NCBI RefSeq assembly: GCF_018977255.1
Contig: NW_024704742.1
Span: 64,296,001-64,360,000 of the forward strand
Direction of reading: 5' to 3'
DNA length: 64,000 nt
DNA from: Callorhinchus milii
Taxonomy: Eukaryota
The position numbers and the translations under genes were made by a program. Each line of letters opens with the position of its first letter. Within the stretch, counting starts at the first letter, position 1. This document shows, piece after piece, positions 1-64,000 of this stretch. Below the pieces are notes generated by a model. It searched no databases. It was not told where the DNA came from and saw nothing but the letters and a program-made list of their open reading frames with translations.

Positions 1-395
1 AACAAAATTACATTTGTATAGCGCCTTTCACGTTGGGAGGACGTCCCAAGATACTGGACAGTCAGACTTTTGGACCCAAGCTGGGGGTTGGAATCGGGGA
101 GGGTGGAGGGCAGGGGGGGAAGGAGGGTGATCAAAAGCACGTTGAAGAGAAGCGTCTTGAGAAGGGTCTTGAAGGAGGCAAGGAAGGGAGCGAGGAGGAG
201 GTATTGCAGGATGGCGTTCCAGAGGGTGGGGACAGAGTGGCTGAAGGCCCTCTCACCAATGGCGTGGTGGGCGAGGCGGGGGACGTGAAGCAGACTGGAG
301 CCTGTTGAGCAGAGGGAGCCAATCAGGAGGACCTCGTTCTTGTTGACGTTCAACTGAAGAAAGTTAGTTCTCATCCAGGACGATGTCTGACAGAC
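1..395 (-). mobile_element. L2-clade LINE 3' fragment
   Basis: L2 3' tail at window start plus a piece encoding the (T/A)NFLQLNVNKNEV motif. Confidence 0.8.
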
Positions 396-864
396 ATGGA
401 AAGGTACATGAGGGGTATATGTCACAGACCCATATGCTCCATGTACCATTCCATTGTAATCTGGTTCCAGGCAGGGTCAGACATTCTGCTGTTGTGGCCA
501 CTAAAGTCAGCAATAATGCACGTCCCAGGGCCATTTCAATTACTGTTATCTCTTAGTAACCAGCACTTTCTATATAGCCGCAGGCAACTTGTGATCCCTG
601 AGAACTGCATTACGCACAGAGATGTGACACTCAACTTCACCATTCTCAATTTAACGGATAATAGAGCTGAGCAAGATCTTGGATACATTTTGACTCGCCC
701 ACCAGTTCTTAAAGTCTGTCTGACAACTGTGTAGTTCAAAGGTGATCGCAGGCTTGGACCTTTGATGAAACAGCCAAGAGCAAATTTTCACATGGAAAGC
801 TCCAATGTTTACACATTTTGATGAAGTAATAAAGCGCTGTATAAAACGCAAGGATTATTATTGC

Positions 865-1210
865 ACCCAAATGCAGCCGAAACCCTCATGCATGCATTTG
901 TCACCTTCTGCTTGGATTACTCCAACATATTTCTTGCCAGTCTCCCCAGCTCCACCATTCACAAAATCCAGCGCATTCAGAACACTGCCGCCCACATACT
1001 GACCCGGACCAAACTCTATTCCCACATCTCACCAGTTCTGGCCCAGGCTCCACTGGCTCCCCATCACTGAATGGATCGACTTCAAGATCTCAAATTTGTG
1101 TTCAAATCCCTTCAGTCTCTGGCACCTCCCTTGCCTCTCCCACCTCCTCACTCCACAATCCGCCACCCAGCGCCTCTTCTTGACTGGCACCGGCCTCCTG
1201 CTCGTCCTTG
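865..1210 (+). mobile_element. L2 LINE ORF2 C-terminal fragment
   Basis: AETLMHAFVTFCLDYSNIFLASLP...IQNTAAHILTRT motif typical of L2 ORF2. Confidence 0.85.
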
Positions 1211-1304
1211 TTCAGCAGATGTCTGACCCACGTGAGAACCTATCACCATGCTTGAGAGTATTCAAACTAGAATGAAAGTTCCACTTGTGCATGGAAATTC
1301 CCCT

Positions 1305-2318
1305 TTAATAATAACAACAACAAAATTATATTTATAGAGCGCCTTTCACGTCGGGAGGCCGTCCCAAAGCGCTGAACGGTCAGGTGTCGGGGCCCGAGCA
1401 TGGGGGAGGGGTGGTGTAGGGGTGAGGGAAGGCAGAGAGGTGGGAGGGCGATTGAAGGCACGGTCGAAGAGAAGGGTCTTGAGACCGGCCTTGAAGGAGG
1501 CAAGGGAGGAAGCGAGGTGAAGGAACTGTGGGATGGAGTTCCAGAGTGTGGGGGCAGAGAGGCTGAAAGCCCGGCCACCGATGGTAGGGCGGGTCGGGCG
1601 GGAGACATGGAGAAGGCCGGAGCCCACTGAGAGGAGGGATCGGGAAGGTTGGTAGGAAGTCAGCAGGTCAGAGAGGTAGGAGGGGGCGAGGCCATAGATG
1701 GCCTTAAAGGTGAGGACAAAGATCTTGAACTCGTTCCTCTGGGGGATGGGGAGCGAGTGGAGTCGGGCGAGGGTGGGAGTGGAGTGATGAGGTCACGGAG
1801 CCTGGTGCGTGAGGGTACACAAGCTGCAGAGTTTTGGATGATCTGCAGGTTGTGAAGGGAAGAGTTGGGAAGGCCGATGAGGAGGGAGAGCCTGTAATCG
1901 AGCCTTGATGTGACAAATGTATAGATGAGGGTTTCGGAGCCTGAGGGGTGAGGCAGTGGCGGAGTCTGGCAATGTTGCGAATGTGGAGGAGAAAGGACAT
2001 TTCAGGGTCAAACAAGACACTCAGGTTCCTGACTGGCTTCGTGAGGTTGTGTGTGCAGCCGTGGAGGCTGATGCTGCCAGCGCCTGAGGTGCGGAGGTGC
2101 TGGCGCAAACCAATCAGGAGGGCCTCGGTCTCGCTGACGTTGAGTTGGAGAAAGTTGGCCCTCGTCCAGGACTTGATGTCGGACAGGCAGTCGGTCAGGA
2201 CCTCAGTAGTCCTGGAGTTCAGGGTGGAGGCAGAGAGGTAGAGTTGGGTGTCATCTGCACACATGTGAAAATTTACCCCATGTCTGCGGATGATGTCACC
2301 AAGGGGGAGCATGTAGAA
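1305..2318 (-). mobile_element. L2 LINE 3' 1 kb (RT C-terminus to tail), decayed
   Basis: [25 protein letters not shown] (YADD mutated), GGRAFSLSAPTLWNSIP, (TTG)n tail. Confidence 0.92.
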
Positions 2319-2956
2319 TAATAATTATAATAATCCTTGCATTTGATATAATGGCTTACACGTCATTGAGGCATCTCAAAGCGCTTCACAGAATATACTG
2401 TAAAGTGAATTAACTGTGTATTTCTTGGGCAAAATGCGGCAGCCAATTACACACAGCAGTGTCCCACAAACAGTCGTGATGTGTTGATAAACACTTATTA
2501 ACATCATGGAAAAAGCAATCTGTCAGAGTCTTAAGACAGCACCTCCCTTCAACACTATTTGCAATGGTTGTGTATTGCTTGCATGTCATTTTATCAGACT
2601 GCTGGGAAGCAGGAAAAAAGGAATAACAGTTTAATTTAGCAAAAAATACCAAAATAAATCAGACCAGATGCCCTGTAATCCTCAATCCAATGTTAAGTGC
2701 AGTTGACTTCTGGGTGCAATTATTGTGAATGGATCAAGGGAGTTTCCTTTCAGCGCATCAACAATTACTACTTTGGTGGGGGGTTGGGGTGCTGGGTGAA
2801 ATAGGGACCTCTGATCTGTTAATTAACACCAAGGTTAATTAACACATTATTATCAGGGGGAGGGAATCTGCATAATTGGAACAGCCTCAACTCCAGGAGG
2901 AGGGGAAATGGGGTATATGGAAGAGCTTAGATTTTCCAGAGGGAAGGTATCTACAT

Positions 2957-3378
2957 GGAGTCCTGTAGCATATTGGTTAGAGCACTCACCTTGCATGCGA
3001 GAGGACCTTGTGACGTCCTCCCGACGTGAAAGTTGCTCTATAAATGTAATTTTGTTGTTGCTGAACTGGGTTTGATTCCCGTGCGGAGCCTAAAACCTTA
3101 GGCAAGTCTCCTTACCACACACCTCTGTTTACCAAGCAGTAAGTAGGAACCCGGTTGTTAATCAATTGGCAGATCGCTTTCCGAGGGTAATAATCCCTTC
3201 AAAAAAATAATAATAGTTCGGTCACAATTCACGACTGTTTGTGGGACATTGCTGTGTGCAATTGGCTGCTGCATTTCGCTCACAAAATATACAATCAATT
3301 CACTTTATAGTGAATGTGAAATGCTTTGAGATGTCTCAACAACGTGATAAGGCATTGTATCAAATGCAAGGATTATTT
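2957..3378 (+). mobile_element. tRNA(Ala-like)-head SINE with L2-type tail, long variant; head split by an approximately 50-bp L2 tail insertion
   Basis: ggagtcctgtagc..tggttagagcactc..ttgca A-box region, B-box-like gggtttgattcc, 3' atcaaatgcaaggattatt. Confidence 0.85.
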
Positions 3379-3870
3379 AATATAGTGTGCGTACTCTTTC
3401 TCCAGAGGATTGCACCTTACTCGCCTAATCCCTAATTCTGACTACACTGTGCAAGGCTAGTGTTAGTGTATTGGAGTGCCAGCTTGTGGCTATAGACTTA
3501 CTGTTAACATTTTGTTGGGCTAAAATGCTATCCTACTAATCAGTAGTAACAACACCTGCTTCCCTCTTCCCCTACCCGCTCGACTGGCCTTGTGCCAAAA
3601 CATTCTGACAGAGTCCGTGAGAGAAGGAGTTTCAATCACAGACCAATCAATATTCAAGGCATTGACTGGCCAAAATTTTCAACAGTGAATTAATTAACAC
3701 ATCATGGGTCACTGTTTTCACTGCATTATATAATCCCCGGATAAAATTGGTCATTCACTTCATGGCTATTTGTGGGTCATTGCTGTACAAAATCGGCTGC
3801 CACATTTGCTTATGAAATACAGTCACTACACATTACAATAAATCCTGTAATGCGCTTTGAGCCATCCTCC

Positions 3871-3960
3871 CAAGTGAAAGGCATTCTATCAAATGCAATC
3901 TATCAAGTGAAAGGCATTCTATCAAATGCAATCTATCAAGTGAAAGGCATTCTATCAAAT
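3871..3960. repeat. 33-bp tandem repeat (about 2.7 copies) derived from a SINE 3' end
   Basis: caagtgaaaggcattctatcaaatgcaatctat repeated. Confidence 0.9.
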
Positions 3961-6900
3961 TTGTATTAATCTATTGCAGAGCGTCAGTCACAAATGTGTG
4001 TTCAGTGTCTACATTCTGAGAACCATATTATTGCATTACCTCATTCCCGTATGGTACAGGCATAATGGACATTAAATTGCATCCTTAGGCACCAACATAT
4101 GTGTAGCAAATATAAATTTTACCCATTATCTAGTGAAGCTTTGGGACTTCTTTCTAAACAAATTGAGTGTCATACTCATCAAGGCAACTAGACTCAGAAA
4201 GATTCATGAGCAACTGGCATTGTTAAGCAGGATTAGATGCAAAACCCACATTTGAATAAGCAGAATCTCAAAAAAATGTCCACAGTATAAACAGCACATT
4301 AACTAATTGTGGTACTTGTTTTATTACAGGCAAACAACAAATAATTTATTATTGGTATTATTACTCTTTAATTAATATTTTTATTAATAATAATACTTGC
4401 TTTTGAGGAAAATAGACTTTTTTTAAGTCAAGAGTGAGCTGGGAAAGCTCTCTTGCAGCACCACAACACTGAAAGCAAAAGCTTATTTTCTTGAAGATGG
4501 AAATGCAGACAACAACAAAAACAACAACTCGCATTTACATTGTGACCTTCACACAGGATTGAATCTTGGGAGCTCTATCCAGTGGCGGGGTTGTATGCTG
4601 AGCAAGGGAGAAAGGAGAGAGGAAGTGATCAAAGGTGCAGTTAAGGATGCTTCCAATGCACCATCCAGGCTATTTTAGAGGCACAGCAATGGATTTCACA
4701 TTATGAACCAAACTTGACAGGTTTGCCAACATCTGCATTTGTTTTAATAAAATGTGTTCCAAAAGAGCATAGCCCCGAGCTTAGCCAAACACCATGTGTT
4801 GATATTGCTTCCCGGAAAGCAGTAATAAGTAATAATAAAGTAATTTCGTTGGAATAGCTTTGAATTCACAGTTCAAGTAGTTAAAATACTTTATTTATGC
4901 CCCGTAAATGAGGCTATCGAATTAGAATAAAGATTGTAGTGGAGGCAGATGTAGGAAAACTTTTTGGGCTAAACTTTTTTTAGAAATTGATAGTCTGATG
5001 GCACTTTAGATTCCATTATGATCTTAATTCATTCCTCCCGAGGGCTTTGTACCAGTAATGAATGAAGATTTATAGGCAATGCCAGTTCAGTCTGTGAAAA
5101 TGGCCAGAGTAATTTATTGGACCGAGCATTATTTGAAAATAAATTAGAAATCAAAAATGATTGCAGCATTCAAGATATAAAGAAATGAAGGTTGAATGTT
5201 CCAGACTGTGCTGAATTAACTGTTAGAAGCAAAAGAAAACAGGAACCAGAGGAGGCCATTCAGACCATCAAGCCTGTGCTACCAGTGGGTTATGAAAGGA
5301 TTTGATTAGCTTGATGTTCTTCAACTGTTTTTACTTCCTGGAGTCCAAAATGAGAGGGCATCAATATTAGACAAGCTGTTGTAGATCTAACCGGGAGTTT
5401 AGAGTGTGGTGAGACTGTGGAACACACTGTCAGAAGCTGTGGTTGAACCAAAAAGCACCATTGTGTTTAAGAGGTAACTTAAAGCATTCATGAGGGAGAA
5501 GAGGAATAGAGGGCTGTAGGAGATCGGAAAAGGAGGGGAAGGGGCTTGTATAAAGTATAAACACCAACATAGACTATTTAGGCTTGTTGGCTTGGCTTGT
5601 TTCTGTGCCAAATCATTCTATATCATTCTAGTTTATTAGATCTTGGCAGAATCAACAACAACAACTTGAATTTAAATAGCACCTCTCACGCAGGGAAGTG
5701 TCCCAGAGCAGCAGCGGAGCATAATGACGGGCAGGTGGGAGGTGGGGGAGAGGGAGAGGTGACTGTAAGCACGGTCAAAAGAGGAAGTTCTTCAGACGCA
5801 ACCTATAGATGGGGAAGTATTGGGCAAGCCAGGCAAGGTGGAAGAATTGAGTGAGAGTGTTCCAGAGTTTCAATGCGCAGTGGCTGAAAGAGCGGTCACC
5901 AATGGTGGAAAGGAGGGCACCAGGGACAAGCAGGAGGCCGGAGCCAGTCGAGTGGAAGCAATGGTAGTGGGTTGAGGAGTAATCACACCCTCCACTGCAC
6001 TAGTTTTATGGATTTTATTTATAAAACTAGCTTTTCAAGAGTCTACCTGTTTTTGTGGCTTCCTGAATTTTAGTTTAGATTAAAACTATGAAATTTCCTT
6101 TGTCTCAAATTCCTGTTCTCAAGTTATTCTTGGGTTGGAGGACTGCTTCACATATTTATAAAAATGAACAAGCCTCAAGCAAGAGAAGCATAATTAGAAG
6201 AATTTAAGTTCTACTAATTCAATTATCCATCAACATAATTATTTTTCACTTAATCCTCTATTCCTCAGTCTGCTGCAGTCAACTCTTCACATCCATATCA
6301 TACATCCCTTTCAGCAAGTTCAAGATCTGGATTATGTTTCAATGATTTTCCAACATGTCTATGTCCTTTTGACAGTACAGCGCTCACAATTACACCATGG
6401 ACCCTGTGGCAAGGGAGGGCTTTTGACTGTGGGGATCAGGTGGCCAGAGTGACTATCCCTGGTGGTGAGGAAACTCTTGAGTTGTGGGATGATGGCTGCA
6501 AAGTCATTGCCTGGAGTCCGGGTTTATGAACACATGCTCACTTATTCAAGGTTTGGTAATGGTGATGGGTTTCTTTGTATATTAGAGCAAACAAAAATGA
6601 GGCACAGGTAAGCTGCTTGTCCACTTGTCCAGATGCCTGTTCCACATTTCTGCTGCATCAGCGATCAAGATGATCACAAGATTGGTTTGGTTGAAGAAAA
6701 CACTTCAACCCATTTGAGCTCATCCTTCCAGGATGTACAGCCATGCATCTTCCCATCACAGCAATGAAGCTGTTATTTTCAAAATGAGTCCACCATCCTT
6801 GTCTCAGCCACCCTTCCTTCTATTATAACTGCATTCACCCCAGAGATCTGAGCTCAACATTTATTCAATACTCTTTCGAATACCACTACAGCCTGGGGAT

Positions 6901-7919
6901 TAGGATGCTACGCTTCCTGATAACCTGTTCCAGTTGTTAATTACCCTCTTGGTTTCACCCACAATATACACAGTCTCTTTATAATATATTCTGAGAAGCG
7001 CTTTGAGATGTCTCAATGACGTGATAAGGCACTATATCAAATTCAAGAATTATTATTAGTATTATTGGCAAAGAAATACTTCCTGGTATCTGTCCTGAAA
7101 TTGTCGTTTGACAACCCTAACCAGGGTTCTCTCCTCGTATGCTGTCTTAGTGCATTACAAATATTATTCTGAATTTACTTTCTGAATCCCATCCAAAATC
7201 GTATCGAGCTCTGTAAGATCCCACCTGTGACATCTCCTTGCTTGTCTAAACGTTGCTCATAGCTCATTCCTCAAACACTGAAAATTAACCTCATTGTTTT
7301 TTATCCAAACACATTGATTTGCCATGTAATCGGGAGCTATTTGGGAAAATGTCTCCTGCAGTGATATGTTTATCTCTCCAAGTCCGACTTATGGCCAAGA
7401 CAGGCTGTTCAGTCTCCAACAATGCCCCAGTGGTCCCACTTGCCTCAAGTATCTGATTACTGCATCCACCTCAGAGCATTGAATCAGCTCAGCATTTATT
7501 CAATTCTCTTTCGAATGCCACTACACACTAAGCAATAGCTAGAACATTTCTTTCATGATCTTCAAACCCCTTCAGACAAGGTAGTACAAAGTCAAGTTTT
7601 GAATTACAATTCCATTAAAATCAATCGTGCTTTTTATTTTGACATTGACATCTTAAACAAATATTAGAGCTTTGGAGAGATTATTGGGGGAAAATGAATT
7701 TAAGAATTTATGAATTTCTGGATGCTGTAAAAGCAGCTCAAATATAGTATTTCAAGACCCAGATGGAATTTCTCTCTATATTTCACTCGGATTTAGAATC
7801 AAAGACATCTACAGAACAGAAGGAGGCATTCGACCTATCCATTTTGCACCGGCTCTCAGAACTCAATTCAATCCTACTGCTCCACCCTATCCCATACCCT
7901 TTCATAGCCTTTACCTTCC

Positions 7920-7947
7920 ATATATATATGTGCATATATATATGTAT

Positions 7948-7978
<31 letters not shown>
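7920..7978. repeat. (TA)n-type microsatellite
   Basis: atatatatatgtgcatatatatatgtatata... Confidence 0.9.
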
Positions 7979-8173
7979 CCTGTCTACTTCTCTCTTGAAA
8001 CCCTCAATGGACTCTTCCTCTACCATCTCACTTGAAAGGGCATTTTTTATATTCAGTTAGTGCTAACGAATCATAGTAACAAATTACTGTGAGTGAAAAA
8101 TCTTCCCACCTTCTGCTTCATGTATTATATACCACTGGTGAATTATCTCACCAAAAACTGAGAGTGCTAGAAC

Positions 8174-8440
8174 CTGAAGTCTAAAATTTCATCTGGTTTT
8201 AGCCTCAAGACCGTTGTCATAAAATTTAAGTGCAAAATTTCAGAAAATTCTTGAATACAATCTTCATTTGCAAAGTGTTTCCAATAATCTCAGAATAACC
8301 TGCTGCTAAACTGAAACCAAATTTAAGACTTTTTTAATAATAATCCTTGCATTTAATAATCCTTGCCTTAAAATTCTACACATTCCAAATTTTGAGACGA
8401 TGGCCTTGAGGCTAAGGCGAGATGGAATTTCAGGCCTCAG
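8174..8440. mobile_element. Old MITE with about 55-bp imperfect terminal inverted repeats (family unassigned)
   Basis: ctgaagtctaaaatttcatctggttttagcctcaagaccgttgtc... pairs with ...gacgatggccttgaggctaaggcgagatggaatttcaggcctcag; related arms near 41980-42030 and 43245-43300. Confidence 0.6.
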
Positions 8441-10654
8441 AACCACAGCCGATAGTGAAGAGAAAATAGGAAATCCACCCAAATGGCAGGTGGGCAAGTG
8501 TTGTATTCACGTTCAGCTCTAAAAGGATCAGAGGAAAGCACCCAGCAAGGTTGAAGAGGAGTCATTGTTTGTGTCCATATGTGAGACACAAAAGGAATCA
8601 TCGAATCACATATGTATGACAGCCCAACACTCTGCAACTCTGCTCAGATGTCACTCACAGCTCTGATGTCTCTAAAGCCATTGCCATTTAAGTGCTTTGA
8701 GATGTTTTCCCAATGTGAATGCGGCTAAATAAATATAAATGTCAAGGCAGAGTCTCAAAAACTACCTCTTCGACCGCGCTTCTGGTCTTCATTTTCCTCT
8801 TTAGCTCCCACACCCAACTCATGTGTAAACTGCAAAGGGCTTTGTGATGCCCTCCCGACATGAAAGGTGCTGTAAACTTTATTGGCAGAGCGGATTTTCA
8901 AAGGGTCAACCACAAACAGAAATCCGGCATTTTTAATTCCAAATATTTTTGTGACTCCCAAAGATTAGACCCTGCTCTGGATTCTGGGAATGACCGACTG
9001 GAAACAGGAGCTGTTCATTCGATCGGATGCCCCACCTGGATTCTTCCATTCCGTTCCTTAAAAGAAAATCAATGGTGCCAACATTACACCAGCAGGAGTG
9101 TGTATTTAGCTATTTATATGTGCTGCTGCAAAATGCATTTAGCGTCCACTGCGTCAGCTGCCAAAAGAGAAATCCAGATCAAGACCTCAGTACTGCATCA
9201 ATTTCAGATTCATTAAGAACTCATCCAAGGAACAGTAGCTTTTGCCCAGTGCCTTTCTGCAAACAACTTCAAACCAACAATTCAATTGGCAGTCCCATGG
9301 CAGTCACATCACAAACATCAGCCACCAGCAATCAAAGAAAATCTTGGTTTAATAATAAACCTTGCATTTCGTATAACACCTTATCATGTTATCGAGACGT
9401 CTCAAAGCGCTTCACAGGATTTTAATGTGAAGTGTAGTTAGACTTTGTATTTGTAGGTTATATGGCAGCCAATTTGCACACAATGACCCACAAAGAGCCA
9501 TGAAGTGAATGACTAATTTTTATTTGGTAGATTGTTTGGTAAATTGTTGACCAGGTCACCAGCAGAAAGTCCCTCAATAAGGAATGCCTGAGATTCTTTA
9601 ACGTCCACCTGAACAAACAAACAAATTAAGACCTTGGTTTTAATGCCTCATCTGAAGAACGCCTCTGACAATGCATTGCACCCCACGCACTGCATTGGAG
9701 TGTCAGCCTCAACTATTTCAAAGTCTTAATGTGAACTTGAACCCACAACCTTCTGCTCAGAGGCTAGAGCGCTACCAACTGTGCATGCTGACATCTGAGA
9801 CCAATATTGGAGCACAGGAGCACAGGAGTACCGCACCGAAAAATACCATTGCCCATGTCTGAGAGTACAAAAAAATCCTACCCTCCTCCAGCTCCTATTC
9901 TCTTCAAACAATTTATTCATCAAATGGCTATCTAATTCTCCTTTCAATTCCCTGACACAAATAACTGAGTAGTCTCTTAAAATATAATGTGTGCTGGAAC
10001 TGTTTCTGAAATTAATGGTTTGGTGGGTTACAAGGCAGTAACTTGCTGCAGTTTGACAAGTTTTATTGTGTTCGACATTTCTGCCTTGGAGACAAATCTC
10101 TTAGTACAAGTATCTGAACAAAATATATCACTGCACCAGAAGTATACTAAAACAGTCAGACTGCAACGAATTCATGTTTTATTTTTGCTCCTCTTTCATT
10201 CTTACTTCTTACTTTACTCCCTTCCCCTCCCCTCACTCCCTGAGGGAGTTTGATAATATATTCCAGTCCATTATCTCTTTCAACAGTGCATGAATTCACA
10301 CAGCTTGTACTTTTCACCCCATTAATAATTCCATGCTGCTTCTTTCAGATGGAACAGAAACATTGTTAATGTCATTGAAGTTCTCACATCCTGACACTTT
10401 GAGTCATGTAATTCCTATCCAAATTGAAGGATATTAAAGGATGTGGATAACAATCAGGAATACGGGATGAGATTAAGTGGCTCATAAGGAGAAAAACATT
10501 AGTTGGAGACTTGACAAGGTAAATGACCTGTTTCTGTGGAATAACGTTCATTGCACCAAAATCTTTTGGATTCCTGAACTTCCATTCCTGAACTTTTTCA
10601 AAGTAAGAGTTTAGGAACATCAGCATTGGTGCACTTCTATCCCCAGGTATAGAA

Positions 10655-11000
10655 CAGTCCCATTACAGCACAGCGGACTGGGACAGTCCCATATAACATG
10701 GTGTTTGGGTCAGTGCCATTATAACATGGTGTCTGGGGCAGTCCCACTATTAACATGGTGTCTGGGCCAGTCACACTATCAACATGGTGTCTGGGCCAGT
10801 CCCACTATTAACACGGTGTCTGGGTCAGTCCCACTATTAACATGGTGTCTAGGCCAGTCCCACTATTAACACGGTGTTTGGTCCAGTCCCACTATTAACA
10901 TGGTGTCTGGGCCAGTCCCACTATTAACACGGAGTTTGGTCCAGTCCCACTATTAACATGGTGGACGGGCCAGTCCCATTATAATGCGTTGATCTGGGTC
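10655..11000. repeat. 29-bp minisatellite, about 12 copies
   Basis: Unit cagtcccactattaacatggtgtctgggc; contiguous units with no unique spacers. Confidence 0.95.
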
Positions 11001-12819
11001 TGCTGATTGTTGAACAACATGTGCAAAAAATGGTAACCAGACAAACCAATGTTTGGGTTGTCTGGTTATCCCTGTTGTCATTTTAAGGTGACATCTATAA
11101 TGTCAATGATGCTTACCAAGACATAGCGTACAAAATGTAAATTGTAACTGTAAAAATATAAATTGTAATTGTATGAATGTAAATTATATTGAATGCATAG
11201 CAGGAAGTGACATTAGAATGTCCATGAAAATGGTAGCACGTGTACCCTGAGGGGAGTGAAGCACTTACCTGCACCTACTGGTGTTCTTAAAAGCATTCCT
11301 GAAGTACATTCAGGAATGGCTTACTGATCCCTCAATTCTGAACATGAAGAGGAATCCTATCCCTTGAGCTCGGACATGAGGCAGGTTTCTTATCTGGCAA
11401 AAAAAAACTTCACAAATGATATTCCCACTCACCAACATCTTAAATTCCTTAAAAAAAATAATGATGATAATTTGGTGACCCAATCCATGACTGTTTGTGG
11501 AATACTTCTGTGTGCAATTGGCTGCTGAGTTTCGCCCACAAAATATACAAACAATTCACTTTACAGTACAGACTGTGAATCGCTTTGAGATGTCTTTATG
11601 ATGTGATAAGGCGTTATATCAAATGCATAGTTTATTATTATATCTCATATTGCTCAACAGTGAATACCATCAACACATTGATCAGCCATGTAATCCTGTC
11701 CCACCTGATGTAATCCTGTCCCACCTGATGGGTAAAACTAGTTTTACTTTCAGTCCAATGTCTCACACACTCCCATCTTTTTCTTAAATTGCTTTGTTAC
11801 GAGGGCTGAGGGTGTTGGATAGTCAGGCGAGTTAGATATGGTCTCTGGAAGCCTTCCTGGGTCAAATAGGCTTTCATGATCCAAGATTTCTTAGACTTAT
11901 TAATGATATACTTTGTATTTCAAACTCTGAGGTAGGTTTTGAAGCACAGATCGCTGACAGTTATGGCGTTGCTGTCTTTGATCAAAACAGCCAAAAATCA
12001 CTGGATTGTGGCTCCATTGTGTTAATGGATGAAAAGAGAAAATTGTCTGGCTCTGTGTCACAATGTTAGTGTACATAATGGAATTTCAACTACTTGCCAA
12101 ATATCTGAGACGCTTAGTGTTTACTGATGCTGCTCTCTCTAAGTGCTTTTGATATCCTGCTGTTTTGATAATAATTACCCTTATCAGTGGTAGAAAATCG
12201 CACAAGAGCAATCCTGGAAAGCGCGAGTAGGGTTGGGGTTCATTTCTGTTCCATGTTCTCTCTTTGTAGCCACTTTCTTGGTGTGGGCTGAGCATGATTT
12301 TGATCAGTTTGCTAAGTTTTGCAGACTCCTCAGTGAGCACTTACACAACCCTATAGCTATTCCTTTCGGGTAAAATTAGCAATGTTTCATGGAAGGTCTT
12401 CAATACAATTGTTAGTTGCGTCACTCCAATGTATGCCGTTCTCCTCTTAGCTAATGGAGAAATATGATAAGTAATAGAGGCAAGTGCCGGTTCAAAGCCA
12501 GCCCTGGGAGCCATATTACAGTTAAGTTTAAGTCCACATTTTTCTAAAAACTTTATATTTATAACAGCGAATGCATTATGAAACGCTGCTAATTTGAATT
12601 CTATAATGAAGGGAGTTTTCTTCCTGTGTCCTGGCCAATATTCTTTCAAATAAAATTGTTCATTCACTTCATGGCTGTTTGTGGGACATCGCTGGGTGAC
12701 TATCAGCTGCTGCGATACTATATCAAGCGCAAGATTATTATTAAGAAACAGTGCGTTTTTCATCCTTGCAATAGGATTCAGGAATGACACAAAATGTAAG
12801 CCAAACAATTCTCCTCTTG

Positions 12820-13990
12820 TATGGTAGGGTGGGTGAGGCGCCGGACATGAAGCAGGCAGGAATCTGCTGAGTGGAGGGAGTAGGCAGGATGGTAGGGGGT
12901 TAGCAGGTTGCAGAGGTAGGGGAGAGCAAGACCATGGAATGCTTTGAAGGTGAGGATCAGGAACTTGAACTGTATACTTTCTGTGACGGGAAACCAGTGG
13001 AGTGGGGCGAGGATGGAGTGATAGGGTTACGGAGGACATGCGCTGCAGAGTTCTGAATGATCTGCAGCCTAGAGAGGGAGGAGTTGGGGAGGCCGACAAG
13101 CAAGGAATTTGCATAGTCAAGCCTCAATGTAATGAAAGCGTGTATGAGGGTTTCGGGGGCCTGCGGTGTGAGACAGTGGCAGAGCCGGGCGATGTTGCAG
13201 AGATGGGAGAAGGCAGAGAGGGTCATGGCATGGATGTGGGATTGAAAGGATAGTTGAGGGTCAAACTAAATGCCAAGGTTCTGGACTGGCTTAGTAAGGT
13301 GGAGTGTACAACCATGGATGGTGATGCTGTCAGCGTTTGAGGTGAGGAGATGCTGATGGGAGCCAATCTGGAGAGCCTCGGTCTTGTTGACGTTCAACTG
13401 AAGAAAGTTAGCTCTAATCCAGGACTTGATGTCTGACAGACATTCTGTCAGGACAGCAGTGGTTCTGGAGTCAAGGGTGGAGGCAGAGAGACAGAGTTGG
13501 GTGTCATCCACTTACATGTGGAAGTTGACCCAATGTCTGCAGATGATGTCACCAAGAGGGAGCACATAGATATTGAAGAGGAGTGGACCAAGGACAGAGC
13601 CCTGAGGAACGCTGCAGGGCGGAGCTAGAGGAAAAGCCGTTTGTGGAGTTGAAGTGGAGGCGGTGTGAGAGGCACGATCTGAACCAGTCACGGACAGAGC
13701 CGTGCTGTGGGCAGCACAGAAACCTGATTGGAAGGGTTCATGAAAGGATTGGCGGGAGAAGAAGGAATAAAGCTGAGAAGCAACAACTCATTCCAGGACC
13801 TTGGAGAGGAAAGGGAATTTGGAGATTGGGTGGTAGTTTGAGAGCAGACATGGTTCCAGGGAGAGCTATTTAAGGATAGGAGTGATGACAGCTCTTTTTA
13901 ATGAGGTGGGAACAGTACCAGTGGGCAGGGAGAAGTTTATGATGTCTCTGAGTAGAGGGGCAAGGAGGTGGAGCTGAGTTGACCTTGAGT
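12820..13990 (-). mobile_element. L2 LINE RT fragment, decayed
   Basis: DDTQLCLS...[14 protein letters not shown] and ETLIHAFITLRLDYANSLL motifs, with frameshifts. Confidence 0.9.
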
Positions 13991-14546
13991 GACCTCATTC
14001 CCTGAATAGATTGTAAGTTCTCCAAAAATGGCTTGAAACTTGTGAAAATAAATTTAAGGCATCAGAAAGCACTCCAAATTCTTTAATATCTATTTGAACA
14101 ACCTCTAAATGACAATTTGGTTTCTCATAGATATAATGACCTCTGCTGATGGCAAAGGCAATAGTGACCTGAAGGACATAGTTTGATGCAAATGGCAGGC
14201 TGATACCAGCTACAGTCAGTTTGCTGGAATTATCTGAGGTGAACTTGAGGCAAAATATTTTCATTATTTTTACAATTGCAGACCGGACGTTCCTTCTGGC
14301 GAAGAGTGATTTAAAAATCCTTCTTGTGTTTATCACAGTAATTCAGCTCTATCAAATGCCTTTTAATAATCCAAGTCCACACAGGTTCAGGACTGTGAAG
14401 AGGAAGTTGAGTTCAGACACCAAGCATTTCTTTGTATGTTAGATCCACTGTGTAGCACATGTGTCTCTGGGTTAAGAAGTTATGGGTTCAAACCCTGTTG
14501 ACCCGTGGAGTCTGGTGTCCTATTCCATCTACCCACATAATAGATG

Positions 14547-14579
<33 letters not shown>

Positions 14580-16349
14580 TTTGCATCAGTGCAAAGCCTC
14601 AACTGTTCAGCACCTTGGAACATCATCCTGACATGAAAGATGCTACATAAATGCAATTTGGTGTTGTTGCATTTGATTGAGTACCTTATCACATCATTGA
14701 GACATTGTGCACTCACAGGATTTTACTGTGATGTGTATTTGCAAGTGAACATGGCAATTTGCACCCAACAATGTCCAACAAACAGCCATGAAGTAAAGAC
14801 CAATTTTGCTTACTTTGAAGGATTGTTGTCCAGGACAACTGGAGAAACGCCGTACCCTTTTTGAATAGTGCCATGTGATCTTTAATCTGAACAGCCAGAC
14901 AGAACTTCAATTTAACTTTTCATCCGAAAGATGGCACCATTAACAATGCAGTGGGTCCACCACAACAACTACAACTGTTTGCATTTATATAGTGCCCTTT
15001 ACGATGGACAGAGTCTCAGAGCGCCCCTATTATTGCATTGGAGCGCCAGCCTAGACTATGTGAGTTCAAAGTTCAAACCCACAATCTTCTAACTCAGAGG
15101 TGAGTGTGCTACCAACTGAGCCAGGCATATTCAGAGCATCTTTACAAAGCATCTTTCTCACTTGAACAGATCTTTCTTTTTATTTTTGCTGAACAAACAT
15201 TCAAAAAAAATATTGTCCAACATGTGTATATGAAATTCGATGTTTTCAAGTAAAGTGCTTATAATCTTTGAGGTGTATTTGTATATTTTTATATTAGGAT
15301 TTAGAGCTTATACTTTGGCAGTGATACCTGTCTCCAAGTGACTCTAGTAAAGGAATATCGACTGAATTTGCTTTCAGAATTGATTCTAAAGTAAAAAGCT
15401 TGGGCTCTGGAACACTTTAGTATCACTCCTGCAATCTCCAGGCTTGACAGGTTCCCTAGTTCCTCTGAAGTTTGTGGAGTTACTGCAAAGCGTACTCATG
15501 CAAGAGAAAGCTTATACTTACACTTAGGCAAAGGACAACACGCTATATTTTTGTAGCATATTGCTGTGCAATTCCTCCATGAATCCATTCGAACAATTTT
15601 GCATACTTCAATGCTGTGTTAGCAGTCAAAGCAAGTTTTCCACGCATCAAATATAATTGTAATGATGATCATTGGAGACAACAGCAATGCACCCACTGTG
15701 TTATTATGCAATGGTCTAATTACTTAAGTAGTTATTGTTTACAATGCCAGGAATTATAACAGCACATTTTTAGAAGAATCTTCTAAAATTGAACACTGGG
15801 GATTTACACCACACATTTACAGCAGTGAGTGCTGAAAAAAACAGGCAGATCTGCAATGTTTGTGGTTAAATGCAAGCCTGGCAAACTTTCCCAAGCACTT
15901 TTCCACAATGTTCTGAACAATTCCAAGACAGCCAGAGTGCATTCATACCATGAATCCTAGTTTAATTTATTTTTACTGTCTGTTCTTTTGAGTGCTTCAT
16001 ATCTGTAATTTAGAGTAACTAGAAAGTGGTTGTACATTGGTTATATTGCATTCTAGCACAGGGTAGTTATAGCAAAATGGATGCCCTGGTTATACAGTGT
16101 TATATTGTAAGACAGCATATAGTTATATAAAAATAGCTACTTGGGTTTAGACTGTTTTGCCAACAAAGCACAAAGTCAATAAACACTTTACAGCATATTC
16201 TGTGAAGTGCTTTAAGATGTCTCCATGACGTGATAAGGCACTATATCAAATGCAAGGATTATATTATTATTATTTTATTATTATTATTTTGTAAAACTTG
16301 TATAGTTATATAAAAGTGAATACCCTGATCTTACAGTATAGTATTGTAT

Positions 16350-16995
16350 TCCTTCCCCACATCGAGTACCTGACCAGGATCGCCTTCCTCCACCTCCGCC
16401 ACATTGCCCCCCCTCTAACAGTACCTTACCCCAAATGCAGCTGAAACCCTATTGCATGTGTTAGTCACCTCCCGCCTGGATTACTCAAACGCACTCCTCG
16501 TCGGTCTCCCCAGCTCCACTATTCAAAATATCCAGCTCATTCAGAACCTCTGCCGCCCACATACTGACCTGGACCAAACCCCGTACCCATGTCTCCCCAG
16601 TTCTAGCCAGGCTCCACTGGCTCCCCATCATCAAATGGATTGACTTCAAGATCCTCACTTTTGTGTTCAAATCCATTCACTCACTGGCACCTCCCTACCT
16701 CTCCGACCTCCTCACTCCTCAATCCACCATCTGGTACCTCCACTCGACTGGCACCGGTCTCCTGCTCATCCCTCGCACCCTCCGCCCCACCATCAGAGGT
16801 CATGCTTTCAGCCAATACTCTCCAAAACTCTGAAACACTTTCCCTCAATCCCGCCGCCTTGTCCCTTCTCTCTCCTCTTTCAAGCCCCATCTGAAAACTT
16901 TCCTGTTTGATCGTGCTTACAGCCACCTCTCCCTGGCTCAGAATCAGGCTCTGCCACTGTTAAGTGCTCTGTAACACAGGGTAGAGTTATTATAA
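16350..16995 (+). mobile_element. L2 LINE 3' fragment
   Basis: HVLVTSRLDYSNALLVGLP...IQLIQN motif and 3' tail. Confidence 0.85.
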
Positions 16996-17174
16996 ATGTG
17001 AATGCCCTAATTCTACGATGTTATATTTTAACATAGGATATAATCTTACATATATAGTAATTGGGTACCCTGGTTATACAGTGCTGCATTGAAACACAGG
17101 GTATAGTTATATAAAATTAGATACCTGGTTATACATTGTACACAGGAGATAGTTATATAAACTGCAGTATATGG

Positions 17175-17686
17175 CAGGATGGCCATATGTCCGCAATTTC
17201 CAGGGACAGTCGCTGGATGAGGTATTGTGTCCCTGGCCAAATTTACTCTGTCTTGAAATAAAAACAGAAGTCACTGGGAACATTCAGCAGGTCAGGCAGC
17301 ATCTATGGAGAAAGGAAAGTGATTCAACATTTCGTGTCCATGACCCTCCGGTTCTGACAAAGTGCTATGGACCCAAAACGTTGACTCACTTCCTTTTCTC
17401 CATAGATGCTGCCTGACCTGCTGAGTGTTCCCAGCGATTTCTGTTTTTGTTTCAGATTTCCAGCATCTGCAGTATTTTGCATTTTGCTCTGTCTTGAGTT
17501 CAGTAATAAACTGAGCAAGAACAATGAAATTCTAAAACAGATACAGTCATCAGAGAAATACAGCCATCAATCCAACAAGCTTCTCCAATACTGCTGACAT
17601 CAAGAATCGTAATGATTTAAAAAGAAATTATACATTGGTTATATTGTAATGTCCCCAGATTTGTTTTACAAAATATGGTCACCATA
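17175..17686. mobile_element. hAT (Tip100-like) MITE containing a nested Penelope-like insertion
   Basis: Ends caggatggccatat / atatggtcaccata resemble the YAGGGTGACCATAT TIR type; 8-bp TSD gtatatgg / gtatatga (7/8). Confidence 0.7.
17254..17486 (+). mobile_element. Penelope-like-element-derived inverted-repeat (hairpin) insertion with degenerate hammerhead core
   Basis: About 90-bp inverted arms (17254-17454) plus tail gatttccagcatctgcagtattttg; 11-bp TSD ctctgtcttga (17246-17256, 17487-17497); core gttCTGACAAagtgctatggacccAAAACgttgact. Confidence 0.7.
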
Positions 17687-19199
17687 GTATATGAGGTCTT
17701 GTTTTCTAAAATGATGCAACAAATTGATTTTCTAAAAATCAAAATGTAGTCATATAAAAGTGGTTTATAATGTAAGTGTAAACCAGGGTATAGTTAAAAT
17801 GATGCAGAAAATTGATCTGCTAAAAAGCAATAAGTAGCCCCCGACATCTCTTGGCATGTGTAACTAAGTCTGTAAATAAAATTTCCATTGAACCTCTGTT
17901 TTAGGGGCATTTATATTTTCTCGTGGGATGCGCAAAGAAAGAGAATAGTTATAATATCAATGATTCAATTTATGCTCCATAATTGTTTCTAGATATTCAT
18001 CGCTGCACACCTGGCTCTGCAGCTGGTCTAAGGTTGTATTTACTGTAATAAAACTCAATCATTTCCTTCCATGCGGTTAAGAAGCTAATTGCCTTCCAGA
18101 AATAAACTTAAACACATTATGTTTCCTCTGAGGAACTCATTGCACAAGAGGTGTCTAATCTTTTCAAAAGCTGGGTAAACACAGGATTAAGAGCTTTCTG
18201 ATATAGAGCATGCATTAGTTTGTCATTGTAAATAATTTAACTCTGCTCAAACAAAGGAAAAATGCTGCAAAGTTTCCTATTTCCCATTCCAGTTTAATTC
18301 TATTACATGATTGTTTTATTGCATCCATTTGTGTTTAATTATAACAAAATGTGATGTTGCCATGTGTCAAGAGCATCAAACAGATTTCAATGTAAATTGG
18401 TATCATTGTCATTCAACATTCAAAAGTAGAAATGTTATCAAAAGTATTTTGTTTACTGAACTTTGAAAATCAGAAAATTGGAATTCTATCTTTTTAACCT
18501 TGCCCTTTTTATTTTTTTCAACATTTTATAGACTTCTATTTTATTAATACTTCTCTGACATGTTCTACTTTGTTCTTCTCAAGCTGGAATGCATTGCCTG
18601 AAATGGTGGTGGAAGCAGATTCAATAATAACTTTGAAAAGGGAATTGGATATCTATTTGAAAAGAAAAAGATTGCAAGGCTATGGGGAAAGAGTGGGGGA
18701 GTGGGACTAATTGGATAGCTTTTTCAAAGAGCCTGCACAGGCATGATGGGCCGAATGGCCTCCTGTGCGGTTCTATGTAAAATCATGCAGAACTGTGGAA
18801 AATTCTTAAACTCAATCTTAACCATCACTGGAAAACAGGAAACAATTTCTCGAATGGGTCTCCTGATATATTTTCAGTGAGGAATTCCTCATGTCGCTGA
18901 GTGGGTGTTGGTGCACTTTGTGAAATCACTTCATTTATTAACATGAGATATTTGTCACCATATGGGTTCACACCACAATGTCACTTGCATTTGTTCCATT
19001 GCAGAAGGTAGCAATATTTCTTTTTGTTTCATACAATATTTGTCTCTATTCTAGCAGTCTGCGTGAGAGGCAGAATTTACTTTGGATAAACAAATATAAT
19101 AACACAGGCTCTGACAGCAGAACATCATTGGTGAATCAAAGCTGCCCAACCAAATTGCCAGAAGATTCCTTCAACACACCTCTGTCATCATCTAGTAAA

Positions 19200-19630
19200 C
19201 GTCAGCTTGGCTTTGTTAGTCGCACTCTCGCCTCTGAGTCAGAAGGATGTGGGTTCAAGCCTGGGATGTCGGATTTGGAATTCTTATAGTCTAAGCTGAC
19301 ATGCCACTGCAGTGCTGCATATTTAGAGGTGACATGCTTTGGATGAGACATTAAATCGAGCCCCATCTGCCTGTTCAGATGGAGGCTAAATATCCCATGG
19401 CACTATTTGAAAAGAGGAGGGAGTTTCACCCGGTATTCTGGCCAAAAAATCCCCCCAAATAACATTAGCCGCTCACTCCATGGCTATTTGTGGGACATTA
19501 CTGTGTGCAAACTAGCTGCCTTGGTTCACCTAAAAAGTACAGTTATTATACTTTACAGTAATTTCTGTGAAGCGCTTTGGGACATCTCAATGTCGGGAAA
19601 ATGTACAATATCAAATCCAAAGATTATTAT
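19200..19630 (+). mobile_element. Deu-domain SINE (SacSINE1/AmnSINE1-related); further copies near 9350-9790, 14660-15125, 28050-28360, 31760-32295, 34610-35060, 35850-36145, 42260-42480, 60420-60640
   Basis: tRNA-like head (gcactctcgcctctgagtcagaagg..gggttcaag), central ggatgagacattaaa...atcccatggcactatttgaa...ccggt.t.ctggccaa domain, same 3' tail as the other SINE. Confidence 0.8.
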
Positions 19631-20004
19631 AAAATCTTTGCTCACCAAATGTATACTTTTGAAGGCAAAGCTGAGAACTGGATGAAATGTATGCAGTGTT
19701 TCCAAATGATAGACATTGATTCTGCGCTGCTCAGGTCTGATTAACAAAGGACTTAATGTCGATGCAGTTTGACATGAAAGACATTACAGTTGTTGAATTG
19801 GTCTGGACAAGAATAATGTCTGAGCTGGATTATTTGGTGAGCCTGTTCATTTACATCTTGCAAGCTTTTTTTTATAGACTTGCAGCTTTAAGACAGCCAC
19901 GGAGTCAGAGAAGCATCATGTATTATCTGTCTGGTTAAACAGATTAGGCCTTTATTAGCTAGAACAACAAAGAAAAGGAAGCTTTGCTGCAGCGAATGGC
20001 TATT

Positions 20005-20322
20005 TCCTGTAGCTCAGTGGTTAGAGCACTCGCCTTGCAAGCGAGACACCTGAGTTCAATTCCAGGCAGAGCGAAACCTTGGACAAGTTTCCTTACACCA
20101 CACGCCTAATAATAATCCCTCCAAAACAAAAACAATAATAAATTGGTCACTTTCAATCCACGACTGTTTGTGGGACACTGCCGTGCGCAATTGGCTGCCA
20201 CATTTCACCCACAAATATACAGTCAATTCACTTTACAGCCTATTCTGTGAATTGCTTTGAGACGTCGAGAAGACATGAAAAGCGCTATTTCAAATGCAAG
20301 GATTATTAATACTATTATAATT
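20005..20322 (+). mobile_element. Full-length tRNA-head SINE, short variant
   Basis: tagctcagtggttagagc (A box), ttgcaa loop, gagttcaattcc (B box), L2-like 3' end with (ATT)n. Confidence 0.9.
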
Positions 20323-20954
20323 ATTTGCATTATTAGTCAGTCAGTAAGGCTGCCTATCCATCTCTAGGCCTAATCTGTCAGTCTACAAAAACATAGTTAC
20401 TACAACATATACTATGAAGTGTTTTGCGATGTTTTGAAGTTATAAGCACTATAGAAATTAAAATTCTTGCACAAGCCTATTCAGATGCTTGATTGTACTT
20501 TAATAATCCTTGCATTTGATCTAGTGTCTTTCACGTCAGGAGGACATCTCAAAGAGTTTCACAGGATTTGAACTTTCAGACTATTTCTTTCCAGTTCAGC
20601 ACATGGTACGGTTTTGTGATTATTTCACCTTGTGAGAGTTAAACTCCAAAAGGAAACTATTTCTTCAAAGCTTTTTTCAGCTTTGACCGGAGGAGTCAAA
20701 TATATTAACAGAAAATAATCCATACATTTGATACAGTGCCTTTCATGTCAAATGGACATCTCAAAGCGCTGCAGAAAATTTAATGCAAAATGTAATGACT
20801 GTGTGATGTTAATATTAATAATAATCCTTGCATTTGATATCGGACCTTATCACATCATTGGGTGTCTCAAAGAGCTTCACAGAATATACTTTAAAGTGAA
20901 TTGACTGTATATTTTGTGAGCGAAACCCTGCATGTTAATCCTGCAATCAAAAAC

Positions 20955-21285
20955 CCTAGTCGGTAGCAATGGTCCTAGCTGGACAAGCAACAGGGCAACT
21001 TGCCAGGTCATGCTTTCAGTGGCAAGCTATTCAGTTTAGCTAGTTAAACTTCAGCAGTACCCCAACACTCAAGGGGGTGCTTCGAAGCCAAGCCTTGGCT
21101 CTTGCCAACGTGCACCTAATACTCTCTGAAATTGGGTTAGCACGGTGTTTCCCTCCGGGGCGAGAGTGCACATTCCATTCCAGACATGGGAATTTCCACT
21201 TGTAAATGACATACATGAAACTCTGTCTGGTTTGATACTGTTCATATAGTGATTGGTTACCGCTTGTGTCAGACACTCAGCAAAT
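20955..21285 (+). repeat. Unclassified interspersed repeat (copies 25340-25590, 47025-47240, 48270-48425; partial at 23720 and 62375)
   Basis: Shared blocks gtggtcctagctggacaagc, gagagtgcacattccattcc, gggaaatttcc, gtgtcagacacc. Confidence 0.7.
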
Positions 21286-21598
21286 AGCAGGAAATGGCAC
21301 AGCCAATTTGCACACAGCAGTGTCCAACAAACAACCATGGAGTGAATGATCAATTTTACTGGGGGATTGTTGACCAATATGATTAAATATTAAGGATATG
21401 TATGAGACGAAAGTGGCTTTGTTTAATGGTTTTCCTCTCTTCCTGTAATACTCAGGCTATAAAGCAATCTGGTCAGGCCGCACCTAGAGCCCTGGATACC
21501 GTCTGGTTACTACGATATAAGGGACTGCCCAGGCCCTAGAGACAGTGCAGAGAAGACCAACAAGGATGATCCCCAGTGTTTGAGGAATGACCTATGAG

Positions 21599-22942
21599 CT
21601 GGGCCAATAGAAAAGTGAGGGTGCACTCTCTCTGCATTTTCCACTACAACGGTCCTCGCCTGCTACAAACCTGCTACAAACATCCCCCTCAGGTACTAAC
21701 CTGTACTAACCTGTACACACAGTGCCCAGGCATCTCGTGCTGTTTGATCGCCGCCGCTACTATGGCCAGAGCGGCTCCGATCGCGCTTGCACAGAGCGGT
21801 CAATTCGGGGATTGTGGAAGCCCCGTTTGCAGAAAATCGACCTCGATAGGAAAAGCAGCTGCATCACACACTATTGTACTGCCACAAATTCTTGCTAAGT
21901 GCTGCACTATTCACATTAAAATATTTAGTATTTTGAACATAACTCCATTTTCAGGAAATATATACCTATAGTTTTAATCAGGGATGTTTCACTTTTTAGG
22001 TTGTACAATACAAAAATATCCAAACGTTTTTTGTAAATCCCGTGAGGAAGCCAAAGGGCAACACGTCTCATTTTCCATCTGTCCTTCAGATAGACCTGTA
22101 CTATATCCAGACCTTCATGAAGAAGGGGGCAGTTGTTTTTTCATGTTTGCTGTCACACAATTGACCATGTTGGCAAGCGTACCATTGATGAGCACTTGAA
22201 ATCTCGGAAATGTGAATGCAAGGCAGCGGCAATAGAGAAAAGCAATGTAGGTAAAATAATAACATATATTAAATGAAAATGTATCATTATTTGCTTTCAC
22301 TCTAATTTTGAAAAAATCTTAATTTGTGTGATTACAAAAGTTAATATCCCTCTTTTTTGACTGAATTTTAAAACAACCTCAGCAAGCAAAAGACAAATAG
22401 ACAGAACATTTCAAATGACAAATGCATCATGAAGATCAATTTTTATGTTTTCCTTTCTAGGTGGATCTGGACCTCAAAGACAACTTGCAACCTTCTCTAG
22501 AGCCACTGCATCATCTATGAAGAGGAAAAATTCATATTGGTCTTTGGGCAGTGTTTGACAAGAGCAGACATACCGTTTCAAAAAGCTCCTGCCTTCCAAG
22601 CGTTTCTATGCAAGTACACAAAACCAGGAGGGACTATTCCAACACCATCACAGCTTCGTACGTACTTTTGAAAGGTGTTATGTTCTGTTTTTGTTAAAGA
22701 AAATATTTATAAATCAGGGTTTTTTCCAACAATCTATGATGTGTTATTTCTTCATGTTTAGTTTTTAAAAATGAGAAAACAGAAAAAATGCAGGTTTAGC
22801 AGTAAAATGCGTCTCTCAATAGCACCAATCAACCCTCTGCAACTCTCTGCAAAATGTAACAATTTCTTCCGCAATTGCCACAGCATACGCAAAGCCCTCC
22901 GCAATTTTTCACCAATAGTTCCGCACTTTTCTATTGTCCCAG
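21599..22942 (+). mobile_element. Non-autonomous hAT-superfamily DNA transposon (CGGBP-related) inserted in a CR1 fragment
   Basis: TIRs ctgggccaatagaaaagtgagg (21599-21620) and ccgcacttttctattgtcccag (22921-22942), 20/22 complementary; perfect 8-bp TSD cctatgag (21591-21598, 22943-22950); CR1-like sequence resumes across the insertion. Confidence 0.9.
22075..22671 (+). pseudogene. Decayed two-exon CGGBP1-like (BED zinc finger + hAT DNA-binding region) coding remnant inside the transposon
   Basis: Exon A to 22250: PSDRPVLYPDLHEEGG/(K)LFFHVCCHTIDHVGKRTIDEHLKSRK...IEKSNV vs CGGBP1 PLDRVTEFGGELHEDGGKLFCTSCNVVLNHVRKSAISDHLKSKTH...EEQNV. Phase-1 GT-AG intron 22251-22460. Exon B: GSGPQRQLATF.../EKFILVFGQCLTRADIPFQKAPAFQAFLCKYTKPGGTIPTPSQLRTYF* vs VIQDFVKMCLEANIPLEKADHPAVRAFLSRHVKNGGSIPKSDQLRRAYL. 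At least two frameshifts. Confidence 0.85.
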
Positions 22943-25900
22943 CCTATGAGTAACAATTATACAAGCTAGGGCTCTTCAGTCTTGAAGACGACTCAGAGGG
23001 GAACTCTCAGAGGTGTACAAAATGGGATTGAAAATGTAAACCCAGATTAATATTTAGGATGCACCAAGACAGCAGAACAAAAGGGCATAGGTTGAGAGCT
23101 GCAAAGGACAATTTCAAGACAAACACCATAAAGTTTTCCTTTTTCCAGAGGATAATTAATAATAATAATCCTGGCATTTGATATTGCGCCTTGTCATGTC
23201 TTTGAGATGTCTCAAAGCGCTTCACAGAATATATTGTAAAGTGAATTGACTGTATATTTTGTGGGCGAAACGCAGGAACCAATTGCACACAGCAGTGTCC
23301 CACAAACAGTCATGGATTGAGTGACCAAATTTGTTTTACTTAATGACTGGAACTGGTTGCCAAGAAGGGTGGTTGAGGCCAGGACACTGGACTCATTTAA
23401 AAAGCAGCTTCATGTTGTGATAGGAGGACAGTAGGGTGGGTATTCTCAGAGATGAAATTAGAAAAGATTTCTTCATCCAAACTGATCTTGCGATCTGCAC
23501 ATGATGATAGTATGCATTGCAACAGTACATTGCTTTTCACTCAGGAAAGTGTACCCATGTTTGGGGTTTGATGTCTTCCCAGTTTTCAGATGTCTTCTGT
23601 CAGAGCCATGCTTGGCAACCATAACCCTGAACTCAATACCTGGAAAGCTTACAGAATCAATCATTAGAGGCAGAATGTAAGTGATCAATAGTAATCTGAT
23701 AAATGAGAATGAGTATCTCTCCAAGGAGAAAGTGTGTATTTCATTCCAGACAGAAGAGATATCTATGTGTTGCTAGGCTGACAAAGGAGTATAAATTGGT
23801 GTCTAATTGATGGCATTTGGCAGTGAACTGTAGTTTCTGGTCCTATTCTTGGTCCACATGGCAATGAATCTTGTAGTGAGTATAATATTAGTCTTGTCCC
23901 CCCTCGCAGTCTTGCTAACCCACTCACAGAGACACAGAAAACATCTTGCAGTGGAGATTATTGAAGGAATTTGCACAAAAAATCTCCTTCTATTTTATTT
24001 CCCATGTATTTAAATTGAAAACCCATACACCAATATTGCAAATATCCAACAATCCTCAACGTTAAAGGACCCAATTATGGGTGAACCACACAGTGAATGC
24101 GGACTTTTATGAGATATTTCCTGCTGTCTCTTGTGCAATTCTGAGAAAAGGAGGGCTGCTGCGTACAGTAATTACACTTTTATGAGTCTAAGGTTTGAGT
24201 ACAGAAATAAATGTTGTGACATCCTTCGTCTCCACTTAAGAAATATGTGAGTGACAAGTGATGGCAGAAGCACTCTTTGAATAATTTAAGCGATATGCAC
24301 TGATAGCAAGCTGGGAAGTGCGGCTATAACTAGGTCTTATTAGATGTTCTTTTAGTGCAGAAGCTGATCTCACAGTGCTAGCAGAATGCATATTTCTGCG
24401 GACTGCAACTCTATCCCAGTTAGGGAGCAAATTCTGCACACAACAGACTTAGTCTCCGGGTGAATTCTGTGAAACTACAGTTCAATACCAAATGCCATCA
24501 ATTAGACTCCAATTTTTACTCCCTTGTCAGCCTGGCAACACATGGATATCTCTCCTGTCTGTTGTTTCCTGGGAAATAAAGCCGAGCTTTAAACCAGGTG
24601 TCAGCCTAAATGTCAAAGCAGCACCTTGTGTTCTCTCACTCTCTCTTTCTTTCTCTCTGTCACCAACTTTCTCAATTAAATTTGCTCTGTGACCTTCTAA
24701 AATCTTACCAACTCACCTGCTCCATCCTCTAGGCAGGCACTGGCATGCTTCACATCCCTGGTTTGCCCACCCTAACATCAGCCTTTCTGCACTCGCCCAC
24801 ACACCCATTTCGGAGACCCTTCGCTTTGCCCCTTCCCTCGCCTGCTTCAAGGTCAGTCTCAAGACCTTCCTTTGACCACGCCTTTGGTCAACTTCCCACC
24901 CCCACACTCAACTCCTTAACCTCCATTTCTCTGAAATCCAACCTCAGGCCAAACCCTCAACTGTCCAGCACCTTAGTACATCGTCCCGACATGAAAGGTG
25001 CTATATATAAATGCAATTTGTTTGTTTTATTGCGGTGCTTTGTTATGTAATTGAAACTTCTCAAAGGGCTTCACAGGATTCTTACAGTAAAGTGCAGTGA
25101 CTACACAATTTACAGGCAAACACTAGCCAATTTGCACCCTGCATTGTCCCACGAAGAGTTATGAAGTGAATGTCCAATTTTATCTGGGAAATTGTTGGGC
25201 AGGACACTGGAGAAACTCTAATTTTTGAAGGGTCTTGAAGAAATACTGCTCATTAGCAGGATTTGGAAGGGCAGTCATTGGGAGCAGGAATTCTTCACAC
25301 TTGGCTCCTATTAACTGTTAAAACCAAAGCCATGAGCACAGTGGTCCTAGATGGTCAAGCAGCAGGAAGTTTGTCAGACAGTACCCCAATGCACACCTTG
25401 GGATCCCCAAGCCCCAGCTCTTGCCAAACTGTACCTAATACTCCCCGGAATTAGGTAGACAGGGAGCATCTCTCCAGGGAGAGAGTACACATTCCATTCC
25501 AAACACAGGGAAATTTCCATGGGTGAGTGTGAGGTTTGGATAGACTGAACCGGGATGATGGGATTCCTAGTGTCAGACACCAGGTCGATCAAAACAAATC
25601 GAAGAAATTCGAGAAGACCCGCTGAGGTTTTCATAAACATGAACTAAGGCAGAATAAATGTATTAATGGAATTTCAGCCGCTTGTTAATGAACAGGTGTT
25701 TCACTGTTGCAGTAATTTAAATGAATGGCTTTGGCCGTAAGCATTGAGCCCTTTTATGAGGAAATCAAACAGAATGACAATGAGATGCTCTGCGAACTGC
25801 AGAGAAGACAGCTGTCTCACCAGTTTGGCAGCTTTGCCATTGTTTATTTCAAACAGATATTTAGCAGGGTGGTGCAGCTCACTGAAACCCCATCACAGAC

Positions 25901-27384
25901 AGACAAGTAATGGTAAACACAAGGCATGTTAGGGTCAATACACAATAGGCAATAGGGTCAATGCAGGATAACATCTCGGAGCACTGCACAGTCCGCCGTT
26001 GGACGCTGAGAAAGGGAAAAGAGGGAGGTGATCATCGGCGCAGTTGAAGAGCAGATAAAAAGGGAGTGAGGCAGAGGGGTTGAGGCAGGGACTTTTCTGG
26101 AATTAGGGACATAGTGGCTAAACGCACAGCCAACAATGATGCGGTGGAAAGTCCCTTCTCTTTTGGAATATTGCAATGGTATTTTTAACATCCATCTGAA
26201 CAGGTCTCGGTCTCATCCAAAGGATGGCCCAATCCGTTTGTAGGGCAACCGCATCCACTCTACATGAGCAATGCCACACAAACTCTACTCTGGGAAGGTC
26301 AAGGTTTCAGTTTTAAACAAGCAGCCTTTTACGAACCACAAATAATTCCAACCTGACTTACAATGCATGAATTATGCAAAGAAATAAGGTTCAGAACACA
26401 ATGATTTCTGGCCTCTCTCATGTGCATCGTAGTGGTAACGTTTGTGATTTGTGCATTTCACAGGGAAAATTTTAAATGTTTCTAATATACTGGCAGTAAA
26501 TTACATTTTTTTCTGTATATTATATTTTCACGTAATATATTCATGATTAATTTCAAATATCATTCTTCTTACGTTATTAATCTGTTTCCATGCTGTACAT
26601 TCTTTGTAATTGAATCATACGGTGACTTATTCAAAAAACGGCTCTTATGTTTGGAACTTATGTAAGAAATTACACGCTACATAAATGCAAACTTCTTGCT
26701 GATTCATGTTGTCAAGACTGATGCTGTGTTGGCTTTGCTTTGAAGCTGCAGAAACAAAATTCTATTCAAACCCCTCTCCATCCACATTGTTACATTCTTG
26801 TGAACATCCAAATATGAGCTGTGAAATGACCTAGGGAAATATATGTGAGCACCAAAAATAATGAATGCTTAATTAATTGGAAATAATAATAATCCTTGCA
26901 TTTGATATAGTGCCTTATCACATCTTCGAGACGTCTCAAAGCGCTTCACAGAATATACTGTAAAGTTAATTGACTGTATATTTTGTGGACAAAACGTGGT
27001 AAGCAATTGCACACATGTATTTGCTATTTGTTTCAGAATGCCACCCTCAGAGCTTTTTCTAACACCCTGGGTTGGCCACCTTTTTGTGATTTAACTCATC
27101 ATAAGAACGCAACAGAGGTTTGGATGAAGAAAGCCCTTTAGCCAATTTGATTTCATCCTTCCAGAACACCCAGGCCATTACAGCATCAAGCTGCTTTTTA
27201 AATGAGTCTAAGCATCTTGGCTCAACCACCTTTCCTAGTAACCTGCTTAAGTCCTTATTAAAGATATGCTTCCTGCCACTTGTCCTGAAATTATCGTTTG
27301 CAACCATCAATCATGAGAATCCTCTTGTTCTGCTATCCTGGTGCAACCAAAAATATTGTTCTGCCATGGGCCATAATGCAGCAA

Positions 27385-27730
27385 TAACAACAACAACAAC
27401 GAAATTACATTTATAGAGCACCTTTCACGTCAGGAGGACATCCCAAAGCGCTGAACAGTCAGGTGTCGGGGCCCGAGCATGGGGGAGGGATGGTGTAGGG
27501 GTGAGAGAAGGCAGAGAGGGAGACCAAAGGCACGGTCGAAGAGAAGGGTCTTGAGACCGGCCTTGAAGGAGGCACAGGAGGAAGTGAGGCGAAGGGACCG
27601 TGGGATGGAGTTCCAGAGTGTGAGGGCAGAGAGGCTGAAAGCCCGGCCACCGATGGTAGGGCGGATCGTGCGGAAGACATGGAGCAGACCGGAGCCCGAT
27701 GAACGGAGGGAGCGGGCAGGTTGGTAGGGT
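27385..27730 (-). mobile_element. L2 LINE 3' end
   Basis: Similar to 1305-1660; (TTG)n tail. Confidence 0.85.
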
Positions 27731-29444
27731 TGGTAATAATAAAGCCTAATATTACAGCAAAAATGCTACTGGAATATCAAGAGTAGCTTTGTTTCTATAA
27801 TTTTAAAATAAAAATGTTAAATATTTCTTTACAGAAGTGTAAACTTCAGCTTTCCCTGTTTTCCATCCCATGTGCCCAAGAACTTCATTCCCATGTACCC
27901 TGACAGGGCACCAACTCATATGTCTCTCCTGGATGTTAACCTAGAATCAATATAGTTGCCATTGCAATCACAGGCTGTATAATCATGAAGCAGTGTTGTC
28001 CACTTTTACGCTGATCTTAACAAAAATTATTTATGATCAATCTTCATTTGAGGCACTGCGCATAAATGGATGAGGTGTTAAACTGAGCTCCTTTTGTCTG
28101 CCTGTGGATATGGACATCAAAGGTCCCATGGCACTACTTGAAAAGAGAAGGAAGTTTCTACCAAGGTCATCATGCCAACAGCCCCTCAAAATAATATTGT
28201 TCACTCACTTCATGGCTGTTTGTGGGACATGGCTGTGCACAAAATGGCCTGCTACATTCACCTACAAACTATTATTCTTTACAATATATCCTGTGAAACA
28301 CTGTGAGATGCCCTTTCAACATGAAAGGCCAATACCAATATAAGGGTTATTATTGTTTTATAAATGGACTGGTGGAAGCTTTGGAATCCAGACAATTGTC
28401 AGAATGTCTTTCTGAATCAGAGCGTAATTTATTTATGCTCTTGTCAAATTCTTTGATTATGCAGTACTCTTCCTCCTGCTCCAACTTTCAAAGAACGACC
28501 AATATGCAGCATTTCATTCAGGGCTGAAAAAAACAAGCATAGAGTGCTTCAGTGCAAAGTATATTGTGGCACACCTTGAATGGGTACTCTTAACTTTAGG
28601 AAGCATGGATATTCTTAACAAAAGAAAGCAATCAACACAAAGGCAAACATTGAAAGATTGGAAACATTGATTTCTATTTTCCTGTGCGGCAGGACTGGAA
28701 ATTTCAGCTTGTCTGAGAAAGTTGTTTGTTAGTACTAATGAGCTGACAATAAAGGCAACTCACCACTGTGCAGGTCACCTTCATAAGGGCAACTCTAACT
28801 CAACCCTCATCCCAATCCTATGCTTTCTTTTTCCGGATTTCTGAGTATTTTATAGCCTATGAGCTGCTTTTTCTTATTGAACGCTGGAGTAAACTAACAC
28901 TTCAGCTGAAAATTAACTTTTTAACTGATTAAGTGGCTAAATCCCTGTGGAGATCAATTAAAGTTCCATTTCTGACCAAGGAATGTGCAGATTTTGTTCG
29001 TCCTCAGGAGATTAACACTGAATGATAAATAGCCAACAAAAAAAAACTTCAGAACCCAATTTAAAATGTTAAAAATTTACAAAAATAAAAATAGGCTTTC
29101 TCAGATCCCCCCAAATGGCTGGGAGCTGAAAAAGAATCTTAAAAAAATATTCACTGCCATCTGGGGTCAATAGTTAATGCTGGCAAAACATAAGGAATGC
29201 AGAAAATTGCCTCCACCCTCTTATTTTGCTCTTTGCTTGGATTTCAGATTCCTATTACTTTATTTAAAAATAAACCTTACATTAGTCGATCGGCAGATCA
29301 CATCCGGGGGTAATAATCACTCCCACCCCCCAAAAAAAGTGGTCACTCAATTCACGACTGGTTGTGGAACACTGCTGTGTGCAATTGACTTTACAATATA
29401 TTCTGTGAAGCATTTTGAGATGTCTTAACAACGTGATAAGGTGC

Positions 29445-30165
29445 TCAACCATGGATAGGATCTTACAACTCAATGTTGACAAGAAGGAAGTCATTCTCAT
29501 TGGCTCCCGTTAACATCTTCTATCCTGCGGATCTGACCTCTTCAACCTCCCTGGCCTATCCCTCAGACTTACCAAACCAGTGCACAACCTAAACGTCAAG
29601 TTCGACCTACAGCTGTGGTTCCTTCCCATATCCAGTCCCTGATCAGGACCACCTTCTTGCACCTCCGCCACATTGCCCACCTCCGACCATACCTTAACCC
29701 AGACCCAGGCGAAACACTCGTACATGTGCTCGCCACCTCCTGACTGGACTTCTCAAATGCCTTCTTTGCTGTCTCTCCAGCTCCACCATGTACAAGATCG
29801 AGCTGATTCAAAACTCTGCCGCCTGTACACTCATCAGAACAGTTCTAGCCAGGTTCCACTGACTCCCCATCACTGAACGGGTCGATTTCAAGATCCTCAC
29901 ACTCGTTTTCAAATCTTTTCATGCCTTGGCACCTCCCTACCTCTTCAACCTGCTTACCCCCCAACTCACAACCTGCTCTTCATCTATCCCTCCACCTTGC
30001 CACCTCCTTTCCCATTTTCAAGTCGCACCTGAAGACCTTCCTATTCAACCATGCCTTTGGTCACCTCCCCCTCCACCCAGCTCAGAGTCGTACTCCACCA
30101 CTGTCAAGCATTCTGGGACGCTACCTTGTGTGAGGGGTGTTATATAAATGCAAGTTGCTGTTGTT
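29445..30165 (+). mobile_element. L2 LINE 3' fragment, decayed
   Basis: Similar to the other L2 copies; tail ataaatgcaagttgctgttg. Confidence 0.8.
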
Positions 30166-31061
30166 ATATCAAATGCAAGGATTATTATTATAGTGCCATC
30201 ACTTCACAAGACATACTGTAAAGTGAAGCTGACTCTGTTTTTCCAAGTGAACACGAAAGCCCTTATGTACATAACAATGTCCCACAAACAGCTATGAAGT
30301 GAAGGACTTATTATTTGAGGGGTTATTGACCAGGAGAGACACCATTATAAACTCCCTTCTTTTATCGAATAGTTACCATGGGATCTCTAACATCCACCTG
30401 AAAAGGCAGACGTGGAGTTCAGTTTAACATCTCATCCAAAGGAAGCAGTAAGAGTTTTGTTATTGATATATGTGTGTGCGAGTGCAGGTGTGAATGGTGT
30501 AAGCAACTCTATCTAATTTTATGTCATTACCAAATGGGTTGTTTCACATTCCTATTTTCAAGTTGATCATTTAACACCTGTCTGTTCAATTGGGCCACAA
30601 AACACTCAGTCACTGTACTTTACAGTATATCCTGTGAAACACTTTGGGACTTCCCTTGATGCATAAGGCATTATTCCAAATGTAAGGATTATTATGTTAT
30701 AACTGCATGTAGGTGGGCAACTTCATATTACACTGCGCCGTAAACCATTCTATGACGCTATACAAATGTAATTTGTTCTTGTCATTGCACGTAAACTGTA
30801 TTTCCATTCACCTATATTGAACTTTTAACATTTGCAATGAAAATTCTGAATATTGTTGGAACTAAAAGCCGCACTTAACTGAACAAAATGTATTACTTGG
30901 CATGTCAATATTTCCAGCTTTTACAAGGGCAGTGGCTAAATGCATCAAATGACATGGCACTGAGCCACACAGTCTGGGAAAAATCTGAAATTCAATCAAT
31001 AGTTTGTGCGGATTTGGATGATTTGGTTAGTTACAGTTTATGTGTGCAGAATGGTTTATGG

Positions 31062-31398
31062 CTGAGGTTCTCAAACTTTCTGGGCTCAAGGCCCCCCAGG
31101 TTTAGATATCAAGGCCTCAAGACACCCCTCTCCCACCCCAGACATCAGGATCCTGACCGAGACGCCCCCGACTCGGGCTTCGCCAGCTTCCTATGGAGCA
31201 GAGAAACCTCCCTCCCCACAGCCCTGACAAAAGGCTGTCCTGAAATGCCTTGCACTGGAACCATAGGAAGGAGCATTCATACCCGCTCCTCATGGACCAA
31301 CGAGGCTTCCATAGCCTTTGGACTTCTGGTGTGTCTCCCATCTACACCGCATCTGAAACAATCTTACTGCTTCCCAGGGGTCTGTTTGGGAATCCCTG
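31062..31398. mobile_element. hAT-Charlie-like MITE
   Basis: Ends ctgaggttctcaaact / tgtttgggaatccctg resemble the CAGGGGTTCYCAAAC TIR type; flanks gtttatgg / gtttataa (6/8, right side overlapped by a SINE tail). Confidence 0.6.
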
Positions 31399-34300
31399 GT
31401 TTATAATAATTATCTTTGCATTTGTTGAGACATATATCTGCTTCACAGATATATTGTAAAATGAGTTGACTGTGTATTTTTTTGAAAACGCAGCAGCCAA
31501 TTGTGCACAGTAGTGTCCACAAACAATCATGGATTGAGTGACCATTTTGGGGGGTGGGGAATGATTTGGAGGGATCCACCAGTTGATTAACTATTGGGTT
31601 CCTACTTAATGCTGGATAAGCAGAAACGTGTGGAGTAAGGTAACTTGCCTAAGGAATCAAACCCGATTATTATTATTAAATTATGGCACAATGAAGTATA
31701 AAGTAATTCAGTTATACTCAGTGTCTGGAATTTTAGCCTCCTGGAAATTGCTGGTTCTTTGTGGTTATTCACACACTGTTTGTGGGACATTGCTTAGTGA
31801 AATCTGGCTGCTGAGTTCGGCTACACAATATATAGTCACTGCACTTAATAGTGAATCTTGTGAAGCACTTTGAGACGTGTGACTATTGGCCTCATTGTCA
31901 CTGTGATAAGAGAAGGGGGCAGTTCCCTCAGATAATGCAAATATGTGAGATAATTGCACAATTTTATTTAGGGGATTGTTGGCCCAGACACAGAACAAAC
32001 ACCCATCTTTAAAGATCCATGGAATTTTTCTTGTCCGCCGGAACAAACAAGACTCGGCCTCAGGTTAATATCTCAAGTGCTTTAAGACGTTGAGAAGACG
32101 TGAAAAGTGCTATATCAAATGCAAGGATTATTATTATTATATTATCTGAAAGACGGCACCTCCAACAACGTAGCACTCTTTAAGCACTGTACTGGAGTGT
32201 CAGCCAAGGCAACGTGAGTTCAAAGTCCTGACTTGAGACTTGAACCCACAACCTTTTGACTCAGAGGTGAGTATGCTACCGACTGAGCCAGCCGAGACAA
32301 ATGTGGGCATTGGGTGATGCTCAAATAGACAGCAGCTAGCTGACACTCACTAGAAGGCTGATAATACTTGTAAAGCTACACAACACCATCACTCTTCGCT
32401 TTGGCAGAGTTACGACAAGGGGAGGAAAACAGAAAAGGAACAAAAACATTTGCATTTTCAAATGTTATCACTAATTGGGTTGAATTTGGTGTTCCTTGAA
32501 ATATATGACAAAAACAAACCCTTCCAGAAATGAACTTTATTGCAAGTGTTATGATCAATAAACGCTTGCTTGCAAAAAACAAGCTTTGACGTCAACCCAA
32601 TTTATCCTGATAAAAGAATGGAAACCAATGTTCTATGCTTATTCCTAATTGCGATTATTGGAAAGAACCGAGTTGGCTGCAAGATGAAATCCTGAATGTT
32701 TTTACTGTAAGAGGCGGGGAGGATTTTCAACAATTGCATGCAGGGAAGTGAATCAAGCACTAAGCCTGATAGACACAAAATGAAATACCATTAACCTTTG
32801 ATGATTTTGTTGGTGGCTGCTGCAGACAATCAGCCACCAAATGCTAAGTACAATAAATTATTCATCTAAGGCAGCAGTTTTACTAAAGCTGTCTTAAAAG
32901 TGCACAGTTCATTAAATCCAACTCTCGTTGAATATCAAACGTGTTTTTGCTTAAAAGTGGCGTGGCTGAGATAACATTGGAAATTTACATAAAGTCCAGT
33001 TACATAAAGTCCAGTTGTCCAATATACACAATTCAAGATCATGAACCAGGATGCTCCGGGTACTCATATTCATATCAATTATTATAACCCTTTATGGTGT
33101 AATTTTTTTACAATTGTATAATATACAGAATTAGAATAAATAGGTTCAGCATCAATATAGATAGATGCAATTAGCTGAATGACTTCCTCTTGCTGTTGAC
33201 TTCCTGTGATTCTATGAATTATAATTTCGTACTGCATGACTTAAATGTTGTGACCTTGAGATAATCTGCCAACTCATGTTGGTATGCAGCTTCAGTGAGT
33301 CTTGGCATTATCTCTCCGAAGTTCTCCTACCTCCACCCCTCTGCTCATCCCCTCGACTCAGCTAACTCAGGCTTGCTGTGGGTCCCCTGCCCTCTCCGCA
33401 CCACGATCAGTAGCTGAAGCTTCAGGTCCTACACTGCTAATCTCTGGAACTCCCTTCTTCCCTACATAGGAAAACAGGAACAGGAGGAGACATCAAACCT
33501 GTTTCACCAGTTATTAGATCTTGGCAGATAGTTTAACCCCAATACCACAACTTTGGGTGGTACCACTGATACGTCTGCTATCAAAATATCTAAGCAATTC
33601 TTTCCAACTGGAGAGGCTTAAACTTATCATGATCAACTTGCTGTGATTCCCTGAATGAAGCAACAGTTCACCTGTCACCTGCTCTAAGTCCAAGGAAGCT
33701 TTTGTTTTAGACCAACAAGTGCCAGGTTGGCCCTGGCTCTATTTTACTCCCTGCATTGTATTAGACAGGATAGTTACGGGTAAATTAGTGTATGATATAA
33801 TGCCATGTGATTGATAGTAGTACAGTAGAATGCTAAAGATAAGGAAGTGAAGCAGAGGCTCATTACAAGTCATTATTAAAAGAGATGATGCATGGTTTGC
33901 ACCAAGGCCTCAGATAAAGAGATGTCTTTACAGCACTTCTAATGGTGAAATGTCTGAAAGTGTTCATTGCCATATGTAGGAGGTGAATTAATCTGGAGGA
34001 ACATTGGCCTGGACAAACTCTTCCCTTTTCAAATAGCATTTTGGAATATTTAATGTTCACTCAAAGAGGCGCAGAGTGTGCTGACTTAATATTTCACCTG
34101 AAAGACAGCACCTTCGACAAAGCAGCTTTGCCACAGTAGGACTGGAGTGTCAGCCTACGACAATCACAATGAACCAATGACAAAGGCCCAACATAGGGCT
34201 TGAAATCACAGGCTTGTGACCCAGAGACAAACTGAGCCAAATTTGCATTGAGCACAGCTGCTGTTATAGGTTATAAGGTGTACTTACTTGGCAGGTGGTA

Positions 34301-35104
34301 CTCCCAGCACCAGGTTGACCCATTGTACTGGGGGTTTGCTGATGTTGGCAAATGCGGGCTACTCGACTGCAACATTTGTGGTGATGGGGATTGAGTCCTC
34401 CCTCTCCCCTGGTTTACAAACTAAAAACAGAGTTAATTATACCGTGTCTGTTATCACTGTTCCTAAGTGCGATGCAGGCTTGCCACCACAATCTTATTTG
34501 GGTTTAACGTTTCCCAGTCCTGTTTTGTCATCTAAATTTTGCAAAGTTTTTTGAGTTGCACATTCCAGGCATTTTGCTTGGTGTTTCCATCAGGCTTTTG
34601 TTTTATAATAATAATAATAATACTTGTCATTTGGTATAGTGTCTCTCACCCCAGAAGGACATCCCAAAGCAGTTCCCTGTGAAGTGGAGTGACTGTGTAT
34701 TTGTGGGTGAAGAGGCAGTCAATTTGTGTACAGCAATGTCCCATAAACTATCATGAAGTGAATGACCCATTTTTCTTATTATTTGGGCAATTGTTGGCCC
34801 CGACGTTGAAAGAAACTCCCTTCTCTCTATGATTAGTGCCACGGGATCTTTAAAGTCCAACTGAACAGGCCGATGGGACCTCAGTTTAACATCTCATCTA
34901 AAGGACGGCATCTCCAATAATGCAACAGCCACACATCCCCTCATCCCTCAGCACTGCATTGGAGTGTCACCTTAGACCATGTGGTTCCAAGTCTTTGGAG
35001 TGGGGCTTGAACCCACAGTCTTCTGACTCGGAAGCGAGAGCACTACCACAGAGCTAGGCCGTGAACTGCTGGGCACGGACCATGTGTGCCCCGGGTGGAG
35101 GAGC

Positions 35105-35822
35105 ATAGCGCCAGGATCCCTGGTGTCAGGTTCAATCCCCAACTTTCCTTTCAACCACACATCCATTTCCTGACCAGTCCCACNTTTTTCCACCTCCGCC
35201 ACATTGCCTGCCTCCATCCATACCTCACAACGATGCAGCGCAAACCCTTGTTCACGCCTTCGTCACTTCCCGGCCAGACTATTCCAATTCCCCCCTTGCT
35301 GGTCTCCCCAGCTCCACCATACACAAAATCTAATTAATTCAAACCTCCAACACCCGGATAACTACCCGCATGAAACCCGATATCCCATCACACCAGTCCA
35401 TGCCAGGCTCCACTGGCTCCCAATCACCCAACAGATTGACTTCAAGATCCTCTCACTTATTTTCAAATCCCTTCATTCCCTCGCACCTCCCTACCTCTCT
35501 GAACTGCTTACCCCCCACTCCACCACCTGCTGCCTCCACTTGGCAGCTTAAGCCTCCTGTTTGTCCCTCATGCCCTCCTTTCCACCATCGGTATCCGTGC
35601 TTTCAGCTACTATGTCCCAAAACTCTAGAACTCCCTCCCTCAATCCCTCTACCTTGCCCCCTCCGCTTCACTTTCAAATCCCACCTAAAGGATTTCCTTT
35701 TTGATCGTGTTTACGATCACCTCCATCTCCCCCTGGATTACTCTCAGACTCCACCACTGTGAAGCGCTCAGGAACTCCACTCCGAGTGAAGGGCAATATA
35801 TAAATGCAAGTTGTTGTTGTTG
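35105..35822 (+). mobile_element. L2 LINE 3' fragment
   Basis: ITPVHARLHWLPITQQIDFKILSLIFKSLHSLAPPYLSELL motif; (TTG)n tail. Confidence 0.88.
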
Positions 35823-36528
35823 GATATCTCTTTCAAAGAGCCAGCACAAGATTGTCGGAGGTGTCATCCTTTGAATGAGACATTAAAATGAGGGCCCAGT
35901 TGCCTGTTCAAGTGGATATTAAATCCCTTGGCACTACGCAAGAAGAGAAGGGAGTTTCTTTTCCCTGTCCTGGACAACAATCCACCAAATAAAATTGGTC
36001 ACTCGCTGATTGTGGGGTAACTGGACTGCCGTGTTTCGCCCACAAAATACACAGTCAATCCACTTTACAGTATACCCTGTGAAGCGCTTTGAGACGTTTC
36101 AACGACGTGATAAGGCGCTGTATCAAATGCAAAATTATTATTATAAAAAGGGGATTGTCCTGCCATGACCTTACCTCTGCGACCTCCTCAAACTCTACCC
36201 ACCCGTCCGCTACCTTCACTCAAGTGAGCACCAGCCTGCTTCACGTCCTGTGCCCTATCTGCCCACCATCACCAGTCTTTATCTTATCTGAATGGAGTCA
36301 TATAAATGTAAATTACAGTATTAATATTTTTGCTGAGGTTCCTGATATATCCCACATTTACACAAAAGAATTGCATGGTTTTTTTTTCTGTTGAATTCCA
36401 TTTCGTTTTTAATCACAGCACAATTTTGCCAAACTTGAGATGCTCCCAGCAATCACCAAGGGGAAATCTCTGACAACATTTATTTTCAACGCCTTATCTC
36501 AAGCCCTCTCAGCCGGAGAGTTAGAAAT

Positions 36529-36547
36529 GAGCGCCCTCTGGCGGCAA
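36529..36547 (-). promoter_or_regulatory. CTCF-binding motif
   Basis: - strand ttgCCGCCAGAGGGCGCtc closely matches the vertebrate CTCF consensus; CpGs retained in non-repeat, CpG-poor surroundings. Confidence 0.65.
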
Positions 36548-36591
36548 CAGTTACAGTCAACAGGAATATGGTAAAGTGACACAAAGGTAAG

Positions 36592-37862
36592 AATAACAAC
36601 AACAACTTGGATTTATATAGCGCCCTCCACGCCGGACTGAGTCTCAGAGCACTTTACAGTAACGGATCCTGGGACCGAGCCGAGGGAGGGGGAGGAAGGT
36701 GACCAAAGTCGCGGTTGAAAAGAAAGGTCTTCAGCAGAGACCTGAAAATGGGAAGGGATGGAACGAGACGAAGGGAGTGAGGAAGGCATGGCCGCCGAGG
36801 GTGGAGCAGAGGTCTTGGAGGACAAGGAGGAGACCAGATCCAGAGGAACGAAGGCAACAGGTACTGTGCTGAGGAGAGAGAAGGTCAGAGAGGTAGGGGG
36901 GTGCAGAGGTGTACAGGGACGTGAATACAAGGGTGAGGATCTTGAAATCGATCCTCTCTGGGATAGGCAGCCAGTGCAGTCTGGCACGGACTGGGGCAAT
37001 CGAGGAGAGGAGTTTTGTGCGGGTGAGAATGCGGGCGGCAGAGTTCTGAATGAGTTGGATTTTATGGATGGTGGTGGATGGGAGACCGGCGAGGAGGGCA
37101 TTAGAATAGTCCAGCCAAGAGGTGACAAAGGCACGGAGTAGAGTTTCAGCGGCTTTTGGGGAGAGGTATTGGCGGAGATGGGCGATGCGTCGGAGGTAGA
37201 AGAAGGCGGTGCTGGTGAGGGACCAGATGTGGGGGAGGAAGGATAATTGAGGGTTGAAACTGATGCCTAGGTTGCGTTCGGGTTCGGAGAGTTTTAGGAG
37301 GGAGGTCGGGTAGGTGGAGGAGGTGAGAGCCATGAGATTTTAGACGTTGACGAGAGCCAAAGAGCACGGCTTCCGTCTTGTCAACATTCAGCTGAAGGAA
37401 GTTTGCACTCATCCAGGCAGGCTGACAGAACATAAGGGAACTGGGGGTCGCAAAGAGAGGTGGAAAAGTAGAGTTGGGTGTCATCTGCATACATGTGGAA
37501 ATGTACCCCATGTCTGCGGATGACATCCCCAAGAGGGAGCATGTAGATCAGAAAGAGGAGGGGGCCAAGGATGGATCCTTGGTGTACCCCGCAGGTAACC
37601 GGGTGAGAGCGGGAGGAGAAGCCGTTTATGCAGATGTACTGCTGGCGGTTTGTAGGACTTGAACCAGGTGAGTGCGGTCCCACTGAGGTGGATGATGGAG
37701 GAAAGGCAGTGGAGGAGGATGGCATGGTCGACTGTGTCAAATGCAGCGGAGAGGTCCAGGAGGACAAGGAGACAGAGGGAGCCCTGGTCACAGATAGAGA
37801 GGATGTCGTTTGTGACTTTAACAAGCGCAGTCTCTGTACTGTGGGCAGGGCGGAAACCAGAC
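36592..37862 (-). mobile_element. L2 LINE RT and C-terminal region
   Basis: [41 protein letters not shown] and LHWLPIPERIDFKILTL; frameshifted. Confidence 0.93.
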
Positions 37863-38340
37863 TAACAACAACAACAATATCAAAGTTACATTTGTATAGT
37901 GCCTTTCACATCAGGAGGACATCCAAAGGTGCTGGATGGACAGAGTTTCGGACCCAAGCCGGGTTTGGGACCGGAGAGGGTGGAGAGCGGGGGGAACCAG
38001 GGAGATCGAAAGTACGGTCGAAGAGGAGGGTCTTGAGATGGGTCACGAAGGAGGCAAGGGAGGGGGTGAGGTGGAGGGACTGCGGGATGGAGTTCCAGAT
38101 AGTGGGGGCAGAGTGGCAGAAGGCCTGCCCGCCGATAGTGGGGTAAGCAAGGCGGGAGACATGAAGCAGCCCGGAGCCCGCTGAGCAGAGAGCACGAGCA
38201 GGATGGTAGGGGATTAGGAGGTCGCAGAGGTAGGGGGAGCAAGACCACGGAGGGCTTTGAAGATGAGGACCAGGATCTTGAACTTTATCCTTTATGTGAT
38301 GGGAAGCCAGTGGAGTTGGGCAAGGATGGGGGTGATAGGG
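37863..38340 (-). mobile_element. L2 LINE 3' end (separate copy)
   Basis: New (TTG)n tail at 37863; IGGQAFCHSAPTIWNSIP motif. Confidence 0.85.
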
Positions 38341-39589
38341 TAATAACAATAAAAGTAGTAATAATAATAGCAATCCTTGCATCTGATATCGTGCCTTACT
38401 TATCATGTTGCCGAAGAGTCTTAAAGCGCTTCAAAAGAATTATTGTAAATTGTAATGATTGTGTGTTCGTAGGTGAACACAGTAACCAATTGTGATCAGC
38501 AATGTCCCACAAACAGCCACTAAGTGAATGATCAATTTTATCTGGAGGATCATTGGGGCAAAATTCCCTATTCCAAAGCACTGCTGGCTGAGAACCAGAG
38601 CTGAGGGTGGGAACTGAGGGGAAAGATGACTGAAAGCACGGTCAAAGAGGTAGGGGCCAAAAACATATGTGGCAGGCAGTTTCTCTTCCAGGTTTGCAAC
38701 AGATTTGACATTATTTTGAAATCTGCTAAGAAACACCGCAATCTACACATTGAATCTGTTGCTATAATTATCACATTGATGAGAAAAAAAGCTTAGTTAC
38801 TTCTATTGTCACAGCGTGGACTAACCAGCTTCCTTCACCTGAACGCTGCACACAGAAAGCCAGCTGTTCAGCCAGTCTGCCTTTGATTCCAGTCTTACCA
38901 AAGGAGCAAGCTTATTTTAGAAACAGATCTTGTTTATTCCGACTTTAACATCAGATCCTTCCCATTTTGACTGTTGCAAATAATAAGTGTCAAAGCTTTG
39001 GGACACTACCTTGTGTGAGAGGCTCCACATAAGTGCAAGTTGTTGTTGTTGCTTGCGAGCAGGAGCATTTCTAACACTCATTCTGGCTATTCCCAGTCGG
39101 CCAAAACGTACTTATTTTTTGATGCCTGGTAAATTTCCTGAGAAAATAAAATTTGCAAGTGAAAGCAACACCCTGCAGGTCATGCAAACATGCATTACGG
39201 TGCTTTACTGACTCTCCTCCACTGAGTAAATGGGAAATCAGGGACAAGCTTCACAGTTGTGAGTGGTATATGTTTTCTTATCAGGCAAAGCATTAGGCCT
39301 ATGTTATCTTTATTACATAACTTTGCCCAGTCTAGAGTGCCCTGGTTAGAACAATGGATAAAAATTTAATGTTTCAAGAGTCTTGTCCTCACCGTCAAAT
39401 GACCCCATCCTGCCTCTGTGATCTCCACTGACCCCACTGCCACAACTGCATCCTCCACTCAGGACCACCAACTTGCTTCACATTCCCCCCCACTTGCGCC
39501 TCCCCCACCCATCCCGCTCCACCCCACCATGGGTGAGCCAACCTTTAACCATTCTGCTCCCGCTCTCTGGAACACCCTCTTGAAAACCT

Positions 39590-40035
39590 CCAAGGATGCA
39601 CTCTCCACTTCATTGAGCCAGTCTGGAACCTTAGTGTCTTGTTTGACCCTCAACTGTCCTTTCTAGCCCACATCCATGCCACAAACCGCTCTGCCTTCCC
39701 CACCTCCGCAACATTACCCAGCTCCACTACTGCCTTTCTACTCAGGCCGCCAAAACCGTCATCCATGCATTCATCACATCTAGGCTCGACTATACCAAAT
39801 CTTTGCTTTGTGGCCTTCCCAAATCTTCCCTCCACAAGCTGCAGATTTGTGTCCCCTCTCACACCAGGCTTTGTGGCTCCATCAACCCCACTCTCGCCCG
39901 GCTCCACTGGCTTCCCATTCCCAGATGATAGAGTTCAAAATCATCGTCCTCGCCTTCAAGGCCCTCCACAGCCTTGCCCCTCCTGCATCTCTGATCTGCT
40001 GACCTCATATCAACCTGTCTGCTTCCTCCACTCAT
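39590..40035 (+). mobile_element. L2 LINE fragment abutting an opposite-strand copy
   Basis: FDPQLSFLAHI and IEFKIIVLAFKALHSLAP motifs. Confidence 0.8.
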
Positions 40036-41835
40036 GGAGCAGCCGGAGCCCGCTGAACTGAGGGAGCGGGCAGGTTGGTAGGGAGTCAGCAGGTCAGACA
40101 GGTAGGAGGGGGCAAGGCCATGGATAGCCTTAAAGGTGAGGACAAGGATCTTAAACTCGATCCTCTGGGGGATGCGGAGCCAGTGGAGTCGGGCGAGGGT
40201 GGGAGTGATGAGGTCACGGAGCCTGGTGCGTGAGAGTACATGAGCTGCAGAGTTTTGGATGATCTGCAGCTTGAGAAGGGAAGAGTTGGGAAGGCCGATG
40301 AGGAGGGAGTTCCTGTAATCGAGCCTTGATGTGATGAATTCGTGAGGGTTTCAGCCTAAGGGGTGAGACAGTGGCGGAATCTGGCAATGTTGCGGAGGTG
40401 GTGGTAGGCAGTGCTGGTCATGGCGCGGATGTGGGGGAGAAAGGATAGTTCAGGGTCAAACAAGATACCCAGGTTCCTGACTGGCTTAGTGAGGTTGAGT
40501 GTACAGCCGTGGAGGCTGATGCTGCCAGCGCCTGAGGTGCGGAGGTGCTGGCGTGAGCCAATAATAATAATAATAATAATCCTTGCATTTGATATAGCGC
40601 TTTTCACGTCGGGAGGACGTCCCAAAGCGCTTCACAGAACACACTGTAAAGTGAATTAACTATATTTGTGGGCGAACGCGGCAGCCAATTGTGCACAGCA
40701 ATGTCCCACAAACAGTCGTAGATTGAAAATGACCAATTTATTATTGTTTTTTGTTTTGGAGGGATTATTATTAGGCGTGTGGAGTAAGGAAACTTGCCCA
40801 AGGTTTCGCCCTGCCTGGAATTGAATTCCTGTCTCTTGCTTGCAAAGCGAGTGCTCTAACCATTGAGCTACAGGACTCCACAATCAGGAGGGCCTCGCTG
40901 TTGCTGATGTTGAGTTGGAGAAAGTTGGCCCTCGTCCCGGACTTGATGTCAGATAGGCAGTCGGTCAGGACGCCAGTAGTCCTGGAGTTCAGGGTGGAGG
41001 CAAAGAGGTAGAGTTGGGTGTCATCCACAGACATGCGGAAATTTACCCCATGTCTGTGGATGATGTCACCAAGGGGGAGCATGTAGAGGGTGAAGAGGAG
41101 GGGCCCGAGGACAGAGCCCTGAGGAACACCGTACAAGACGGTGCGGGGGCTGGAGGAGAAGCCGTTTGCCGCAACGAAGTGGAGGCGGTGTGAAAGCTAG
41201 GACCTGAAACAGTCAAGGACAGAAACTTGAAGGTTGAGGTGGGAGGAGAGGCGGTGGAGGAGGATTGAGTTGTCCACAGTGTCAAAGGCAGTGGAGAGGT
41301 CGAGGAGGACGAGGAGACAGAGGGAGCCCTGGTCATACATGGTCAGGAGGGATTCGTGGAGGGAGTGAGAGGAAAGAGCGAAGTTGGGAGGCAACGCCTC
41401 TCTTAAGGACCTTGGATAGGAAGGGGAGATTTGAGATGGGCCAGTAGCTGGATAGCTGTGATGGGTCAAGAGAAGGTTTCTTCAAGGTGGTGGTGATAGT
41501 GGCTGTTTTGAGGGGGGAAGGAACAGTGCCAGATGACAGGAAGAGGTTAATGATGTCGGCGAGTAGTGGGGTAAGGAGGCGGAACTGGGATTTAAGGAGA
41601 GCGGTGGGGATGGGGTCCAGGGAGCAGGCGGTGGGCTTCATGGAGGTGACTGTGTTGAAGACAGAGGAGGGGGTGACTGGTTCAAATGTGTGGAAGGAGG
41701 GATGGGTAATTGGCAGATGGGTAATTGTGTGGGGTGGGGTTGGGAGGGGGAGGAAGTTGGGAGGCCAGTGACAGCTGAGCGGATTCCCTCGATTTTGGAC
41801 TCGAGGAAGTCCAGCATTTTCTCGTAGTGAGAGTC
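40036..41835 (-). mobile_element. Longest L2 LINE ORF2 fragment in the window, split by a SINE
   Basis: CSLDPIPTALLK, YWPISNLPFLSKVL, LLDLSTAFDTVD and [13 protein letters not shown] motifs; interrupted at 40561-40879. Confidence 0.93.
40561..40879 (-). mobile_element. Full-length young tRNA-head SINE inserted into L2
   Basis: Complete head to (ATT)n tail; L2 sequence gagccaat/caatcaggag continues on both sides. Confidence 0.93.
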
Positions 41836-43542
41836 AGAGGAAAGAATCTGAGAAAAAACGCATGATCTTAAAGAATGGCGGAACAGGCTCGCGGGACTGA
41901 ATAGCCTACTCCTGTTTCTAAGGTGACCAGGAGAACTGTACACAGTATTCCTGACGTGGCTTGACTATAACCCACTACCACTGAAATTCCACCTAATCTT
42001 AGCCTATAAGACCATTTTAACACAAAATTTAAGAATGGGCAAAATTGTGGAAAATTCTTAAATCCAGCCTTTATTTTGAAGTTAATTTTCTGTGGTCATT
42101 AAAAAAAAATCAGACGAAAACTAAATTTAAGAATTTTCCACAATTCTATGTGGTAATAAATCTTAAGGCCTTACCGGCTAGGCGGGCTTCTGTGCTTTTG
42201 AACTCATCTTATTTAGCCAGGATACCTAGAAAAACAACAACAACACATTACATTTGTAAAACTCCCTTCTCTTTTTGAATAGTGCCATGGGATCTCTAAT
42301 ATCCACCTAAACAGGCAGACCGGACGTTGGTTTAATGTCCAAGCCGAAAGTCGGCACTTCCAACCACGCAGCACTCCCAGAGCACTGTGTTGGAGTGACA
42401 GTCTGGACTAGTTCAAAGTCCCGACATTGGGATTGAACCTTGTGGTTCAGAGGCTAATGTGCTGCCGACTGAGCCAGGTCAACCCCAATTGCCATTTCTG
42501 CCAAAGTTTGAAACTTGAAGGATTCTGAGCTTCAAATTTGAAACATTTCTCAACATTGGAATCATGTTTTGAGGATTGTGACTTCAAGCTGCTGGACACG
42601 GGACTGAGACCAGCAAATACATCTCTGCCGTTGTTCCCATTCGGAGTCTGTATCTGACTGGTCAAGCAATTTGTTCAGTTGTTACAGTCAATCCACTTCA
42701 CAGTATATTCTGTAAATTGCTTTGAGCGTCTCAACAACATGATAAGGCGTTTTATCAAATGCAAGTATTATTGTTATGATAGATTAGGAATTACATCCCC
42801 TGCTTGTTTCCGAGCCTTGGATGATGTAAGTGGATTTTCCACTTCATTACTTGGGATCGTCATCTCGAGAACTCATTCTTCGCCTCTTTTCAGGAGGGAT
42901 TCACTCACCAACCGCGTTTTCCCATCACAGACTGTGTGGTGCAACTGAGAAGAGAGCCTTCTGATCTTCTCTCTTTGTTCCCCCAATTGCCCCCACATTC
43001 GTTCAGCTCCAATGAATTGTTGCCAAAATCTGGTTTCCACAGTTACCTGCTAAAGAATGTCATTACTACGCAAGTTTGCTGTAAGTAGAGTTTGTGTTGC
43101 AAAGTCCACATCAAATTCCCACTTCTGTCTGGGTTCTCAAACATTACATTTTCTTAAAGGCGAATCCTCCTGAGATTCTTTCACTGTCATCGGCAGTCTA
43201 AACAGTTTCAAAGATATTCAGTGAAATAGTCCAATTTCTGCATGATCTTAAATTTTAAGACAATGCTTTTAAGGCTAAGACGATAAGAATGTTCCTGCAG
43301 TAGAAACTCACCAGCTGCAATTCAGTACAGTATACCCGTCACTGGAAGATTAAGTTCTCCCTTGTCCTGACAAGCACTTGTTCTCCGATGTCTGCAGAAG
43401 GTGAGATTCACCAGTTTCAGCCAGTTGGCCCATGAGAATCCAAACCATGGGGTGGATGCTGGGGGTGGGGGGGTTGGAGGAACAGTAGACATGGGAGGAG
43501 GATTGAACCCTTCCCAGCATTACCAGGCAGGAGTAGTCAGTA

Positions 43543-44498
43543 CCAGGCCTCTCTTCCCTCATCCACCTAGGTGGGACCGCACTCGCATGGTTCGAGTCTG
43601 ACTGGGCCAACAGCCTCCACTTCATCTCAGCAAATGGTGTCTCCTCCTTCCCCCTCATGGTTACCCACAGCATAGTCCAGGACTCCATCCTTGGCCCTCT
43701 TCTTTTTCTCATCTATAGGCTCCCTCTTGGCGATGTCATCTACAGACACGGGGTAAACTTCCTCATCTGTGTGGATGACACACAAATCTACTTTGCCTCC
43801 TCCAGTATCGACTCCAGGTCCGCTGATGGTCGATCAGCTTGTCTGGCAGACATCAGGGCCTGGATGAGTGCAAACTTCCTGCAGCTGAATGAGGACAAGA
43901 TACTCCTTGGTTCCCGTCAAGGTCAAGGTCTTCACTCCTGAGGATCTAAACTCCTTAACCTCCCTGGGCTCTCCCTCAGACTCATGGAACTAGTGCTCTA
44001 GGTGTCTGGTTCGGGCCCCATCTGTCCTACCCCACCACATCCGGTCCCTGACCAGGACCACCTTCCTCTACCTCCACCACATAGCCGTCCCCACCCCCCC
44101 CCCCCCGCCCCGACAGTACCTTATCCCAAATGCAGCCAAGACCCTCGTGCATGCATTTGTCACCTCCCACTTGGATTACTCAAACGCACTCCTCGCTGGT
44201 CTCCCCAGCTCCACCATTCACAAGATCCAGCTCATTCAGAACTCTGCAGCCCGCATACTTACCCGGACAAAACTCTGTATCCCCCGTCTCACCAGTTCTG
44301 GCCAGGCTCTCCCTCAATCCCTCCGCCTTGCCCCCTCGCTCCCCTTTTTTAATTCCCGCCCTGAAAACCTTCCTCTTCGACTATGCTTACTGTCACCTTC
44401 CCCTGGCTCGGAGTCTGGCTCCACCACTGTAAAGCGCTCTGACACGCTACTCTGTGTGTAGGGCGCTACATAAGTGCAAGTTGTTGGTGTTGTTGTAG
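43543..44498 (+). mobile_element. L2 LINE RT/C-terminal fragment
   Basis: [14 protein letters not shown]...VDDTQIY and HAFVTSHLDYSNALLAGLP motifs; tail. Confidence 0.9.
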
Positions 44499-45009
44499 TT
44501 ACCACGAATACTGTACCTCACATACACTGTTAAATCCCACAAGAATTTTGCACTGCTCAGAGGCTAATTGCAAGCTTCGCTCCTTCTTTCTCCCTTTCCA
44601 CTAGCTTCATATAGCCACAGCTACTTGATTTAACATGTGTGTGTGCTTCAAGCTTGGTGGTCTATTGCGCCTATGGTCCTTTATCTTGGTTCAGAAGAAT
44701 AAAAGTAGATTACTATTCTCATTGCTCTGGCCAACAGTTTAAACCTGAAAATGTAAAAACACGACTTGCCTGGGAGACGTCAGCCATAAGTAAGATGCTA
44801 TCCTGTCTGAAAGGCACAATATAAATATAAGTTGTTATTGTTGTACATGTTCCTGTGGTGTCTTAGACAAATTCAATTCACCCATTACTATGGCTTCACA
44901 CTTCATTTCGTTTCAGATAAACAACTTATTTGATCTAAGAAATGCCTAAACGTGGTTACATTCTACATCCGAAAACTGAAAAATTAGACAAGAGTTAATA
45001 AAATAACAT

Positions 45010-45015
45010 TTTATT
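45010..45015 (-). terminator. Candidate polyadenylation signal of the uncharacterised - strand gene
   Basis: AATAAA on - (tttatt on +) at the far end of the repeat-free block below the stop codon. Confidence 0.5.
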
Positions 45016-46256
45016 TCAACAAAGGGGACTTGCAGAAAATCACAATCACTTTTAAGATGCCAAGACATTTTTTTGCAAACAAATTCCAAAAGTAAATGAT
45101 TAAACCTGGTTCAATTCACTACACAAAGGAGGCGCAAACATTGCTTCATTTAGGTACAAAGGATAGCTAGCAATTAAATTATTCCACTATCTCTAGATTG
45201 GAATTGGGGAGAAGAGAGAGACTGCTCGGGAGGATGTAAAAGTCCATTGAAACTATTTAGTAGCCGAAGAAGATGATAGAGAAAAGCACATAATTAATTA
45301 TTTTTTTTAACGTCATAGAATTAATAAGAACCTCTTGGGAACTTATGTTGATATACCAATGCCAAACGAATAATCAGCCTTAATTCAGGTCAAAAGGAAG
45401 GTATGAAAAAGTGTACAGTTGTATTCAAATTCTTTAGCATTTTATTTGTTCATAAAAACAGAGGTTTCCTAATACTTAGTCTTTCACCTGTTAATCATCT
45501 ATTGAAATACCTGGTAATAAAATTACTAGTTTACAAGTCATTTTACAGGATTAGCCTCTGAGAGTCAATCTCCACCAATGTTTTCACATCTCATTTCCTT
45601 TCTGATAAATTGTTTCATTGATCTGAGTATGCCTTAAAGTCATGCATTTTCCTTTCTTATATTATCTATGCATGGTTTATTTTTCTTAACAAACTTCACT
45701 TGTAAAACTCTTCTAAGATATAGATTCTTTTACAACAGACGTAGCCCATTTCTGTGGCACAGAATGATCCAACAGTCCAATAGTTTCAATGGCTCAGCCT
45801 TTCTATTATATTCACCGAGTAGTTAATCTTTGGCTACACTTAATGGTTGGAACAACCAGTTCAGCTGGAAAGACAATGTAGCCCTAGAACTATTTGCGTA
45901 ACAGGCAAAAAGTAAAAAACACTTTGGCAAAATTGTTCAACTTCAATAAATATACCTTATAATGTGAGACCAGTGGCAATCTCTGCTATTACACATAATC
46001 AGTGGTATATCAGCCAACATCTCCTGCTTTCCTCAGAAAATGTGGAGGGTAGAACTTTAATTGACCTTGCACTGCTCCGAACAAGGTTAAAACTAAGACG
46101 TGGCAATGTAATTAGTGTTCACATCATGTGAATAAATGCGTAATTCAAGTGGAATAATTTTTTAATGGATTTATAGATTTATTGGTACAGGTTTGTTCAG
46201 AAAGATGTGACAGTCGTGACAAAAGGGCCTGCCTGCCACCTTTCATACCTTGTGTA

Positions 46257-46625
46257 TTACTGATATCGCCTTGTTCTCCAGGGACCCTGGTATGATGGTA
46301 ATTCTGCCGCCACGCTGTTCCAGTACTCCACAGATTTGAGCTGTGAGTTGCTCTTGTAGCGAGGATTATCGGACAACATGTCTTCAATGAAAATGTCCTC
46401 AGGAACTGGCAGGAAAACACAGGAGTTGGGCCCAATCTTGCTGAATTTGGAGGCATTCGGCCGCCTGTGCCTGAAGCTCATGCCCTCCCCCTCTTCGTCG
46501 CTGGCGGAACTCGTGTTCCACTTCTGCTTCGGGGCACGACGGTGGTATTTCCGCCTCGCGGCCACAACNTTTTTTCTGTTCTTAGTCTTCTCGGTCCTCT
46601 TCAAGGATGGTTTGGAGAGGTGCAT
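46257..46625 (-). CDS. Last coding exon (122 aa) of the same uncharacterised gene; Lys/Arg-rich
   Basis: Acceptor gtttgcctttgccag|ATG in phase 0, compatible with the 52209 donor; GC/CpG-richer open frame to TAA; followed by about 1.25 kb of repeat-free UTR-like sequence; one N at 46569. Confidence 0.72.
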   Translation of the reverse strand: MHLSKPSLKRTEKTKNRKXVVAARRKYHRRAPKQKWNTSSASDEEGEGMSFRHRRPNASKFSKIGPNSCVFLPVPEDIFIEDMLSDNPRYKSNSQLKSVEYWNSVAAELPSYQGPWRTRRYQ

Positions 46626-48069
46626 CTGGCAAAGGCAAACAGCTCACGGTCAGTCCTTACAGTGTCAGCCAATCTTATACCACAGGTTACCAAACTGAAC
46701 CTGCCTCACCCACAAAGCATTTTCGATGATGACTCATCGTCAGTTTTCTCTTTTAAACTTCTCCTTTAAACGTGCATTTCAAGACCTTCCTCTTTGGTCA
46801 TCTTCCCCCCCACACCAGCCACCCCAAGGCTCTCACCACCAATTCGGGTACCAAGGCAGGAACATCAAGCACCTTGGACATCCTCCCAAGATGAAATAAA
46901 TTATATACATGTAAATTTGTATTGTATATTGTAGTTATGGACTTGGTTTCAAATGTTAGATTCTAACAAATCTCTGACTGTTAAAAAAAAAGTTTCTTAA
47001 AATTACTCTATTACAAAGCCCTAATGGGTAGAGTGGTCCTAGCTGGACAAGCAGCGGGAAAGCTTGCCGGACAACAATATCAATGGCACGCTATGTGGGT
47101 TTAGCTGGTTAGGCTCAGGGAGAGAGTGCGCATTTCATTCCAATACATGGAAATTTCTAATAGTAGGTGGAATGCATGGAACTTTCCGTTTGGTTTGGCT
47201 ACTCTTAACCATGGTGATGAGTTTCCGAACACCCGGCCAACCTTAAAAAGATTAAAAGTCACAGAGGATCCAGTCAGGCTGGAGCTGATATAACCCGTCT
47301 ACCAGAGCACAACACCAAGCCAGGGGTAGGCGACCATAGGCACGGTCCAAGAGGAAGGTTGTCACGCACAATCTGTTTATGGGGTAGGAAGGAGCAAGGT
47401 GGAGGGATAGAGTAAGAGTGTTCCAGAGTTTGGGGCGTAGTGGCTGAAAGTGCAGTCACCCACTGATAGTGGGACGGAGGGCACGCGGGACAAGCAGGAA
47501 GACATGACACAGCCCCTGAACACAGCAAGTGCTCCTACATCAATATGCTAGTGTATGGAATCACTGTAAATTGTTACAAGGATATAAAGCTTGTTCATTT
47601 CTGGATATAATTTTACAAGCTGTATTACAAACTTAAACCTATTGGGAAACTAAAACAGCCATTAGGCTCCGTCAGGACCTAAATAATGGTCAGATCATTA
47701 TATCTCACCTTGTAATTTCTAGAAATCTATACCATGGCCTTAGGGTTTGTACCGTGGAGTTCATTCCAATATTTATACACTCAGTCGCTGATGTTACTAA
47801 CAATTTAATGAACTCAGCCTTTGAAATTCTAATTGAAAAGTAATTGAAAAGGGTCTTTGAGAGTGTATCATATGTCGGAATCTGGTCTGACCATTGGCAG
47901 ACTGCATTGACTTCCTACAAGCATGTGCTGAGTCAGAGTTTTAATTATGCCCCTGACAAAACTTTCATCGCAAAGCAATCTTTGTTCAATTTCCTCACTG
48001 AGAACTGATTAATTCCTGCTAGTGGAGAAGAACACAACTCTGTAAGTTTTGTTCGTAAAATTTTCAAAC

Positions 48070-48225
48070 CCTGTGGACAAAACTATATCTTCTCAGGCTC
48101 CTCTTCTCTTCTCCCCACCTCTCCCCCATTTGATTTTGTTGTATCTTATTTTCTTCTTCGGTTCCCTCTGTGCATCTCTGCGCCTCAGACACAATGTTCA
48201 AGTTGAGGGAATGGAGTCTGAAAAT
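48070..48225 (-). CDS. Possible middle/cassette exon (52 aa) of the uncharacterised gene
   Basis: attgcag|ATT...AGG|gtttga, open and phase 0-0 (IFRLHSLNLNIVSEAQRCTEGTEEENK...YSFVHR), but both splice sites are weak. Confidence 0.25.
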
Positions 48226-50479
48226 CTGCAATCTGGAGTCTCTCAACAACCTTTCCAGAATTAGATAAACAGGATGTGTCCCTCCAGGGAGAAAGTGTGC
48301 ATTCTATTCCACGCACAGGGAAATTTCCCAATGTTTAGCTAGCATGCATATGTGGAACTCAGTCTAGTTTGGATATACTTAAGAGTGATGATAGACTTCA
48401 TTTTATGTCAGACACCTGGTTAACAGGAATAAATTCGATCCCATCCACGCACATTTGCATCTCAGGTATAACTAATAATAATAATAATAATAATAATAGT
48501 TCAGAATAAGATAGATTTATCATAATAATTATAATTCTTTCATTTGATATAACTCCTTTCACGTCGAGCACTTGCATTTTATATAATTCCTTTCATGTCA
48601 ACGCCCTTCACAGGTTTAATGTATTGTAACTGTATATTGTGTGGATGAACACAGCAGTCAATTTGCACAAACCAATGTCCTAACAATAGCAATGAAGCGA
48701 AAGACAAATTTAATTTTAGTTTATTATAACAAATTTCATAAATTTACAGCCTTTCATATAAAAGTATTTGATTTGGTTTATTGTACTAAACCCTCAGAAT
48801 TTGGTTACTTTTTAGTGTTGAAGTGAAGTGTTGCTTCAAAGCACTGGACAAGGTCCATTAATCTTACCACTGAAAAGGCTTTGAAGAATTTACCCTCTGG
48901 ACCAGCTAAAAGTAACCCACATCTTTGACCACTGCAAAACATCTTTTGGAGCTGCATATTATCTTAAACAGCTTTATGATCATCTTCAGATGTTCCATTG
49001 TAAGTGATCGACTCAAAGATATTGCCTAGCCAGTTCTTAAAAGCTGCTTAGAAGTGAAGAAATGAACTCCCCACATTATTTTTTTTACTCTTTCTCGGGG
49101 TGTGAGCGACACTTGTAAATCAACATCTTTTACCCATTTCTCGTTTCTCCAAGAAGACAGTGACAAAGACTTCTCTTCAAACCACAATAGTTATTTGTGG
49201 TTATAATGCTCCCATGAATGATACATATTGTTTGACATGTCCCTTTTTCCTCTACAAATCTTTTCATATTTCTGGTTCTTGGTCAAAGAGGTTTCACCAA
49301 CCCTTTGTGAAGGGTCACAGCATTTTCAATACAGTTTAATTGAGTTTGTTCCTGATTTAATTTCTACAGATTTCCTATTAATCTTTTTTATGTTGTTCAT
49401 CTGTATTTGACTACTCATTTTTCAAGCAAGTACATGAGCAATCCATTTTCCATTTATGGAGTGTCTATATATATGCCTGGCTGTAGGTAATCTATAATCT
49501 GCCCGTGAGATTGTGTATGTAATATACACATATTGTTATTGGTCAGTTTGCAGCCATACCCTCAGCTTTTGTCATCAGTATTTGTCAATAAATCTTGAAA
49601 AGCACTTTCATTGCTCAACACGAGTGAACGCACAAAGCCAGAGACAGTCCCAGAAAATTGTACATACAAATTTGCCAATAAATAAGCAAGTTTTGAGAGG
49701 ACAGGTTGGCAGAGTTAGCCACAATTTGGCCTGTATCCTCTAAGAGGTGTCTGAATCCAGTCCAAACTGATGGAATGGGTTTCTCCTCTACCTGTAGTTA
49801 GGGCCATAGAAATGTATAGCACAGAAAAAGGCCATTCGGGCCATCGTGTCTGTGGTGGCTCTTCTAAGAGCGATCATTTTTGTAAGGGTTGGAAGGGTTC
49901 CATGTTAAATGAGTTTGGGAAGTTTCGATCCAGCTGCTTACGGCTCTATCATTATAATCATTGAACTATACGGTGCAGAAGGAGGCCATTCCCCACATTG
50001 AGTCTCAGAGCAAGGTGTTTATGAAATCCCACTACCCTGACTCATCCCCACACAGTACAGAATTGTGCTTTGCTACTACTGCATTTCACAACCTTACTCT
50101 CAGATAGCCTTACTGAATGGTTGGTGTGGTTCAAATAAAAAATAAATGTTACATTGGTGAGTTGGGCTGCACTTCTTGGACTGCGATGTAATGGGATAAC
50201 ATTTCAGGAGTTTCATTGTGTGGTAACTATGACAAGGAATGTGTTATGAAATGCTACAAAATGTCTACTTATTCCATGATAATCGCTCATCTCCACTATC
50301 CTGTCAATGAGCTCTGTCTCCGCGCTGTGTCCTTAGGCCCCGCTCTTGAATATTAACTTGACAGCGATCTGTGCTTCAATTCATCTTAATGACGGCAGAT
50401 TTTCAACAGTGGAGTTGAAGAAATTTACTTAATTCATCCAACTGATGAATGAACAGTGGGGTAATCCTGCCACTGTACA

Positions 50480-51000
50480 AATCATTGGTGAGACCATATT
50501 TAGAAGAGTACTGTGTACAGTTCTGGTCACCGTAGTACAAAAAACATATTGGAGAAATCGAGAAGATACAGAGGAGGGCAACTGAAATGATTGAGGGAAT
50601 GGAATGAATGGACTATGAGGAGCAACTAAGTAAATTGCTGTCTTTAAGATTCTAAAGGGGCTGCACAATATAGATCAAGGACAGGCTGTTTCAGCTTGTC
50701 CAGAATAGTAGAACCAGAGGACACGGCTTGTGATTGAAGGGGCGTAAATTCAGAACAAATCTACACAAACACTATTTCAGTGAGCAAATAGTGAACCTGT
50801 GCAACAGGCTCCCTCGGGAGATGGTTGAAGCAGGAAGTGTTGATTCTTTGAAACACAGATTAGATAGTTTTCTTTTAGTAAATAACATTATAGGATACAG
50901 TACATAAGTAGTTCAGGACAGATGCGCATGCCAGGAAGATGGAAGGAGAACTAGATGGACCTCGGTCTTTTTTCATCTAGCATTTCTTATGTTATGTTCT
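50480..51000 (+). mobile_element. CR1-clade LINE 3' fragment (others near 5320-5620, 18585-18770, 27100-27360)
   Basis: EYCVQFWSP-like motif (gagtactgtgtacagttctggtcaccg) and RTRGH-like motif (agaaccagaggacac). Confidence 0.75.
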
Positions 51001-51899
51001 ATTGATCTACAGAATTACTATCGTTGGTGACTGACTCAAGGAGTCATTCTCGACTCAATTTACAAGGCAAGATCATTTTGTCAATATTTCCTGTGGCCAA
51101 TCTTATTTAAAAGTAGTTAATGCGCTTAACAAACTGAAGGGCATATTGTGTAAGTCACTGCACTGGATTAAATCGCTGAGATTCTTGGAAAGTAACGATG
51201 TTAGGGATATGGAGAAAAAGTGGGTAAATGGGATTAAAACATCTAAGAAAGTAGTGCAATGGTCTTTTTTGGCTGAATGGTCTCCTCGTGATTAGACATT
51301 TCTCACCCTTTATAAGTGTAAACCCTCAAAGTTCTTTGTTTTATCGACAAGGGAAATGTTTGGCCCCCAAGTGTCATCGCAGAATGGCCGATGGAACCCA
51401 AGGAAGGCTTAGAAGATCCCAGATCACAGAATGAGCCAATTTTGTCCCTGAACCCAAACTGCATTTATATAGTGTCCCTCACACAGTGAAGTATCTCAGA
51501 GCACATGAAAATGACAGAACCTGGCGCCGAGAGAGAGGAGGTGGCCATCAGCACGGTCGAAAAGAAAGGTCTTCAGACTCGACCTGAAGATGGGGAAGGA
51601 GTGAGGCAAGGCGGAGGGATTGTGGGAGAGTGTTCCAGAGTTTCGGGATGTAGTGGCAGAAAGCATGGCCGCCGGCCGATGATGGAATAAAGCCTGTGAT
51701 GCCTTGCGGTGTGGAGCACAACAATAATAATCCTGCCACGTGATCCAGCGCCTTATCGCATCGACGAGACGTCTCAGAGCGCTTCACAGAGTAGACCGTA
51801 AAGTGAAATGACTGTATATTTTGTGGGCGAAACGCGACAGTCAATTGCGCACAGCAGTGTCCCACAAACAGTGGTGGGTTGGGGGGGGTGGGTTGATTA

Positions 51900-52180
51900 A
51901 CATTATTATTATTATTATTATTAGCTTTGCTTCACGCTTTGCTTCACTGATGATAACAATAATAATCTATTATTATTATTATTAGCTTTGCTTCACTGAT
52001 GATAACAATAATAATCTATTATTATTATTATCTTTGCTTCACTGATAACAATAATAATATATCATTATTATTAGCTTTGCTTCACTGATGATAACAATAA
52101 TAATATATCACTATTATTATTAGCTTTGCTTCACTGATGATAACAATAATAATATCATTATTATTACTACTACTACTACT
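51900..52180. repeat. About 45-bp AT-rich minisatellite, about 6 copies (also 55705-55978)
   Basis: Unit (att)n-agctttgcttcactgatgataacaataataat. Confidence 0.9.
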
Positions 52181-52208
52181 GGAGGGGTGCAATTTGATTG
52201 AACCTTAC

Positions 52209-52433
52209 TTTGCTTTTCCTCTTGGCCAGTTTCAGCACCTGGCCATCAGGGTGGGCGACTTCTGGCTGGCGTGGCCAGGGCTTGCCTTGGGCAACCTGTT
52301 TGCTGAGGCTCCTCCTGCCCTGCTGCAGCTCCTCACACACCGTAGGGGCTGGAGTGGTCCTCTCCTCATCCTCATCCTCATCCAGGGAGAGCCTCCCACA
52401 GCTCTGTGCAGCTCTCTCTGGGAAGTTGTCCAT
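52209..52433 (-). CDS. First coding exon (75 aa) of an uncharacterised gene, copy 1
   Basis: Acceptor ttttgcaacag| (exon starts 52440), ATG in good context (GAAATGG), phase-0 donor AAA|gtaagg; MDNFPERAAQSCGRLSLDEDEDEERTT...PDGQVLKLAKRKSK. Confidence 0.7.
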
Positions 52434-53043
52434 TTCACATCTGTTGCAAAAACCACCACTTACTTTTTTTTCCCCCCCACCCCTCCACCCCCACCCCTCC
52501 ACCCTTTTTTGTTTTGAATGTTCTTGTTATTTTTTTTATTTCCAGCTCTTCTGATATTTTCCAGATATTTACAGGAATGAAGGCAACAGAAATGGTATAT
52601 TTCTGTCTCTCTCGAATTCCCTTTTTTTGGGGCTAAAAGGTAAAATTACATGTTTGTGTTCAGCTGATGGCTCCTAATTATTATTATTATTTGTTTTGCT
52701 TTCCTTTTCGCTTTTTAAACGAACGTACACCCCCCCCCCCCCCAAAAAAAAAAATGAAATGGTATATATAGTTCTGTCTTGCCCCCCCCAAAAAAAACTT
52801 CTTTTTTTAAGGTAAAATAAATGGGTGGAGGGTTTTTTTTTTCAGCTGATCTCTAATTTTTCGTTTCTTTTTTTTCTTTTTAATTATATTAATCGGACAA
52901 CAACAACAAAAAAGGAAAAAAAAAGATGATGAAAGGGTATATTTTTTTCTTGCCCTCCCCTCCCCTCCCCCCTCCCCCCTCCCACCCGAATCACTTGGGT
53001 TTTAAGATTAAAATAAACTCCTGGTACTGAGAGCTGAAGTTAC

Positions 53044-53180
53044 CTGGGCTGGAACTTGTGTGTGAGTGAGTGGGTGAGTGGCTCAAGTTTTACAGAGAGA
53101 TGGGCTCTGCTGTGCAATGTGTCTGTGCACTTCGCACTGTGAGACCAAAGCTCTCACTCACATTCTCAATTCGGGCAAAA
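53044..53180 (-). other. Putative 5'UTR exon of the uncharacterised gene, copy 1 (5' end uncertain)
   Basis: Consensus donor CAG|gtaact on - strand at 53044/53043, upstream of the acceptor at 52441. Confidence 0.45.
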
Positions 53181-53918
53181 CAGTTTTGTTCGGGTTCTTA
53201 ACTCTCTATGGCAACAAGAATTAAATCAAATCTGGACCTGTGTCAACAACTCCCCCAGAAAGTCTGCAATCCTGAGCTTCTTCACCTGCACCACATCAGC
53301 AGGGTCACCAGCTACACATGTACATAATATATATATATACATATATATATACCCATAATTATGTAACTATATATACAAATATAGACACATATATAAAAAC
53401 AACTCTGCATACGTATATATATTTTATTCTAAAACAAAGCTCGCGCTGTTGGCCCGTGGAGAGCCGCTTTGCGGAAGGCGCTGCTGTCTCTGAGATTCAC
53501 TTTGCTTGCTGCTCAGTGAAGCTGGGAACGCAGGGTAGTTTATTTCTCTCTCCTTCAAGGCGTAAGATCCAGACAATTTTAGACTCGGTTGAATCAGGTA
53601 CTTTGGGGTCGCTCCGCAATTAACCCCCCCATCCCGGTTGTGACATTGTAATTTCCATGGGTGGTTTTTGAATTAGAAAAAGACCAGTTATGATCAAACC
53701 GGTTTTAATTCGGAAACCTCTTACATTCATCACCACCGGGATTCTGAATGCTCTTCCCAGTTTTCAAAATATAAAATAAATGACACAAGAATGATCATAA
53801 TCCACAGGCACGATTTATAGAGGGATAGAAAGTCATACAATCCACTGATGTGATGTAACTGAAAACCAGCCGCAGTAACTGCTGTCAATCCATCCTCACA
53901 CTGACTGGGTTCCTGATC

Positions 53919-54261
53919 CGAAACAAAAACAGAAGTCACTGGGAACACTCAGCAGGTCAGGCAGCATCTATGGAGAAAGGAAAGTGAGTCAACGTTTCAG
54001 GTCCACGACCCTTGGCCAGAACTGGGGCATGTTGGGAGGGAGTGGTTTTTAAGGATACGTTGAGAGGGGGAGGCAGGGCAAAAAGACAAAGAAGACAAAA
54101 AAGAAAACAAAGGAGAGAATGTGTCAGTTGTGTTTGTTTGTCTTCTTTTTTGTTGACTCACTTTCCTTTCTCCACAGATGCTGCCTGACCTGCTGAGTGT
54201 TCCCAGCTCTCTCTGTTTTTGTTTCAGATTTCCAGCATCTGCAGTATTTTGTGTGTTGGGT
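53919..54261 (+). mobile_element. Second Penelope-like inverted-repeat insertion
   Basis: Same arms and tail as 17254-17486 with a longer spacer; 13-bp TSD tgggttcctgatc (53906-53918, 54262-54274); - strand core gttCTGGCCAagggtcgtggacctGAAACgttgact. Confidence 0.72.
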
Positions 54262-54671
54262 TGGGTTCCTGATCTTGGTCACCAGCAGATTTCTATGGGC
54301 TGTTGGAGAGAAAGCGCTGATCAGGAGCCGAAAAGAACACATCTTCACCAAACAACAAAAATGCAGAAGTAAAAAATAAACAGTAGATTTATCTTTTAAA
54401 AGAAATACTAATGAACAGTTTACATTGTTTCAAACAAGGAAACAACAACGATCTCAAATTCCCCAGAGTTTATTAAACAGCACATTTGTTTTTATTTAAA
54501 TTAACTATGAGGTATATTTAATTATATGCAAAAACACAGCCTGAGCACATTCTGCACCATTCCAATAGGTGTCAGGTGTTATATCCTTCAAATAACAGGA
54601 GATCCACCTGTTCTGAATCCTTGCGGCCTGTCATTTACCAGAGTACAGTATTTCCACATAGCTAATACTTG

Positions 54672-54923
54672 GGCAGGGCGAAACCTTGGGCAAGTTTCCT
54701 TACTCCACACAGAGCCTAATAATAATCCCTCCAAAACCAAAAACAATAATAAATTGGTCATTTTCAATCTACGACTGTTTGTGGGACATTGCTGTGCGCA
54801 ATTGGCTGCCGCGTTCGCCCACAAATGTTGTCAATTCACTTTACAGTGTGTTCTGTGAAGCGCTTTGCGACGTCCTCCCGACGTGAAAAGCGCTATATCA
54901 AATGCAAGGATTATTATTATTAT
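54672..54923 (+). mobile_element. 5'-truncated copy of the same SINE
   Basis: Near-identical to the reverse complement of 40561-40815. Confidence 0.9.
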
Positions 54924-55672
54924 TTTGTTTCTAATAATTGATTCTGTTAGGAGGTCAGGTTAATAGATCTTAGTTACCAAATACGGCTCTGTCATTCTTC
55001 TTGAATATTGGACCTAATGTAAATTTGTTTACAGTCTGTTGTTTCCAATGTGCTATTGACCTTGCTTCAAAAGAACTCTCAATCTGCAAATTCAGAAATG
55101 CTGAATTCAAATATGCTAAATATGCTGTAGCATAGTTTGTCCTTCCTGGAGAATTAATTCACTGCAAATGACTTACAAAAATTGGGATATCAATCTGTTT
55201 AAATTCATTTTGCATAAAATTAATATACAATATAATTAGCGTTTTGGTAATCTATGACTGAATTGGCTCTAAGGGGACATTCCTTGCAAAACCTATGTAG
55301 CTCACTCGTGAGACTTGGAGGTGCAGAAATGTGATGTGGATCTGGCAAGCCACCAGATATGGTCTGAGGCTAAACAAGTCCCATGGATGAACAGGACTAT
55401 TTAATATAATAATAATAAACTTTAGATTTGATACAGCGCCTTAGGAGACTGCTCAAAGCCATATCAAGAATGCAGTGCCTCTTAGTTTGTAGGCGAATGT
55501 GGTAGCTGATTTGTGCACAATAAGTAAAAAATCCTACTGTAGATTTACTGTAAATTAATGATTAATGACAGGGCAAACAGAGACCATTGGTTTCCTTGTG
55601 CTGCACAGGCACGTGCCCTCCTGCCTTTTCCTACATTCCATCTGAACCACGTGGGCGTGGCCGCAGAGCATT

Positions 55673-56973
55673 AGTGGTGGGTTGGGGGGGGTGGGTTGAT
55701 TAACATTATTATTATTATTATTATTAGCTTTGCTTCACTGATGATAACAATAATAATCTATTATTATTATTATTAGCTTTGCTTCACTGATGATAACAAT
55801 AATAATCTATTATTATTATTATCTTTGCTTCACTGATAACAATAATAATATATCATTATTATTATGCTTATGATACATTCACTGATGATAACAATAATAA
55901 TATATCACTATATATATATTAGCTTTGCTTCACTGATGATAACAATAATAATATCATTATTATTACTACTACTACTACTGGAGGGGTGCAATTTGATTGA
56001 ACCTTACTTTGCTTTTCCTCTTGGCCAGTTTCAGCACCTGGCCATCAGGGTGGGCGACTTCTGGCTGGCGTGGCCAGGGCTTGCCTTGGGCAACCTGTTT
56101 GCTGAGGCTCCTCCTGCCCTGCTGCAGCTCCTCACACACCGTAGGGGCTGGAGTGGTCCTCTCCTCATCCTCATCCTCATCCAGGGAGAGCCTCCCACAG
56201 CTCTGTGCAGCTCTCTCTGGGAAGTTGTCCATTTCACATCTGTTGCAAAAACCACCACTTACTTTTTTTTCCCCCCCCACCCCCACCCCCCCACCCCCAC
56301 CCCTCCACCCTTTTTTGTTTTGAATGTTCTTGTTATTTTTTTTATTTCCAGCTCTTCTGATATTTTCCAGATATTTACAGGAATGAAGGCAACAGAAATG
56401 GTATATATCTCGAATTCCCTTTTTTTGGGGCTAAAAGGTAAAATTACATGTTTGTGTTCAGCTGATGGCTCCTAATTATTATTATTATTTGTTTTGCTTT
56501 CCTTTTCGCTTTTTAAACGAACGTACACCCCCCCCCCCCAAAAAAAAAAATGAAATGGTATATATAGTTCTGTCTTGCCCCCCCAAAAAAAACTTCTTTT
56601 TTTAAGGTAAAATAAATGGGTGGAGGGTTTTTTTTTTCAGCTGATCTCTAATTTTTCGTTTCTTTTTTTTCTTTTTAATTATATTAATCGACAACAACAA
56701 AAAAAAGGAAAAAAAAAGATGATGAAAGGGTATATTTTTTTCTTGCCCTCCCCTCCCTCCCCCCTCCCCCCTCCCACCCGAATCACTTGGGTTTTAAGAT
56801 TAAAATAAACTCCTGGTACTGAGAGCTGAAGTTACCTGGGCTGGAACTTGTGTGTGAGTGAGTGGGTGAGTGGCTCAAGTTTTACAGAGAGATGGGCTCT
56901 GCTGTGCAATGTGTCTGTGCACTTCGCACTGTGAGACCAAAGCTCTCACTCACATTCTCAATTCGGGCAAAAC
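55673..56973. repeat. 1.3-kb direct duplication, copy 2
   Basis: Starts agtggtgggttgggggg and ends ttcgggcaaaac, as does copy 1. Confidence 0.95.
56008..56232 (-). CDS. Duplicate copy of the first coding exon (75 aa, same translation as 52209-52433)
   Basis: Same ORF and same splice signals inside the 1.3-kb duplication; the duplicated 5'UTR-exon donor lies at 56836. Confidence 0.55.
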
Positions 56974-57190
56974 GCTTCACAGAATATACTGTAAAGTGAA
57001 TTGACTGTTTATTTTGTGAGCGAAACCTGGCAGCCAATTATGCACAGCAGTGTCCCACAAACCGTCATGGATTGAGTGACCATATTATTTTTTTTTATTG
57101 AAAGGATTATTACCTGCGGAAAAGCGATCTGCCAATCCCAGGTTCCTACTTACGGCTAGATAAACAGAGGTGTGTAGAATAAGGAAACTC
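56973..57190 (-). mobile_element. SINE body fragment (long variant) lacking its tail, at the duplication breakpoint
   Basis: cgcttcacagaatatactgtaaagtg...cagcagtgtcccacaaac... begins exactly where duplicate copy 2 ends. Confidence 0.85.
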
Positions 57191-57260
57191 CGAGGGTACA
57201 GTTATTTGTATATTAGACAGAATGCTACCAAATATATCACTAAATGCTTCACTTTGCCAG

Positions 57261-57416
57261 ACATTCAACAGAACGTGATCAACCCATCAGAATCACATTT
57301 AAAAGAAGATTACTTGCACACCAAGCATTCGGTGCTGAAAGATAAACATCGCAATGTCCAAGAAAGTTTTGAGCGCTTACGTAAACTCATCCACCAAGGA
57401 TATGATGAAAATAGTG
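57261..57416 (+). CDS. LRPAP1: LRPAP1 (RAP, alpha-2-macroglobulin receptor-associated protein) internal exon, equivalent to human exon 5
   Basis: ttgccag|AC...AGTG|gtacag; 156 nt, phase 1-1; translates (D)IQQNVINPSESHLKEDYLHTKHSVLKDKHRNVQESFERLRKLIHQGYDENS, resembling human EIHENVISPS...LHSRHTELKEKLRSINQGLDRLRRVSHQGY. Confidence 0.92.
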
Positions 57417-58210
57417 GTACAGTTCTTTTCTTCGTTATAAGTCTTACATTACTGTTATCGTGGGTGATTAGGAACACCCTTTCATTCTGAGTGTTATCTA
57501 TGGTTATATTTTACTTTGGTCAGAGTGGAAATCCTTGTCATATAATATTCGTTTTCAGTTATTTGAAGAACGATTGCTTTGCTATCGAGTGTGTCGTGAA
57601 TAAAGGGTTTTGTAATTGGTTCAATTGCAGACTTGTTAATAAATAGCGGTAGTTCTGATAAATTGAATAGATTTTGCAAATATTTCTGTCAGACTATTGG
57701 TGTAAAATACTTCTTGAAAAGTAAAGCAGATGCAAATATGGGCTAGTTCCATCAGTATCAATATTTCCACATTTAGGTATTTATAAATAAGTTTGAAACC
57801 TAAATGTGATCAATTTTGAGCAACTTTGTATTTAAATGAATAACAGAAATTCTGTAAAAAGAACAAACTTTTTTTGTGTGGGAAAGTAGTCTAATCCTAT
57901 TTTTATTTGCTCACTTTAAATGTCCAACTGTTTAAGTCAACATTGTGTGCTAATTAGAATTGCTTGCGCAGACGCACTTTAATTTAGGGCCGCATAGTGC
58001 TGGACGAAATAGGCCGGTTTTACAATAAAACCGCTTTTTAAAACTGCTACTATTTTGCCTTTGGGAAGCATGGTAGTGAAAAGCCCAGTGAGGCAATAAA
58101 TAAACTATGAAAATGAATAACTGAATCAAAATATGAGCAGTTTTCTCATGCTGTATTTGTGCTTCGTTCCTTGAGTTAAATCCAAGTTTAATAACTTTGT
58201 TTTCTGACAG

Positions 58211-58293
58211 AATTTTTTGAGCCTAGAGTTCTCGAGCTGTGGGATATGGCAAAACGATCAAACTTCACTGAAGATGAACTGGATTCTATTAAG
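58211..58293 (+). CDS. LRPAP1: LRPAP1 internal exon (human exon 6 equivalent)
   Basis: ctgacag|AA...AAG|gtaagt; 83 nt; (E)FFEPRVLELWDMAKRSNFTEDELDSIK matches RAP EFEEPRVIDLWDLAQSANLTDKELEAFR; frame continuous with flanking exons. Confidence 0.95.
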
Positions 58294-58354
58294 GTAAGTG
58301 AATTTATAATAACAATAATCCTTGCATATTGATATAGTGTCTCTGAGACGTCTC

Positions 58355-58728
58355 AAACAACAACAACAAGATTCCATTTATAGAGCATCTTTCATGTCGG
58401 GAGGACGTCCCAAGGCGCTGTACAGTTGCGTCAGGACCCGAGCGGGGGGAAATGGTCAGGGTGAGGGGAGGGAAGGGAGGGAGCGAGGAGGGAGTCGAGA
58501 GGGGAGGTGAAGGCACGGTTGAAGAGAAAGGTCTTGAGACCGGCCTTGAAGGAGGAAAGGGAGGAAGCGGCGAAGGCACTGGGGGATAGAGTTCCAGAGC
58601 CTCGGGGCTGAGAGGCTGAAGGCCCGGCCACCGATGGTAGGGCGGTTGGGGCGGGGGATGTGGAGCAGACCGGAGCCAGAGGAACGGAGGGTACGGGCAG
58701 GTAGGTAGGGGGATAGTAGGTCGGAGAG
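58355..58728 (-). mobile_element. Young L2 3' end in an LRPAP1 intron
   Basis: IGGRAFSLSAPRLWNSIPQ motif; near-identical to 59295-59763 in inverted orientation. Confidence 0.9.
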
Positions 58729-59294
58729 ATTTATGGCCACACTATGAATATCATTGCTAGGTAGCTACTGGAAACTAGTATTGATTTAACAGAGACTTAC
58801 CTAGACTAGTACAAATGTTTTATTGGACACTTCTTGATGCTCCCCTTGGGCTTTGGAGTCCACGTCTTGCCCCACATTCCCATCATCGCATCCTCACAAA
58901 GCCCTTCTGTCTCCCTCTCCGCAGTGCATAGACATGAAGATTCTCATTTTTAATTGCCCTTCTCCCCCCCCCCGAGGGCTTTGTCCATGTAATTTTCTTC
59001 AACCTTATGTTGCAGCTTCTATTCTCCACACCTGGTTTACATGCTCGTCTCCTCAGCTCTAACATCTGAACCTCTGAAATGCTTCCAAAACCACTTAATC
59101 TCACTTTCTCCGGACTTTTTAAATTCTTCTAAAGACTTGTCTCTAACCAATCTCTAGATTCCACTACTTAATGCTCAGTGACCATTGTTCAAACCTGCAA
59201 GTAACAGAAAATATTTTCGTAAAAAATGCAGTAACGTACTGTACCTTGTAGGTTGAGGGAGAAGACTGTGAGAACACCATGTGATCTAGAATTC

Positions 59295-59763
59295 GAATTC
59301 AAGATCCTCATCCTCACCTACAAGGCCATTCACGGCCTTGCTCCCTCCTACCACTCCGACCTACTAACCCCCTACCTACCTGCCTGTACCCTCCGTTCCT
59401 CTGGCTCCGGTCTGCTCCACATCCCCCGTCCTAACCGCCCAACCATCGGTGGTCGGGCCTTCAGCCTCTCAGCCCCGAGGCTCTGGAACTCTATCCCCCA
59501 GTGCCTTCGCCGCTTCCTCCCTTTCCTCCTTCAAGGCCGGTCTCAAGACCTTTCTCTTTGACCGTGCCTTCAGCTCCCCTCTCAACTCTCTACCCTCTCC
59601 TCGCCCCCTCCCTTCCCTCCCCTCACCCTGACCATTTCCCCCTCCTCGCCCCCTCCCTCCCCTCACCCTGACCATTTCCCCCCTGCTCGGGTCCTGACCC
59701 AACTTACAGGGCCTTGGCACGTCTTCCCAACGTGAAAGGCGCTCTATAAATGAAATCTTGTTG
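59295..59763 (+). mobile_element. Young L2 3' end in the same LRPAP1 intron
   Basis: EFKILILTYKAIHGLAPSY...GGRAFSLSAPRLWNSIPQ; contains a roughly 40-bp internal tandem duplication near 59598-59685. Confidence 0.9.
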
Positions 59764-59808
59764 TAGAATGGCAAAAATTCATTCACTTTCAAATATGGTT
59801 GACTGTAG

Positions 59809-59985
59809 GAAGAGCTCAAACACTTTGAGACCAAGATTGAGAAGCACCAGCATTATCAGCAACAGCTGGATTTGTCCCATCAAAAACTCAAGCATGTGGA
59901 GAAAATGGGAGACAAGGAGCACTTGTCTCGCAACAAAGAAAAATATGCAATGCTGGCGGACAAAACAAAAGAATTAGGTTACAAG
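59809..59985 (+). CDS. LRPAP1: LRPAP1 internal exon (human exon 7 equivalent)
   Basis: ctgtag|GAA...AAG|gtaagt; 177 nt; EELKHFETKIEKHQHYQQQLDLSHQKLKHVEKMGDKEHLSRNKEKYAMLADKTKELGYK matches RAP domain 3 (EELKHFEAKIEKHNHYQKQL...TKELGYT). Confidence 0.96.
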
Positions 59986-61136
59986 GTAAGTATCCTTGTC
60001 TTTTTGTTTAAAATATTAAATATGTATGTTTAAATTTCCAAAATTTTCAGCTGTTTTGATACAAAATGGATAACTAAGATCTATTTAACTTCTGCTATTA
60101 GATGTACACTGTAAACGTGTGGACTTCTAACCTTGAGGCATTTTCATCACAATCTGTAGCCTAGTCTTGTGCTGTTTAAGGTTACTATTAGTCGGACCCA
60201 TGTACACTTTATTTTAGGAGGGAGATAGATAAGAAATCTTATTGATGGGTACTGTTTATTTCTACACTTAACTTTCTTATGCATCACAGCTGCAAACTGC
60301 TTTTGATAATTTTTTGAAAAGAAACCTGTAAAGCCTCTTTTGAAGTGTTATGTAAAGCTGATTGAGTGGTGAGATGTTTGTTAGCTGTGTAAGTCAAATT
60401 GTTTATAGCTGTTCTAATTCATGGCCATCCTTCGGATGAGTCATTAAACCCAGGTCCCATCTGCCTGTTCAGGTGGACGTTAAAGATCCAATTGCAATGT
60501 TCGGAAAGAGAAGGGAGTTTCTCCCGGTGTCCTGGCCAACAAATTACCCATATAGAATTGGTCACTCACTTCATGGCTGTTTGTGGGACATTGCTGTGCA
60601 CAAATTGGCAGGCACATTTGCCCACAAAATACAGTATATTTATGGCTTCTGATATGAATCTCACTTAAAAAAATAACTTAGTATCAATTCTTCTGAATTC
60701 AGAACCCACTACTGGGTTATGATTTTTAAATAAATGGCCTGTCTACCCAATTCACTGCTGACTATTAACTTTTTTTTACTTTGTGTATCAGCTTGGCTCA
60801 GTACTTTTGCCTCTGGGTTCAGAATATTATGAGTTCAAGATCATACTTGAGCCAAACAGTCTAGGTAATAATCCCTCCACTATTTCAGGGGGATAGTGTT
60901 AATGTGTCAGTAATGTTATCTTTTACAAATTATTTTGTGGGCAAAAAATTAAATTAATTGTTTCCCACACAAAAAGCAGTCAGGCCACTTTACAATATAT
61001 TTTCACTGAAGCTTTGAGATGTCTTAATAATATTCCAAGGAATATTATTATTTTGGCAGTCTATTTTGTCTTCATGTTGTCTGCTTAAAAGCACGCAATA
61101 TTTCACTAAATGTGTCTTTTGTTTTCCTTTCTTTAG

Positions 61137-61205
61137 GTAAAGAAGCACTTTCAAGACTTAATGGGTCGACTGTCAAGAGGAGGGCTGAATCATAATGAGT
61201 TATGA
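61137..61205 (+). CDS. LRPAP1: LRPAP1 last coding exon with ER-retention signal HNEL
   Basis: Strong polypyrimidine tract ttttgttttcctttctttag|GTA; VKKHFQDLMGRLSRGGLNHNEL*; C-terminal HNEL is characteristic of RAP. Confidence 0.96.
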   Translation, partial: VKKHFQDLMGRLSRGGLNHNEL

Positions 61206-61738
61206 TTTACATAGAGCTTTTCTTATTACTATTCCATTCCCATCGTAGGACTATTTACCAAAGCCTAGCAATTGTAAATCAATGGTTTCTTCGTCTCCAA
61301 TGTTTCTTGGAGTTTGGTAATGACTGGCCTCTTGTTGTACATACAGTAATTGAAGCCTTTTGGGTCAAGAGGTGATGACAGTGCTGTAGAACAGTGGATC
61401 AATAATGAACTAAGATTTTCTTGACTAATCAAAATGTCCAGTTACTCCTTTATATACTGATTATGTTTGTAACTTAAATTCAGAAATGACTATCTGATGG
61501 TAAAATGTCTTTTTACTAATGTTTTGATTATTGATAGGTGTGTTTGACCTGCTCCCATAAGGCACATATTTTATTTTAGTTTCATTGATTTGTTATACTG
61601 CCTCTAAACAGCAAAAGCAAAACTTGAATGTCACGTGCATAGTTGGTACATGTACAGAATGTACTGTTGTAGCATTCAGAAACATACCTCTATATCTAAT
61701 TTGTAGAAGTGATGTAACAACCTGCTTCCTGTATCAAA

Positions 61739-61744
61739 AATAAA
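61739..61744 (+). terminator. Candidate polyadenylation signal of LRPAP1
   Basis: AATAAA about 530 nt after the stop codon in repeat-poor AT-rich sequence; other AATAAA hexamers occur further downstream. Confidence 0.4.
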
Positions 61745-63094
61745 AGTTACACAACCAAATCATTCTTATTTATTTTTAAAAGTTACAAGAAACAGGTTAG
61801 ACTGTGAACCAGAATATTCACTGAATCATTGAAAGAACAGTGCTGTGGAGAGGACACAAGTATAGTTTCACGTAGATCACTATGTTCAGTATTTACAAAG
61901 CTAGCCCTGGCCATGCCCCTCATCACATGTTGCCATTTCTAGAGGTACCATTTCACTCCCTTTTCTGTCCCTCAGTCACCTTTATCCATGCTGACACTAT
62001 TGTTCACACCAGTCTTAGTCTTTACACTTTTCATGTGGCATAATTGCATATGCTTTTCCAAGTTTATTTGTGAAACATCAACTGGATTACCCTAAAATAT
62101 ATACTCAGTATTTTTCACAAACAATTACATAAATAGGATTTGTTGATTATCGCTTATTCCTCACCTTTTCATAATGTTTGCCCATCTGCTAAGATAAGGC
62201 CAGTTTAAGGGGTAATTCCTTTTTTTAAAAAAAGACTATACAAAAGTAACATTCAGACCATGTGTTAGGTTTAAATATTCTTATGGAAAATGGTAATTGT
62301 GTTAGAGATGGTACAAAAGTGTGACAAAAGAATAGTACACGCCCAACTACAGAAGAATTAAGGTTTTGATACGTTTAACCATGGTGATGGAGTTTCTGCA
62401 TGTGTCAAGACACCTGGCTAACCAAATAAAGATAGCATTTACATGAGTAAAAAACAAATTCTGGCTTTGCTGGTTTTCAAACTGATGTTAAAGACTTGTT
62501 GGAATAAAAAGTCCATCACAAAATACAAAAATCTATTAATTTTACAGTTTAATCCAATTCTAGATCATGTAATTCTACAATTACACAGAATGATATGGCA
62601 TGGAACATAGGAACAGGAGTAGGCTATTCAGCCCCTCAAGTCTGTTCTGCCATTCTATATGATCGTGGCTGATCTGTACCTCAACTCCAATTACCCATCC
62701 TGACCCCATATGCCTTTACCTAACAAATATAATGAGGATAACCATTCAGCCCAACTAGTCTGGGTGTTTGTACTGCACATGTGCCTCTATTCCCTTCTGA
62801 TTTGTGTATGCATCAAGATTCTGCTTAAATATTTTGATGCTTTTGATTCAACCACAGCATCTGACAGTGAGTGCCATGTTCTCGGTCCCCTCTGCGTGAA
62901 GAAATTAACTAGGTGTCTAATGCACCATTCTACTACCAAAATACTAGTTTTAACTAAGCGTGCAGTGGAGAATTACATCACAATGAGGATGCTGAGCCGA
63001 TGTGTTCAAGGTGTCACAATTGTTTCCATCAGGGTTTTTGTTAAGGTTTTATGAATTCAGTACACTCAGTAATCAATACATGTACTTCAACAAC

Positions 63095-63545
63095 TGGAAC
63101 AAATTACATTTGTATAGTGCCTTACACGATGAGACAGGCGCTGGACAGTCAAGGATTTGGACCTAAGCTGGGAGTTTGGATCGGGAGGGTTGGAGAGCAG
63201 CAGGGTAGGGATAGCAGGGTGACCGAAGGCATGGTCAAAGAGGAGGATCTTGAGGCAAGGGAGCGGGAAGAGGCAAAGGGACTGTGGGATGGAGTTCCAA
63301 AGGGTGGGGGCAGAAAGGCTGAAAGCCTGACCCCCTATGATGAGGCGGGCTGGGCAGGGCTGGAGCCTGCTGAGAGGAGTGAGCTGACAGGTCTGTATGG
63401 AGTTAGCAGGTCACTGAAGAGCAAGGCCGCAGAGGGCTTTGAAGACCAGGATGAGGATTTTGAACCTCTATCCGCTGAGGGATGGGGAGCCAGTGAAGTC
63501 AGACACGGTTGAGGGAGCTTGGTGCGGAAAGGACATGAGCTCCAG
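63095..63545 (-). mobile_element. L2 LINE 3' end
   Basis: Similar to 1-310. Confidence 0.8.
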
Positions 63546-64000
63546 AAATTTTCCACCTTTATTTGCTGCCCAGAACAGGGTCTTTGTTATGTGCAGTGCA
63601 GTGTAATCGGTCTATATTGAGGTTGAGAACAATATCTAAACACACAAAGATTCAAGGGTACTGAGCTGGTTGGAAACAGGTTTGTGCTGCAGCTCCTGAA
63701 ACCAACAGTGGTACCTACTGGTTGAATGGGGGAGAGCTAATTCCCACACTATTTAGGACTGGCTCCATTGCAGATCAGCAAACTGGATAATAGGATTTTA
63801 AGCAAAATACAAATTAGTTCCTGCTAAGAAAATTGTCTGATCAGGAGTTATACTATTCCTATAGCAGCCCCATGGCTACTTTCATGTCAGAGACCAATGG
63901 GGGATAAATAGACATGCAGAAAATAGCATTCTACCATATAGTGACATTGACAGAAGCTTATTAGCAGAATTTTATAATATCAATTATCCTTGCATTTGAT

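What the first reader, a model, noticed from the sequence alone, without database searches (positions are those of the whole stretch)
21591..22950. Complete TIR/TSD-bounded hAT transposon carrying an intron-containing CGGBP1-like gene remnant
Seen: 22-bp TIRs (20/22), a perfect 8-bp TSD (cctatgag), insertion into a CR1 fragment, and two GT-AG-joined exons. After two frameshift corrections these align along most of CGGBP1 as I remember it (LHEEGG-KLF-xxxC..IDHVGKRTIDEHLKS; ADIPFQKA..FQAFL..KPGGTIPTPSQLR). Known: CGGBP proteins are considered domesticated from hAT transposases, and an 8-bp TSD is typical of hAT. Inference: this is a mobile relative of the CGGBP ancestor preserved with its ends. 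It lacks the RNase H catalytic domain and its homology stops about where amniote CGGBP1 ends, so a DNA-binding-only cassette may have travelled non-autonomously. The TIR starts CTGGG rather than the usual (C/T)AG.
Basis: partly seen in the sequence, partly recalled or inferred. Interest (0 to 1): 0.85.

Follow-up and report, generated by a model that had tools for sequence, protein, structure and literature searches.

The report
Dead, internally deleted hAT transposon copy
This is a real but long-dead cut-and-paste (hAT) transposon copy that lost its enzyme-coding middle, so the "CGGBP1-like gene" inside it is only the DNA-binding front end of its own transposase; it is an ordinary member of a family of about a thousand copies.

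Summary
There is a 1,344-bp element at 21599-22942 with 22-bp inverted ends (20/22) and a perfect 8-bp duplication, CCTATGAG. It sits inside a LINE fragment and carries two GT-AG-joined exon remnants.

It is one copy of an old family in a roughly 1-Gb chimaera genome (Callorhinchus milii-like). The end sequence occurs 1,802 times, against 6 for a control. Copies lie about 10% from their consensus.

Full-length members are 2.66-2.9 kb, with the same ends and 8-bp duplications. They encode a decayed two-exon hAT transposase of about 580 aa. In them, exon 2 runs straight on from the window's last coding residues into the catalytic core and the hAT dimerisation region.

The window copy is therefore a Ds-like internal-deletion derivative. 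Its break lies at about 22666. Other copies carry at least three other breaks, and no other copy found shares this junction.

The coding remnant is dead: ATG is now ATA, there are at least three frameshifts, and two zinc ligands are lost.

The N-terminus is CGGBP-type. A family profile matches fish proteins named CGGBP1 at E 4e-34, as published for hAT-19 elements (Yellan 2021). Amniote CGGBP1 itself was never retrieved.

The idea of a dedicated mobile DNA-binding cassette is not supported. The element is a new member of a known kind and of low interest.

The parts
21440..21590 (+). Left part of the interrupted LINE (CR1/L2-like) 3' fragment
   Evidence: 960 first-look candidates in the genome. 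It is colinear with 4 of 4 paralogs across the insertion point. The translation contains LVRPHLE. The CR1 label was not tested.
21591..21598 (.). Target-site duplication, left copy (CCTATGAG)
   Evidence: Read directly. Paralogs of the LINE have a single GCTATGAG-like 8-mer at this point.
21599..21620 (+). Left terminal inverted repeat (22 bp, starts CTGGG)
   Evidence: Inverted repeat I1. The motif is unique to the two ends within the window. There are 930+872 genome matches at up to 2 mismatches, against 2+4 for the control.
21621..22015 (+). 5' subterminal and leader region; includes CCTGCTACAAA twice in tandem at 21659-21680 (family motif CCGCTACAAA)
   Evidence: D15. The hexamers CGCTAC and CTACAA are 33-36 times enriched in the left subterminal 180 bp of 16 copies, relative to their interiors.
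22016..22250 (+). Exon 1 remnant (N-terminus plus a C-x2-C...H-x5-H zinc finger). The start codon has decayed to ATA. There is an extra T at 22027-22032, a 1-bp loss in the G run 22125-22129, Cys to Phe at 22139-22141, and a His codon lost after 22210.
   Evidence: ORF pieces. Alignment with 15 other copies. BLASTP to the CGGBP1-named P0172, E 6e-7.
22251..22460 (+). The transposase gene's own intron (GT...AG, 210 bp, phase 1)
   Evidence: Read directly. The donor GT is kept in 13 of 15 copies. In long copies, full-length relatives align on both sides of a roughly 250-bp gap.
22461..22666 (+). Exon 2 remnant (helical DNA-binding region, ...ADIPFQKAPAFQAFLCKYTKPGGTIPTPSQLR TY); 1-bp loss at 22528/22529
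   Evidence: BLASTP to P0172, E 1e-5. tblastn aligns P0151 residues 95-144 here.
22666..22667 (.). Internal deletion junction. About 1.33 kb of the full-length element is missing: the rest of exon 2, meaning the catalytic core and the hAT dimerisation region. The junction lies inside an imperfect short direct repeat (ACTTGAAGG / CTTTTGAAAGG).
   Evidence: Alignment with five full-length and ten shorter copies. The junction is spanned only by the window's own locus among 43 matches.
22668..22920 (+). 3' non-coding tail with subterminal repeats YCYGCA(A/C) at 22836, 22846, 22868, 22898 and 22920
   Evidence: CCGCAA is about 149 times enriched in the right subterminal 180 bp of 16 copies, relative to their interiors.
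22921..22942 (-). Right terminal inverted repeat
22943..22950 (.). Target-site duplication, right copy (CCTATGAG)
22951..23150 (+). Right part of the interrupted LINE fragment
   Evidence: It continues the paralog alignment without a break.

Best explanation
Window 21599-22942 is a decayed, non-autonomous copy of an old hAT DNA-transposon family of a chimaera genome (Callorhinchus milii-like).

The family's full-length form is about 2.7 kb. It carries a two-exon gene for a transposase of about 580 aa. That protein has an N-terminal zinc finger plus a helical DNA-binding region (the part that resembles CGGBP proteins), an RNase-H-like catalytic core (...LDETTD..., ...ATDSASYM..., CIAHLLNL) and a C-terminal hAT dimerisation region.

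The window copy kept both ends, the subterminal CCGC-containing repeats, exon 1, the intron and the first 69 or so codons of exon 2. It lost about 1.33 kb between two short look-alike words. This is the usual outcome of interrupted gap repair or slippage, as in maize Ds.

Shown: the ends, the duplication, the uninterrupted paralogous target, the family, the full-length partners, the different break points, and the mutational death of the coding remnant.

Inferred: the copy, or its full-length parent at this site, was inserted by a transposase supplied by full-length members, with an 8-bp staggered cut. That transposase recognises the subterminal CCGC repeats through the CGGBP-type domain. The deletion arose by microhomology-mediated repair. 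Today the element does nothing.
For: Ends and duplication.

Empty-site paralogs: 4 of 4.

Family size: 1,186 first-look candidates, with 64 matches at 75-84% identity. The end motif has 930 forward and 872 reverse matches, against 2 and 4 for the control.

8-bp duplications elsewhere: of 18 distinct end-paired copies, 6 are perfect, 5 have one mismatch, 3 have two and 4 have four or more. One more perfect case is L071.

Full-length copies with both ends: L036 2,675 bp, L041 2,662, L046 2,911, L048 2,670 and L063 2,800.

Colinearity with complete hAT transposases: in L041, P0151 residues 1-66, 73-552 (E 1.6e-84) and 539-580 all align. P0151, P0030, P0027, P0038 and P0004 all carry Pfam Dimer_Tnp_hAT above its cut-off (5 of 5).

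Continuation of exon 2 past the window's break occurs in 7 of 21 copies. Six share break A (after DETTD), 5 share break B (after EDTDV) and 3 run into unrelated DNA. L002 has yet another break.

Age: the window copy has K2P 0.111 to the 16-copy majority, while 12 of the other 15 lie at 0.09-0.12 and L029, L062 and L065 are higher. The tree is star-like, with internal branches of at most 0.02.

Damage to the coding remnant.

CGGBP-type N-terminus: and PMC8097297 (main text read).
Against: Pfam found no family above its cut-off in any piece of this family. Zero of 8 pieces scored. The best C-terminal piece gave Dimer_Tnp_hAT at 15.1 bits against a cut-off of 21.4, E 0.021. zf-BED never scored. 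The hAT assignment therefore rests on colinearity with relatives, not on a direct domain hit.

The ends begin CTGGG, not the YARNG that I recall as usual for hAT.

No intact copy was found. The longest open frame among 68 matches was 246 aa, and the best exon 2 (L041) has 6 stops in 468 codons. So the 'autonomous partner' is inferred from decayed copies.

The copies examined were chosen by similarity to the window element, which favours copies that keep its 5' 1,060 bp.
Confidence: 0.93

Rival explanations
1. The element would be a purpose-built mobile cassette that carries only a CGGBP-like DNA-binding gene and spreads non-autonomously in that form, with its homology ending where CGGBP1 ends.
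For: Deletion class A creates a stop codon exactly at its junction (...DETTD then TGA), giving an ORF of about 180 aa that contains only the DNA-binding part. That class sits at several sites: 6 of the 21 copies read share it, and of the four of these with paired ends (L003, L009, L012, L026), L009 has a perfect duplication and L026 two mismatches.
Against: The window's own junction is spanned by 1 of 43 matches, and that one is the window itself. One further match runs 22 bases past the junction at 86% identity, but it lies inside a 3,027-bp copy.

Break points differ between classes.

Nine perfectly matching end pairs, read by eye from the first 100 places, span 521-3,027 bp. Five of them are under 1.1 kb, too short to hold both exons.

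The deletion classes do not form clades. The coding remnant is as decayed as the non-coding parts.
Confidence: 0.04
2. The locus would be, or recently was, a working host gene: a domesticated CGGBP-like DNA-binding protein or a KP-like repressor of the family.
For: Public annotation holds short gene models on sister copies: P0002 on L005, P0003 on L009, P0161 on L013 and P0001 on L041. The predicted fold of one such model is confident, with mean pLDDT 85.4.
Against: In the window copy the start codon is lost, there are at least three frameshifts, and one Cys and one His of the finger are gone. The ends and the duplication are intact, and the copy is one of roughly 900. Divergence from the consensus matches that of the other copies. 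No expression data were examined.
Confidence: 0.02
3. This is a rival on one detail only. The window copy would not have been cut down from a full-length element in one step. It would derive instead from a class-A derivative (about 1.46 kb) through a second deletion of about 110 bp spanning the class-A junction.
For: The retained sequence on both sides lies within what class A retains, and the missing stretch relative to class A is only about 110 bp.
Against: The deletion removes the class-A junction itself, so no diagnostic base is left. The window copy does not group with class-A copies in the tree, although the tree is unresolved.
Confidence: 0.3

Closest known systems
hAT-19-type hAT transposons with a CGGBP1-like N-terminus (e.g. 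hAT-19_Crp, hAT-13_LCh; Yellan, Yang & Hughes 2021, PMC8097297; Frith 2022, PMC9004415, passages only)
   Same: Both have a hAT transposase whose N-terminal zinc finger plus helical domain resembles CGGBP proteins. Both have 8-bp duplications. The subterminal repeats contain CGG/CCG (here YCCGCAA and CCGCTACAAA); the paper reports that the binding motifs of hAT-encoded CGGBP domains match the subterminal regions of their elements. Relatives named CGGBP1 or CGGBP1-like are hit at E 1.8e-34 and 3.8e-34.
   Different: Membership of the hAT-19 subgroup could not be tested, because no Repbase or Dfam library is available here. The host is a chimaera. The paper's main text names no cartilaginous fish among its hosts, and 'Callorhinchus' has 0 occurrences in the 8,858 characters of its supplement that are held. 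The ends start CTGGG.
Maize Ac/Ds: an autonomous hAT element and its internal-deletion derivatives (textbook knowledge, recalled)
   Same: The ends match those of the full-length element. The interior is colinear except for one gap. Break points vary between copies. Some deletion classes were mobilised to new sites in trans.
   Different: Here every copy, long or short, is about 10% diverged and broken, so nothing is active now.
Amniote CGGBP1 (a host gene of about 167 aa; the length is recalled)
   Same: Both show the same two-part DNA-binding architecture. The truncated ORFs of deletion classes A and B are of similar size.
   Different: The window element is multi-copy, bounded by inverted repeats and a duplication, and mutationally dead. 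It lies in a non-amniote. The amniote protein was never retrieved, so no direct alignment was made.
KP elements of the Drosophila P family: deletion derivatives that encode a DNA-binding-only repressor (recalled)
   Same: Both are internal deletions that leave an ORF for only the DNA-binding N-terminus of the transposase.
   Different: KP belongs to a different superfamily. No evidence for repressor activity or expression was sought or found here.

Membership tests
hAT superfamily DNA transposon | 8-bp target-site duplication | tested here: met
   The window copy's duplication is perfect. Fourteen of 18 distinct end-paired copies have at most 2 mismatches, and 6 are perfect. L071 is also perfect. 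The empty-site check holds in 4 of 4 paralogs. The observed 8-mers read about GYNATNRC, which is compatible with the nTnnnnAn preference I recall for Ac-type hATs.
hAT superfamily DNA transposon | Short terminal inverted repeats shared by the family | tested here: met
   The repeats are 22 bp with 20 of 22 matching. There are 1,802 genome matches to the 19-mer, against 6 for the control.
hAT superfamily DNA transposon | Ends beginning YARNG (motif recalled) | tested here: not met
   The family ends begin CTGGG, or TTGGG in some copies. Position 2 is T, not A; positions 1, 3 and 5 fit the motif.
hAT superfamily DNA transposon | Transposase with the C-terminal hAT dimerisation region (Pfam PF05699), tested directly on this family | tested here: inconclusive
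   L048:479-703 gives PF05699 as the only family, at E 0.021 and 15.1 bits against a cut-off of 21.4. The piece ends at a stop codon. L036:7325-7591 gave nothing.
hAT superfamily DNA transposon | Full-length colinearity of the family's long copies with proteins that meet the Pfam hAT criterion | tested here: met
   P0151, P0030, P0027, P0038 and P0004 all have PF05699 above its cut-off. P0151 aligns to L041 over residues 1-66, 73-552 and 539-580. P0151 residues 486-582 align in L048 and 533-580 in L063.
hAT superfamily DNA transposon | N-terminal BED-type zinc finger | tested here: inconclusive
   Pfam zf-BED never scored. A C-x2-C...H-x5-H pattern is conserved in 16 aligned copies. The model shows a beta-beta-beta-alpha finger at residues 29-58. 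The best fold matches are U1/matrin-type fingers at Z 5.0-6.1, and the ZBED1 BED domain appears only at Foldseek E 5.9. The ESM Atlas lists zf-BED clusters at 0.92-0.93.
CGGBP-type domain / hAT-19 subgroup | Significant similarity to proteins named CGGBP1 | tested here: met
   [quoted passage not shown] The window pieces score E 6e-7 and 1e-5. All of these named proteins are from fish.
CGGBP-type domain / hAT-19 subgroup | Similarity to amniote CGGBP1 itself, or a hit by the Panther/InterPro CGGBP1 model | not testable with these tools
   Three word-indexed searches returned no amniote CGGBP1. Only the best 150 of the 201 profile hits were listed, and only 10 of those were looked up for names, none amniote. 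No Panther library is held.
CGGBP-type domain / hAT-19 subgroup | Placement in Repbase/Dfam class hAT-hAT19 | not testable with these tools
   No repeat library is available. The placement is inferred only from the paper's statement that the CGGBP1 model hits 29 of 824 hATs, mainly hAT-19 (13 of 16) (PMC8097297).
Domesticated CGGBP host gene | Single-copy gene without transposon ends and with an intact reading frame | tested here: not met
   The ends and the duplication are present. There are roughly 900 copies. The start codon is lost and there are at least three frameshifts.
Non-autonomous internal-deletion derivative (Ds-like) | Same ends as the full-length element, with the interior colinear except for one gap | tested here: met
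   Multiple alignment of 16 copies.
Non-autonomous internal-deletion derivative (Ds-like) | The same junction found at other, independent sites, which would show that the deleted form itself moved | tested here: not met
   For the window's junction, only its own locus spans it among 43 matches. For class A the feature is met: 6 of the 21 copies read share it, and L009 has a perfect duplication.

The most novel reading that the evidence does not exclude
Internal-deletion derivatives of CGGBP-type (hAT-19-like) transposons may routinely leave a spliced ORF of about 140-180 aa for just the zinc finger plus helical DNA-binding domain. In class A the deletion itself supplies the stop codon.

Such Ds-like copies, and not full-length elements, could be the raw material from which CGGBP-type host genes arose again and again. 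They may first have acted as KP-like repressors that compete for the subterminal CCGC repeats.

A corollary follows. Some of the short, intron-containing 'CGGBP genes' counted in fish and coelacanth annotations may still be end-bounded deletion derivatives, as at least four Callorhinchus gene models are here (P0001, P0002, P0003 and P0161).
Probability: 0.15. Interest if true: 0.5.

Novelty: new member of a known kind. Interest (0 to 1): 0.2.

Why it matters
On its own the locus matters little. It is one dead copy among roughly 900 of an extinct transposon family.

Three modest points remain. First, it documents a CGGBP-type hAT family, with full-length and deleted members, in a cartilaginous fish. 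I did not see that lineage named in the main text of the paper that described such elements.

Second, several public 'uncharacterized protein' entries of Callorhinchus milii are gene models laid on these transposon fragments. That is a caution for counts of 'domesticated' CGGBP genes.

Third, it gives a concrete picture of how a DNA-binding-only ORF of CGGBP1 size can arise in one step, by an internal deletion.

Tried and rejected
Pfam on eight open pieces of the window and of long copies gave nothing above cut-off. The only related weak hit was DUF659 at 16.3 bits.

PDB sequence searches with the exon-1 and exon-2 profiles gave 0 hits and one irrelevant hit at E 0.34.

Fold search of the AlphaFold model of P0008 with alignment A4 (pLDDT 85.4, pTM 0.48) was not decisive. 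Foldseek found 0 matches at E <= 0.001, with top rows of spliceosomal U1/matrin-type zinc-finger proteins. VIA-align wide gave a best Z of 6.1. The zinc-finger half resembles the TUT4 and SF3A fingers. The helical half resembles helix-turn-helix DNA-binding domains (sigma region 4, LuxR type, Mos1, SETMAR, TnsB) at Z 4-6, which the tool says is within the range of common arrangements. Hermes did not appear, so this says nothing either way.

The 1,342-bp element at C1:115035181 was suspected of sharing the window's structure. It shares only the ends (query 1-76 and 1089-1344) and has an unrelated interior.

Other superfamilies with 8-bp duplications (P, Merlin, Zisupton; recalled) were rejected because the transposase is hAT-like.

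Earlier notes of this scan held nothing on this family.

Literature searches for a description of this family found none: terms 'Callorhinchus milii', 'hAT', 'DNA transposons', 'non-autonomous' and 'hAT19', 'hAT-19', 'CGGBP'. I read only the listings for these. Repbase and Dfam entries are not papers and could not be checked.


Full report
WHAT IS THERE. The arms 21598-21620 and 22921-22943 are the longest inverted repeat in the region, at 23 nt and 91% complementary. Without the outer G/C pair, the terminal repeat is 22 bp with 20 matches. The 19-base end motif occurs only at these two places in the 64-kb window, against 0.01 expected. CCTATGAG stands directly outside both ends, at 21591-21598 and 22943-22950.

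The flanks belong to a very abundant repeat, with 960 first-look candidates. In a script I put the two flanks together with a single copy of the 8-mer. The result aligned without a break to 4 of 4 paralogous copies, which have GCTATGAG-like sequence at that point. That is as good a proof of insertion with an 8-bp duplication as paralogs can give. I did not test whether the repeat is CR1. Its translation contains LVRPHLE, which I recall from the ORF2 tail of CR1/L2-clade LINEs.

THE CODING REMNANT. Aligned with 15 other copies, they give the following layout. The family start codon is at 22016-22018. Exon 1 runs to 22250. The intron is 22251-22460 (GT...AG, phase 1, pyrimidine tract). Exon 2 starts at 22461.

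The window copy is broken in many places:
- ATG has become ATA, while 9 of the 14 copies that cover the site keep ATG.
- There is an extra T in the run 22027-22032.
- Three bases are lost before 22110.
- One base is lost in the G run 22125-22129.
- The first zinc-ligand Cys is now Phe (22139-22141).
- The second His codon is deleted after 22210.
- One base is lost at 22528/22529.
The donor GT is kept in 13 of 15 copies.

THE FAMILY. The window lies in a genome of 991.5 Mb. A DNA search with the element gave 1,186 first-look candidates and 64 matches at 75-84% identity. The 19-base end motif, allowing up to 2 mismatches, has 930 forward and 872 reverse matches, against 2 and 4 for the reversed control. 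That points to roughly 900 copies.

Among the loci I fetched, 18 distinct elements have both ends. Their flanking 8-mers are identical in 6, differ by one base in 5, by two in 3, and by four or more in 4. L071 adds another perfect one. The 8-mers read about GYNATNRC.

Divergence from a 16-copy majority consensus is K2P 0.111 for the window copy and 0.09-0.12 for 12 of the other 15. L029, L062 and L065 are higher, at 0.16-0.31, and the alignment of L029 and L062 is partly poor. A tree of 13 copies is a star, with terminal branches of 0.09-0.13 and internal branches of at most 0.02 (I left out L029, L062 and L065). This indicates one old burst of activity.

THE KEY RESULT. I read 21 other copies past the point where the window's homology to CGGBP-like proteins stops (after ...TIPTPSQLR). 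In 7 of them the same reading frame continues: NTYLKELIPEHEAFLKKHVEDTDVYLFLDETTDSSGRSVLAVLAQPLQKVGEKPLLIGVEF... Six break after DETTD (class A), 5 break after EDTDV (class B) and 3 run into unrelated DNA. L002 has another break, and L059 looks to have yet another.

Five copies with both ends measure 2,662-2,911 bp, and two of them have perfect duplications. Along these copies, complete hAT transposases from other animals align colinearly. P0151 (585 aa, a sea bass protein) covers L041 with residues 1-66, 73-552 (one segment, E 1.6e-84) and 539-580. P0030 (sea urchin) and P0027 behave alike. All five long relatives tested carry Pfam Dimer_Tnp_hAT above its cut-off, and three carry DUF659 above its cut-off.

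The family is therefore a hAT family with a two-exon transposase gene of about 580 codons. The window element is a copy that lost about 1.33 kb of it. The junction, at about 22666, lies inside an imperfect direct repeat (ACTTGAAGG on the left, CTTTTGAAAGG on the right). Classes A and B also join at 2-4 bases of microhomology. This is the pattern expected from interrupted gap repair or slippage; that step is inference.

No copy is intact. The longest open frame among 68 protein-level matches is 246 aa. The best exon 2 (L041) has 6 stops in 468 codons.

DID THE 'CASSETTE' TRAVEL? A 91-base probe across the window's junction is spanned fully only by the window's own locus among 43 matches. One other match runs 22 bases past the junction at 86% identity, but it lies within a 3,027-bp copy, so it does not carry the deletion. 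A 1,342-bp element that I suspected of sharing the structure shares only the ends. So there is no sign that this particular form moved after the deletion. The deletion may have happened in place, or in the event that made this copy.

Class A did move, since the same junction is found at several sites. That is what any Ds-like element does.

The apparent clustering of break points just after the DNA-binding part is at least partly a sampling effect. I chose copies by similarity to the window element. Nine perfectly matching end pairs, read by eye from the first 100 places, measure 521, 614, 720, 838, 1,022, 1,315, 1,342, 1,556 and 3,027 bp. Five of these are too short to hold both exons.

RELATION TO CGGBP. 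A profile of exon 2 was searched against 1.84 billion representatives and found 201 proteins at E <= 0.001. The top short hits are UniRef 'uncharacterized proteins' of Callorhinchus milii. They match my loci at 98-100% identity: P0002 on L005, P0003 on L009, P0161 on L013 and P0001 on L041. So they are gene models laid on copies of this family, and the genome is that species or a very close relative.

[quoted passage not shown] The two window pieces align to that protein in the right order, at E 6e-7 and 1e-5. The ESM Atlas puts P0002 nearest a cluster auto-named CGGBP1-like, with score 0.96 and 192 of 256 features shared; that is a lead only.

No call returned amniote CGGBP1 (only 10 of the hits were looked up for names). 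My own recollection agrees with it.

The literature already states the connection. Yellan et al. 2021 (PMC8097297; I read parts 1 and 2 of 3, that is the main text and the start of the references) report that the CGGBP1 domain model hits 29 of 824 hAT entries, mainly hAT-19 (13 of 16). They also report that the binding motifs of hAT-encoded CGGBP domains match the subterminal regions of their elements, and that most annotated CGGBPs contain introns and/or are shorter than 200 aa. Frith 2022 (PMC9004415, passages only) speaks of the hAT19 origin of CGGBP1 and notes that hATs have 8-bp duplications, except hAT5.

In keeping with this, the family's subterminal repeats contain CCG/CGG. YCCGCAA occurs 1-5 times in the last 200 bp of 15 of 16 copies, and CCGCAA is about 149 times enriched over the interior. 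CCGCTACAAA stands on the left.

HOW IT WORKED (INFERRED). The full-length element's transposase bound the subterminal CCGC repeats and the 22-bp ends through its zinc finger and helical domain. It cut the element out and inserted it with an 8-bp staggered cut. Deleted copies that kept the ends and the subterminal repeats were moved in trans. The window copy is such a relic and has no function that I can see. The neighbourhood (14-31 kb) holds only repeat-like open frames and no tandem repeats.

WHAT DID NOT WORK. Pfam never scored above cut-off on the family's own pieces. PDB sequence searches found nothing. The fold searches were inconclusive. The 'YARNG' start that I recall for hAT ends is not met at position 2 (CTGGG).

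VERDICT. The element is a new member of a known kind, possibly already present in repeat libraries that I could not consult. Interest is low.

The boldest reading left open is that such deletion derivatives, some of which end their ORF exactly at the junction, are the usual starting material for CGGBP-type host genes. A corollary is that some annotated 'CGGBP genes' are still transposon fragments. I give this about 15%.

Noticed in passing
L005, L009, L013/L033, L041 (G000:C3:17.98 Mb, C1:86.0 Mb, C7:0.02 Mb, C6:15.34 Mb): At least four UniRef 'uncharacterized protein' entries of Callorhinchus milii (P0002, P0003, P0161, P0001) are gene models on decayed copies of this transposon family, matching at 98-100% identity over 54-154 aa. 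P0008 and P0036 look like further cases, but none of my loci matched them at 97% or more.
   Followed up: partly
L071 (G000:C1:115035181-115036522): A 1,342-bp element has the same ends and a perfect 8-bp duplication (ATTATGGC). Only about 75 bp on one side and 230-255 bp on the other are homologous to the family, and about 1 kb of the interior is unrelated. It is either a second non-autonomous subfamily that uses the same ends or a copy that captured other DNA.
   Followed up: partly
L021 and L023 (G000:C16:8.886 Mb and 8.440 Mb); L036 and L038 (C5:43.96 and 45.10 Mb): L021 and L023 are almost identical downstream of the shared region, including the same small deletion, and lie in opposite orientation 450 kb apart. 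This looks like a segmental duplication, not two insertions. L038 is 89-93% identical in protein to L036, much closer than other pairs.
   Followed up: no
G000 contigs C12, C13, C16, C19 at about 8.1-9.5 Mb: Copies of this family and paralogs of the flanking LINE pile up in these intervals of the small contigs. These may be repeat-rich, perhaps pericentromeric, blocks.
   Followed up: no
window 16465-16833 (+), 29863-30147 (+), probably 27430-27765 (-); also nested in L032 at about 2700-3130: Another abundant repeat has an ORF-like stretch (...LARLHWLPI..IDFKILTLVFKS.H.LAPPYLSDLLTP...). One copy is inserted into a long copy of the hAT family. It was not identified.
   Followed up: no
window 21659-21680 and 21693-21712: There are two perfect tandem duplications in the left subterminal region: CCTGCTACAAA twice and GTACTAACCT twice (D15 and D18). 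The first is the CpG-decayed form of the family's left subterminal motif.
   Followed up: partly
window 23153-23170: The flanking LINE fragment is followed by a short AAT run (ataattaataataataat), possibly the LINE's 3' microsatellite tail.
   Followed up: no
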